A stretch of DNA of 63,970 nucleotides, counting the filler, from Phoronis australis (taxonomy: Eukaryota > Animalia > Phoronida), in NCBI GenBank assembly GCA_002633005.1. It is 8 parts of 8 records of this genome, joined end to end, with 100 filler letters (N's around TTAATTAATTAA, not from the genome) between each part and the next. Parts side by side here need not be neighbours in the genome. Positions count along the whole stretch, not along the records: positions 21,922 to 42,816 come from NMRA01000897.1; 7 more parts are not named here. One strand, written 5' to 3'. This document shows, piece after piece, positions 1 to 63,970 of this stretch. How positions within the stretch are numbered: the first letter of the stretch is position 1; each line of letters begins with the position of its first letter. Below the pieces are notes generated by a model. The model was not told where the DNA came from. It saw only the letters and a program-made list of their open reading frames with translations, and did no database searches. A program made the translations under genes and the position numbers.

Positions 1-179
1 AGGTCCACTGCTCAATCTGCAGGTTCACTACTGCGATTCCGAAGGTTCGCAACCTTCGCGGAAAGCTAACTACTTCGATTCCGAATGTCCACAAACACCG
101 AAACCAGAGCTCCGAAATTCATTGTTCTGGTTGACTGCTAAAGAGCTGGAACTGACATGAATAAAATATCCATTTTGCA

Positions 180-650
180 ACCATTTAAAGGGTGTGCAAG
201 AACTGAGTAGTTCTAGAAACGTTGATTACGTTGTTTACAGAGACCAGTTCTACTCACTCTCAATCTTGAATCTAACTAACAACTTATTCTCAAGCAAAGA
301 CAGCATATGGGCGACCAACGGCGGTTTTAAATTTAAGAAGACTGAATGGGACTCTCTGATTTCGTGAAGTCTGGCAGGGATACGGTAGCCTCCTAAGAGT
401 ACATTTAGTTTCGACCCGGCAGTGTGCGTCGTTCCGGTGGGTGAGGTTGAGGTCCAGCGGCCCAAACTTTTCAGTCGTGCTGTGAAATGATGCCGTCTTG
501 ACATGGATTTGATGAAGTTATCTCACTTCATATTCTTTTAACAATACAAGTATGTACTCATTTTCCGTATCCGTAAGACATGCGGGCAGTTTTGCATTAG
601 CATGAAATCCAAACAAAGTGTTTTAGTCTCGAGGCGTTGATTTGGATATA
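180..650 (+). mobile_element. Non-autonomous DNA-transposon-like repeat (TTAA-AGGGTGTGCA end, Kolobok-like); inverted second copy at ~48480-48975
   Basis: Collinear blocks (aatcttgaatctaacta, ttaagaagactgaatggga, gctgtgaaatgatgc, cttgacatggatt, gcgggcagttttgc) recur as reverse complements at 48500-48970. Confidence 0.6.
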
Positions 651-1184
651 GGTACACCTCTCAGCGCATCTAATAACCGATGCATCGTTTATTTTTGCAT
701 TTTGGATGTAAAAGAATAAAATTACACAGGGGCGGATCCAGAGTATTAGTCAAGATTTTGCACGTCAGACATTTGCACCCCCAAACTGCCCAATGGAATG
801 TGGAAGAATTTTAGGGGAGGGGGCATGAGCTCCTTGGCCCTCACCCTCAAATCCGTTACTGTGAGTCCGAAACTTCATAGATTTTCATAATGGAGAACCT
901 CCGGAGTAGCGAACCTTTAAAGAAGTGAACCTTCGGAATAGTGGGCTGTTACCATTTCCAGTGCGATGTACATGTAAGCAACACGCAAAACCATAACTAG
1001 ATAAAAATTTTGCCTAGTCATTCTGTGACTACAGTATATATTTCCGTCCGAGTATGTAATGAAGAGTAATCACTCATTAAGCACGCCTGATTTGAAAGTT
1101 TGGCAGGAGGTAATGCAAAAAAGTTCTGTTTCTTGACAACATTGCATTCGAATTTGAGTCCTGTTCTTCTTTCGAGCAACTGCA

Positions 1185-1350
1185 TGCGCGCACTCAGGGA
1201 GCTCGGTTTCTTCGAACGAGCCCCCCTCCTCCTCCCCCACTTGGCGAAGTCGGCAAAAAGGTCCCTCTCAGAGAAATAAAGACTCCGGAAAAAGTTGAAA
1301 GCGAGACAGAATTCCGCACAATTCATGCAGTAGCTCTGAACGTAAGCTCC
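1185..1350 (+). repeat. Dispersed repeat family (core ggcaaaaaggtccncctcagagaaa); other copies at ~25900-26030 (-), ~49500-49580 (+), ~58800-58955 (+)
   Basis: The shared motif and flanks are visible in four places. Confidence 0.6.
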
Positions 1351-1893
1351 CAACTTTTCAGGCTCAGGCTGGGAGAGCGCATGCAACCGTCACGGCATCC
1401 TCATTTCTGGTATTACGAATTCCGTCTCATCTCAGGAACATACAGCTGAGGGTCATTTTTGTGCATATCGATTGCCCTGCTCCGTAATTAAGCTGCGCCC
1501 ATTGCCTTACCAAGAACTCTACAGTGTCGACGCTTGCAAAATATCAAAGGTCCACCGTTCTAGAAATTCGAATCAGCCCCCACGCAATGCTGGCTACGGG
1601 CCTGCCTTCAATAGTTAGAGCCATTTAAAATTGGTGACGTCTAGAGCAAATGTCGGACAGCGACGATTCGTCGAAAACTTGAAAAACAAAAACATATCAA
1701 AGTCTTTCACCGGCTGATTTTACCAGAAACTAAAAGCTTCCCGCGACGTACGATCATCGCAACTTTGACATTCTTAACTTGATGGAAATTAATCACAATC
1801 AGTGAGGTAAGTAAATTCATGGGTTCGCTTTGAAAAAACAAATATCCAGCTATGGTGCAGATTTGATTCCCTGGGTAGATATAACCGACTTAC

Positions 1894-2075
1894 TCTTCTG
1901 CGGATCGCAGACGACTCCGGCCGTTTGGAATGACTGGCACAACTTCGCTGTCTTAACTTCGTATTGACACTTATCGAGTGACGCTTCTGAGCCATGGCAA
2001 GAGACCCTTGTCACGCGAAAGACACCGATGCCATTACCATAGTTTCCTCTGGTGACTGTTTCTTCAACTCTAAGA
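1894..2075 (-). CDS. Internal exon encoding the C-terminal half of a scavenger receptor cysteine-rich (SRCR) domain
   Basis: Translation LRVEETVTRGNYGNGIGVFRVTRVSCHGSEASLDKCQYEVKTAKLCQSFQTAGVVCDPQK fits the SRCR pattern (G.G.G.I....V.C.G.E..L..C ... C.....AGVVC). Flanked on the - strand by a pyrimidine-rich acceptor ctttgtcttctacag (AG at 2077-2076) and a donor gtaagt (1893-1888). Phase 2 start, phase 1 end. Confidence 0.85.
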
Positions 2076-2185
2076 CTGTAGAAGACAAAGGCACCCAATC
2101 ACACTTGGAATGAGAAAGTTGCCGAGTTCCTCAAAACACTTCGCACCAATGTGACGAGTTAATAGCAATGTATATATGACCAGGA

Positions 2186-2334
2186 ATCCGTTCAGTAACG
2201 CTAGGACCTCGCTAAAAAGCAAGACTTCGCGAGATAACGTGAGATATTGCCGTGCATTTTAAATGAGAACACGTGACTTTGACTAGGTTTAGCTAGGTCC
2301 TAGCGTAGGTCCTAGCGTCTACTGAACGCACGCC
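2186..2334. mobile_element. ~145-bp MITE with terminal inverted repeats; partial inverted copy at ~47725-47842
   Basis: TIRs cgttcagtaacgctaggacc / ggtcctagcgtctactgaacg. The internal sequence is near-identical (reverse complement) to 47725-47842. Confidence 0.7.
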
Positions 2335-3755
2335 ATTTGCCGATTTGAGCAACTGAACGAAGAAAGTTTGATGATGGGAGTGTTTGATCAAGTTGTAAGG
2401 TATTAAAGACATCGATGGTCTCTTAAGGTGTTCTTTTCTCACATGACATGCGTTATGACACGACTGGTTATTAACACCGAGTAAGTGATTTTTTGATGTT
2501 ACATGGATTAACACAAAGTAGTGCGACGTAGAAATCCATACGCCTTACATTGTGTCGTCTGCAAAATACTAAAACAACCAAACGTGTGCCAACCAAACAA
2601 AGCCGGAATACCGAGAACGTGACAAGGTTATGATTGACAAATCGGGTGTTGCAACTGTACGTATTCAAAGTCGGAAGGACATGCAAACATCTTCTTAAAC
2701 GGACCCATCTTTGGCGGTGACTTCAATATCCACGTTCATTCAAACGGAGAGGAACCCCAACTCAAAAAACGCAGTGAGACTGTCTAGTTGTGCTGTCGGA
2801 AAGTCAATTCAGTACTCACGCGCGGGGGAGCCCTGCCGACTTTTATTTAGAACTATTTGTTAAGTTTTAATATTACAACTTCCAAGACTATTTATTAGAT
2901 TCTAACTTGAATGTCATTTTGTTACGAAAGCTGAATGCAATGTACAATTGTTAAGTTTAAAACAAAACTATTATCAATAAGTAACTGAGTTTAATTTACT
3001 ATGCGCCAGCGTGTTTTTACAAAGTTGCGCCATGTTGTTGAAAGTTTTATACACGTCGAGTTTTTCTGGAAAAAGGTCGTTTTTACGCCACATATGAGAC
3101 AACACGCAAGCATCGGGATTTTGACGAAATTTCCAAGAGGTTCTTCCCATGTCATAAACCACAGACGAGTGTAGGATACTCTATCTATTCGCAAAAGGTA
3201 ATTATAGCAACGTGACTGTATGGGCGTGAGGCAAAATTTTCCGAAAAGCTTCCGATGTATGAAAGGCCTATGAGATGGCCACCGTCTCTATTGCTAGTCG
3301 AGACGGCACTGCTGCCTCGCCATGGGAATGTTGCCGTGAATTTGCTCTGTAAAGTTGTAGGCGACATGTATTGGAAAGAACAGAGGTGATTACTGCGATA
3401 GCACGGCAGGAGTTCTAGTGGAAATGTTCTAGAAGGTGGTTAAGTAAGAAACATTAGTCTTCTTACACGTTACATGCTGGTCATATCAAGTGACATATCT
3501 AGTTAAATGTGGAGAGATCTCTGTCCCGAACAAGTGCTCGTAACAAGACGTTACATTGTATGCTAATAATGAAGACTGTTTAATCCACTGAACTATGACG
3601 ACAATCGGTTGATTACAGACTTAGGTATAAGTCAGGTGATGTGACCAGCACATGGCTGGCAAGAAAATTAATAATTTTTACTTAAACCGTATACCAAAGC
3701 GATCAATTGCAACAGCTCAATGATATTTTGCGCTCCCACATTCGATCATGACAAT

Positions 3756-3767
3756 TGTGTGTGCCTG

Positions 3768-3845
<78 letters not shown>
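3756..3845. repeat. (TG)n microsatellite
   Basis: About 45 TG units, slightly interrupted. Confidence 0.95.
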
Positions 3846-3847
<2 letters not shown>

Positions 3848-4019
3848 CGCACTAAGAAGTGTAGATAAGAGGCCTCCTATCGAGTCTTGTTTGATTTCTG
3901 TAATCGACTGGTGGCCCCAATACTGTAGCTCAGTGGACTAGAGCGTCTGCACGATTATTAGGGAAAGTCCTAAATTGGTTTTGTAAAATTTAATTTGTCT
4001 TTTACTTTTTGATGTCACG

Positions 4020-4119
4020 NNNNNNNNNNNNNNNNNNNNNNNNNNNNNNNNNNNNNNNNNNNNTTAATTAATTAANNNNNNNNNNNNNNNNNNNNNNNNN
4101 NNNNNNNNNNNNNNNNNNN
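4020..4119. other. Assembly gap spacer (N-TTAATTAATTAA-N, 100 bp); identical spacers at 8510-8609, 21822-21921, 42817-42916, 48289-48388, 51356-51455, 62344-62443
   Basis: The same N run with a central TTAATTAATTAA (stop codons in all six frames) occurs seven times. It is an artificial contig linker. Confidence 0.97.
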
Positions 4120-7100
4120 GGCACCATGACACAATTTGCTGCAAATGACAAAGTAATGTTGCAAATGACTAGTTGCATTTACACGGGCCACAGTTGACTT
4201 GGAGCAGCTGACGCACGCAGAACAGCTGATCGGGCAAAAGTGCATGAGCATACATGACTGTCAGAGGGCAAGTTGATACCACGGCAGCCATTTTTGACAC
4301 TGGCTTAAGAGGTGGAGCAAGTTGCACTTGACCAGTGTCACTACACAATCTGAAAGCAAACTTGTTCAAGGTGGAAGATATCATCTCATTTATCCTTGTG
4401 TAAGAACAAATTTACGGGTGGTATTCCAGGAGTTTGGACATTCGCTATTCTTCATGTGAGCATGTGCAGACAGTCTTCATGTGAATGACTCGTCCTTATC
4501 CAGTTTGCAATCCATTTTCATGTAATTAGAACTGAAGTGGAGCAACTTGCAGCATGGCAACTCGCACCGTGTCAACTGTTCTTCGTGTCAAAAAGGCTTA
4601 ACTGTAGGAATGGGCACTGGAGTTAACTACAACGGTTGTGTCGTTACCAATAGCACAATAGCACCGCATGACTAACTGCTGATAGCGAGCATTACTCAGT
4701 CAACATATGAGCACCTAAGCCAATAGTGGCGTTCAAGGGACATCATTGGCAAGAAAAGTATTTTGCTGAGATCAGCCTCAGAACGAAATGGAACTGGAAC
4801 TCCGGTAGTCATAGCCAAATGCCCTGCTGACAGAGCTGAATCCCACTTATTAAATGGCGAGAGTATTTTAAGCATGTTTAACTGGAGTCTCTGGCGTTTA
4901 TTTCAATGAATGTCTGTCAGACAATGGTGAGAATCGGCGTTCTGTAATCAGATGAAAAGTGGCGGTTTTGTTGATAGCTCTGTTCCAAGCTAATAACTTC
5001 ACAAAGTCTATTCCATCCAATAATAATCGCAAAAATGTTTTTCGACTGTACACCTGATAGTCCCTTTAATCGACCTTTGCAAATATTAATCAAGCTTTTG
5101 AACATTGCAAGAGTTTAGAGTTGTTTGTGCAAAAAATAATCGGGCTAAATGTTATCATTCCAGCAACTGAAATGTTGGGTCATTCCGTCTTGATTATTGT
5201 TGGTGCGTTCTGGAAGACCACAAGTTAATTAAGCTTGGAATTATTGGAACCAATAAAATTAAGTCATCAACAAGCTTGACTGAGCTTGGTCACAATTTGC
5301 TAAACTCGTCTTCGCTCATTCACACCACCGTGGCTTTCTCGCTCAACACGTCGGGCTTATTTGCCTATATATATTTTTTTATTATATGGCACATATTTTT
5401 CAGCGTTTTTGGAATTCACGATAGCCTTACGTAACACTCCACCTGTTGGTCTGAAAGATATTAATAATTTTGCCCACGAACTGAGAGCCTCATGTTGCCG
5501 TGAGGGTCCTGTCTTTGTGTGAGCTTGCTTAACTTCGGTTGTTAAAAGGCAATGACCTGTGGAACAACTAATGATGTAAAAAGCTTGAATTACAAATCCA
5601 ATTATAACAGTGTATGGTGATCTCAAGGTTGTTTTTAAACCATGGACAAGTGTGTACTATGGCACGGATGTGTTTGTTATTAACAACCTTGTGCTTTAGT
5701 AAACCACAAGTAAGATTATGTTCCCAAATGATTTCTAAATTTTTTTTGGCTGCACTAATTTTATTATTGAACTTAAAATCCTGACGCACACACTCTCTGT
5801 TCCGTTTTGCTTTAAAACTTTTACGGTCTCTTTAAAATTGGTCTCAATGTGTTCCTTATTGAAAATAAAATTAATTTTGCTCATGGGAAGAAGTGACATT
5901 TTGCATCTACTTAAAGCCAGCCTCATTAAGTTAGGTTGGTTGGCCACGAAGCGAATTTTGAGTTGTTGCAACAAGTGCGAAAAACTGTAGTTAATCTACA
6001 AAATAATCACATTTATTGCATACGGTTATGAGATGCAGAAGCTGTTTTAAATCTGCCTTCGATAAAAGAAACTTACTGATTTAGAGCCCATTCATAGCTC
6101 TATTAGAGCCGTCGCAATTTGTTCCTTACCGAGGGAAGAAGTGATTTTTAGGCCTGGAAAGAACTGGTGATTCCTTATTATTTGGGACTGTTCTACACAC
6201 AGAAAATGACTCGTCGCGCCTGGTCTTGGCCTATTTACAGATTTATAAATGACTTTCTCATCCTGTTTGACTGATGAAACAAAATAGTTCTTTAACCTTC
6301 GACAGTCCTCAAAAGTTTGGAGCAAAATTTGGAAACTCCTTACGTACCAAGTCTAGTAAACAGGTGCGCGTGACCTATACTTTAAGCGCGTTACACAACA
6401 GCTGTAGGTTAAGATTGAATGTACCAAGAACCGTAATATCCAATATTTATAACTTAGAGAGTGTGTGTTTTAGTTGATTCCCACTCAAATGGGACGCCAT
6501 TAGCCGGTTGTTGAACCAAGATTGATTGAAATCACCAAAACAGGGTTTTGTTGTCCTTTTAATTTATTGACCTTGATCTTGATCAATAGTAAACTGTTAG
6601 TTCTTCGCTTACCTTGAAATCACCGGTGACCTGACTGAGGAAAAAATTGAGACCAGTTTTAAGTCTAACTGAAAATTTAGTTCCTTATGTAAGGCAGGTG
6701 TTTATAGTGCCTTTGGTAGACGCTCTGCTGTGTTGAGTGACTATAATTATATGATTTGCCTGTCACTGCCTGCTGTTTCTCTTAACTCTAGTCCAAAGCA
6801 TGTTTTGTTGCAGACTGCACTTTCCAGGAAACTATCTGTTGGTTCGCTGAAACTCAGTCCTACTAAGGTAAAGTCACGTCTCCATGTCTCTGTCCTCGTC
6901 ATATCTAGATGTTGTCCTCGTCACATCTACACATGGTCTCTCTGTGTTCTGTTTGTCTGATTACAACCAACCAAACTTGAACTTTTCAACCAGGAACTTA
7001 ACCATTGCTTTGTACAGGGCTGCTTCTTTAGGCACACTGTTTACACTGGGAGGTTTCTTGCATTGCGTTGAAACAAGTCAGTTTATTGGGATTTGAATTT

Positions 7101-8609
7101 TTTAGGAGTGATAATACAACCAGTATAATATTAGAAACTGTTAAAAAAACTACTGGTTTTGTTGCCGAGATTGTTTTCTTAAAATCACTTGAAACGGCAA
7201 GTACCCCGGCAAAAGTTACCGAGTTGTTCTAAAACAGTTGATATTAATTCAGTGGCCAGTGGCACGAGGACTCCTTGATGTCCCCAAAATGGATTTGTGT
7301 CACTGATTGATCTCTCCTGTTAAGTCATTACTACATCAAATTTTAGCTTTGATAATCATCAAGAGTAAATAGTTCCTTGAGTTCTTAATGTTATTGAAAA
7401 TGAATAGAGGTCTTTTTGTGCTACACCCCTAATTTAAAAATTTAGTCAATATTTATCTTATTGAATATTAGGCCCAGTTTTCAGATATATTAATTTATTA
7501 GAAAACGTCACAAACAAAAGAAGGGCTCACAATTAAGATTAAGTTGCAAAAAATATTAGTGAGTAAACAAAGTCTTCAAGTGCCCTGAAAATGTAGGGAA
7601 CATTAGGTGAATCTCTAGTGGGACTTGTTTCATACAATTTTCCCAGACATTTTGTAAAAGCCCACATGTAATAACAATGTTAGATGTTTACATGTTTGGG
7701 CATGTCTCTCAGAGAGAGCACCAGACCTGCATTCGAATGCAACCCTAACTCACTCACTCTAAAATGTGATGTCTAGACTTTGAACTACACATTGTAATCC
7801 AATTGAAAGTTATATACAAAAATTGAATCAATTGGATATAGATTGTTATCACCCCAACCGATCTGCTTAAAAGTTTCAGGCATAAAAATGCAAAAACTAT
7901 TTTGTCATGCTTGGCTCGCCTTTTACTCTCTTGAAATAATTCTCATTATTTCTTACGGTTATAGGATTTTATTTCCATGACCAACTCAAGTTGCAGGCAA
8001 TGCTTTCATACAGCATTTTCAAATTTCTAAGCTTAGGGTAATAGCCAACCCTAATAAAGCCTGGAGCATTGTCTTGAGTGCTGATAGTTTCAAAGATCTT
8101 GTGGGTAATGGAAATTGAATCCTATCACGGTATGGAATATTATGAGATTGATTTTCTGAGAGTGAAAGGCCTTTGATACTTATTTTTAACCAGCTAAACA
8201 GAGCGACACACAGCAGTATTGTGACATTTCAAAATCTTCAGTTTGGGAAACGGGTGGAATTTTATTAATTGTCAACTTTCTTAAAACATCTTTTAATTAA
8301 GGTATCATTGAACCCATGCTGTCGGTCAAAAACACGGTTCTTATTTAGGCCACTTACAGTCATGAAATTGATCTGAAATTGTTCCTAGTCAAAATATTTT
8401 CTGGTCTTGGAAATAACTAACAGTTTGTTATTTCTTTAGATCAGACTCATAAATTTTCATGAGCTTGGTCTGAAAATAACGTACTGTCAGTCCTTCCCAA
8501 GTACAGAGANNNNNNNNNNNNNNNNNNNNNNNNNNNNNNNNNNNNNNNNNNNNTTAATTAATTAANNNNNNNNNNNNNNNNNNNNNNNNNNNNNNNNNNN
8601 NNNNNNNNN

Positions 8610-8900
8610 GATAAAACGTCATTGTGCTCGGCCACACCAGCAACCAAGCGAGATAGCTCCGCTACCGAAAAGTTCGGCTTCCTTTTGTCCATGTCGTCTG
8701 CTGCAAAAGCGCTTCTTTCTCCACCTCCAAGCTTTGAAACTTCCACATCCGGTAAGCTACGTCAAACTTAAGACAAAACTTAAGTCAAAAACTTAAGACG
8801 AACTTAAGATCACTTTCTTGGAACAAACTTAAGATTTGTCTTAAAATTGACTTAAGTTTAAGATTTGTCTTAGCTAAGACAGTTTTCTTGGAACGGGCCC
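8610..8900 (-). mobile_element. End of a PIF/Harbinger element: terminal/subterminal repeats plus the start of the Myb/SANT-like DNA-binding ORF, cut by a gap
   Basis: ORF MDKRKPNFSVAELSRLVAGVAEHNDVL (8692 toward the gap) matches the KRKPNFS..E...L...V Myb/SANT-like motif of Harbinger ORF2/NAIF1-like proteins. The terminus reads GGGCCCGTTCCAAGAAAA on the - strand, with many CTTAAG subterminal repeats at 8765-8880. Confidence 0.75.
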
Positions 8901-10351
8901 AAGCTTTAGTTTTTGTTCTCAGTGTACTCGCATAGTATTCAGGTCTTGGTGCATATTGTTGTATGTCAGCACATTCGAGTTCGTATATCCAGCTGTTATT
9001 TGTTTTATATTTTTGATGTCATAAATTTGGTGGGTTTTCTTTTATTTCTTCTTTTATTAAATAATGTGATACCAAAAAGTGTGCACTATCAGTAATCCTG
9101 GACCGAGACCTCACTCAAATGCAGGTCTTTCGTACTCATGAAACTTGGAAGCAGGACAGGCTAAATATATTAGTTATTATTGGATTAAATATTAGGAATG
9201 CATCCATTTTTATCAGTAAATGAGCGTATAATATATCCATACACATTTATATTAAATAAGTTTAATTGGAAGCAAGAATTAATAAACTAAATGTGTCACC
9301 CCGCTGCTGGGAGACAGTCATTTCATGGTATTACACCAATGGGTCTCCAATACACACCAGCTTTGAAATAATGCAGGAAATACATTATAAAGGCCTCTTC
9401 TTATCAAGCACCTGTTTGTGTTGTTCCTTGGCCTGGTAATGAAGGCAATAGATAGGAGCGGGTATTCGAATGCTGGCTGCATAAAATAACTGAAGTTCCA
9501 CTACAAGTTCTATCTGTGTGTTTCCATGCGTATTTGGAACAAACGGCTAGTAAACAACAATGGGGATAATCAATTAACCGGTGTTTTGACAAGTTTTCAT
9601 GTAAATATTCTCTTCTTAAAATTAATTGTAAATTATAAAGGCTATTGGACTTGTTAGCTAAAATGCCTACATCATAAACCAGGATAAAAAGAAAACCTGC
9701 CTATTTTTAAGATTAATATATGTATACTCGAAATGACCACAAAACGTTTCAAATGCCTTTAGTGCCTTGTAATTTAAAGATTAACCCTTTTTTCTTGTAT
9801 GGTAATGTAAACTTAACTTCATCATGGCCTTGGGACCAGTGTAGCAGTGTGTGGGCTGTGCAATGTGGGCATAGGAATACCATTGGTTAGGTGTTTTTAG
9901 AAAGGGAATGAAGGAGACACGTAAGTCTATACACCACTAGAGGGGGTTAAACAAAAGCTAATTCATGTAGGTAATGCAAGGGAAAGGTACAAATGCATGA
10001 GGGGAAGACACAAGTTGATGACTCGTAAGTACAGTTAGCATGATTATTGCACTTCACATCTGATAACTAAATGTTTCTTTGTTACATGTAGGTTCAAGAA
10101 TTAGCTCATCATCAAATCTCGACAAAAAGTAGGAATTCCAGAAAAAGATGTTGAGAAAATTAGGAATGCCTCTAAACAAATAGGAAAACGTTCAGCTTTG
10201 AGAGGCATGGGTTCATGTGCAAGATAAATAAGAAAAACGTAACTACCAACCGTACCTGACTAAAAACAAAAATTATGTTCGTGACCATGAGTAAAGGGCA
10301 ATGTTCTTGTGGGCATTGGCTTGTAATCTGATGTTCAAGAATTTCATTTAC

Positions 10352-10899
10352 TTACAAGGGGTGTGCCATTTCCAAGCGTTTCTCTAAAGCCTCACCATGA
10401 CAGTTGTCACCACAACTATCATCACATTCATGATCACTGTCACTGCACTCATCCCATTCTTCATCATCATCGCTTTCACATACATCTTTATTCATAGTGA
10501 AGAAGTCATGCAGAACACAGCTACTAAATATGAACCTACCATACGGTAACAATTTTTGTTTCATTAGTCATTTCCATATATATAATATCTTTCAGTGGAC
10601 GAAATTTACCTTTTAGAAGTCATATAGACCGTTTTACATCGCAGCCTGTTCTTGTATGTGCTACATTGAAGTTCTTTTCTATTTCTGTAAGATGTCCATT
10701 ATTGCGAAACTGAACCAACATATAGTCCTTGTTTCGATATGCAGTCTCCTATTAGATGGTACTCTGCTGGCAATCTGTCAGTCAACGATTCCAAATCGTA
10801 TTGACCTAGAGGCGAGTTCCAAAACACACAACTGTCGTGTGCTGATCCAGGATAACCACAGAAGATGTCGGTGAAGAGCAACCTTCTATTGCAGACAAC
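10352..10899 (-). pseudogene. PIF/Harbinger (HARBI1-like, DDE_Tnp_4) transposase, 3' exon, frameshifted
   Basis: Motifs VVCNRRLLFTDIFCGYPGSAHDSCVFWNSPL, YHLIGD and IFSSCVLHDF followed by an acidic tail. Acceptor aatttaaag|GTT at 10901-10899. Confidence 0.85.
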
Positions 10900-10919
10900 C
10901 TTTAAATTGATAATACGCA

Positions 10920-11878
10920 TGTAGAATTAAGATTAAAGACATATTAATAAATATGTTCCACTAATATTCAACTACAGTCAAGTGACCTAATTATCGGACG
11001 TTTTGGCACATTTTGCAAAGTATTTAATTGAAAATACTACTGATTGTTGTAAATTCTTTGCTGAAATAAAGATTTACCTTCACGGAATTGTTCTGTTACT
11101 ATATCTTGTCACTGAAAGCCACATTTATGTTCCGACTGATCTTCAAAAAACACAACAACCAAACCTTCGGAGAACCTAAATATCGGACACCATGTTTCTC
11201 CATACGCCACACCGCGGAAAACTGACTAACCATGTAATGGCCGCGGGCACCTTGTCGCCAAATTTCAGCTCGAGTGTTTTGACATATATGCTGCTAGAAC
11301 CCAGGTCCATTCGCAACAAAATTATCCATAAAATGAAATCTGATGACGGCGCCAAGTCAGTTCGATGAATTAGTGCAGACGACTAAAGCACGTGCAAACT
11401 CAGGGCAGTTTTTAGTATCACTTTGGCTTCTTGACATGACACTCGCACGTGCGCTGTCGGGGATTGACTTGAGTTTAAAAACAAATGAAAAAATGGAACA
11501 GTAACATATTGTTAGTTCAATGAGAAAGTTTCATTGTGGAAAAAGATTTTATTTTCAACTTTTACAACCGATTTATGCGATCGTCCATTTTAGGCCGACT
11601 TGGGGGTCTAAATTGCACCCTCTCTCGGTGAAATCAAAACGAGGCAACGCTGTAAAAAACGAGACGGTGCCGGACATTGAATGCATTACAACGGAACAAC
11701 AATTGGTGTCATTTAATTCTCAGATTATGCTTCAAGTAAGATTTTTTGAAATGTCCGATATTTAGGTTCCGTCCGATAATTAGGTACACTATGTGTACAA
11801 ACATAACATTCCAAATCAGAGAGCGTTCTGCTAGAACGCGTCATCATGAACGTGATATTAAATATCGCGTATGCGACA
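10920..11878 (-). repeat. Gypsy-A 3' LTR (interrupted by a MITE at 10975-11795)
   Basis: tgtagaattaagat...aacta[insert]tacaaacat...atgcgaca. The adjacent tctccctctt (11879-11888) is the PPT AAGAGGGAGA on the - strand. Confidence 0.9.
10975..11795. mobile_element. ~820-bp Tc1/mariner-pogo-type MITE with TA target duplication
   Basis: TIR CAGTCAAGTGACCTAATTATCGGACG versus cgtccgataattaggtacactatgtg. TA on both sides. The empty site aacTAcaaac is present in the other LTR. Confidence 0.8.
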
Positions 11879-11917
11879 TCTCCCTCTTAGCAAAACAAGA
11901 ACTAGAAAACTAATGAA

Positions 11918-14900
11918 CTACAATGGTGTACAAAACGTCCAAGTGTTTCTAACTAAGAACAAAATCCTTGTAACGCTCAGAAAGTCTAACCTCTCGCCTA
12001 GGACGGGGTGAGGGTTCAGCAAGAGGTGTGACTTCGTTGTCGCGATTATCAGGTGCTCTAGCGGTGTCCCACGTCCCCTCTGTGGGGTCCTGTAACGGAA
12101 CATCTGCTGAAGGTTTAGCAACAGGTACAGCTTTGTTGTCGCGTTTGCTAGAATTGATGTTCTAGTCGTCTCCCTCGGCTCCTCTAGGGGATCTTGCAAC
12201 GGGACCTCTGACACTGGCTTTATGGGCACCCTATTTCTTTGGTATTCTCCTCCAGTTTGACTGTCTATGACCGTGTATGACCTTTCCCCATCCACAGATG
12301 TCACAACCCCGCGTGACCACTTATTCGGCCGATCTGAGGGGTTCTTCAGGAATGACACGGGTTAGCTTTCCTCTAACGGACAGGGATTGCTTCTCGACTT
12401 GTTCGTCGCTTCAGCGTGTTCAGAAAGAGCTGTATCCAACATGTATAAGGGAATGCATGGCAAGTCTGTTTTGACTTTCCTGTAGAACATCAGCTCAAAC
12501 GGGGAAGGAATGTTCTGGCTGATCGGGGTACCTCGTATTATCAAAAGAATATCGTCTATTGCCAAGTCATCATTCTTTGAGTTCTCCATGAGTAATTTTA
12601 TCTTTCCCAACGTTCTCTCGCATCTACTATTCTGCCACTGGGAGTGGGGTGTAGCAGGCGTTTGGGTTATGTTATACTGCATACACATTTCCTGGAACAT
12701 TTCATTCATATACTGCGTGCCGTGGTCACTAACAATCTGTGTTGGATACCCGAACTCGTTGCATGTCTCTTTTACGTGCTCCACGATGCTGGCTGCATCT
12801 TGAGTTTTCATGTGCCTTATCCAAGGAAAACCTATGTGATAGTCGACAATGCACAAATAGGTGTTCTGCTTGTGATGGAAACATCCTGTCCTACAATCTG
12901 AATGGGCATAGTAGTCATAACACTGGGATCACTGTATTGGCTTTTTGCTTTGGTTGATTTTCTAGACATTCTGGGCAAGTAAGAATCATTTGCTTGACCT
13001 GTTCCTTCATACCAGGCCAGAAGAACTTTTCTCGGGCTCTCTCAAGGGTTTTCTGCACTCCTTGTGCTCGATGAAGTCTCTTCAAGAGTATCCTCTCATT
13101 ATTTGGAGAATAACTATCCTGCATCCACGGATTAAAACCCCATTCAGCCATGCTAAATCATGTCTGTAATTCCAATAAGCCATGGTTTGGTCTGGCATTT
13201 GGTTCTCATGCTCAGGCCACCCTTTTTTAATAAATGGCAACAATTTGCCATCAAAACTGGATCTTCGGAAGTTTCAGCTCGTATATTTTGAATGTCTGAT
13301 CCAGTCGTAGTGTTCACCTCAAGAATTCCAATGGTGGTGATATCTGGTAAAACTGGCACTTGCTTGGGTCTAAGTGGAACACACCTTGACAAACAATCTG
13401 GGACATGCATCTCACTTCCTTTCTTACAAACAACTTCTATCTCATAGCCTTGCAACATTCGGACCATATGTTGCAGCCGTGGGGGTATGCTGTGAATGTC
13501 TTTCTTGAAGATAGCTAATTGTAATGGCTGGTGGTCTGTGTGGACTGTAAATTTTTGTCTGTAGACATACTGCTTGTAATGCAAGATCTGCCCACACGAC
13601 GCCCAGCAGCTCTCTCTCTATATTTGAATACTTGGTTTCTGCATCTACCAGGCTTCTTGATGTAAAATTAATTGGCCTGCCCTCTTGAGTCAAACAAGCT
13701 CCCAATCCCTTTAGTGAGGCATCGTATTCAATTGTTATCTCTTTAGCTGGATCAAAATACCGGAGGGTCTCCGCTTTAAGGACACATTCTTTCAAGGTAT
13801 TCAGCATCTCTGTGTGTTGATCAGTCCAAGTGAAATCGTTGTCTTTTTTCAACAGTCGTCTTAGCTCATAAGTCTTAGCAGACAAGTTAGGGATAAATTT
13901 GCCAAGGTATGTAAAGCAGCCCAGTAAAGACTATAATTCAAGCTTGTTGTCAGGAGGTGCTATCCTCCATATAGCATCCAACTTTTTAGGATCTGGCTTA
14001 ATGCCTTCTGGTGTAAGTACGTGGCCAAAGTAACGAATCTCTGACGGAAGTATCTTTGCTTTCTTCGGATTCAGCCGGAATCCTGACTCTCTGCAGCGCT
14101 GAATGACGTGATTCAGGGCAATATCATGATCACGTCTTGTCTGTGCTGCAATCAAGATATCCAAATGTGTCGTCAATGGCACGTTGGAAGACATCTTGTG
14201 AGCTATAAAGCCCAGATGGCAATCGCTGACAGCTGTATCTGCCAAAGGGACTGTTAATTGTAAGCAAGGGAACACTCTGTGGATGCATCTCAATATTCCA
14301 GTATCCACGGGACTGATCTAGTGCCGAGAAATACCTACACCCATTTACATGTAGCTGCGTTATTACTTCATCCAAGGTATGAGTGTAATGGTGGGGTCTT
14401 TTCACAGCCCTGTTTAACGGTTTAGGATCAAGACACACCCTTAGCTGGCCGTTTGGTTTTGGGGTACACACTAGGCTGTTTACCCAGGGCGTGGCTTCCT
14501 GCTGCTTCTTGTTAATTCCAAGCTCTTCCATACGGTTGAGTTCCATCAGAAGTTGTTTTTTGACAGCAGCTAGGTGGCACTCTTCTTGGAGGGCGTACCA
14601 CTGGTGGGACAGTATCATCTATCTGAATTTTATACTTATAGTCCTTCAGTTTCCCAACTCCTGTAAAAACATCCTTGGCGTCTTCAATAACCTGCTTTGT
14701 GGAGATAACTCTGATCGGTCCATCTCGTTTGACACAATTCTCTTTTCCTGACTTGACTTCACTGATGTCGAAGTCACCGTTACAATCTTTGCAAGTACCG
14801 CGCTCATTGCAAAGCATTTTCACAATGTTAATTGCTTTGCAGAACCTCAACGATAATAGATTGTTTCCCAAAATCTGAAACAAAAAAGGGTACCGTATGT

Positions 14901-15241
14901 CCAGCGACGTTTTTGTGGAAAAAACATCCAATCCAAAACTTGCCATGATTGGTGAAACTTTTACCACCATAACCAGTCAGTTTGACTGCGGATTTCCGGA
15001 GTTTCTTGACTGCATCGGCCCCGTACAGCTTCTTATATGTGGCAATATTCAGGAGATTAACTTGGGCCCCAGTATCAATTTTGCCCTTCAGTCTATTTTT
15101 TCTCCCTGATGTCTCGATCCTAACAACAGCAAATTGGGTATCTGGCCCAAGGTCATCATCAAAATGGATTTCACCTGCCTGGGTCCCCACTGTCTCAAAT
15201 GACGCGCTGTCATACTCGTCGCAAAAAAATTTTTCCTCCAA
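11918..15241 (-). pseudogene. Gypsy-A pol (protease, RT, RNase H, integrase), many frameshifts and stops
   Basis: PR KIDTGAQVNLL; RT PWVNSLV..PKPNGQLRVCLDPKPLN and FSALDQSRGYW; RH YDASLKGLGACL and YSNIERELLGV; IN LHRAQGV..FFWPGMK..CPEC, VSDHGTQY and PHSQWQNSRCER. The YxDD segment of RT appears deleted near 14150. Confidence 0.9.
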
Positions 15242-15299
15242 AAGATTGATAACTAGCTCCAGCTTTGTACAGTTGTTTCACATGGTTTCTTCTCTTTTT

Positions 15300-16096
15300 G
15301 GTTTCCCGCTTCTCAGGTTTATTGTTGAGCTGACAGCACCGCTCAAAATGGTTCATCTGTTTTCAGCGGTTGCATTTCTTCCCAAACGCTGGACATCGCT
15401 TTGGTGGGTGCATATATCCACATTTCGTGCTATTAATCTGTCGTGTGCGAGTTTGTCGAAGTTCATCAGTATTATATGCGGTATCAGAACACTGCGTGAT
15501 CTCCTGCCTCACTTTACCAACTTCTCGCATGTGCCGTTGTGCTGCCTCCGTCGCCCTTGCCGTGTCCAATACTTGAGTACTTGTCGCGGTCTTTGGGAGG
15601 GCATAAACTTTTTCCAAAATCTTAACATCTTTGAATCCATATTTAAGGGCCTCAGTCTCCATGATGCTTGAAATGTCATTTGAATATTCACATTGCTGTA
15701 ACAACTTCCTTATCCGATCATAAAATTGATCAACAGTCTCATCGGTTTGCTGCTTGACAAACTTTAATTTCGTCCGTGATGCATTCCACGGTCCTTCTGT
15801 GCCTTCCTTCTTGGCACAAATGCCATCGAAAAACGTCCACAGGGGGTTTATCTTCTCGTTATCATTACCATCAAAGGGGTGGTTTGCATGTTTCACACAT
15901 GCTTCTGGACCCATCCACTATCGACTTGGTGTTTTTCTACAAGTCCATCGTAACAATTCAGAATTTTCTGTGTCAGTGTTTTTGAACCGAATGTATTCAT
16001 CATATAGTTTTTACTAGAACATTCAAGTTGTTTCGGCATTTCTTCACCGTGTAAACGAGTCTTTCCTGTTGCTTCTATTTCGTCTCTCAAGGTCAT
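15300..16096 (-). pseudogene. Gypsy-A gag, frameshifted
   Basis: KQQTDETVDQFYDRIRKLLQQCEY (gag MHR-like) and CGYMHPPKRCPAFGKKCN (double Zn-knuckle typical of Mag-like Gypsy). ATG at 16096. Confidence 0.8.
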
Positions 16097-16109
16097 TTTG
16101 TTTGTTTAA

Positions 16110-17072
16110 AGTGTACACAACATGACTCTAGTACCTCAAAATAAATTTTATTATTATATCTTACTTGATTTCAGTGCCTTTAGTGCACAGCTCATAAAGA
16201 AACACGCAAAAATTGAAAAAAATAATAATTATGTACAACGTCATGGGTTGAACCCAAGTCGTTCGCCATACTGTTCGGATCAGAGACCAAGTGTATAGAG
16301 TGAAGTGAAAGCAAAGTACATTTAGCGTCGAGAAGGTTCGTAGAGGGATCAAAAGATATGTTGCCGGAGGCTGCAGCAACAGCAGACAGGCGGAGAACGT
16401 CTCGGTGTTCCGAAGGACACCAAAGTTGCGCTGAAGTGACATCGCTTCGTGCGCCGAACGAGAGTGTGGGACCTCATCGTGGACCAAGCGATTCGGTCCG
16501 GGGCCACTCTGTGTTTTGCCCACTTTGAGGACTCGTGTTTCAACTCCAGTCACAGGAGATGTTACGATGAAGGCCTGGTTCAATAAAGGACAATATTTAT
16601 CATTCAGAAACATCGGCTCTTAATTCAGGATCGTCTGTTGGATGACTGGGTTGACTCGCCGAGCCCGAGGCCGGTTCTCTCGCGGGAGGATCCAGTTCGT
16701 AAGGCTCAAAGTAGAAAAGTACGCAGCCGGAAGGACATCAAACTTGTTCTCGCTTTCGTGCAACCCCATTTCCTCATCCTGGCCACCATTCCCGTACGTT
16801 TCTTCATAGTATTTATTTAATTCTTGCTCATAATCGTCGTCGCTTTCAAATTCACTGCTCTCCGCCATTGTTCAATGCTGGTCACTGATCTCTTGTGTTC
16901 AACCCATGACGTCACATGGCGGGAAATGTGAAAATTGGCAAAATTGAAAGAAAAATCAAAATTTCGAGCTAATTACACAAAATAAACATGGGTTTAGCTA
17001 AATTTTACGTCATACATTTAGTCTGTGGCCACCGGTAATTCAAAATGTGCAAAATTCCATGGTGTGTACTGT
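16110..17072. mobile_element. Kolobok-like internally deleted DNA transposon with convergent THAP (+) and KolX-like (-) 5' gene remnants
   Basis: TTAA on both sides (16106-16109, 17073-17076). Imperfect TIRs agtgtacacaacatga / acagtacacaccatgg. + strand ~16345-16545 gives KRYVAGGCSNS..FPKD..RFVRRTRVW..LCFAHFEDSCF (THAP). - strand from 16868 gives acidic MAESSEFESDDD..YFEP..DVSE(W). Confidence 0.75.
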
Positions 17073-17131
17073 TTAAGCTTACCATTAAATTTACAACTGT
17101 CTTTCAGTTTAAAACAACTTGCTGCTGATAC

Positions 17132-17149
17132 ATCACGTCGAGGTCACCA
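17132..17149 (-). promoter_or_regulatory. Primer binding site, tRNA-Trp
   Basis: TGGTGACCTCGACGTGAT directly abuts the 5' LTR. It is complementary to the tRNA-Trp 3' end (ATCACGTCGGGGTCACCA) with 1 mismatch. Confidence 0.85.
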
Positions 17150-18094
17150 TGTAGAATTAAGATGAAAGACATATTACCGTCAGAGGCCCTAAAGTCGTGA
17201 GTGCCCCAAAGTCGTGAACGATCTTATTTCCTCTTCTGCGCGGTCCTGCGACATCTGGCGTTGAAGTTTCCAGCGTTCGTCTGCTTACGAACGTCAAACG
17301 AATACCCGGACGTGTTCGTATTCACAATATGATAACAAACAGTGAGTGAGTGGCTTCTTTTTTCAAATGTATCTTCAAAACAGCATATTTCACTAATCCA
17401 ATTTTTTGAGCATTTTTGGGATATTTTTTCGAAAATATTCATTGTTCAGGTTTACTCAAACACGAGCTCCAGGGGTAGCTTGAACAATGTATCAAAATGT
17501 CCCAGGGTCGATACAGTTTTGTAAGGCCAAAGCAATAAAATACAGAGAGATAATTGATGCTGGATCCTTAGCGTTTTACGTGAACAAACTCATTGAAAAC
17601 GTCTGTGCACATCAAAGTTGAGTGCACAACATATAACAATTTATTTCAATTGCAACTGAATTAATAAACAATGTAATGCATTTTTATGTCATCTAGAGTA
17701 ACTGTACGCACTGTAGTGTACTTGCGAGGTCTTACTTCGTGTATTTCCGTCTAACCGAAACGGTCACGACTTTAGGGCCTCATTCAAAATGGCCGCCGAT
17801 TTCAGCGACCGTTTCAAAACTCTGCTTACGGAGACAAACAAGGATTATGATTGTCAAAACACGTATATTTGTGAAGGCTGATATATGTCCATGACATCAC
17901 ATGAGCAGTTGCTAACGGACATTGGGTAGTATGACAATTGGCACTTATTATGCTTATATTCACGACTTTAGGTCACCGGTGTATAATAAATATATTCCAC
18001 TAATATTCAACTACAAACATAACATTCCAAATCAGAGAGCGTTCTGCCAGAACGCGTCATCATGAACATGATGTTAAATATCGCGTATGCGACA
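17150..18094 (-). repeat. Gypsy-A 5' LTR (interrupted by a MITE at 17177-~17983)
   Basis: Matches the 10920-11878 LTR outside the insertions. Confidence 0.9.
17177..17983. mobile_element. ~805-bp pogo/Tc1-type MITE at a TA site
   Basis: Left end CCGTCAGAGGCCCTAAAGTCGTGA, right end tcacgactttaggtcaccgg. Subterminal copies of the aaagtcgtga motif. The empty site is seen in the 3' LTR. Confidence 0.75.
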
Positions 18095-18313
18095 ACGCCC
18101 AAATCATTTTTAGTGCAAACCAGTTCAAATTATTTCACTAAGTGACTTTCACCCAAGTCATGTTGTTGATTGCCTGGACAGAAGTGAGATAGTGAACAAC
18201 GTGGATTTGTGATACAATTCGATTTATAAGAGACACCAACAATATTGCAAACTATGATTTTATGCACCATTGACGAGCTGGTGAAAGTTCATCTATCATC
18301 CATCGATAGTTCA

Positions 18314-19599
18314 TTTTTATGCGCCCACGTATTTACATATGGACGCATTAATTATGCCGTCATCTGCGTCCGTCCATCTGTCCGTCCGTCCGGGCGGCAT
18401 CCGTCCGGTGTCCGGCGTCCGCTGCTCTATCTCCAAAACCGATTGAGGTATTTTTATGAAATTTTGCACATGTGTTCCTGTCATAAATGGGACGGCATGA
18501 GCGAACTTTCGAACGGATCCAACAACCGGTGTGCCCCGTAGTGGCAATTTTAGTTTTTTATGCTTACCTTTGTATCCTCAAAAGTCCTTAACGGATTTTC
18601 ATGAAAATTGGTATGTCGGCACCTATTAGTCAAATGACACTATCCTCCCGTTTTCGGATGGATTCGACGTAGTTTGCACCACATAGTGGCCATTTTTACT
18701 GTTTTCGAGACTTTTTTTTGCGTCTATCCCTCTATCAACCAAACCGCTCAAAGGATGATTGTGAAAATTGGCATGTATGTGCTTACTATAAAGAGGACGG
18801 TTGACGATGATTTTGCGACGATTTCGACTACTGTGGCAGTTTTTTGAGCCTGTGGCTGTATCTCCTAAACCGTTCGCAGGATCTTTACTTAATTTAGCAA
18901 GTGTATTTATATAATGTAGACTACGGATGACGACGACTTTCGGAAGTCTGACTACTGCTGTGCCCCCAAGTGGCAATTTTAGTTTTTTACGTTTTACTCT
19001 GTATCTTCAAAGGTTTCAACAGATTTTCATAAAATTTTAAATATAGGCATCTATTGGTGTGATGACGCTATCTTCCTGTTTTTGGATAGAGTCGAGGTAT
19101 TTTGTGCCATCTAGTGGCAATTTGCAGTTTTCAAATCTTGTTTTTGGCGTCCACCCCTGTATCAACCAAATCATTTGAAAATTGGCAAAAATGTTCTCAA
19201 TGTGAAGACGAACTTTGATGATGGTGACTGACTACTGTGGCACCTCCTAGTGGTAGTTTTGTTTTCCGCCCATAGTTGTATATCCTAATCTCACTGCAGG
19301 ATCTTTACTAAATTTAGTAAGTGTATTTATATGAAGATAACAACAGGCGACGACGACTTTCAGGGGGATCCAACGGACACTGTGCCCACTAGTGGCAATT
19401 TCATTTTATTCTGTTCTCCTTTGTTTTTCTGAAGTTCCTTGATAGATTTTGATGAAATATGGCATGTTCCTGTTATTTGATGGATTGTATGTTTTTGCGC
19501 CATCTAGTTGCCATTTTTATGATACAAATAAATAACCCTAAAAGCACACCATTTGCAATGTATTCGTGGGCGCATTTCAACGCTCCGCGTTGCTCTTGT
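18314..19599 (+). mobile_element. Helentron-associated non-autonomous element (HINE/DINE-1-like) with internal tandem repeats
   Basis: 5' TTTTTATGCGCCCACG, then a (CCGT)n microsatellite and internal repeats containing gtgccccTAGTGGCAATTTT. 3' inverted copy CGTGGGCGCA, hairpin CAACGCtccGCGTTG and CTCTTGT end. Confidence 0.8.
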
Positions 19600-20332
19600 A
19601 CTTGGAAGTAAATAAAAATAATGTGGACAACTATCCATAGTTTTTAAATGTCAGCGTTGGGGACAAGGTTGAAAAGGCTTGTCAAAAGAATCCAATTCTG
19701 TTAGATTCTCTATTTTTTCTGGTGTCTGCTTCTGTATTATGCAAACCACTAAAAGGATCGTTTACAAAATCAGCATATTGGTTGCTGCTGAAAAGACTAC
19801 GGCTGCCACAAATTTTCCAAAGAATTCAGTGAACTACTTGCAGGCCCGTAGTTCTGCAGCTGTGCATCCATAACCCCTTTCAAGATCTTCACTAAACTTG
19901 ACAAATCTTTCCCTATAAAGGTGTTGACCAACTACGAATAATTGCAGACAGGTGCGAGAACAAATGTGTCCCCTGGTGCTCTTTAAATTTTTACATTTAC
20001 ATTAACATAGTCAGATTTCCTTGACAGATTCAATAAAAATAATGCAGATAACTTTCTATTGAGGACATGGCAAATGATGCCCTGAGTGATCATTTTTGGG
20101 GTATATTCAATAAATTACCAACATATTAAGAACATGCTTTAGCCAAGGGCTAATATACAGCATGGACCGCCTCTACAGGTTCTCATTCACTCTCCCTTGC
20201 ACACATTCACAAGTAAGACCGAACTCAGGCTCTAACCACTGAGCCACACTGTCTCAAAAGAATGTGATCTTTTACATAATGGTAAAGACGGACAGGAACA
20301 TCATTCAGCACCAAAACAGTAGGAAACGCCAC

Positions 20333-20600
20333 CTGAAGGTGCATCGCAAGATAACCTTTTCTGCAAATGAATGCGTCTGTGGTCTCGATCCTTATTGCCT
20401 CGGACTCCGTTGATCTTGGATATAAGTGCCATCTATGGCATCTATGACACCTGGAATGCCAGCATTACGCTGGTACCACCTAGCTAAGCTTTGACCAGTC
20501 TCTAGCTCCAGGCCACTTGATAACATCATCTACAATTACATTTTCTATTAGAAAATATGTTGACAAAACAACATTCATGACTGACAATCTTCAGTGAAAT
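20333..20600 (-). pseudogene. PIF/Harbinger transposase, upstream exon (first catalytic D), frameshifted
   Basis: Manual - strand translation gives VDDVIKWPG, NAGIPGVIDAIDGTYI and DAFICRKGYLAMHLQ|gt (donor at 20332-20331). This joins in frame to VVC at 10899, restoring the HxxxLQVVC motif. Confidence 0.75.
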
Positions 20601-21602
20601 TTTCTTGTTGACAATCAAGAATATTTATTGATGTAACAGTGATACTAATAATTACATAGTAAGCATTGCCAAAAACTGAATTAAATATGACTTGCGTTAA
20701 ATAAAGCAGCAAGTAATGAATATGACGGATTAAATTTCTTCAGGGCAGAAAATCTAACAACCTCAAAACCTACTGAACGGTTCGGTTTTGTTATTGTATT
20801 GTACTTGTGCATTAAAGTTACATGCAACAGTGTCATCCAGTGATATTAATCCATTTTAATGTCCACAAGGTTACACACTTGACTTCACTAAAGACCCCAC
20901 TGGTCATGAAATTTTAGCTGCCAGAGTTGTGTCGGATATTGCTCACACACAGCAATACCTGTAGGGCTCACTGAATCTTCTATCAGCATAGTTATTAATT
21001 TACTCAGACCATCATGTCAAAGTAAACACATTTACAATTCGTGCATGCATTTAACATAAAAGTTTGAGTGTCAACTGCAACAAGACTGCAAAGGAAATGA
21101 ATTTAAATCATGCATAACCAATGAACTGTACCTAAGGTTATTTTGAAACGCGGTCAAAGTGTGATATTCATTCATGACATTAAAAACGTGCATTTTCTTA
21201 AATGATGGTAACTCATCACGAGGTGGTGATATTGCTATGTCTTCACTACTGATTAGTGTTCACAGGTTTATCATGAAAATACATCTGGGCCCAGTTGCAT
21301 AAAAGTTATACGCCGTATAGCAACAATGACGTCGCATTATCACGCGTCACGTTGTTATTGTTGAACAATGCACATGACGTCATGCAACAATCAAACTTAT
21401 CCAGCGGATATCTTTTGAAGCTTTATGCAACTCAGCCCAGATACACAAATAAAATGTGTTCACAACTCATAATTCCAAACAACTTAAGTTGGTAGTGACA
21501 TAAAATTGTTACCGTAGTGTAGCCTCAGTAGAAATAGCGTCACGTGCGCATTTAAAAGGCATTGTAAAGGAAAGTTAAATATAACCCCTGCCGTATATTT
21601 CC

Positions 21603-21821
21603 AGGGCCCGGTCTCCAATCTCCGTACTCAGACTCATACTCATACTCGAGATTTCATACTCAAAATCGTGCTCACTGGAGTCGTACTCAAAAAAGCGTAT
21701 CTAATGTCGGATTTCGAGTAGACTCCAAACGTACTCAAATCTGACACTCATACTCGAGTTGCTATGGAACTCTTTATGATGTGAAATGCAAAATCACGCA
21801 AAGCCGCGCTGATTCATCGCT
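21603..21821. mobile_element. Probable MITE end with (ATACTC/GTACTC) subterminal repeats, cut by a gap
   Basis: Starts GGGCCCGGTCTCCAAT, followed by many tactca motifs. Confidence 0.45.
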
Positions 21822-22199
21822 NNNNNNNNNNNNNNNNNNNNNNNNNNNNNNNNNNNNNNNNNNNNTTAATTAATTAANNNNNNNNNNNNNNNNNNNNNNN
21901 NNNNNNNNNNNNNNNNNNNNNACACACGGGGCTTCAGCATCCACACACTTTTTGTCAGTTAGTTGACCCTGTTGACCGCAATTGTCCACGAATATAGTAA
22001 CCTTAGGTCTTTTGGGAATTTGTGGCCACCTGTCGAAGACTTGCACCAGGGAAATTAGCAGTAATAAGGCTTAGCGCGACGACGTATTTTGATAAAAATT
22101 CCATCTTTTACCAGTTGTTTACATGCAGACAGCCACGCATGCGCAATTCAATCACCACTAGTACAGCAGCGACACCGCGAGGAGAATTCTCCGAATAGC

Positions 22200-23785
22200 C
22201 CCATTGCTATCTCATGGCTATGTCCACGTAAATCACCAGGGACGTCAACGTCGAGGCTGTCGCCTGGCCATACCACAGTGGCTGTAGGAGGTGAACGCAG
22301 AACGTGCGTTCTACGGACAAGTGTCTGTCTTGACAAAGACTTACAGTGATCATAGCGATATGCATCAACTTCTCCTACACCAACCTGTTTCTTAGCTGGG
22401 TGAACGTAGATGTTGTTTCTCACCATAAATGGGGTAGCAGCAAGGACGTCTACATCAAGTGTCTTAATGACCAGGCCCTCGAAAACCAATTTGTGGCTGT
22501 CAAGCTTGAAAGTGATATTGCTTTCGCCGACAACATCGAGTGGGGAGACACCATCAGTTTGGAAAGCATGCTGTGTGTTGGGGACGATAGGTACTGTACC
22601 GAGTGATCACGCACAAGATTCGCGAATCATATTTCCTGTAGCACCACAATCGAGAGTGAGTCGTACTGGTTGATCGTGGCGCACAACGTCGATGAAAGGT
22701 GACTGGATAATGTGCACTCGGTTGGGCTCCTCGGGTTCACAAATCTCGTTGGGACACTCTGAGAGATGGGGATCATCAACCTCGGAGAAGCGAGCCTTCT
22801 AGCGTTTGTCTTCTGCGGGTAAGTAGGGACACTGAGACAAGTAGTGATCAAACTGGGAGCGATGAGTCACGTTTACACAGTGGGCAGGACTTTGCTGGGC
22901 TTCGGCGAGTGACCAAGGACGCCTTGCGAGGAAATGCCCGTAACGCCTTGGCATCTTCGAGTGTTTGTAACTCGTCAAGCAATGGCTGGAGTGCCTGCGA
23001 AATTTCTGGTTTGATCGATGCAAGTGACTTACTTCGGAGTTTGGGACCATATCGCGGTTGGACGAGATGAGGTAAACCTGGGTGAATCAAGCGTAACCAA
23101 GTGAGAACTGCCAAACTCTCTAAGGTCGGAGACATCGCTTCATCGTCTGTGATAAGCACGCCATGATGTAAAATGGTGTTGTCCGAGCCGAGCAAATCGT
23201 CTTCGATAAATGACATGAGTCGCTGATATAGGTCTTCCGGGCGTTCGTCGGGATGGAGGCGGATATCAGAAAAAACAATGAAATGTCCTCCAGATGTCTG
23301 AAAGCTGTAATGACTTCTGATAGTTTGCCATTTTTCGGTTAGTGAGGTGGACTGTTTGACAATAGCACTACGGGCAATCACAGGACAATAGTTGGCCAAT
23401 TGGCCTAGCATGAGGTTTAAGTGGGTTAGTTTCTGACCGGCTGTGCGTCCCCGGGATTCAGGTACAGCGTCTGTATCGTCAACTAAACCTCTCAAGGGGA
23501 CTTTTTGCCACGTATAATCGGCTTGCAGAAAGTCCGCAAATTTCGGATCGAGTAATAACACGTAAGTTATATTGTTCTTCCAGTTATCAAACCTGGTGAT
23601 AGTTTCACGTTCAGTCAAGCACCACTGCTTCGGTGCTCTGGGTATGGTTCGATTGCTACTGCCACCACGCCAGTAATAATAAAAGACGACTTGGCTTACA
23701 TGTACGTCTGTATTTTTATAGAACAGCGACCGAAACCCAGTAACCAAATAATACGTACGAATAGTACACAAATAATGGCGCAACA
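22200..23785 (-). mobile_element. Truncated Ty3/Gypsy element (Gypsy-B): 5' LTR, PBS, gag, protease
   Basis: gag RAPKQWCLTERETITRFDNWKNNITYVLLLDPKF...DERPEDLYQRL...CPLCK..HYLSQCPYL. Protease LTLDCGATGNMI (~22665-22625) and LDVDVLAATPFM. Putative 118-bp LTR 23785-23668 starting TGTTG, followed by TGGTGGCAG (tRNA-Leu-like PBS start). No RT is visible. Confidence 0.8.
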
Positions 23786-23994
23786 AAGAAACTATTGAAA
23801 TGCTTCAATGAAACTTTGATCAAAGTGGCGGATCTAGGATATCACAAGGGGGGACCAACATTTTGTCTGTAAACACTTGATCCAAGCACGATTGTAGATG
23901 TGCCGAATGGGGGGAGGTCGGGAGGGGGGTTTGCCGCCCAGGAAATTTTTCTGTTTTTTCCTCTAAAATCAAGAATTTTCCTTGATTCCCGAAG

Positions 23995-24675
23995 TATAAT
24001 CCAAGAAAAAAGGCAAAAATAAAGAAAAATACGATGAATGTGTCAACCAGCAAACCACGGACTCGAAATCACGATCTTGCTAGTAGAGCGCGCGTGCTTA
24101 ACCACTGCACCACCACGATTTAACTTTTAATTTGAAACTAAGAGACCTACTTATTTATGGTCCACAGCGTTTGCGCGCGAAAACTCCTTCTTTTTGTAAT
24201 GCTTATTACATGTTTTTTGTGCAATCAGTTCGTAACATATTTGTTGTATTTAAAATAGTCTTCAATTGCCCAAAAGGCCAAAAGATCAAATCCATTTTTT
24301 GTGTTGGCAATATAATGAAGCGATTGCTTTGGAAATCGTCTTTTAAGTTAAGGTTTGACAAAGAGAGATTTATGAGTTTCTGAGTGATTCACTGAAGCTT
24401 CGATTAAAATTGACATCTTACCAGCAGCTTCTGTTTTTCACCATCACTCAAATTCCAGTTTCTTTAAAAAATGAAGTAATTTTCTTCATTGCACGGTGGA
24501 GCAGACGACGGAAACGGAGTCGTAGTGCCCAGCGCCACAGCCGGTCGCCTGAGATATCACGGGAGAGCCTATACTTAGCCAAAGTTCTGTTACGATTGCG
24601 ACGTGTTCCGAATTTGACACTTGAAATTGGATCTGAGCCAGCCCCAAAAAAACATTAAAACTGCACACATTATAG
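23995..24675 (+). repeat. ~680-bp interspersed repeat containing a tRNA-like segment; inverted copy at ~50670-51355
   Basis: Long collinear reverse-complement matches (actaagagacctactt, atggtccacagcgtttgcgcgcgaaa, tgagtgattcact, ccgaatttgacacttgaaattgga). Confidence 0.8.
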
Positions 24676-25184
24676 AACATGCTCCCGATTACATGTAACA
24701 TGTTGCATGCCCAAATTTATTTCCTTGTCATTTTAGTGTTTATTGTCAGCGGCTAAACCCCTTCCTGGCAACAGTGGAGGTGGAACTCAGTCAGAAGAAT
24801 CCGAAGATGCTGTCTTTAGCCACATCCGTAGCGCTTACCACGATGACGCCCTGTTCGACCAGTCGTATTCTGAGAAATCCGCAGGACACACTCCAGCAAG
24901 TACTGGTCTACGCATAGGCGGATCTACGGGGTCAAGGGGTGCGGAGCCCCCCTTTTCCCTTGATTTTAGTGATACAGAATCTATAATTTTCAAGTTATTG
25001 ACTTGCCCCCCTTTCAAAAACTTCTTGGTTGACCGTCCCCCACCCTTTAAAAAACCTTGATCCGCCCCAGCTACGTTTGATCTTGTGTCATAATAAAACT
25101 GAATATTGAAAATAGTCCATTTTCGCTCCAAAACTGCGTTGCAAATGCTCTCCGCGGCATCATTCAGTTGTACCTATACCATGC

Positions 25185-25448
25185 AAGTCTGACATAATTA
25201 ACAGTTAAACCTGGGTCTGACCCAAGTTAAACATGGTTTAAGATCTTAATACAGGTCTGAAGAATATAGTCCTCGTTGGTGAAATGAAAACTGACTTAGA
25301 CCAGGACTAAACTGGAGTTAAACCAGGTTTTACTAGACCACTGGTTTTAAAGTTAAACCACCTTTGTGAAATTCAGATTATTTTTAAACCTGGTCTAAGT
25401 CCAGTTTAAACCATGTTTAACTTTAAACTACCTTTATGGAATCAGCTG
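25185..25448. mobile_element. MITE-like element rich in ttaaacc/ggtttaa inverted motifs
   Basis: Dense palindromic ttaaaccNgg/ccNggtttaa repeats ending in ctttatggaatcagc. Confidence 0.45.
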
Positions 25449-28308
25449 AAAATGTTTCAAAGCTGAGTACCTTTTTGACTCCTATAACGTGACGTTTTTT
25501 GTACTATAAACAGTTTATTGTCCGTTTTGATTCACATGTCATATGCTGCAATTGTCCCGCATGGTTAGTTAACTAATTCACTTCAGAATACATCCATTCA
25601 TAGCACTGCAAACTGTATTTATTTCTTTATGCCTATGATGAACAAACTTGAACGGAATAAAATATTTTGTCAGTATTGCGCTTGTGTCCCATGATGAACA
25701 TAAACCGTTCATCAGCTTGCTTCAGATCGAGGGAGAGTTGTGATGACGAAACTGGCCGTTGATTACAGCGTAATTGTTCGCATGTTCTTCCGACTTGGAG
25801 TAAATACAGTTTCGACACCTTATTTTTCAATCATAACCTTGTCATATTCATGGAATTCCGGCATCGTTTGTTCGTTATTATTTTAGTACCACGATCGGAG
25901 CTGTACGTGCTGTGAATTTGAATTCTGCGTTTGCGCCTTTTCAGTAGACTTTTTATCTCGTTTTCTCGGACTTTTTGTTTCTCTGAGGCGGACCTTTTGC
26001 CCACTTCGCCAAAAGGGGGTGGTGGCTCATCCCAGGCCTAACTGAATACTTGACTCTTGTATCGGATTCATTCTCCACTAAAGTGTGCAATTAGAAAAAA
26101 ATATGTGAAAAAATAAAGTTGTCAGTATTGCTTAAAAATGCGTTGTTAACCCTTATTACATGGTTAGAAGATGTTATAAGGATCCAAGAAGTACCTACCC
26201 CATAACTAATACACGATGCGTACTCGAAAAAAAGTTTAAATGAACGCGCCACTCACGATTCGCACCCGAAGAACCACCGCCATTTTGAACTTGCCGCGAA
26301 CCCGGAAGTACAATTCATTCAGGAACCCAGGCCGAGAAAACGCCGTCATTGCTTGAGCAGTGCCTGTACTGTTACCAGCAAGCAAACGGGGATAAAATAA
26401 TCGACAGCGGGCCTTAATTTTGATAAAATCAAACTACGGACAATTTTATGGAATTTGCTGAAGAAATGTGGCGAATAAATTTTGACAGAAATTATTTTGC
26501 CAGACTCGGGACCGCAGCCTATCGGACCCGGTGCGGACCGACACCAGACACTGGCGAACGGTAAATGCATGCGGTTGCAAGCTGTTTTGTCGAAGTAAAA
26601 TGGTCAAATCATAAGTGCTGCATATATTCAAGGGTAGTTTCAGACACTTGCATGAAATTACGGGCTGGTTAGTCCTGTGTCACACTGCCGCGGCAGACCT
26701 TAGTTAGCCTCAGTCACCAGCTACCAGTGAAGACTATCGTCAAAATACAGCTTGTTAGTAGGCCCAAGGAGTGTACGAGCATAGGAGAGTTCACTCCGCC
26801 ATTTTACCATTCGCCGCAATGGTCGAAACACTAGCGCTCCAAGCGGTGAATAATCAACACTTAGTTTGGCGCACACCCGAACAATGTAAACGCTCATAAA
26901 TTCATAATTTAATGACATTCAACGTGCAATAAAATTACTGTGTGATTGAAAATGGTTAGAATACATAAACTAACATCCACTTACAATAGAATGAGAAAGA
27001 AAATGTGTATTTTAATCAATATTAAAGTGTATTTGTTTTTATTCTCTTGAAGCTCCCTTCAAAATTCATCATGGTTTTGTTTCATGTTTGAGTTCTTAAC
27101 ACGGCAATTATCGTTCCTTATAACAGTTCATACCTCCATGGACTACATAATTTGAATGATTGCCCCTGGGGGTTCAGAGGGGAATTCCCCCCAGGTGCCA
27201 GCTAAGGGGGTACCAGGCAAAAGCCGGCAGGTGGGCGCCAAAAGGGTCCCCCTCCCAGGGGGGGTTACATGGGAGGAGTGCTAAACAGGTAAAAACCAAT
27301 GGGTATGTATGGCACAAGGATGTTGAGCCCTCCCATCGTCACACATTTTGGTTGCTCCCCTGACCATTGACAAACATGTTGCTCCCAGCTCACTGCTGGT
27401 TTCATCTCCACCCAACAATTTCGCATATGTTCCCTATTCAATGCATGAGGCTACTGGCAATGCATACAATTGTTTTGTGCAGTGGGTGTTACACAAGTGA
27501 GAAGAAGAAAGCAAGGCAATTCATCACTGCCACAAAATCGTAATACAATTTTAGAACATTCCATTATTTCTTAGACATGCCAGTATAGGGCTCAATCCCA
27601 CTCTCCCACTCACCAACAGTAACAAGTCAAAATAGCTCACAACTTACAAAATGAAGTAACATTGAGTATATCATCACTCATATCCAGTCAAAGTTCAAAA
27701 TATCATGACAAAAAAATTAAGAGGTACTAAACAGCAATCAAAATATTCACTACCCACATAACTTCATACAAAATTGAATTAAAAAGACTTGGATGATAAA
27801 ACCAAAATTTTATTTTAAATACCCACTGTTCCTATTCGTAAATATTTCAGGTAAGTTAAAGCCAGACCACAAGATCATATCTGATACCTAGCCATAACTG
27901 GGGCTTAAATTAATCACGATCTCCAAAAACGTACAAAACAGGCAACACATACACCAACCAATACAACAAGAAAATCTGACCAACCTTGTCACTCTCTATA
28001 AATTCACTAGCAAACAACAGCACTTTTCGCCAAAGAAATGCGTTATAAATAAAGCTGAAAACTAATTTACTCACAGAGGTGTTTGTCATCGAGAATGATA
28101 CGGATAGCTTGGGTTTAACAAAATTTCAGGCTACCACAGAGACTCTGAATGGTCCATCAGTTTCGCTTTAGCTCTCTCCAAGTCACAGGCTAACCATTCA
28201 TAAAATGTTTCAATCTGATCAACCTTAGTAAAATACGAAAACCAGATTTTGCGGACTAATTGTCCTTTCTACACGTGATGTTCCAGTACTTGCTTTGTGA
28301 GACGATAA

Positions 28309-29285
28309 TCAGATATGCAAAAAAAGCCTATTCCAGAGCTGTAATATAATTTCCGGAGAACTTTTTGACATCTTCATTTTTGGTGGATTCAGAACATCAA
28401 ATATTGTTCGGGCACTGCAGTCAATACCAGCTTGTTCTTCATTCATGAACATGAACTCCTCGAAGTGATGAGAGCATAACTTGTGGTTCTTGGACAAATA
28501 GGTTGCATCTCTATTCATAAGGTCAGCTCCCAGCGCTTACACATGAACAGAAATCAATGACTGAGAGACTCTGGAACAAACCTCATACTCACTAGGTTCA
28601 CAGAAGACTGGTAGCCTGCACTAAAGTACACGACACTACAGAATTCCTGTCGCACTGTGATTGTGATGGAGACAAAAGCGTTTTGGTGTCAACTGAAAAA
28701 AATCGGACTCAAATGTTGATCCACGGATATTTTAACAGGGCCGCGCCTCCGCATCATTGACACATAAAATAAAGTTTTCAATGACGCACTGCTTAACTTA
28801 ATTGGTCCAACTGGCCCATTAAAATTATGTTCGGATTTTTCACCTTTTCACCGAGACCCACAGATTCGCTAACTTGACTCATGACAGACTTAGTGGCCCT
28901 GTGGCTGTGATTGTGCCATGGCTGTGTCACCAGTCATATTACTCATGGCCATGGGCATGTTTTCCTAAAATTGTCCCTGCGATCGTACAGGTGACATTTT
29001 GATTTGGAATTGATGGACTGCAAGTATCCAAAAAGCTGACGATCACATCGTACGTTCATCATAGTCCTTCCGCCGGCAGCCCGCTTGTACAGTAGGCCTA
29101 GCCTACACTGCAGACAACAGAACAGTGGCAACGGGACTGTGATCGACTTGTCTAACAACCGTGAACAGAACACACAAAATGAAAGCCAATGTATCATTTT
29201 ATTGAATAACGGATAATCCTTACCTTTCTGGATCCTTAGGAAACCAGAAAAATGACACGTCTGGGGTGGAATTTTTGGGAATGTC
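28309..29285 (-). pseudogene. Intron-split THAP domain remnant (THAP12/PRKRIR-like hAT transposase N-terminus)
   Basis: Exon 1 ...KNSTPDVSFFWFPKDPER|gtaagg (donor ~29223). Exon 2 ...NRDATYLSKNHKLCSHHFEEFMFMN...TIFDVLNPP (28518-28375). Confidence 0.65.
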
Positions 29286-30239
29286 TATCTTTTACTATCT
29301 TTAAGTATGACAAGTCCAATACAACATGTTATCAATTTTTATTCATTAACCCAACATAATAAGTAACTTAAAATGCACAATACTTTACAACATTTAGCAT
29401 TACAAACACTATTCAACAGGAACAGTTTCCATGATATGAAAGTGGACATGCATGTAACTATTACCATGGTGACGGAATAGTGTTTCCTTACACCAGAGTT
29501 TGACAAGCATCATTTAAAGAAATATGAAGTTGCAAGGAACAAGAATTAGAGGCTTGAAGGTTCACAGTCCAACATAGCTTATTTCTCAAATTAAGATTAT
29601 TCATATTGTTGACTTGATAACCTGAAATAATTCTAATATATCTTATATTTTTGCACAAAAATACCCGAAAATTGAACAAAGTTTCTTTTTTTGTAGCAAC
29701 GTTTGTCAAAATGTATCAACGTTAAATCTTCACAAATTACAAAGTAGCCGATTGAACATGCCTTTCAGTTCAGCAAAAGTCGCCATGTTGTCGGTGCCGC
29801 CAGAAATGAGACGAAGTCCAACGGGAATTGTGAGCACATTTATCACTTAATGAGTAACAACTGCGAGGCTGAAATTTGGTGAACACTGTTAAATCGTGCA
29901 GAATAGTAAGTAAAGATATGTTTAACTAAATTTCACCGTAATCAATAAATCATCAAACTTCGATGTAAAACCCTCAAAAATGCACCGAGTTCTTATAAAA
30001 ACGTGTTGTTTTATTTCGCTCTTACGGATTTATTGGTATTTGGACACAACGTAGCCTACAAAGTTCCGAGTCGGCAGGCCAATAACATTCGTAGCAGGAA
30101 TTTGGGGTCTGTTCGGAGATAATTTCGAAGTATTTTCCGTGAGATACAAACAGAAAAACCTAGATCTGTGTTGTTTAGACTTGTGATTTTTTGAGTTCTA
30201 AACACACACAAAACGCTTGGCCACAAGGCCAAACACTGC

Positions 30240-33200
30240 AGGTCAACTTGAATCCTCGGCCATGAGTCAAAGACCGTTCACACCCTGTCACTGATCCCTG
30301 GACTGTACCCGGACTATGATGAAAAGCATTATGATCCACAACTGAATGCAGTCAACTCAATAACAAACCTCCCCTCTTCAGGGACCTTGAGTAGAGATAA
30401 TGCAACACACACAAATGCTACGGCGTTGAGTAAGGATTACAAACATAACTTTATCTTCACTCACCTTAATATCAGTTACTTTTCCTCAAAATTTGATGAA
30501 GTTGCAGAATCTCTCATGTCTTATGTAGATTTAAGTTTTTATCTGAAACAAAGCTTGGCGAGTCCTTTGCCTCAGCACAATTTTCTGTCCCTAACTATAT
30601 TACTACATAGAAATGATAGAAGTAGACATGGTGGTGGTATTTTGTCTTATGCCAGAGGTGACTTGGGACATAAGCGAAGGCAAGACCTGGAATGTACCCA
30701 CGGAAATGTGGAATGTCTTGTCCTGGAAGTTGTCATAAAGAGAGATTAGTGGTTCTTCATATGTATGTATAAACCACCGCAAGTGAAAAATGTAGATCTG
30801 TTGACATGTATTGATGCTGTCTTGAGTAGAGTCCAACTAGAGAGTGACACGATCTTTCTCATAGGAGATATGAATGTGAACATGCTTTGTAATAATGCAC
30901 TAAACGATTTCATGGATGTCTATGGTCTAAAAAGTGTTGTCAAGGAGCCTACATGTTTCAAGGGCCCACCCTCTCTACTAGATGTTATCCTAACTAACAA
31001 ACCTAGAAGACTAGTTCGAATCTTGAATTATGATTCGGGTGTAAGTGATTTTCATCATGTTGTTGGTGGTATTGCCAAAGTCCAAATTTCGCAATATCAA
31101 CCCAGAAAATTTTTTGACCGCTCCATGAAATCGTTCTCTATAAATGACTACATTAGGGACCTTGAGGTAGCACCCTTTCATGTAGCCAACATTTTTGATG
31201 ATACTGATGATGCTTTATGGTTTCATAATGAGCTCCTGAGGCAGGTAATTGACTTTCATGCTCCAATGAAGACCAAGGTCTTAAGGAAGCTTCCTGTCCC
31301 TTATATGAATGGCGAACTTAGAAGAGCCATAAACGTCAAGGGAATGCTCAGACGCCGCTACTTTAAATACAGAAATGCTGAAAACTGGGAGAATTACAGA
31401 TGCCAGCGAAATCTAGTCACTAGATTGAAAAGAAAATCCATATGCCAGTATTTCCAAACAAACAGTGACATCAATGACTCATGCAATTCAAAGCTCTTTT
31501 GGAACAGATTTAAGCCTTTTGTTTGTGAAGGAACAGACAGAAATGGGATAACGTTGTATGAAAATGGTCAACTTGTCACGGATGCTGATAAGGTAGCTGA
31601 AATCTTTAATAGTTACTTTTTTTGAATCGGTGGAATCAATCAGTTCCCAGTTTCCAAATGTAAATTCTTACAATGATTATGCTTCTCATCCGAGTGTCAC
31701 CTCGATTCTCTCCAAAAGTGCAGAAGGATCAATTCAACGGGTCCTCAGCTTCTCAATTGTCACTGAAAACGACGTCCTGTGTAAGCTTAAGGGCATTACA
31801 TGCAATAAATCGATGGGTTATGACTCATTACATCCGAGATTCCTTAAGTATGGCGCTCATACAATATGCAAGTCCCTAACACTCATATTCAACAAGTGCA
31901 TAGCCTCCAATGAGTATCCCTCTATGTTGAAAAAAGTCAGGTTAGCCCAGTATTTAAGAAAGGGGACCGAATGGATAAATCCTGTTATAGACCAGTTAGT
32001 ATGCTAACTGCTGTTAACCAAGTTTTTGAACGACGTATTCTAGACCAATTGAACCTACATTTTGATGAAATTTTAAATGAAAATTTATGTGCTTTCCGTA
32101 AAGCTAGGTTTTTCTTGTCAGGATGTCTTGTTACGGCTAACTGAAGATGTAAGGTTAGCTCTGGATAATAATATATTTGCTGGATGCACACTAATTGATC
32201 TGTCTAAAGCTTTTGATTGCCTCCCCCATGAGCTCCTTTTGCCAAACTAAAAGCCTATGGCTGCACATTGAATACCTGTAACCTCATAATGTCCTGTCTC
32301 AGTGATAGAAGGATGAGAGTGAAAATTGGCTCCACTGTCAGTGACTGGTTAAATGTCCCCAAGGGCGTTCCTCAAGGGTCTGTTTTAGGCCCCATGTTAT
32401 TCAACATTTTTATCAATGATATATTTAACGCTATAAGTGGTCACTGTAAGTTATATAATTACGCTAATGACAATACCCTCTTGCAAGCAGGCTCCTCTTA
32501 GCAGTTCGCTTCAGCCTCAAGGTAGCTGGGCAGATGGTATTGGATTGTTTTCCTCTAATGGAATGGCTGTAAACCCTGGTAAATTTAAGTCAATCATCTT
32601 TTCTAGGAATCATGTACATAAGGATAGGTATCTCATGTCTGGTGATACTATGATTGAGTGTGAAGAATCCGTTAAGCTGCTAGGTGTCCAACTTGACAGC
32701 CAGTTAAAATTCCATTAGCACGTTGATGTTACTTGCAAACAAGCTTCTAGACAAATGAATGCCTTGTTCCGTCTTCGTAATGTTTTAGGCATTAACAGTA
32801 AGCTTAAGCTATATTACGCATTTATAAAATACCATTTTAATCACTGGCCCCTCGTTTTGCACCTATGTGGAATACAGAAAAGTAGGAAAATGGAAAAGAT
32901 ACAACACCGTGCTTTAAAATTTGTGTTCAATGACAGCGAGTCAAGCTACTCACAACTCTTAGATAAGGCTAGGAGCTGCTCTCTAACTAGTTGGCGGATG
33001 AAATGTTTATCTATTGAAGTATTCAAAAATGTTCATATTATAATGGACCCTGGCCTTTGTCAGGAAAGCTTGAATTTAGGGAGTCTGTGGATACGGTCCC
33101 AGAGGTGAAAACTGTCTCTATGTGAAACGCTTTAATACGATGACTTACGGATGTAACTCAATCTCCCATAAAGGTACTTTGCTGTGGAACTCATTGCCAT

Positions 33201-33339
33201 CAGTAATGAGACAATATACGTACTGCTTTAAATGAATTTGCCACTCTTGCTCATGATTTTTTCTCTGAGATCGACTCTTGTGAAAACTGATACGGATGTC
33301 TACACGCTCTGTAACATGTATGTGTACTTTTGTATTTAT
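30240..33339 (+). mobile_element. CR1/L2-clade LINE ORF2 (APE endonuclease + RT), decayed
   Basis: APE motifs HLNI, RNDRSRHGGGI, YKPP, IGDMN, PTCFKG..LLDVIL and SDFHH. RT motifs DLSKAFD, GVPQGSVLGPMLFNIFIND, YANDNTL (decayed YADD), LLGVQLDSQLKF and KMEKIQHRALKFV. Multiple stops and frameshifts. Confidence 0.92.
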
Positions 33340-33987
33340 TGTAACAGGAGTGCCCTGGACATGATTATGTAAGTAAGATATATGCGCCCTCTAATGGTCA
33401 AGCTGTGTATTACGTATGGAATTTTCCTATGATTTTTGAGTCCTTTGGATATGGCGAAATAGGGTCAGAACCTAGGAGTTATGGCCTTGCCCTTCGGATC
33501 GTGTCTGATTGGTTGAAATTGTGTACTTAAGCTTTGTCTCTGTCAGACACGAGGAGTCCAGTCGCAGAGTTCAAGAAGCAAACATTTACACCTTCACTCA
33601 CACCAAATTGCAACTGTTTGTGCAACTTTCGGGCTCCTCCCGAACTTGGTTGCCAATAGTTTAGCCCCAGCAATTCTCGGGCTCCTCCCGAGCTTGACTG
33701 CATCTCACCTTTCGGATCTGAATAACCAAATTGCCCCGTTCTTGCACACACAACTATCAATCAGCGACTGGCTTGCCCGTGTATCAGAACTGTATAAATC
33801 ACAACGCTGCGATACTAAATCATGGAACAACTGGATTGCTTGTAAGTGTGAAATATTGTAGTTATATATTCTTACAATAAACCTATGTATTATTCACCAA
33901 CTTTTAGTTTTCAATATCACCCTCAGTCCGCACCGGGCTCGTAAAATCGGGGCGCCTTGGTCGTACTGAGAAACCGCTACCGTTACA
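33340..33987 (+). repeat. Gypsy-C 5' LTR (648 bp)
   Basis: TGTAAC...GTTACA ends. ATTGG (~33508), TATA-like TACTTAAG (~33524), Inr-like CCAGTC (~33558), AATAAA (~33875). Confidence 0.92.
33822..33841 (+). CDS. Predicted first coding exon (MEQLDC-L) of the Gypsy-C accessory gene, inside the LTR
   Basis: aatcATGGAACAACTGGATTGCTT|GTAAGT: good Kozak context and a consensus donor at 33842. Phase 2 matches the acceptor at 39301. Confidence 0.55.
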
Positions 33988-33988
33988 C

Positions 33989-34010
33989 TGGTGCACGTGG
34001 CCCGCGGATA
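33989..34010 (+). promoter_or_regulatory. Primer binding site, degenerate tRNA-His-like
   Basis: TGGTGCACGTGGCCCGCGGAT lies 1 nt after the LTR and resembles TGGTGCCGTGACTCGGAT with indels. Confidence 0.5.
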
Positions 34011-34628
34011 TGTGCGAGTGATGTTGGAAAGCAGTAAACTAAAATTTCTTACCGTCAATGCCTATTAGTGCGTTAATGACATTCTTTTCGTTGCTCATGC
34101 CGTTGACGTCTTGTCACGCTCGCTGGGTGATGTTTGGAATTAATTAACTCACATAGCAAACGTCTGTTGAAGGTTGCGTGTTCAAAGTTCGCAAAACGTA
34201 ATATTTCAAACTCATAGTAGCGACATTGAACACATTTTTGTCAGTACTCCTGAGTTTATTTTCCGTTGAGGTTTCACTAAATACCCTTGTCGATTATCAA
34301 TTCACAACTTGTCGTGTGTTGCTGTTAATTTCCATGGATAACCTTGCTTTCGCGAAACTTGCAATATTCAGGTGGCGATAGCTTGAATGTGGGAAGTAAT
34401 GCCCACTTGTTGCCCAATTAATATTTTCTAGAAGTAGATTCATGTCTGTTGACGCTCTGTTGTTAGGCTACTCCATTCGTCTTCGGTTACTGTTGTCTGG
34501 TGTACTCCACCGTCACGTATTAGCAGGACACGTTTTAGTGGTTTCAATTACTGAGAGTATCATCTACTGACCTCAGGCTCAGTTCTATACGTTACATTTG
34601 CTGATTTCATCCAATTCCATAATCCAAA

Positions 34629-35717
34629 ATGACCCGTTTCTTGTCAAATGTGTCGAATTGGTTTACTCCCTCGTTTATGGCGGCAGAAAATCACGTCGAA
34701 CCGGATCCTCTGCCTGAAATTGTCCCAGTTGGTGATTATAGAGACCGTTCCTCTGAAATGCCATACATGTATGTCAACTGTCCAAGCAACAGCCCGCCTA
34801 GTGTATTATCATTTGGCCATCAGCGACAGGCCACTATAAATCAGACTGACAGGGGAGGATAGGATTCGATGGCCCCCTGTATCAAGCAAAATTCAAAACA
34901 ACAGCAGCAACAACACGCGCTCGCCCCACCGAAACGCAAAGAACGGGTGCCACAACATTTTGACGGAAAGTCATGTGAATGGCCAGACTTTCTGCGCCAA
35001 TTCGAGAAAATTTGTAGGTGGAATGGTTGGGACGAGCAGGAGTCGGCCATGCAGTTAGTCATGTGTCTGCGGGGGCCGGCCTTGCGTGCTGTAGGGGACC
35101 TCGACGATGAAGTGTCTGAGAATTTTGACGATTTGAAAGCGGCGCTTACGCAGCGGTTCTGTCCCGCAGAACGCGTCGCCACGCACAGATGCGAGTTTCG
35201 AGGAAGGACGAGGGGGAAAACGGAAAACATCTCGGACTATGGTTTTAGTCTAAAACGGCTAGCGTCATTGGCATTCCCTGAGGTAGCCAATGACGCCCGT
35301 GAAGTTTTGGTCGTACATGTAGACCAATTCATAGCTGGGCTCAACGACCAGGCGCTGCGGAGACACGTACAATTTCAGAGGCCACTGTCCGTGGACATAG
35401 CGATTTCTCATGCACTCGAGTTCGAGGCATTTGAGGGGACCTGGTGCAGTCGGAAAAACAAAACTTCGGGTGTGGATCCCTGCCCCGACACACGAGTCAT
35501 GACCATACGGGACCGTCCAACCAACAGGCCGGACCATGCTGACATGGCTGAGATAAAGAGGGCATTAGCGGATGTTCAGCGCCAGCTCAGCGACCGAAAG
35601 CCCCGGGAACCAATCCGCTGTTACAACTGTGGGCAGGAGGGACACATCGCCAGAAAATGTCCCCAGGAAAGGAGGGGGAACACTTGTAAATCAGATACTT
35701 ATGAGTCGTCAAACTAG
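34629..35717 (+). pseudogene. Gypsy-C gag (in-frame TAG at 34860-34862; 34869-35717 open)
   Basis: PQHFDGKSCEWPDFLRQFE..NGW, LRGPA, DQFIAGL and CCHC knuckle CYNCGQEGHIARKC. Ends TCAAACTAG, a typical -1 frameshift site into pol. Confidence 0.9.
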
Positions 35718-35776
35718 GACCGGTCGGGTCCGCGGCCAAGGCCTCGACCGGGTTTGCAGAATGTTCGTTTGTTTTT

Positions 35777-38700
35777 GTGGATTTGTTTGGAGAAAAGTTT
35801 CCAGCTTTAATAGACGGCGATTCGCCTTGTTCTCTTATGTCTAGAGACGTTTTTGAGTTAAGTAGTTCACATATACGTAGTTTAGAACCCACTCTCATTT
35901 CATTGTCATGCGCAGGTGGGGCGCGTATTAATGATTACGGTTGCGTGGTGGCTGATTTTGACGTAACAGGCTTGCGACTGAAGCAGCGATTTGTTGTCGC
36001 CGACGTCAATCCTCAGGTGATTCTTGGATCAGACTTTTTGAAAAATAATTTTTGTAATTTGAGTGCAGCTCAGGAGGGTGACGTTTTACACCTCTGTGGA
36101 AAGTCGATCAATCTTTTGTCGGAGAAGAGGGTGCTTTGCAGTGTCATAGTTCCAAGGTCCATTTCTGAGGGGACGTTTGTCAGCGAAGTTACTGTCCATC
36201 TTCCGCCTCATTTGGAACCTGTAATTAAGGACGTAAGTGAGCGGTTGACTCCACAGCAGACTCTTTTGGTGCGGAAACTTGTGGCCGAGTTTTCAGATGT
36301 TTTCGCCGGTCCCAATGGCGAGCTTGGGAGAACTACGCTGGTCGAGCACACCATCTACACAGGCGATCATTTTCCAATTAAACAGGCTCCTCGACGGTTA
36401 CCTATAGCTCAGCGGGAGATTGCCGATGCGGAGATCGACAAGATGCTGGCTGCTGGGTTTATCGAACCAAGTGATTCGCCATGGGCCTCGCCGATGGTGT
36501 TGGTGCGAAAGAGAGAATCCAGCTACCGATTCTGTGTAGACTACCGGAAGTTGAACGCAGTGACCAGGAAAGATGCCTATCCTCTCCCATGCATAGACAC
36601 CTGCCTAGATTCCCTCGCGGGCATGTCATGGTTTACCACCCTTGACATGGCCAGTGGATATTGGCAGGTGCCAATGGCCAAGAAAGACAGGTCAAAGACT
36701 GCATTCGCCACTCATAGGGATCTTTTTGAGTTCACGTCTATGCCTTTTGGTCTGGCAAATGCACCATCTAGTTTTGAGCGTTTGGTAGAGAAGGTTTTTG
36801 CGGGAATGCAATGGGACAAGTGTTTACTGTATATTGACGACATCCTGGTCTTTGCAAAGACTTTCGACGACGCCCTCTGCGATCTCCGAGCACTTTTTCT
36901 ACGGTTGCGGGAGGCCGGTCTGCGACTTAAGCCGACCAAGTGCAGTCTGTTTCGGAGGGAAGTACCTTTCCTAGGCCACGCAGTGTCTGAGGCAGGAGTA
37001 AGTTGTGACCCTGAAAAGGTTGCTGCGGTTGCAGATTGGGAGACACCATCCTCAGTTTCGGAAGTACGCAGTTTCCTTGGATTGGCCTCATATTACCGAA
37101 GATTCATTCCTAACTTCTCCACTGTTGCTGCACCGTTGTCACGTTTGACCGGGAAGAACCAACGATTCGAGTGGGATGACACGTGCCAATTGGCATTTGA
37201 CCAGCTGAAGATACTGCTTACCAACCATCCAGTGTTAGCGTATCCCCGGCGGCAGGGAAGGTTTATCCTTGACACAGATGCATCGGCCTTTGGCATCTCA
37301 GGAGTACTATCTCAGGAACAGGATGGCGAGGAGAGGGTCATCGCCTATGCCAGCCAAACTCTGTCAGCGTCACAACAGCGCTACTGCACCACGTATCGTG
37401 AACTTTTGGCTGTTGTTACGTTTGTTAAGCGGTTCCGGCATTATTTGTGGGGCCGCAACTTCCTTATAAGAACAGATCATCACTCCTTGAAGTGGTTAAA
37501 GAAGTTTAAGGAACCCGTCGACATAGTTGCCAGGTGGATAGCGGTACTCGACACATATGACTACGAGATTAAGCACCGGAAGGGTAATCACCACGGTAAC
37601 GCTGATGGTTTGTCCAGGAAACCGTATCGCAGGTGCCAGCGATCTGATTGTGACCAGTGTGCTGGTCAACGAGTTGTCGCTGCAGTGAGACGGGGAAGAC
37701 GTGTCACCAAGGAACGTGAAAAACCCTGAGAGTGACGCTTAGCTGCCTACCTGGAATAAAGATGAGCTTCGTACTCTGCAACAGAACGATAAGGCCATAG
37801 GTCCAGTTGTGAAATTCATGTCTGAGTCCTCGGAGAAGCCAGAGCTTAAAGCTATATTGGGGCACTCCTGGGGTACCCGGCGTTTATTTTCTGGGTGGAA
37901 CCTTTTGCGCTTGCAGGATGGTGTTCTGTATCGGCGTTGGATCGACGCCCGTGGCGGCGGTGATCGAATGGTGATTGTACTTCCACGTCAGTTACGGAGT
38001 CAGGTTCTCCAGCTGACGCATGACGCAAGGACAGCGGGACATCTTGGTCGCAACAAGACTATTAGGACCGTCCGTTCTCGTTTCTACTGGCCAGGGCTGC
38101 AGGGTGATGTTTCCAGGTGGTGCAAGCGTTGCGAGATGTGCGCACGTCGCAAACCAGGTCCGGGCAGAGGTCGCGCACCACTTCAGCAGGGGCAAGCAGG
38201 CGCTCCATTCCAGCGCATTGCTTTGGACATACTTGGTCCTCTTCCAAAATTCGTACAATGACATGGAATACATCATGGTGGTCGGAGACTACCTTACCAA
38301 GTGGACGGAAGCTTATGCCTTACCAAACCACACGGCTCAGACAGTCGCAGACAAACTCGCGACAGAGTTTATCTCTAGATTTGGTGTACCAACGTACATC
38401 CATTCTGATCAGGGTCGGGAGTTTGAGAGTAACTTGTTCTCTGAACTTTGTCAATTGCTCGGAATGCAGAAGACTAGAACCACCCCATATCGTCCGCAAT
38501 CCGATGGCATGGTGGAGCGGTTTAATCGCACGGTCCAAGGGATGTTGGCCATGTTCGTAGACAAGCATCGGAGGGACTGGGACGACCATCTACCGTACGT
38601 CATGATGGCATATCGTTCTTCAGAGCATGACAGCACTGGTTTCACACCATACAAGTTATTGTTCGGTCGGGAGGTGTCGCTACCTTTGGATGTTATAGCT

Positions 38701-39150
38701 GGTAACCCTCCTGATGGTGTTGTGTCAGAATGTGCCAGTGAATATAACGAGTGGCTGTGTCAGACGCTGGAGGACGCCTGGAGCTTTGCTCGGGAGGCGC
38801 TGAATTCAAGTTTTCAGCGGCAGAAGAAGTACTACGATGCCCGAGAGAAATTTCGCAAATTTTGTGATGGGGACTGGGTCTTCCGATAGTACCCTCCAAC
38901 TGCTAACCAGAAACTTGGTCTTGGGTGGGTAGTTAGACGAGTAAGTGATGTGCTGTATGAAGTTCAGAAGGGACTTGATATGCCCAAAATTGTAGTCCAT
39001 GTTGATCATTTGAAGCCGTGGCATGGGCTTATTGGAGTTCACGAGAGACGAGATGCCACTCCGGAGCCTGATCAGGGGGCGGAGGTGGTAAGCTCAGAAG
39101 AGGTCGACAGTGAAGTGTGTTCTGGCTCTCTGGACATTCTGATCGAGTGA
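35777..39150 (+). pseudogene. Gypsy-C pol (PR-RT-RNase H-IN); stop at 37727, frameshift ~38255, stop at 38887
   Basis: RT SPWASPMVLVRK..YRFCVDYRKLN, LDMASGYWQ and YIDDIL. RH DTDASAFG, RELLAV and TDHHSL. IN HD...GHLG..FYWPG..CEMC, HSDQGREFES and PYRPQSDGMVER. C-terminal VVHVDHLKPW. Confidence 0.95.
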
Positions 39151-39301
39151 GGCTAAGAATGATGTTTCTTCGGGTACTGACTGCCGTGGCGCTGTCCACG
39201 CTGCAGCAAGAACACCAGTTGTTCGCAACCGCCGAGGCAGGTTGATCAAGACACCGGCCCGGTTTCTATAATTTTTTTAAAAATTTTGTTTCTTCTTGCA
39301 G

Positions 39302-39773
39302 AGACCTTCAGCCAGATCCTGCAGAGGTGGAGCAACTTGTGGGGAAGCCAGAGGAGGCCACCAGCCAATCTCGACCCGTATACAAGTGCACCGAGTGTGA
39401 CAGGACGTTCACCAAATTTTACACGCTGAAGCAGCACGGAAAGACTTGCTCACCGTTAATTAAACTTACCTGTTGTTCACATTGTAAGCGTAGGTTTTCA
39501 GCTAGACGCGCGTGCCGAAAACACCAACGCAAGACCGGCCACGACGGAACGACAGAAATACTGGTTCAGAACCGGAAACATGCAAAGGCTGTCGCTGCCG
39601 CAGAACGCCGGCGAGAGGTAGACGCCAGAAGGGACGTTCCCCAGCCATTTCCTGAAGTTACGGTGGCGCGAGACGAGGCAGTGCGTTGGGATCGACCGAG
39701 AAGGCCGGATGTATGTCTCCCCCAAACCGCACTGGTTCCGCGTCCCCGTCGAGCCATACCGCCATTATATTAG
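39302..39773 (+). CDS. Gypsy-C accessory ORF (exon 2): basic protein with two C2H2-type zinc fingers
   Basis: Strong acceptor ttttgtttcttcttgcag (AG 39300-39301). Open frame to TAG at 39773 with YKCTECDRTFTKFYTLKQHGKTC and CSHCKRRFSARRACRKHQRKTGH. There is no in-frame ATG after the acceptor, implying splicing. Confidence 0.7.
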
Positions 39774-40051
39774 CTAGCTAGTGTTTTTAGTTCGTTTGAT
39801 GTATGTGTACAGGTGATGGCCGCACCTTAATTGTTTTCTTTTATTCATTTTTTGTATTAGTTTGATTTTTTTATTACGGGCAGTGTTACTGTGTAAGTTG
39901 CTCGATTAACTTCATGGTGTTTGGATAGTTTCTTTTTGTCGTTATCAGTTTGATTTTGATATCGATATGTTTAAGTGATTTGAAGTTCACTCCTGTTTCT
40001 TTTATTTTTTATTATCAGTCACGGGTGTGACATGATCTGAGGCAGGGGGAG

Positions 40052-40659
40052 TGTAACAGGAGTGGCCTGGACATGATTATGTAAGTAAGATATATGCGCC
40101 CTCTAGTGGTCAAGCTGTGTATTACGTATGGAATTTTCCTATGATTTTTGAGTCCTTTGGATATGGCGAAATATGGTCAGAACCTAGGAGTTATGGGCCT
40201 TGCCCTTCGGATCGTGTCTGATTGGTTGAAATTGTGTACTTAAGCTTTGTCTCTGTCAGACACGAGGAGTCCAGTCGCAGAGTTCAAGAAGCAAACATTT
40301 ACACATTCACTCAAACCAAATTGCAACTGTTTGTGCAGCTTTCGGGCTCCTCCCGAACTTGTTGCCAATAGTTTAGCCCCAGCAATTCTCGGGCTCCTCC
40401 CGAGCTTGATTGCATCTCACCTTTCGGATCTGAATAACCAAATTGCCCCGTTCTTGCACACACAACTATCAATCAGCGACTGGCTTGCCCGTGTATCAGA
40501 ACTGTATAAATCACAACGCTGCGATACTAAATCATGGAACAACTGGATTGCTTGTAAGTGTAAAATATTGTAGTTATATATTCTTACAATAAACCTATGT
40601 ATTATTCACCAACTTTTAGTTTTCAATATCACCCTCAGTCCGCACCGGGCTCGTAAAAT
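40052..40659 (+). repeat. Gypsy-C 3' LTR, lacking its last 40 bp
   Basis: Identity to the 5' LTR stops after ...gggctcgtaaaat. The equivalent of 33948-33987 and the TSD are absent. Confidence 0.9.
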
Positions 40660-40814
40660 GTTTAAGTTCTGCATATTCTCCGTACTAGCTGTAGAATTGT
40701 CTAGTATTTTAGTTCTGTATCTTCATTTTGTAGATTTTAAATTTGTCTAATAGCACTTGTGCTAACTTTTCATTGTTAAATCTCACCGACTTTTAAATAA
40801 AGATTATTACTACT
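40660..40814 (+). mobile_element. Displaced 3' UTR/tail of the LINE
   Basis: AT-rich UTR ending AATAAAG-ATTATTACTACT (short-repeat tail typical of CR1/L2), directly after the Gypsy-C 3' LTR. Confidence 0.6.
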
Positions 40815-41084
40815 CTCCATGCAAAAATGGGCACTGAAACAGTACATAAAAAGGACAGTCTGTGTTTTCACAAGCTCACAACTGAATACGCAGTGTATAG
40901 GGAACTTAGATGAGTCCTATAGGGACTCAGTGCTTCATGCGATCGCCACTGGTAAGGCCCTACCTGAATGAGCTATATGTATCTCATTCATTGGGTTAGC
41001 CCATAGACATAGCGGTATTAATTATGATGTCTACTATCAAGGTACCTAAACTACACGGTCAACGGACTCTTAAACCGTCACGGC

Positions 41085-41475
41085 CGGGCACCGACGACGG
41101 ACGCATGAACACGATTCACGCCCTGCAAACACCGTCCACTGACTCACAAACACGGGAACGGACTCACAAAACACGATCCAAATACACGGGACACGGACTC
41201 ATATTCACGAGGAAACACGGTTAACAGACCGCCAAACACGGTTTACGGACAAATGAAGATGTCCCTCAGCTGACCCAGGAAGCCCGGGTCACGGACTCGG
41301 GCTGAGTCCGTGACCCGGTCACGGTGTTTAGCGGTCCGCGTGTTTCCCCCGTGAATATGAGTCAGTGTCCCGTGTATTTGGGTGCCTGGATCGTGTTTTG
41401 TGAGTCCGTTCCTGTGTTTGTGAGTCAGTGGACGGTGTTTGCAGGTCCTTGAGTCGTGTTCATGCGTCCGTGCCC
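41085..41475. mobile_element. Foldback/MITE: long inverted repeat
   Basis: Arms ~41095-41240 and ~41320-41472 are reverse complements (acggacgcatgaacacga, tgcaaacaccgtccactgactcacaaacac, ggactcacaaaacacgatcca). Central hairpin gggtcacggactc/gagtccgtgaccc. Confidence 0.8.
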
Positions 41476-42149
41476 AGTGGCGGATCTACGAGGGGGTTCA
41501 GGGGGTTTAAACCCCCCTCGGGCCAGGACCCAAAAATTAAAAAAAACAAAAGCGTCTCAAGCAAAACAAAAACGGCACCGCCAGCGTGTGTAAACCCCAA
41601 GTAAACCAACTTGGAAAAAATGAGGGGGGCTCACTCATTGTGAATTGCTGAGTCTTTGTGGCTCATCGGCAAAACGCGCGGGGATTTATTGTGCGCGCGC
41701 TTCCGTCGACACTTCTGAAGTAGCCAAGCATTTTAGATGGATTCACCGCTGAAAGAGCAGTTAGCTGATTTCTTTAGGTAACTAGCTTCTTTACTCTAAG
41801 ATATGTTTTGATTTGATTAGGGGAAATACTGCGGTGCCGCAACCCTGATATTCAGGCCGGCGAATTGACGTGCAACGTTTTTACCTCATCTGTCATGCCG
41901 TGTCATTCTATTACACTCCACACATTTGTAACTGATGTATAGTAAAGTTGTCTTGCGCAATATCATACAGTGTACATGTACATGTACATGTAATATTGTG
42001 TACATGTACATGTAATATTTTTGAAAAAAAATTTCTTTTTACGAAGAATTGCTATTGTGGCGGGCGCCGTGGTCTGGTCGCGAGTCCGTTCGAAGACACT
42101 CTCTATAACAAGTTATGTCTATACAAGGAATGACCAAGGGGGCACTCAC

Positions 42150-42815
42150 ATTGAGAAAGTGACCGCATTCGCGAAAAGTGTACAGTACCAGAAATTGCGG
42201 GGAGGCTGTTCTTTCACAACAAAGTCTTGCGGGACTCGTGCGATGTTCAACAGGCCTCCTAAGGAGCCCTAGTGCCGACCTCAACACCTACCGTCTGTCT
42301 ACCTGCAATAACCACACTGCCGTCTTCTATACTGGGAATTTCCGCAGAAAGGCTCACCCGATGAAACGCTCATGCCCATGGGCATTTATTTGATATTAGT
42401 ACTTCGGGTTTCAAGCGTTCAGACATTGGGACGTTTATTTCGAAAATTGCAAGAGATGCAAATAGGTCCTGGGATGCTTCGTCAAGGTTTGAAGTAGTAC
42501 ATGATGAACGGATCAAATTTAGTTGCGCATATAAGTCTTTCGAATGGACTTGGCAACCTCAAGGGTCTTAGTGTCAACTGAGCTGCGAAACGAGATGCTG
42601 ACATTGTAGAGGATTACAAGCTCATTGACACAGCAGTTGACGAAGTGCAAGCGTTGGGAACAAATATCGAAGATATCTGGGTAGAATGGTTCCAAGACGA
42701 GTAAATCATTGGATCCGATATACAAATTCCTCGGCAGTCTAGACAACAGAAGGATAGGACTAACGTATGAGTAACCACTGGGGATTTAAATTTTAGAGAG
42801 AAGTTTTCAATTCAA
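42150..42815 (+). pseudogene. hAT transposase remnant (THAP12/PRKRIR/ZMYM1-like)
   Basis: Manual translation of ~42545-42770 gives GNLKGLSV..KRDADIVEDYKLIDTAVDEVQALGTNIEDIWVEWFQD..IQIPRQSRQQKDRTNV, matching the L..L...LQ...DI..A...I ... PR...RQ..R.N region of these hATs. Confidence 0.65.
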
Positions 42816-43059
42816 ANNNNNNNNNNNNNNNNNNNNNNNNNNNNNNNNNNNNNNNNNNNNTTAATTAATTAANNNNNNNNNNNNNNNNNNNNNNNNNNNN
42901 NNNNNNNNNNNNNNNNGATTTAGAGTTCAATTGGCGCCAATGTACAAACTGAGAATTGAACCGGAATTTCCTGTGTGACATCCAAACGTCCAAAGCGTTC
43001 GGCCAAGACACAGTTGCATGGTCACACCCCTGAAGTAACGGGTCAGTCTCCCTTTAAGG

Positions 43060-43235
43060 TGTACTGATAAGTGTACCATACTGAAGAAGTGCAATGTACC
43101 ACATTGAAGGTGTGCAGTGTACCATAAGGTGTGCAGTGTACCTCAATGAAGGTGTGCAGAGTACCATACTGAAGGTGTGCAGTGTACCATTCTGAAGATT
43201 AGTGCAACGTACCTCACTGAAGATGTGCAGTGTAC
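43060..43235. repeat. ~21-bp minisatellite (gtaccatactgaaggtgtgca)
   Basis: About 8 degenerate tandem units. Confidence 0.8.
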
Positions 43236-43859
43236 TGCAGTCACAGTATGCAGTATATCGTATCAGCGATGTACTTTTACTGTCTTAGAATTTGTTATTA
43301 TGGTGCCTGTGACAAACTACCTAACCAAATTCATCAATGTTGCGATTAACAGTACTATAAATTCCCCAATTTTCATGCACCCACAAAATATACAATAGGC
43401 AACTCTTATGTTAACAGGTTTTACGTACAAGTGGGCAAGAAAGCATGTACTGTTTACCCCAGACTTCTGGCAAATACCTCGGCTCATCAAAGGCTTGATA
43501 TTAAAGGTCACAAGTTGTCACAAATTGAAGTGAGCTAGCCGCTATTCACGGGCTTGGACGAATGTGTACTGGATGAGATAATTGCGGTCGTTAACCAACG
43601 TGCCTGTTTAACGTACGGGTTTCAAAGTAAAAAAACGAACAATTAATTAAAGGCAAATGACCAATAATTGAAAATATAAATCGGTAAATAAAACAACCAG
43701 AATGGATCGCCTGAAATTTGAAATTTTCGGATGTAATAACTTCCTTTGTCAACAGAAACAAACAGAAATAAAGTAAAATCAAACACTATATGACAATTGA
43801 CATATAAGATATGGTGTAATGAATACGATACATTTTTGCGTAAAAAATTGAATGACATA

Positions 43860-44280
43860 TTTTAAGAAGTTTTTATGTTCAATCCATGAGGTTCTATTGT
43901 ATTGAGCTTGTCTATCCAATATTGTTCTCTTTTGAGTCTGTGAGGGGTACTGGGGTGTTGGAGTTTTTCTATTATTTGTACAGAAAGATCTTGAATATTA
44001 TGGTTTTTGGAATTGAAATGATTACCTATGGTATCAGAAATGTTTTTATGTATTATGTTAAATCTATGATTACGAAACCGAGTTTTTAGATTATGTTGAG
44101 TTTGTCCTACGTATTGGATAGAACATTTTTTACTCAAGTTATAAGGTAAATAATATTGTTGGTGGTGTAATCAGAATAATGTTTTATTTCAAAGTATTCA
44201 TTGGTTTGGGAAGACTGGAAAAAAGTGCTATCGTTGACAAAGTTACACATTTATGGTCACCTCTGTCTCTTCAGTTCCTT
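43860..44280 (-). mobile_element. Penelope-like element fragment: GIY-YIG endonuclease
   Basis: NIIYLIT / KKCSIQYVGQTQHNLKTRFRNH...IGNHFNSKNH...LKREQYWIDKLNTIEPHGLN, a classic PLE GIY-YIG C-terminus. Confidence 0.9.
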
Positions 44281-45594
44281 GACAGATTTTCATAAAAGAA
44301 GACGACAACGACATATTTCATTTGCAGATGGATACTGGTTATTCTATAGGCTAGCTTGTGGTTATTTTTATTACTGCACCTCTCTGGCTGCCAAACCACT
44401 CTAAGGATTATGAAAATTGACTGCTGTTTTCCTGCTGGGGAGACATTGACTGACAATTTTCAGCTGGGTCCATTCACTTCGACTCCCTTTGTGGCATGGT
44501 TTTTTAATCCACAACTGTGCCTCTGTATTTCATTGGAGTTTCTTTGTGAAATTTTGGGCTTGGAGCAGGGTAACTAGTCCTCATAGTGGCTTAAAAAGTT
44601 TCTGTCATTTAATCATCATTGTCATTCTTATGGTGCAAGCCTTCAGAAATTGTCATGCAAGGTCAGAGAAAGTAGTTGTGTGTGAACCCTGCTCCTAGTC
44701 ATGCCAACTGTCCTAATTGGCTTGCGTAAGTAAACACAGCTTAACAAAGAGTTCATTATTATTTGTCACTTTTCATGGTAAGATTATTCTGTTTCAGTTC
44801 AGTGTGATGACCCTCGAGGCTGGTGGTTCTCTAGGGAAGTTAACTACTATCACGCGCAGGACTACACAGACTATTGTGCTGGATATGAACAGTCTCTTAG
44901 TGCCATAGAACAAGCATTTGAACAGAAGGTTTGGCCAGGCTATAAAATTCTCACTTAATTGATAAAATATTTTACTAAAAATTTGATTATTTTGTCTAGT
45001 AAGCTCTAGACATGGGTTGAGTACTTGTGTGCCACTGACCCGAGCCCAAGTTAGATTGGAATTAAGCTTCACTACGTAAGTTGTGCTTGGCTGCTTATTT
45101 CTAACGCAACTCATTTGGCTGTTAAAGTAAAGAAATTGAATATGAGAAAATGAAAGTTGTGTGTAACATACTTTTTACGGAAAATAATTCTTTTCTCCAT
45201 CATGCTCTCCCCCAAATTGTGCATTACATGAAATTTTACATGGAAATGACAAAATTTGTCATTTGAGATTATAGTGTATTAGCTGGTGGCTTAAGTGGAG
45301 TGAAAATTGCCAGTCGCCAGGAGTCTTGAGTTACGCAGTTTGTACTGCAGTGAAGTGCGCAATGTGACATAGTATGTGCAAGTGTCAAGAGTATGAGTGG
45401 ACACTGATATGGCGTTCTGAAGTTAGCCCAACTTTTAAACATTTTTAAGTTCTACGTATTCTTGATCTTGGACTGCTTTCATCACAGGGTCCATTTGATG
45501 GAGTGCTGGGCTTTAGTCAGGGGGCATGCCTCGTGTCTTTACTCTGTGCCCTCCAACAGCAGAACAGTAAGTGATATGAGAAAGCTGTCTAATA

Positions 45595-45800
45595 ATACTG
45601 CTGTTTCATCAGACGATGTGATACACACAGGACATACTATTGTTTTATCAGACAATGTGATACACCCTGGACTATAGTACTGTTTCATCAGATGATCTGA
45701 TACACCCAGGACTTTACTACTGTTTCATCAGACGATGTGATACACCCAGGACTTACTACTGTTTCATTAGACGATGTGATAAACTGACGACTTTACTGAC
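45595..45800. repeat. 40-bp minisatellite (ctgtttcatcagacgatgtgatacacccaggactttacta), ~5 copies
   Basis: Tandem units are directly visible. Confidence 0.85.
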
Positions 45801-46789
45801 CAATCAGAACGCAGCATTCTTGACACACCTTCGTCTGCGTTTCCAAGCCACCATTTTACCTAACGAACAACACGTTGTCATGTTAAACTTATTAGTCTAT
45901 AGCTCAAGAAATTGGGCGATAAGAATGAAGAAACGGTGTTGAGATGATGTGTATAATTCCGACAGTCTTTATGCAACTCGAGAAGAATATCCCGTCATTT
46001 TGTGGGCGTGTCAAAAGGTGTACACTGCGGATCAAACTGCGCCGGTGAACGGCCGCATGAGCAGCTGAACTTGGCAATGTTGCGTGATTACTCAAAGATT
46101 AAACACAAATACATTTGTTTCCAGATACGCACTTTTCGGTTTGGTGGTTATAGCCTAGGCCTATCTGATTTTGACTCCGGAGTTTCACTCGTGTAACCGT
46201 CTTTGTCTCGGCACCGACTTGCTGAATCTCAGCATTAGTCTAGCGGTAGTTCCCGGAAATCGTTGTTTTTCAGGAGATTTTTTATTATTTTTCATTTGTT
46301 TCGACCTAATGGACATCGTTTTGTTTCGTAGTAGAGGAACTTTCTTGTTATTAATATACACGTAGGCTGGCGTTCAACTGAACTTCTCCTCAAAACTGAG
46401 AGATTCGTTCGGCACAGCCAGGGCCACTGGATTACAGCACAGCGAGGGGCACTGGATTACTGAACTCAAAACCGTGTTCGAGCTGTTATCACGAAAAAAA
46501 AGTTGTATTACTTTTTAATGAGAACCTGACGTATACACACTGTAGATATAAAGAGAGCTCATTTTGAACTTGTTCTAACATTATGTTTATATTAATGAAG
46601 CTTTAAAAATGAATTTTAGTTATTTTTGTAACTAGCCACTTTTGCTACAACAAAATACTTGTCATCTTTTGTAACCATACCACACCTTAGCGACCATGCT
46701 ACATTTAAAATTAATTGGAAGCTAACTTTATGCAACGAAACTACAAAAAATGCGAAGTTCACGAGAGGGTAGACCTAACTTAAATGTTT

Positions 46790-47710
46790 TAAAGGAGAAT
46801 GCCACCCAAAAAACAATATATTTTGTATCAATTCAAATCGAGTAGTTCCCATGGTCGGCGTAGCACTGAAAAAGTGAGTGGGGGGCATAACCCCCCTAGA
46901 CCCCTATGGTGCGCCGCCCATGGTTCCACTCGATAACAGCAAATTCAGTTCTTTTACCTGACACCTGCGACAGAAGGGGCTGTTGAAAATAACCAATGAC
47001 ATCAAAGGTTCGAATGCAGTCTGTTCAGCAGTTCACAACATGCTTAGAAGTGTCAGCTTATCGCTTGAATTCATCGTTTTACACCCATAAATCATCAAAA
47101 TTCGATGTAAAACCCTTTCAAACACACCGAGTTCTTGTACAAACGCGTTGTTTTATTTCGCTGTTACGGGCATATACATACCGTAGCCTACACAGTTCGG
47201 TAGGCCAATTTACCAAAGTCGGTTGCGGGACTTTGGGGTCTGTTCGAATTCATGATGCAGCTGGTGCACACTCAGCTGTGGTTGATAGCAAATTCGTTCC
47301 CGCTTGTCCGACCTAAGCAGCTGCGAGGAAAGCGGGTATATCGTTTATTTACTTCCTCGAGAGTCCGAAATGCTTAGGAAGTGGTTCATGGTAGTGAAGA
47401 ATGAAATGTACGCTGTAAATAGCAAGTATGAGGCCGTGAAACATGTCCGTGTCTGTGGCCTGCAGACGTCGACAGTGCCTGACAAATGCCGGCTTACCAA
47501 ATAACTCCATACGTTCCGTTGTCGGAGCTTGTTCACGGCGCCTCTCTAGTATTTCTTCATCACTGTATTCCTGTTCGAATTGATAGCCTGTAAAACTTAA
47601 CGATCCACCTGCGAAGTCGGGACTGATGAGCTCTAGCTCGTCCGCAAAAGGTACCCGCTCATCCAAAACCTTTACGGCTAACAGATGGCGCTTTTCATCA
47701 ATCACGTGTC
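46790..47710. mobile_element. Second Kolobok-like remnant with convergent THAP-like (+) and KolX-like (-) fragments
   Basis: TTAA-AGGAGAATGCCACCC start. + strand VPACP..RKAGISF..LRKWFMVVK..KHVRVCGL. - strand GYQFEQEYSDEEILERR. Segment 47080-47250 resembles 29945-30115. Right TIR not found. Confidence 0.5.
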
Positions 47711-49047
47711 ATTTTATCGCTCAAATAGGACCTAGCTAAAACCTAGTCAAAGTCACGTGTTCTCACTTAAAATGCACGGCAATATCTCACGTAATCTCGC
47801 GAAGTCTTGCTTTTTAGCGAGGTCCTAGCGTTACTGAACGGGAGGCCGAATTTGGTGTCGTTTAGTCTGTAGCTGCTCTTTGTAGGTTTTTCTGTTTAGC
47901 TAGTGTGGAATGTTACCCGGTATGCAGTGTCAGTTTGGTAGATTTTGATATCTCGTTGTTCGTTGTTTTTTCAGTAAACGTATATATGTGGCACAGAATC
48001 AAGATGTTTTCTTTAATCCGGATTGCCCGGCCTGTGGTGTCGTCACACATGAGGAGAGAAACATTCGCTATGTGGAAGGAAGCATCGAACTCTATTCCAT
48101 CATAGTCTATAATCCCATGATTCCATACGCTACTTCTAGTAAGGTCCCGAAAATCCACGCGAGACTCGTCTTTCACTCGCGTAGCTTGCTTTTTAGCGCG
48201 TTTTTCACACAACACTTTTCCCGACACATCTGGGCTTGGCTGTTTGTCTGCAAGGGCGGGGCAGGATTTTGAGTTGGGGGGGGGGGGGNNNNNNNNNNNN
48301 NNNNNNNNNNNNNNNNNNNNNNNNNNNNNNNNTTAATTAATTAANNNNNNNNNNNNNNNNNNNNNNNNNNNNNNNNNNNNNNNNNNNNGTGTATCAAAGT
48401 TCAACTCAATAAGTCTATCTGTATGCGATTTGTGTATTTAAGTTCAACTCAATAAGTCTATCTGTATGTGATTTGCTGCCACGTAGATACACCTATTCCG
48501 GGTACTAAAATACTTTGTTTTGATTTCATTCGCCTGCAAAACTGCCCGCATGCTTTACGAACACTGAAAAATGAGAACGTTATTGCATTTTGAAAAATAT
48601 CGAGTGGGAATATTGGTGAATTATTAACCACTATACATCATCAAATCCATGTCAAGGTCGCATCATTTCACAGCGCGACTGAAAGTTTAGGGCCGCTGCA
48701 CTTGAACCTCGTCCACCGGAACCACAGACACGACGGGTGAGGACCCTGTCCCTGCCAGTCTTCACGAAGTCACTGATTCCCATTCAGTCTTCTTAAACTT
48801 AAAACTGTTGGTCGCCGCAGCCATGACCCGTGCCTCAGATGTTGTCCATGCTTGAGAATGAGTCGCTAGTTAGATTCAAGATTCACGATTGGCAGTGATT
48901 GGAATCGAGCTCATTTGTAAACAATGAAATCAATTTATTAAGAACTAGTCGACTTATGCACACCTTTTAAATGATTACTAAGAGGACACATATACAATAA
49001 ATCATGTATGTTACGACTCATTAGCACACAATCAGAGTAATGAACTG

Positions 49048-49115
49048 TTTGGCTCAGTGGTTTGAGGTAGGAACTCCTGTTTGGGAGACCCGAGTTTGAA
49101 TCCTGGCATTGCACA
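49048..49115 (+). repeat. tRNA-derived SINE-head-like remnant
   Basis: A box TGGCTCAGTGG and B box GAGTTTGAATCC at tRNA-like spacing. No intact cloverleaf. Similar A-box fragments at ~3920 (+), ~20225-20250 (-) and ~57760 (+). Confidence 0.5.
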
Positions 49116-51455
49116 CAGATGTCTCGTACTCCTCTGAGCTCGGTTTACCAGTGAATATGTGCAAGGGTGTCAATTAGAACCTGGATATGATGCAAAAGCG
49201 AAAAAAACAACTGTGGGAATTCTGGTTTTGGAATTGTGCACATTCGAAGTAGTGAATTTTCGAAGGTAGCGAACCTTCGCAGTAGTGGACCTTCGGAATT
49301 GAGGCATCTAACCTTGGAAATCTTTTCCATCAAGTTAGTTGCTCGTATAAAGTCTGTGAGGCTGTGCACCATTGAAACTATTGACAAGAGAAGTCTATCT
49401 CCATTGACCAAAGCTTTTCTTAGGTCTATACTTACTTTTCCCCAAAAATGTGAACGTGATTTTCGGTGTTTTCTCAGAGCAAACAAACACGATTATAGTT
49501 CGTGGGCGCACCCAAGGGGGGCTCNGGAGAATTGGGCAAAAAGGTCCACCTCAGTGAAGCAAAAAGTCCGACTAAACGAGAAGTCGGCGCGGATGGACAA
49601 TACATGGGCCTGAACCTAGTGGAGCGCTTGGAACCAGAAGCAAATACAAAATTATTACTAACTTGGTTATCAATGTAGTTTGTAGTACCAGTAGCTGCAA
49701 CAATTTTGTTGTTTTCCATCTGTATCCTATCGTTAACGGATAGGCTGGGGCTGGATCTTTTCCGCGGAGGGGGGGTTCGTTCGAAACCCTCGAACCCCCT
49801 GGCTAAGGGCCTGCCCCGACCATATTAAACACGTATTACTACTATTTTTAAGTATTTTAAGAAAAGTTTGTACACCGACGTTTGCTCATCGCATGTGATG
49901 TGTGTGTCTTTCATGTGATCTCATGCAGCACGACAATTATTTGCACATTGCTTTCCTCTTTTTATTTAAAGTGTTTGCACTTAATTTAGATACTGTTTTT
50001 AATGTTATCATTATCGTTTTCATGTAAAAAGGCCTGCTTTGCCAGATGAAATTAATTGTAGTATATTACTATTTCATATTCATGTCCTTTGAGTTGTTTA
50101 TACCATTGTTCATTACCATGTCTATTGTATGTATTTTTGTGAGGACTATTTGGAAGATAACCTTTGTGCCTTAAGATGGTGTATCTCCTACTTTTATCAT
50201 CAATAATTATTGTTTACATCGGTTAATAAAAAACGACAGTCAATTGTTCTCTTAGGTGATAAAGTCCTAGTGTTGCATTGTTGTACGCTTTTGCAAGCTC
50301 ATTTTTCAAATAGAATTAACTATAAGCATACATGTGACAGTATTTTAATACCTATAACATTTGATACAATCTTGTTGTTATAGTCTGCCCCTGTTACATA
50401 AGGTAACGCGATGAGTTCCTACAACAAGCTTGTGAAATACGTGGCACCTTCCTGGTCATCGAAACTCGCAAATACTCCCACACATAGGGTTGAGGTGAGT
50501 TCAACGATTTTCAGTTTAGAAGAATCTCTTTGCTATCTCATAGGCGGATTTAGGNCCCCCCCCCCCCCCCCTTGGCTGCCGCAAAAAATAAAACACTAAG
50601 AGCCGGCGTAGGTAGGGAAATGTTGAGTTTATTAATTAACCCCGGTAATTAAAATTATACGGATGAAAAAGATTTATATGTGTGTAGTTTTAGTGTTGAG
50701 GGGGGGCTCAAATCCAATTTCAAGTGTCAAATTCGGAACACAGCGCTTTCGTAACGAAACTATGGCTAAGTATGGGCTCTCCCTCGATATCAGGCGACCG
50801 ACAGTGGCGCTGCTCCCTACGACTCCGTTTCCGTCGTCTGCTCCACTGTGCAATGAAGAAAATTTACTTCATTTTTTAAAGAAAATGGAACCTGAGTGAC
50901 GATGAAAAAACAGAAGCTGCTGGTAAGATGTGAATTTTAATCGAAGCCTTAGTGAATCACTCAGAAACTCGCAATACTCTCTTTGCCAAACCTTATCTTA
51001 AGACGATTTCCAAAACAATCCCGTCCTTATTGCCAACACGAAAAACGTATTTAGTCTTTTTTGCATTTGAAGACTATTTTAAATACGACAAATTTGTTAA
51101 GAATCGATGGCACAAAATATAAAACGTGTAATAAGCATTACAAAAAGAAGTAGGTTTCGCGCGCAAACGCTGTGGACCATAAACAAGTAGGTCTCTTAGT
51201 ATGAGTAGTCAAGTCGTGGTGGCGTAGTGGTAACGCAAGCGTGCAGTGTTCTCGAGGTCGTGAATTCGAGGTCGTGAGTTCGAGGTTTTGAACCCTGCAG
51301 TTTATCTTGTTTGACACTTTCTCCCGTTTTTTTTTCCTTTTTTCTTGGATAATACNNNNNNNNNNNNNNNNNNNNNNNNNNNNNNNNNNNNNNNNNNNNT
51401 TAATTAATTAANNNNNNNNNNNNNNNNNNNNNNNNNNNNNNNNNNNNNNNNNNNN

Positions 51456-52096
51456 ACTGGTTAAACACAACACACAATGGTTCAATCAATAGATTATTTA
51501 GATATTTTATTATTTTCATAGATATGCCATCCTGACCACAGGTAGGTTTAGCTGGAAAAGAATTAATTACTTTTCTAATATCAATTGGAGAGATTGGTTC
51601 AAAATCAAATCTGCATGTAGCAGCGGAGTCACGATCTAAAAGACATGTGTGAGGTACTTGAAGATCGAATAGGTAGGGAGTGTGAGGCAATATTACTAAA
51701 ATAATTATTAAAATGATAAACAATCTCACCCTCGTCACAAACTATTTCATCATTTATCTTCAATCTAGTAGGATTATTCGATAAGACATTTCTATTCAGT
51801 AAATTATTAATTTCTTTCCAAGTGTCCTTGGGAGAACCAGCATGTGCCCGAAACTGATTGTGATAATAAAGTCTCTTAGCCCTTTTCAAAACCTTTTTTA
51901 GAATAATGTTATAGGTTTTTAGGTTTGTTTTTAATGAGACATAATTAATAGCACTTTGAGGGGTTGACTTNTCTATTCAGTAAATTATTAATTTCTTTCC
52001 AAGTGTCCTTGGGAGAACCAGCATGTGCCCGAAACTGATTGTGATAACAAAGTCTCTTAGCCCTTTTCAAAACTGTTTTAGAATAATGTTATAGGT
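51456..52096 (-). mobile_element. LINE ORF2 fragment (linker between endonuclease and RT)
   Basis: KRAKRLYYHNQF...KDTWKEINNLL, FNNYFSNI and FDFEPISPIDIRKVINSFPAKPTCGQDGISMKIIK..PLCVVFNQ. Cut by a gap. Confidence 0.8.
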
Positions 52097-54744
52097 AGAA
52101 GATCGATTGGCCTAGTATGGTGTACTTTATGATATCATTGGTGAGTGAGAACTAATTGATTAGCGCTTTCTGAGTAAGACTGAACACCCCCTCCCACCAA
52201 GAACCCCGGGTAACAATATGGACCAGCTGTTGAGGAAGTATTTTTATTAACTGTGTTTACTGTAACCGCTCATATGACTCGGGACATGCGTTTGGCAATG
52301 ATAGCGTTGAAATCTTGTGCAAGGGTGAAGACCCGGCGTGAGAGAGGAGTACACGAGACTACTTTCATTCAAGCTTTAAGCCTCTCCCTTAACAGGATAG
52401 GTATTTGGCGTCAGATACTAACTGCCATTAGCATGCAAAGTGAATATGAGCAGCATCACTTGACGCACGTGTTCCTTCATAACTGCATTGTCCTGCACCA
52501 GGGTTCTTCATTATATCATTTTTCAGAAAACAAGAGGTGTGGGAAGTAAAAATTATACGTAAACATTCAGTCCAACAAATAATTCACATTCTCAAAATAG
52601 TGAGAAATTCATGCTTGGTTCAAAACCTCTATTCAGTTATCATGTTCACAGTACATCAAATGCAATTCATTAAACTCATTAAGCATAATGTTCTCAAAAC
52701 ACCCAAGACATGCTTGAAAATGACAGTTATTTTTAATATCAACAAATGTACAAGCTAAATAGTTTTGACATTGTTAAAAGAATTGTGAAAAGTAATTTAC
52801 CAACGGTGCAAAATATCGCACCACCTGTACCTACACCGAGAAATGTTTCACCATGTATTTACATCGGCCAATATTATTTGCCCTGAACTTAATTAAAACC
52901 ATTAACCACGCTTTCCACAACATAATAAAAAGCAGCAACTATATATTTTATGAAATTGGCATCAATCACGAAATTTGTCAGCGTTAATTATGAGGAAATT
53001 TAAGCACGTATGCTTGTTTAGTGTACCGGTGTTTGATTTAATATTTCATTAAAACATTCGATACTAAAAGAACTAGTCGTTACATTAAGGTGCATGTGGA
53101 TGTAGAAAAGCAGCACGAAGTCGAAAATTTAATCTTCGTGGAATTTCCTTCAGTATCAGTTGAATTTGTAAAAGCAGCATACGAGATCAGTTCTAAGTTA
53201 ATGTTTATTTGATTTGTCTATTGTTAACACTTCTCTTTCTTAAGTGGCACACAATCCCATTTCCTGTACATGCGTATACATGTATATTGTTATTGTAATT
53301 GATATGTGTATACATATATAGTTGCTACATACATGTTACATATAGCACCTGGTGATAACTGGTTATTATAGGAGATTCGTGATATGTAAAAGTATTTGAG
53401 CGAGGGTTATTCATGTCTAGCACGAATACCCAAGTGACTTTGAAAGTGCACAATCGCCAAACATATCGGTGATGAGCGAGGCGGCGACAATGTGTCGCTA
53501 AAGGCACAAGACGCAATTGAAATACCCGGCTTGCAACATCTTAATTTCCAAATCTCGTGCGGCTACATGTAATAAACGAGATTAGTAGCATATTCGATAA
53601 ATAACCCACCCCTGGCCAATAATCCACGTTAACTTGACTTGACAGTGATAACAATAACACACAAGCAGTATGAATTTTCATTACCACAGCAATATATCTT
53701 CCTTGGAATTTCATAGATGTCGAGTCATGTTTTGCACTGTAAAGTGTATTCAGTACTTTTCTTTGTTTTTCAACTTATTTTCTTCATTAGTTTTCAACTT
53801 GATCAAAGTATAGAGTGAAGCAACGTCAACTGGTTTACAATTTAAGTCTTTCGTTGTTTAGAGCACTATAGTAGTACGTTGATTTGGCGCTATAAATACA
53901 TCTTTCTTTATTCCACTGCAGTAGCTTATGTACCGCAGGCTTTAATCAATCTGCTTACGAAGTAGATTTTAGCAGGTAATAACTGTACTTATCAGTTCAT
54001 GGCCTGATGTGGAAAATTAGTTGTATCATATCATGATATTTGACAATTTTTTATCACACGCATGTTTAAACACGTACATGTATGTGTGATAAATATATTA
54101 ATCAATGACTTAAACTTGTTGCAACAATTAACTAACACCACCAAAATTACGAAAATTCATTCAAGGACCATTGTGCCGTAGTAGCAGCATCGGAAGAGGG
54201 CTACAGAGGGGGGAATAGTTGAAAACAGGAGAAGGGGGTCATTTTAATCAGAATAAGTCAAAATGAAGAAGAAAAATCACTTACTAGGTCCATCGTAGCA
54301 GGTAGTACCTATGACGGTAGTGAGCTCGATCAGTGATGTTTAATCGGAAAGTTCCCAAATACCGATCAGCGTTTAGTTTCTATTTGTGCCACTTCTCGAG
54401 CACTGATGAATTTGTCAGCCTACAGCAATCGTGGTAATCAGCAGCTTTGCTCAGGTTTGCAGGAGTTGAACGGTTTTCACTGAGCTTCACCTGGACGTGT
54501 GCACGTTACTTTACTTGTCGGCTTTCTTCCAATCAGTCAAAAAATCTATGAACAAAATGAAGAGCTGTGAGTCGATTAACCAATCACAAGAGAAACACAC
54601 GAGCAAAGAAACCTTTACTCTGTTGATCTGTCACCTCTACTGAAAAGAAAGTCGCCCTCAGAGAAATGAAACGCAATACCTATCACCATATACACAAAAC
54701 CATCCCTGCCCAATGGCAATGCCCGACATCGGATCACACAGCAT

Positions 54745-56355
54745 ACTAAAAGTAAGAGTCACGAAAATTCTGTGGCCAAAAATTGATTATTTTGGACTTG
54801 ACCTTTGCTCCGAATCTAATTGCGTTCAAACTCCACATGTAGGTGAAGCGGGAAAATACTACTATTTTCATGACCTTTCCACTTATTGACCTCTTTCGGC
54901 GCATTATGAACACCGATGAGGGAATAATTGTAAACTGGATTTAAAGTCAGGTTAATGCTAAGAATCACAGATGTTTTACTTTAAGCACTTCAGAATACAA
55001 GATGAATGAATTGGTCAAATTTTCAGAAGAAAAATGCACCAAATGACCTGAAAATTTAGAATTCACGCTATATCGAATTTAATAAACAGACATGTAATTT
55101 TGAAGTGTCTAGCTCAAAATTTTACTTTGCACTCGATGACCTTTGACCTATTTTTATGACTGGTTAGGCCTACTGCGTAGTAAAGTAGGGTATTGATGTT
55201 GACTCACCCCAGTATTGTCAAATTGAAAAGAATTCCTTGAAAAGCGTGAGATATAACATTTTGAACGTTAGATGACCTTTGCACTAATTGACCCTATCCT
55301 GTGCATTATAAGAGTTTTTAGGAGAATTATTGCAAAGCCCATGAAAAATGTGTTTAATGCTGAGAATCACAGTTGTCTAACAGTTGACACATCAGAATAC
55401 TTGGTGAAAAAAAGGTCAAATTTTCAGAGGAAAAATTCCCCTAATGACCCCGTGTATCCACTAAATGACCTGAAACTTTGTATTCCGAATTGAATTACCA
55501 GTGCCAATCCGACCTGTGAATTTGAAGTATCTATCTCAAAATCCTAAATTGCACCTACTGACGTTTGACCTGATTAACCTGATTGGATGACCCGATTACT
55601 TGGAAAAGTATTTTTTGAATTGCCTTATTGACCTGTGTACCGAATTTGAAAAGAAGAGCTTTTAAAATAAAGAAGTAGCATTTTGAAAATTACATGACCT
55701 TTGCACCAAATGACCTCTTCCGATGCATTATGGAATATGAATATATAATTAATCAAAATTTATACACTGCCTAAAGTCAGTGAGGGAGTGATTAAGAGTT
55801 GAATTTGGTTGGAAGAAGAATAGGAAGAAGAATGGGATCTAGCTCAAAATTTTAGTTTGCACTCAATGACTTTTGACACATTTTTTGTGATTGGACGGCC
55901 CTATTTATTAGTAATGTAAGGTATTTGATTGGCATGTTGGTATAGACAAATGTGCTGGAATTGAAGAGATTGTCTTGAAAATGCAGGAGAAATAACTTTT
56001 CAAAAGTAAATGACCTTTGCACTAATTGACCCTATCCAGTGCATTACAAGCCCTTTTAGTAGAACTATTGCGAAGTCTGTGAAAAGTATATTTAATGCTG
56101 AGTATTACAGTTGTTTCAATGTTGACATAACAGAATACTTGCTGAATGAAAAAGACAAATGTTCACAAGAAAAATGCACCTAATGACCCTATGGTTGAAC
56201 TAAATGATCTGAAACTTTGGATTTGTAATTGAATAAGAATAAAATTGACGAAAACTTAAGAACAACAGTACTCTGCGCTTACACGCGCAGAGAAATAAAC
56301 TTGAAGAAAACCCAAGAAAAACAGTACTCTGCGCTTGCACGCGCAGAATAATTAA
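54745..56355. mobile_element. HINE-like element with internal TGACCTTTG satellite-type repeats and duplicated terminal hairpin
   Basis: Recurrent tgacctttg/attgacc motifs. Internal duplications (55270-55490 vs 56005-56235). Terminal hairpin ctctgcgc-ttacac-gcgcagag occurs twice (56271-56292, 56327-56347). Confidence 0.6.
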
Positions 56356-59300
56356 ATAAGCAATGATACATGTAGATGGCTCTGTTCCATGATCAACTGC
56401 AATGATCAGCTGAGCGTCGTGCTTTCATAATTTTTCGGCTATTTAAGCTCAACATCTATCTCCAGACGGTGGGCCCACCACAGCTTGTCGATGCAGTTGC
56501 GTTGCAGTTGACAATCAAGTTCTGGCTAGATTTTAATATCTAACGGACACGCACTTCGGCATAATCCATGTGCTTCTCTCCACAGCCTTCTGTCCACACA
56601 CCCAGGCTACCTTCCTAGAATGGCTCGCACCAGCGACTTTCAGGAACCTCCATAAAGATGATGACGGAAAATCTTGACATAACAGCTCAAACAGAATCTT
56701 TTCGCAGCTGTGACCTTTCCTCTGGAATTGTCTTGCTAGTGCTGTATACCGTAACAGCTTACGTTAGTGGGCTTTAAATGCAACCGTTAATTCACCAAGT
56801 ACATCTACAAGATGTTTTGAGGACAGATGCTTTCTTGATCATGCATATTATCTTGGATGCAAAATGAAGAATCAAATCATAATGTCAACTACACATTGAT
56901 TTTCTTCTTAAATTGTTATTGTTGAGCTTAAGTTAACCTATGTTTAATTCGTGGGCGTCTCTTTGGTGAAACTGTCCATCACTGTAGCGAAAATATTCCA
57001 CTGACACAACTTAATGTTGTTTTGAAATTGCGATAATTTGGACATGCCCAAATTGACAGAAGCAAAGCCAGTTTGGGGAAATATGCTGTGAAATTTGCTT
57101 AATATTTGTTACGTTATTTATATTCCGAAGTATTATCAAAAACCTCACAACCAGTACAGCTACTGAGGACTTGATATTTCAAAAACAAATAACAAACGAA
57201 TGCAACGCTCAACTCTTACATAAGTGCATGTAATTCAAAGAATTGACAGCAAAAAACCAGGTGAACAATGGTCAACTAAAGCGAACAAGACAAATTGGTA
57301 TACTAACCAAATTATTCGATAAAACATACAGTACAAGACATTGAAATAAAAATAAAATTAAATCACAATATTCCGCTGATTGTCGACTCTGCTAGCATAC
57401 CTAGTTATAGATTTCTCAACAGACAATCACGTCGATCACGCCCAAATTTCTGACCAACATGCAAACTAGTGTAAGTTTATAAAATAGCACAATGCTACAT
57501 ATGTAGTTTACACTCCTGAGAAGTCTACGTGTGTCTGTAACAACAGGTAAAACTTAAGAGTCGTGCGTAACTGACAAGCATACATGTACGCGTACTCCAC
57601 CCTGCCTCTCGGGGGACGGACAGACTCGAGTGTTGCTACCGTTGAAAGAAGATAGCATATATATAAATGTAGGCACATTAAAGTTATGTTTTGGTTTAGT
57701 GTTTCTTGTATCCTAGTTTACTTTAAAAGCATTGCCACTTTGACGTTAAATCTGTCCTTGTTGGACTCAGTGGTAAGTGTAGTGACACGTGACTATGTCA
57801 AGGACCTTGGTCCTTCCCACTAGTGCTATCAGAGGTCAGATATTCAGGTTCGTGCGATTAGCGACTGGTACAATTTACAAGTGTACGTGTAGTTTCATAC
57901 TTGATGAAATTTATAGACGTGTTGCACAACAATTAAGTTGTATAAGCTGGTTACACGGAGTAAATTCTACATAAACAAGGTATACAAAACTAAGCTAAAT
58001 TAAGTTTTATGTTCTCATGTGACTGTGAAATTCTGAATACGATTTGCAGCTTTTTTAGCCTTTTGGCCCCAGGTCGTATAATGCTCGTCTCCTCCAAAGA
58101 CCTAGGCTTGTAGATTACACGTTATCAGTGACGCCAGGTCTGCTGGTATTCAATTCTAGTGCCTAATACAACGAATACGGATACAGCTGTCTCACATGCC
58201 TTAACACATGTAGTCCTACAATGACACCTGTAGTTCAGAATAGTCAACAGCGCATATTTTCCTACCATGATCTGTAAATTACCCCTCAGTTCAAAGACAA
58301 CTATGACGCCTGATATGATTTCAGACAAAAATTAATTGAATTAAATAAACCATGGGAAAATCCCAGTTCATGACGCAGTCTTCATAACTGAGGCTTCATA
58401 AAGATGTCAACGAACCACAATATATTACAACCCGTTTTAATTTTCATAAACAAAAGAACAATACTGTTTCAAACAGAAAGTTAGAATAACATTAGACTGG
58501 AAAGGGAATAAACGAAACTAGCATACAACAGAATCCTAAGCCAGAATCAGGGTCAAGACGAGAACTAGCATTACGTTTCAGTTTTGCAAAAGGCACAATT
58601 TGACGTTACTTACAGATCCTGGGCTCTTTCAATTGACGGAATCGACAATGTTTCGTTTAATGGAAAAATACACTCTTCAGACCACCTAAATGGGTTGCCA
58701 TCCTAGCAGGTACATGTACACTGTAGTTGATGCGACTATAATGGTTGCCCACTCGGTGAGGGCTTTTGGGATTGAAGTGTGGGAAAATCCCGTACACATG
58801 CACGCACCCAAGGTGCTCGGGGGGTTCCAAGCAGACCTCCCTCCCCTCATGTAGCGAACTGGGCAAAAAGACCCGCCTCAGAGAAACAAAAATTCCCAAA
58901 AAGTAGCAAACGAGACAAAATTCGGCGTATGCACATTTCATAACTCTGAACGTACCCCGTGAATCTTGGTAACAGTTCCACTTTCTCAAAAGTCAAGCCC
59001 ACCAACTCACCCCTCTTGTTTAGGTTGGGTGCGCGCATTAGACAACAAGCTTCGTTTAATTTGTGTTTATGCCGCAAAATGTTCACACCTACAGTGTCCT
59101 CCAGAGTTTTACTGTTTTGTAGGCGCTGAACAATTCTCGTTGGATTTTTGCCTGGTAAATCACACAGTGCTTTATTGTTCCTTTTGATAAAGCCTGGCTG
59201 AATTACGGTCGGCTGGAAACAAAACTCACACTTCCGTTCCCCACCCTACTGCAAACCACAAACTATCCAGCCCAGCTGCACATTGCACACATTATCCGAA

Positions 59301-62300
59301 GTGAAGCTTTCCTTCAACTCTGGTGAACATCTTTAAATAAAATATAGGGTTATGTGTCAGTTGACGTCACACATACTACATGTACAGACTATCCGGCATG
59401 GTGCTTTTACTCTTTCATTTTTACCGACAATTGTCACGCTTCGACCAATGTCCACAAATCCCCTGCCGTGTTTGACACGAGCAAACACTGTATATTGAAT
59501 TGCTCAAGGGTGCTGCAATCCAAAAAAGGGAACGTGTATAAAACATTTTTGGGATTCGTTTCAAAAGGATTGGGCCGGCCAATTTTACGGTTTGCGCTGT
59601 GTAATAGTGATTTAGAACCTGTTTTTTTTTTTAAAAGTTAGTACTATGAGCATGATTTCACACAATAGTTATATTTTTATGGGGACTAACTTCAGCTACA
59701 ATTCCTTTAGACTTCATTATTTTGTCATCGTTAGACGTCACCGACTGGTAATGTCAGGCCGGAAGTAGTTTGCACTGGTCTGTGTATTTTTAATTGATAC
59801 GCTGAAGTGAACTTTATAGTACACCTGACACTACAATAATAGTGTTTGATGCAACGTAGCATGGATAGATTCACAAGGTTTAACAATTAGACATCGTACA
59901 CTCTGAAACCCTATAGTCGTCCGCCTAAGCATAAAACCGGCTTATTGTCTTACTCACCCAATTATTCCACTTCAAAGTTATGATCTGAATAGGACTTGAT
60001 TTAACTCTCACAAATATATAGTATTCGTTGATTCAAACGTTTTCTTTTATTTAAGCCGAGTTGTTCAACTGTGCATTGCTTTTCGGCAGCCATTTTATAA
60101 TGACACCTATGGTCGTCATGTGCTGCCGCCTTTTGACAGGACAGAAAACCACACAGAAAAAGGCCAAGCAAATAGTGTAAAGTGGTTTACAGCAAGTCTA
60201 CTTCAACCACAAACTGTTTTACTGGTATGATATCGATTTTTAAATCGATTAAAATTGATTTAGAATTTCAGTTCTGGAAAATAAATAATTGTTTTATTCC
60301 AGGCAGACCTTACTTATTTTGTATTTGTGACCTCTTTATTTGACTTTTTGCCCTGGTTGTTCTTAACATCACTTATCTCTGCTGTCCTTCTTTTTCTTTT
60401 CAGTTTCTCTTCATTCTCTGTTAACACCTTGTCAGCCAAAACAGAACTGTAAGCCTTTGAGACTTGGTAGGCGGAAGTTGATCATTGAACCTCGATACAA
60501 TTATTCTAATAAATTACCCATAATTGTATTGTTTGATTTTTTCTCATCTTTAACAGGCTTCTGCATTCATAAATAAATAAATAAATACCCAAGTTGCATT
60601 TGAATTTTATTGCTCAATCTCTTCTTTTATTTTTGATTATATCATGCTGTGTTGTATGTAACAAATGCAATATAGTGAAATAAAGTCAATGTTTTACTTT
60701 ATTGGTGGCCATTCTCTATCAATTCAAGTATTTTAATTTTCTTCAAATAAATTCAAAATGCTTTAACCAAAATTTTCAACATAAATGTCGAGTTCAGTAC
60801 TGTGTTTTGCAATAAAAAAACAAGTGAACAATATTTTGATGACCAAGGCGTGGGCCGAAACTGTTAAGCACCCAGCGTGTTCCATTTGTCTGCCGCGTTT
60901 TTCCTTTGGCCTAACAGATGTCGGTTAGTGCCTGGGACAAATAGATACATTGCATAAACAATCCCTGCGTTGCTTTTTGTTCCGTCTGAAGAAAATTTAA
61001 TTTCGAAAATATCTTCTGAAAATGAACAAAAAAGTGCATTAGTAAAATCAACAAGTTTTTAAGTGGTCTCCAAAAAACAGTCGGTAAATGCATTAATTTT
61101 AGTCTCAGTTCTTCCACGCGTGTTTCTCCCGAGAGGTTAGTACCTAACGTGCAGACGAGCGTTCCAAATTGGAACGCTAAGTCCCGCGTGGCAGCGCTGC
61201 ACGCGAAACAAGATGTCGGACGACCTTTGGAGACTGACGACGAGAGGTAATCGGACTATATTTCAGACAACGCTTCAGTCTTTGTTAGGAGATGTTCCAA
61301 TAAAATATCTCGGACAATTCTTTTATTTAAACTTACATGTGTGTGTCTCGTTTGCTTTATTTACTCAAAAAAATGAACCCCGGCGTAATGTTGTGCTACA
61401 ATATTGACATTCTGCTAATGCATTACAACGTTTGTTCAACCACACCTGCTGTGATTTCTAGCAACACGATACTCCAGGCACGTAGCCAGCATTGCTCAGG
61501 GGGTGGTTCGAATTCTTGGAAAGGTGGACCTTTGATATTTTGCAAAGATCGACACTGTAGAGTTTTCCGTAAGACCCTTGGCGCAGCTTAATTAGGTCGA
61601 AAGGAAATCTGCATACACGATGATGACTCTCAACTCTATGTTTCTGAGATGAGGCGAAATGAGGATGTCGTGACGGTTGCTCGTAAAGAATGGGACTTAA
61701 ATTCCTGTAGCATTAAGAGGCATTATCTGAGAAAACCTGCAAAATTGCAAAATGTTGGAGGAGGCACTTTCATCAATTAAGTTGATACTTTGCACACCAA
61801 TTTGTACTCACATATGAATAACTAAATCACGTCTGTTTTTTATCTGGAGTCATTCTACGAAAAAATAATAAATACCTTCCGTCGTGGTTTTTTCTACAGA
61901 AAACAAGGAAATGAAACATAAACAAATGTAAAGAAATGAGAACAAGGTAACAAAGACACGGCTGAAGATTGCTGTCTACACCTCTTATTAATAAAACTTA
62001 AATGGTAATTTAAAACAATGGCTTGACATTATTTCATTCGCGAACACCATTCCAAAAATTCTGGATCTGCCACTGGTATTGAAAATCCCGGAATACCAAT
62101 TCAATCCGACAACATCGGACTTGTTACAGTAAATCTTCTTTACAAAGAACAAACACAACATTGAAGGCACCATGGTATACTCGTCCAGACGTTTATCTTT
62201 CACTAAGTAACAATGTTTCTCTGACTTTAAATGTGGTACAAGTACATAGTCTGTAATTTCATGAACACAAAATCCCACGCAAACACGGTATACTTTATCT

Positions 62301-62443
62301 ATACAGCCAACAGCATCATGCGAGCATAAGGGATGACAAAAAANNNNNNNNNNNNNNNNNNNNNNNNNNNNNNNNNNNNNNNNNNNNTTAATTAATTAAN
62401 NNNNNNNNNNNNNNNNNNNNNNNNNNNNNNNNNNNNNNNNNNN

Positions 62444-63014
62444 GCCTCCTAGTGGCAGTTTTGTTTTTTTGCACCCATGGCTGTATCTCCCAAACCGTTT
62501 GCAGGATCTTTACTAAATTTAGCAAGTGTATTTATGTGATGTTGACAACGGACGATGACGACTTTAGGATGATTCTGACTACCGGTATGTCTCTAGTGGC
62601 AATTTTAGTATTTGCCTCTAGTGGCAATTTTGGTATTTTACATTGACCTCTGTATTTTCATAGGTCTTCAGGTGTATACTTTGTGTTACTTCGTGACTAT
62701 GAAGGAAAAGTTCCAAGTAGAAATTTGTTTCTGGCATTCTAATGCTGTGCTCGTATGTTGGTAAATTTGTTTTTAATTCTTTCTGTGGTGCTTTAAGCAA
62801 CTGGTGTATAGGATGTGCTTGTATTATGAAGATTACTCACATTTTGCCCCTAGCCTATTGAGGAGACAATGACCATGCCTTTCCATTTTGCAAAGTACAA
62901 CATACTACATATATGCCCTCTACTGGCCACTTTATGGTACCAATAAACAACCCTAGAAGGATTCTGTATGCAGTGCAATTGTGGGCGCATTTCAACGCTC
63001 TGCGTTGCTCTTGT
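62444..63014 (+). mobile_element. 3' part of a second copy of the 18314-19599 HINE-like family, in a calreticulin intron
   Basis: Shares tagtggcagtttt, gcaggatctttactaaatttagcaagtgtatttat and the 3' end gtgggcgcatttcaacgctctgcgttgctcttgt. Confidence 0.8.
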
Positions 63015-63052
63015 TCTGTGTTGTTACAAGAAACTGTCGTTATTTACTTCAG

Positions 63053-63187
63053 GATGACGTTTTCACGCACTTGTACACACTGATTGTTCGCTCTGACAAC
63101 ACGTATGAGGTGAGGATCGACAATGAGAAGGTTGAGAGTGGCGATCTGGAGGCTGACTGGGACTTTTTACCTGCCAAGAAAATCAAG
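63053..63187 (+). CDS. CALR: Calreticulin internal exon (end of N domain)
   Basis: DDVFTHLYTLIVRSDNTYEVRIDNEKVESGDLEADWDFLPAKKIK. Acceptor tttacttcag, donor gtgagt, phase 0/0, 135 bp. Confidence 0.96.
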
Positions 63188-63770
63188 GTGAGTGTTGGCA
63201 CGTGGAAAGTGTGTGGAGTTTTGGCAGTGTGCTGTTGGGCCTTCTCGAGAAACGAGCTCCTCGAGACTATTGGATAATGGTCGTAACCATGTTGCGCTAG
63301 TCTGTTTACATAATTAAGCCGTTGATTACAAGTGCAGGTAGTTTTGCAGAGGTGTTTTCAAAATTGGCCAAGGTGTATTAATATTTTAAGAAGTCTGTTA
63401 TTTCGTATTTTCTCTGATGATGACCAGAAATGACTTCAGAATTGATGGTTATGCCCTCAAAAGTACTGTCCATTTTTCATCAACTGGTCAGCAACTTTGT
63501 AAGATTAATTCAAATTTTCCTTTTCTGTGCGACACAGAACTTTCATTTAATAAAGTACTTGTCAAAAATAATGTTTGAAAGTACCTCGTGTTGATCCAGT
63601 TATTAAAGCGGTGTTGCTGCGTTCACGTCGCGAAACGAAATAATGGGGTGTCGCTCGAGTGACAGTTCGTGCCAGTAATGCAAGAATTGTTACATCACTG
63701 TAACAATAAATCAACTAACCATCTGTTTATCAATGCTTTTGATTTGATGTTTGAGTCCTTTGTTTTCCAG

Positions 63771-63959
63771 GATCCTGAGGCCTCAAAACCAGAGGACTGG
63801 GATGAGCGCGAGAAGATTGATGACCCTGAGGACAAAAAGCCCGAGGACTGGGACAAGGCTGAACACATCCCTGACCCTGACGCGAAGAAGCCAGAGGATT
63901 GGGATGATGACATGGATGGGGAGTGGGAACCACCTATGATTGACAACCCTGAGTACAAG
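63771..63959 (+). CDS. CALR: Calreticulin internal exon (P domain)
   Basis: [63 protein letters not shown]. Acceptor tgttttccag, donor gtgagt, 189 bp. Confidence 0.97.
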
Positions 63960-63970
63960 GTGAGTGTTTG

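Follow-up and report, generated by a model that had tools for sequence, protein, structure and literature searches.

The Gypsy retrotransposon described here carries an additional gene behind pol, in the slot of env, that encodes a protein with two C2H2-type zinc fingers, and related elements carry such a gene in the same position. The element lies in a window of 63,970 nucleotides from Phoronis australis (assembly GCA_002633005.1), within the part taken from NMRA01000897.1 (positions 21,922 to 42,816). Its anatomy, the repeated presence of the gene and its splice acceptor among relatives, and the entry of RNA at this acceptor leave little room for doubt. The best explanation is a lineage-wide third gene with an LTR leader exon, whose product is predicted to be an LTR-binding regulator of transcription, an account that we judge about as apt to be right as wrong. 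The features of the element are as follows.

33340 to 33987, plus strand: 5' LTR (TG...CA), 648 nt
33508 to 33562, plus strand: candidate upstream promoter with ATTGG, TACTTAAGC and CAGT; predicted start near 33560
33622 to 33701, plus strand: twin 32-nt hairpins or palindromes (33622-33653 and 33670-33701), to which the finger protein may bind
33793 to 33799, plus strand: TATAAAT; cap predicted at about 33822-33824
33822 to 33841, plus strand: predicted first coding exon, 20 nt, with an ATG in good Kozak context and ending in phase 2
33842 to 33847, plus strand: candidate splice donor GTAAGT
33876 to 33881, plus strand: poly(A) signal AATAAA
33989 to 34005, plus strand: primer-binding site, TGG...
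34629 to 35717, plus strand: gag (Retrotrans_gag, PNMA, zf-CCHC), its frame broken by a stop at 34860-34862
35705 to 39271, plus strand: pol as PR-RT-RH-IN, broken near 37727-37742, 38258, 38887 and 39147; stop at 39269-39271
39272 to 39301, plus strand: pyrimidine tract and acceptor AG (39300-39301)
39302 to 39773, plus strand: zinc-finger exon, with an acidic start, fingers at about 39387-39539, a basic helix and an RDE motif
40039 to 40051, plus strand: polypurine tract
40052 to 40659, plus strand: 3' LTR, final 40 nt or so missing

The order of gag followed by pol as PR-RT-RH-IN (Pfam), the pair of TG...CA LTRs (the 3' LTR being incomplete), the primer-binding site and the polypurine tract identify a Ty3/Gypsy element. 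Its LTRs align over 609 columns with 8 mismatches and 2 gaps; because the 3' LTR is without its end, no target-site duplication is left. The primer-binding site, which we take to be His-like, has a similar counterpart in the related locus L019, and a tRNA gene search found no tRNA genes. Named relatives of pol come from Mytilus and Pinctada, and no integrase relatives were found among viral contigs. Within the overall account, itself evenly poised, the element is best explained as a recent insertion that is by now decaying.

From 39302 the finger exon stays open for 472 nt to the stop at 39771-39773, with no in-frame ATG; a frame of this length occurs in 0.15% of shuffles. Joined to the 20-nt LTR exon it would give 163 codons plus stop, and the coordinates proposed in an earlier, sequence-only reading for the ATG (33822), the GTAAGT (33842), the acceptor, the 472-nt frame and the 163-residue protein were all reproduced. 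Pol terminates at its TAA with a tail (R..GR.IK.P..F) that relatives share, and the finger frame is therefore a separate unit. Read-through from pol was rejected, the pol stop lying 28 nt ahead of the AG in a different frame, as were starts at the in-frame ATGs 39159 and 39162, both of which lie inside the pol tail with a stop (39243-39245) downstream.

The two fingers had been read as C2HC and then C2H2, and the ligands (Cx2-4C...Hx3-5H/C) agree, the first finger having a terminal Cys and the second His-His. The structure model likewise gives two beta-beta-alpha units, with a long basic helix at residues 83-110, and the Pfam zf-C2H2 match (E 9e-4) falls under the curated cut-off. The Pfam matches of the exon are to zinc-finger families only, with no envelope or fusion glycoprotein domain among them, and domain searches found no enzymatic or chromatin-reader domain in the protein. 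By sequence and by fold it resembles chiefly C2H2 proteins that bind DNA (CTCF, ZBTB, Tramtrack, ADR1), with TFIIIA and MP42 also among the matches; every fold match is weak (best PDB E 6e-3), and DNA complexes predominate in the PDB itself. A viral fold search returned generic C2H2 proteins. Word-index searches of proteins of near length, with the finger frame of this element and with that of L002, produced no match at E<=0.001; of the 499 matches of the exhaustive protein search, the best 150 were all generic multi-finger proteins. A classical C2H2 tail was found in none of 120 pol relatives, in which the few loose regex matches lay inside pol.

Of the related loci whose downstream DNA was long enough to be scored, 23 in all, 14 have a sense C2H2 frame after IN (11 of 19 when near-copies are collapsed), against a rate of 0.35% in shuffles, and none of the 23 has an antisense one. 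On the IN tree, loci with the finger gene group together (3 changes versus 7.4; 0 of 500 shuffles), and the closest neighbours that could be scored, L002, L037 and L019, all possess the gene, on a branch whose support is only 89/78. The zinc ligands align across 12 sequences, zf-C2H2_4 is matched by 10 of the 12 members, and the RDE motif is common to L019 and L037. For 7 of 11 relatives (1.9 expected; p 0.0004), a distance of 0-11 nt separates the best acceptor from the in-frame ATG of the gene that follows it. Pairwise similarity to L002 falls short of significance (E 0.26), and some finger genes may therefore be separate captures; absence from 9 of the 23 loci means that the gene is dispensable in sister lineages. 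The earlier proposal of a non-envelope accessory gene of nucleic-acid-binding type, in the env position and behind a splice acceptor, is supported by the recurrence, the conserved acceptor and the entry of RNA.

The acceptor at 39300-39301 scores above pol windows (p 0.007) on an ad hoc score that misses L019, L033, L035 and L038 at p<0.1. In all three raw-read RNA runs depth steps up at 39302, first-mate-minus depth over the acceptor going from 1.8 to 15.7 and 22.3 in run X4, from 2.9 to 9.3 and 13 in X3, and from 1.1 to 3.9 and 5 in X2. The strong acceptor that had been noticed behind the integrase is accordingly one at which RNA enters, and it is kept before the finger gene in relatives; a working acceptor ahead of ORF3 is also a mark of the spliced subgenomic ORF3 of env or CERV architecture. 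In X4, 10 reads (6+4) diverge from the window 0-3 nt ahead of 39302 into two different partner sequences, with median loose lengths of 79 and 47 nt. By eye, neither partner corresponds to the LTR exon or to one of the 225 G|GT(A/G) sites of the window. Part of the finger-exon expression is therefore likely to stem from host exons trapped by inserted copies of the element. Seven reads in X3 derive from a deletion joint instead. A host spliced leader was set aside as an improbable partner, given the loose lengths, judged against usual leader lengths, and the presence of two different partners.

The start proposed inside the LTR fared less well. The joint of 33841 to 39302 was listed in none of four RNA runs, all from one study, at a threshold of three reads and with 18-19% of each raw run examined, and sense depth over the leader is only 1-9. 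The phase match that had been emphasized is present, phase 2 being what the acceptor needs, but it is commonplace: 9 of the 39 GTRAGT sites of the window, including a second LTR site at 33369, have an open ATG in phase 2 no more than 40 nt away, and 24-55% of simulated LTRs contain a GTRAGT by chance. Conservation in relatives was found for the acceptor, while for the donor it is divided, with a donor-like site 76-118 nt past a TATA-like box in the LTRs of L019, L028 and L037 and none found in those of L033, L034 and L035. The usual spacing from TATA box to cap is 29-31 nt, and with the nearest TATAAA at 33793 the cap would coincide with the ATG.

These results bear on a reading that we consider possible, if on the unlikely side, in which the lineage does possess the gene but the LTR ATG and donor are coincidental, translation starting on another exon or the ATG having been lost, so that the exon would now be mainly a trap for host exons. 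The exclusively non-LTR partners of the acceptor, the placement of the cap, the chance fit of other donors and the Met that 9 of 11 relatives keep ahead of finger 1 (the exceptions being L044 and the fused pattern of L041) all point that way. Against it, L044 likewise has a finger exon without an ATG behind a good phase-0 acceptor, and upstream starts therefore seem to occur; moreover, the predicted start ME..LDLQP resembles MEDVLELHP of L019, and the 338 nt before 33822 are free of ATG (p 0.009, post hoc). Finally, 8 of 12 partial read differences fall at third positions in the frame of most reads (p 0.02; a small sample, 40 of 110 rows), which suggests that the finger exon was still translated in this subfamily.

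The contrast drawn in the sequence-only reading between an intact finger frame and a decayed gag-pol is of no value as an argument. At the density seen in gag-pol, five breaks over about 4.6 kb, a stretch of 472 nt would by a hand estimate be expected to have about 0.5. Upstream of 39690, 4 of the 5 differences that separate the window copy from nearly all reads alter an amino acid. Near 39690 itself, a short frame-shifting indel relative to the window copy is present in 6 of 8, 8 of 9 and 20 of 21 reads and in a contig, and the last 27 or so codons of the 163-residue protein are therefore probably peculiar to this copy.

The mechanism that we favor combines a third gene after pol, for a two-finger C2H2 protein, with entry by way of the acceptor just past the pol stop, the first exon likely being the LTR leader. 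A transcript begun in the LTR would be spliced from 33841 to 39302, with removal of gag-pol; in most relatives the leader would be non-coding, whereas in the window copy the LTR exon would have taken over the start codon. Such a start codon would require transcription to begin upstream of TATAAAT 33793, for example near 33560, where the candidate promoter was recognized by a by-eye spacing match to TATATAAGC...(C/A)AGTT in the LTRs of L019 and L037. For this part of the account, too, we see the chances as roughly equal on both sides.

The twin repeats of the LTR are 84% alike, and the segment that holds them (33555-33704) folds with a z of -3.0, versus -0.5 for a control (33400-33549); one stem pair differs between the copies, with pairing preserved. 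Their position is within the first exon or 5' of the TATA box, outside the intron, whereas an RNA-export element would be expected inside it. Our best guess is that the finger protein would regulate the LTR of its own element, a predicted function. In detail, DNA binding would fall to the fingers and recruitment of the transcription machinery to the unstructured parts, acidic or rich in Pro/Ser, with the palindrome pair as a candidate target of the fingers, a combination put forward with some reserve.

It is rather unlikely that the same spliced gene acts instead in the manner of Rev or CERV, its fingers and Arg-rich helix binding the RNA of the element so that the unspliced genome is exported from the nucleus. 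Strong splice sites imply that the element needs an export route for unspliced RNA, CERV, encoded behind pol by a spliced ORF of a Gypsy element, provides one (PMC10309623, as far as its available text goes), and the long basic helix, the RS-rich tail in L028 and the folding of the twin repeats as RNA hairpins would suit such a role. However, the intron does not contain the hairpins, most matches of tandem C2H2 pairs are to DNA-binding proteins, no export signal was found by eye, and no homology is apparent to CERV as described in that text (C4-type loop, 517 aa, exons shared with gag). Less likely still, the protein would counter host silencing or decoy host zinc-finger repressors rather than act on the promoter of the element; the fast divergence of finger helices and tails among relatives fits this, as do the varied host-directed ORF3s of retroelements (PMC5408684, in its accessible portion), and the lack of any enzymatic or chromatin-reader domain in the domain searches speaks against it. 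A functionless host zinc-finger fragment captured by one copy, which the sequence-only reading had named as fatal to its proposal, is refuted and retains hardly any probability: the protein searches gave generic multi-finger proteins (in the best 150 of 499 of the exhaustive one) or nothing, but diverged relatives carry the gene in the same position (14 of 23 loci) and the reads over the exon fall into several divergence classes.

The predicted regulator of the LTR has analogs among the transactivators of complex retroviruses, foamy-virus Tas, HTLV Tax and HIV Tat, whose spliced messages use a donor in the LTR or leader and encode the regulator close to the 3' LTR. These belong to Retroviridae, are not C2H2 proteins and have demonstrated activity, whereas the activity of the window protein is predicted. 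Among Gypsy/Ty3 elements, Cer1 of C. elegans encodes CERV, the product of a spliced post-pol ORF that exports unspliced RNA; according to the available text, it has 517 aa, five exons, frames shared with gag and a C4-type loop, and is restricted to Caenorhabditis (PMC10309623). In contrast, the protein studied here has about 160 aa, two C2H2 fingers and one predicted intron, and is found in many diverged elements of marine-invertebrate type; compared by that description, it shows none of the H, M and G domains, C4 loop or gag-shared exons of CERV (PMC10309623). Bdelloid LTR retrotransposons similarly have family-specific additional ORFs 3' of pol, non-env ORF3s (GDSL, DEDDy, CC, TM) typically expressed from spliced messages; unlike the finger protein, these are enzymes or membrane proteins, and the word "finger" is absent from the accessible text (PMC5408684). 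The env of errantiviruses (PMC13524379) and sORF2 of Drosophila (bioRxiv 10.1101/2025.03.14.642691) are third genes in the same Gypsy slot and, as presented in the portions available, encode membrane fusion proteins, whereas the window protein is predicted to be soluble; "zinc" and "C2H2" do not occur in the available text of the former (PMC13524379). The named mollusc Gypsy clade, C-clade with MolGy1 onward, comes from a survey whose available text classifies such elements and makes no mention of additional ORFs ("ORF" and "zinc", 0 matches; PMC6238403). We found no C2H2 ORF3 of a Gypsy element in the literature, a search with Repbase, GyDB, Dfam, supplements and subscription journals outside its scope, where such an ORF may be annotated.

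Gypsy elements that lack env are treated as simple gag-pol elements. If the preferred account is true, a lineage-wide C2H2 regulator would be a second case of a self-regulatory protein beside CERV, with a target in the LTR. Tentatively, we propose that a widespread Gypsy lineage of marine invertebrates may be "complex" in the retroviral sense, with its own C2H2 factor on a spliced RNA begun in the LTR, the factor co-diverging with the LTR palindromes, the start codon moved into the LTR in the present subfamily, and the finger exon handed to host genes through its acceptor. Host C2H2 proteins are known as repressors of transposons, and an element that offers a finger-encoding exon to its hosts therefore bears on the origin of invertebrate finger genes; the strong acceptor of inserted copies would then be a route to new zinc-finger genes.

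The Gypsy element spans positions 33340-40659, and its two LTRs differ at 8 positions and by 2 gaps over 609 columns. Its parts follow one another in this order:

33340 onward, 5′ LTR, 648 nt
then the primer-binding site, gag and pol (in Gypsy order)
then the 472-nt open exon (39302-39773), followed by the polypurine tract
up to 40659, 3′ LTR, with its final ~40 nt missing

The pol stop (39269-39271) lies 28 nt ahead of the acceptor AG, and the C-terminal tail motif of pol is one typical among its relatives. The flanks (30252-33339 and 40660 onward) belong to a decayed LINE-like element, identified by eye, into whose 3′ tail the Gypsy element is inserted and whose A-rich tail picks up again beyond the truncated 3′ LTR. 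Two further decayed LTR-type elements, consisting of gag/pol pieces, occur on the minus strand at 12362-15917 and 22148-23804, and the same ~100-nt block was found at seven places in the window, including 4020-4119, in both orientations; these blocks are possibly assembly gap fillers.

The sequence-only reading had proposed that an ATG in the LTR (33822), followed by a donor (GTAAGT, 33842), is spliced to this exon at the acceptor AG (39300-39301). When checked on the sequence, its ATG, donor, acceptor, phase and length were all correct. The exon codes for two zinc fingers and a long basic helix, and an open frame of such length was obtained in 0.15% of shuffles. The accompanying argument, that the finger frame is intact while gag-pol has decayed, fails: gag-pol carries five breaks over ~4.6 kb, such that only ~0.5 (a hand estimate) would be expected in 472 nt, and intactness therefore carries no argument.

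The occurrence of the finger gene was analyzed among loci related to the element by integrase, whose named members come from marine invertebrates (Mytilus, Pinctada). Two scans yielded 63 loci, of which 37 were scored (best-segment identity of at least 42%) and 26 were left unscored (weaker or bacterial matches, along with L014 and L051, which are partial). As 14 of those scored had less than 900 nt beyond the integrase core, 23 were usable. The accessory finger gene is not peculiar to the window copy: a sense finger frame occupied the same slot downstream of integrase in 14 of the 23 loci, as against none in antisense and 0.35% in shuffles. Merging of near-copies (L029/30/31/33 and L043/47) left 11 of 19, and the short locus L026 also carried the frame. 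On the integrase tree (33 rows, 3 dropped as short matches), the finger label changed 3 times versus 7.4 in shuffles, and the closest rows with sufficient DNA (L002, L037 and L019) were all finger-bearing, in a branch with support of only 89/78. The zinc ligands line up in 12 proteins at 15-25% identity, and an RDE motif is common to the window protein, L019 and L037. In a pairwise comparison, similarity between the window protein and L002 was not significant. A single origin is likely within the nearest group, while some of the other finger genes may be separate captures.

Several relatives have distinctive forms. L041 (3373-5193) carries the module in fused form, a single reading frame running from the integrase through two C2H2 fingers to an acidic tail. 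The finger ORF of L028 (from 6198; 438 codons) ends in a long Arg/Ser-rich repeat tail. The distant relative L045 carries, from 6894, a 954-codon ORF without fingers after pol. Many contigs filed under bacterial MAGs (among L019-L053) are retrotransposons of animals and represent host DNA within the bins.

By an acceptor score of our own, the top-scoring acceptor lay 0-11 nt ahead of an in-frame ATG in 7 of 11 relatives (expected 1.9, p 0.0004); in L026 it falls directly on the ATG. L044 resembles the window in having a good acceptor but no ATG, and its contig holds no readable LTR. In L019, L028 and L037 the leader has no ATG, and a donor-like site follows 76-118 nt past a TATA-like box, although simulated LTRs hold such sites by chance in 24-55%; GTRAGT was absent from the LTRs of L033, L034 and L035.

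The RNA came from one species and a single study, as a contig set and three runs of raw reads (X2, X3 and X4), the reads being mostly 95-99% like the window. With first-mate-minus depth taken as sense, as in most stranded libraries, each of the three raw runs showed this depth stepping up at the acceptor, and the contig set covered the exon from 39509 onward with gag-pol almost bare. In X4, reads exited the window at 39299 (6 reads) and 39301 (4 reads) into two different sequences. Since both exits lie no more than 3 nt from the AG, they are best explained by splicing, as judged from RNA reads, genomic joints being a less likely alternative. By eye, neither partner sequence was the LTR exon or any of 225 GGT(A/G) sites of the window, cut after the first G.

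Upstream of 39690, 4 of the 5 differences that set the window copy apart from nearly all reads are amino-acid changes (these tallies rest on 40 of 110 difference rows, a small sample). Near 39690, a short frame-shifting indel separates it from 6 of 8, 8 of 9 and 20 of 21 reads and from the sole contig, and of 7 partial differences past the indel, 5 fall on first positions in the window frame and on third positions in another. The last ~27 residues of the originally predicted protein are thus probably not the selected ones.

Three other RNA features were observed. A joint at 38210-39309, which skips 1098 nt across a 4-nt microhomology and is not GT-AG (2, 5 and 2 reads in the three raw runs, on both strands), brings the finger exon into the reading frame of the integrase zinc-binding region and likely represents a deleted copy elsewhere. 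Antisense-type depth of 16-31 in X2 and X3 over the LTR end and leader (33788-34683; loose ends at 33932 and 34068) is probably a partial copy within a host transcript. The 33359-33821 joint, in which a contig and a few reads omit 461 nt of LTR across a CATG microhomology and reach the proposed ATG, is an LTR variant that lacks most of U3.

For the proposed LTR start, the ATG, donor and phase are present, but the phase fit is not rare: ATG plus phase occurred at 9 of 39 GTRAGT sites, and at 6 of 36 once the test site and LTR duplicates were removed. The 33841-39302 joint was absent from the junction listing, a weak negative given that at least 3 reads were required, less than one-fifth of each run was read, and leader sense depth was 1-9. 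TATAAAT occurs at 33793, from which, under the TATA-to-cap spacing rule, the cap would fall on the ATG. A candidate upstream promoter, with spacing as in L019 and L037 by eye, comprises:

33508, ATTGG
~33524, TACTTAAGC
~33559, CAGT

The 338 nt ahead of 33822 are ATG-free (p 0.009, post hoc), the RNA fold from 33555 on beats shuffles (z -3.0, versus -0.5 for the upstream control and +1.6 downstream), and the predicted protein start is similar to that of L019. From sequence, the LTR start codon would be plausible, with the chances about equally divided. Between it and the gag ATG (34629) lie 11 ATGs (33885-34442), by which scanning on unspliced RNA would be hindered.

For function, sequence and fold searches returned mostly DNA-binding C2H2 proteins, weakly. 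The N-terminus is acidic in the window protein and L002, and several relatives carry long acidic or Pro/Ser/Thr-rich tails; such compositions are known from activation regions. The LTR contains two 32-nt palindromes (one stem pair compensated), which would lie upstream of TATAAAT or at the RNA 5′ end, depending on the start site, and outside the intron either way. Together these features favor, tentatively, a regulator of the element's own LTR. An RNA export factor is less likely, as the palindromes are not within the intron and the weak matches are mostly to DNA-binding proteins; a counter-silencing protein is likewise favored less than the LTR regulator.

The closest working model is CERV, the spliced post-pol protein of the C. 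elegans element Cer1 (PMC10309623), which occupies the same slot and is likewise spliced but is a different protein. Bdelloid elements (PMC5408684) show that non-env ORF3s are common. A term look-up for "zinc" gave no match in PMC13524379, PMC6238403 and PMC6338049. No C2H2 ORF3 in Gypsy elements was found in the literature searched, which lay outside Repbase, GyDB, Dfam and supplements. Of the proposal of a spliced finger gene in the env position, the LTR start is a plausible candidate and the function of the protein a prediction, while recurrence in the lineage and entry of RNA at the acceptor stand: the zinc-finger accessory gene of these Gypsy elements is real, lineage-wide and fed by splicing.
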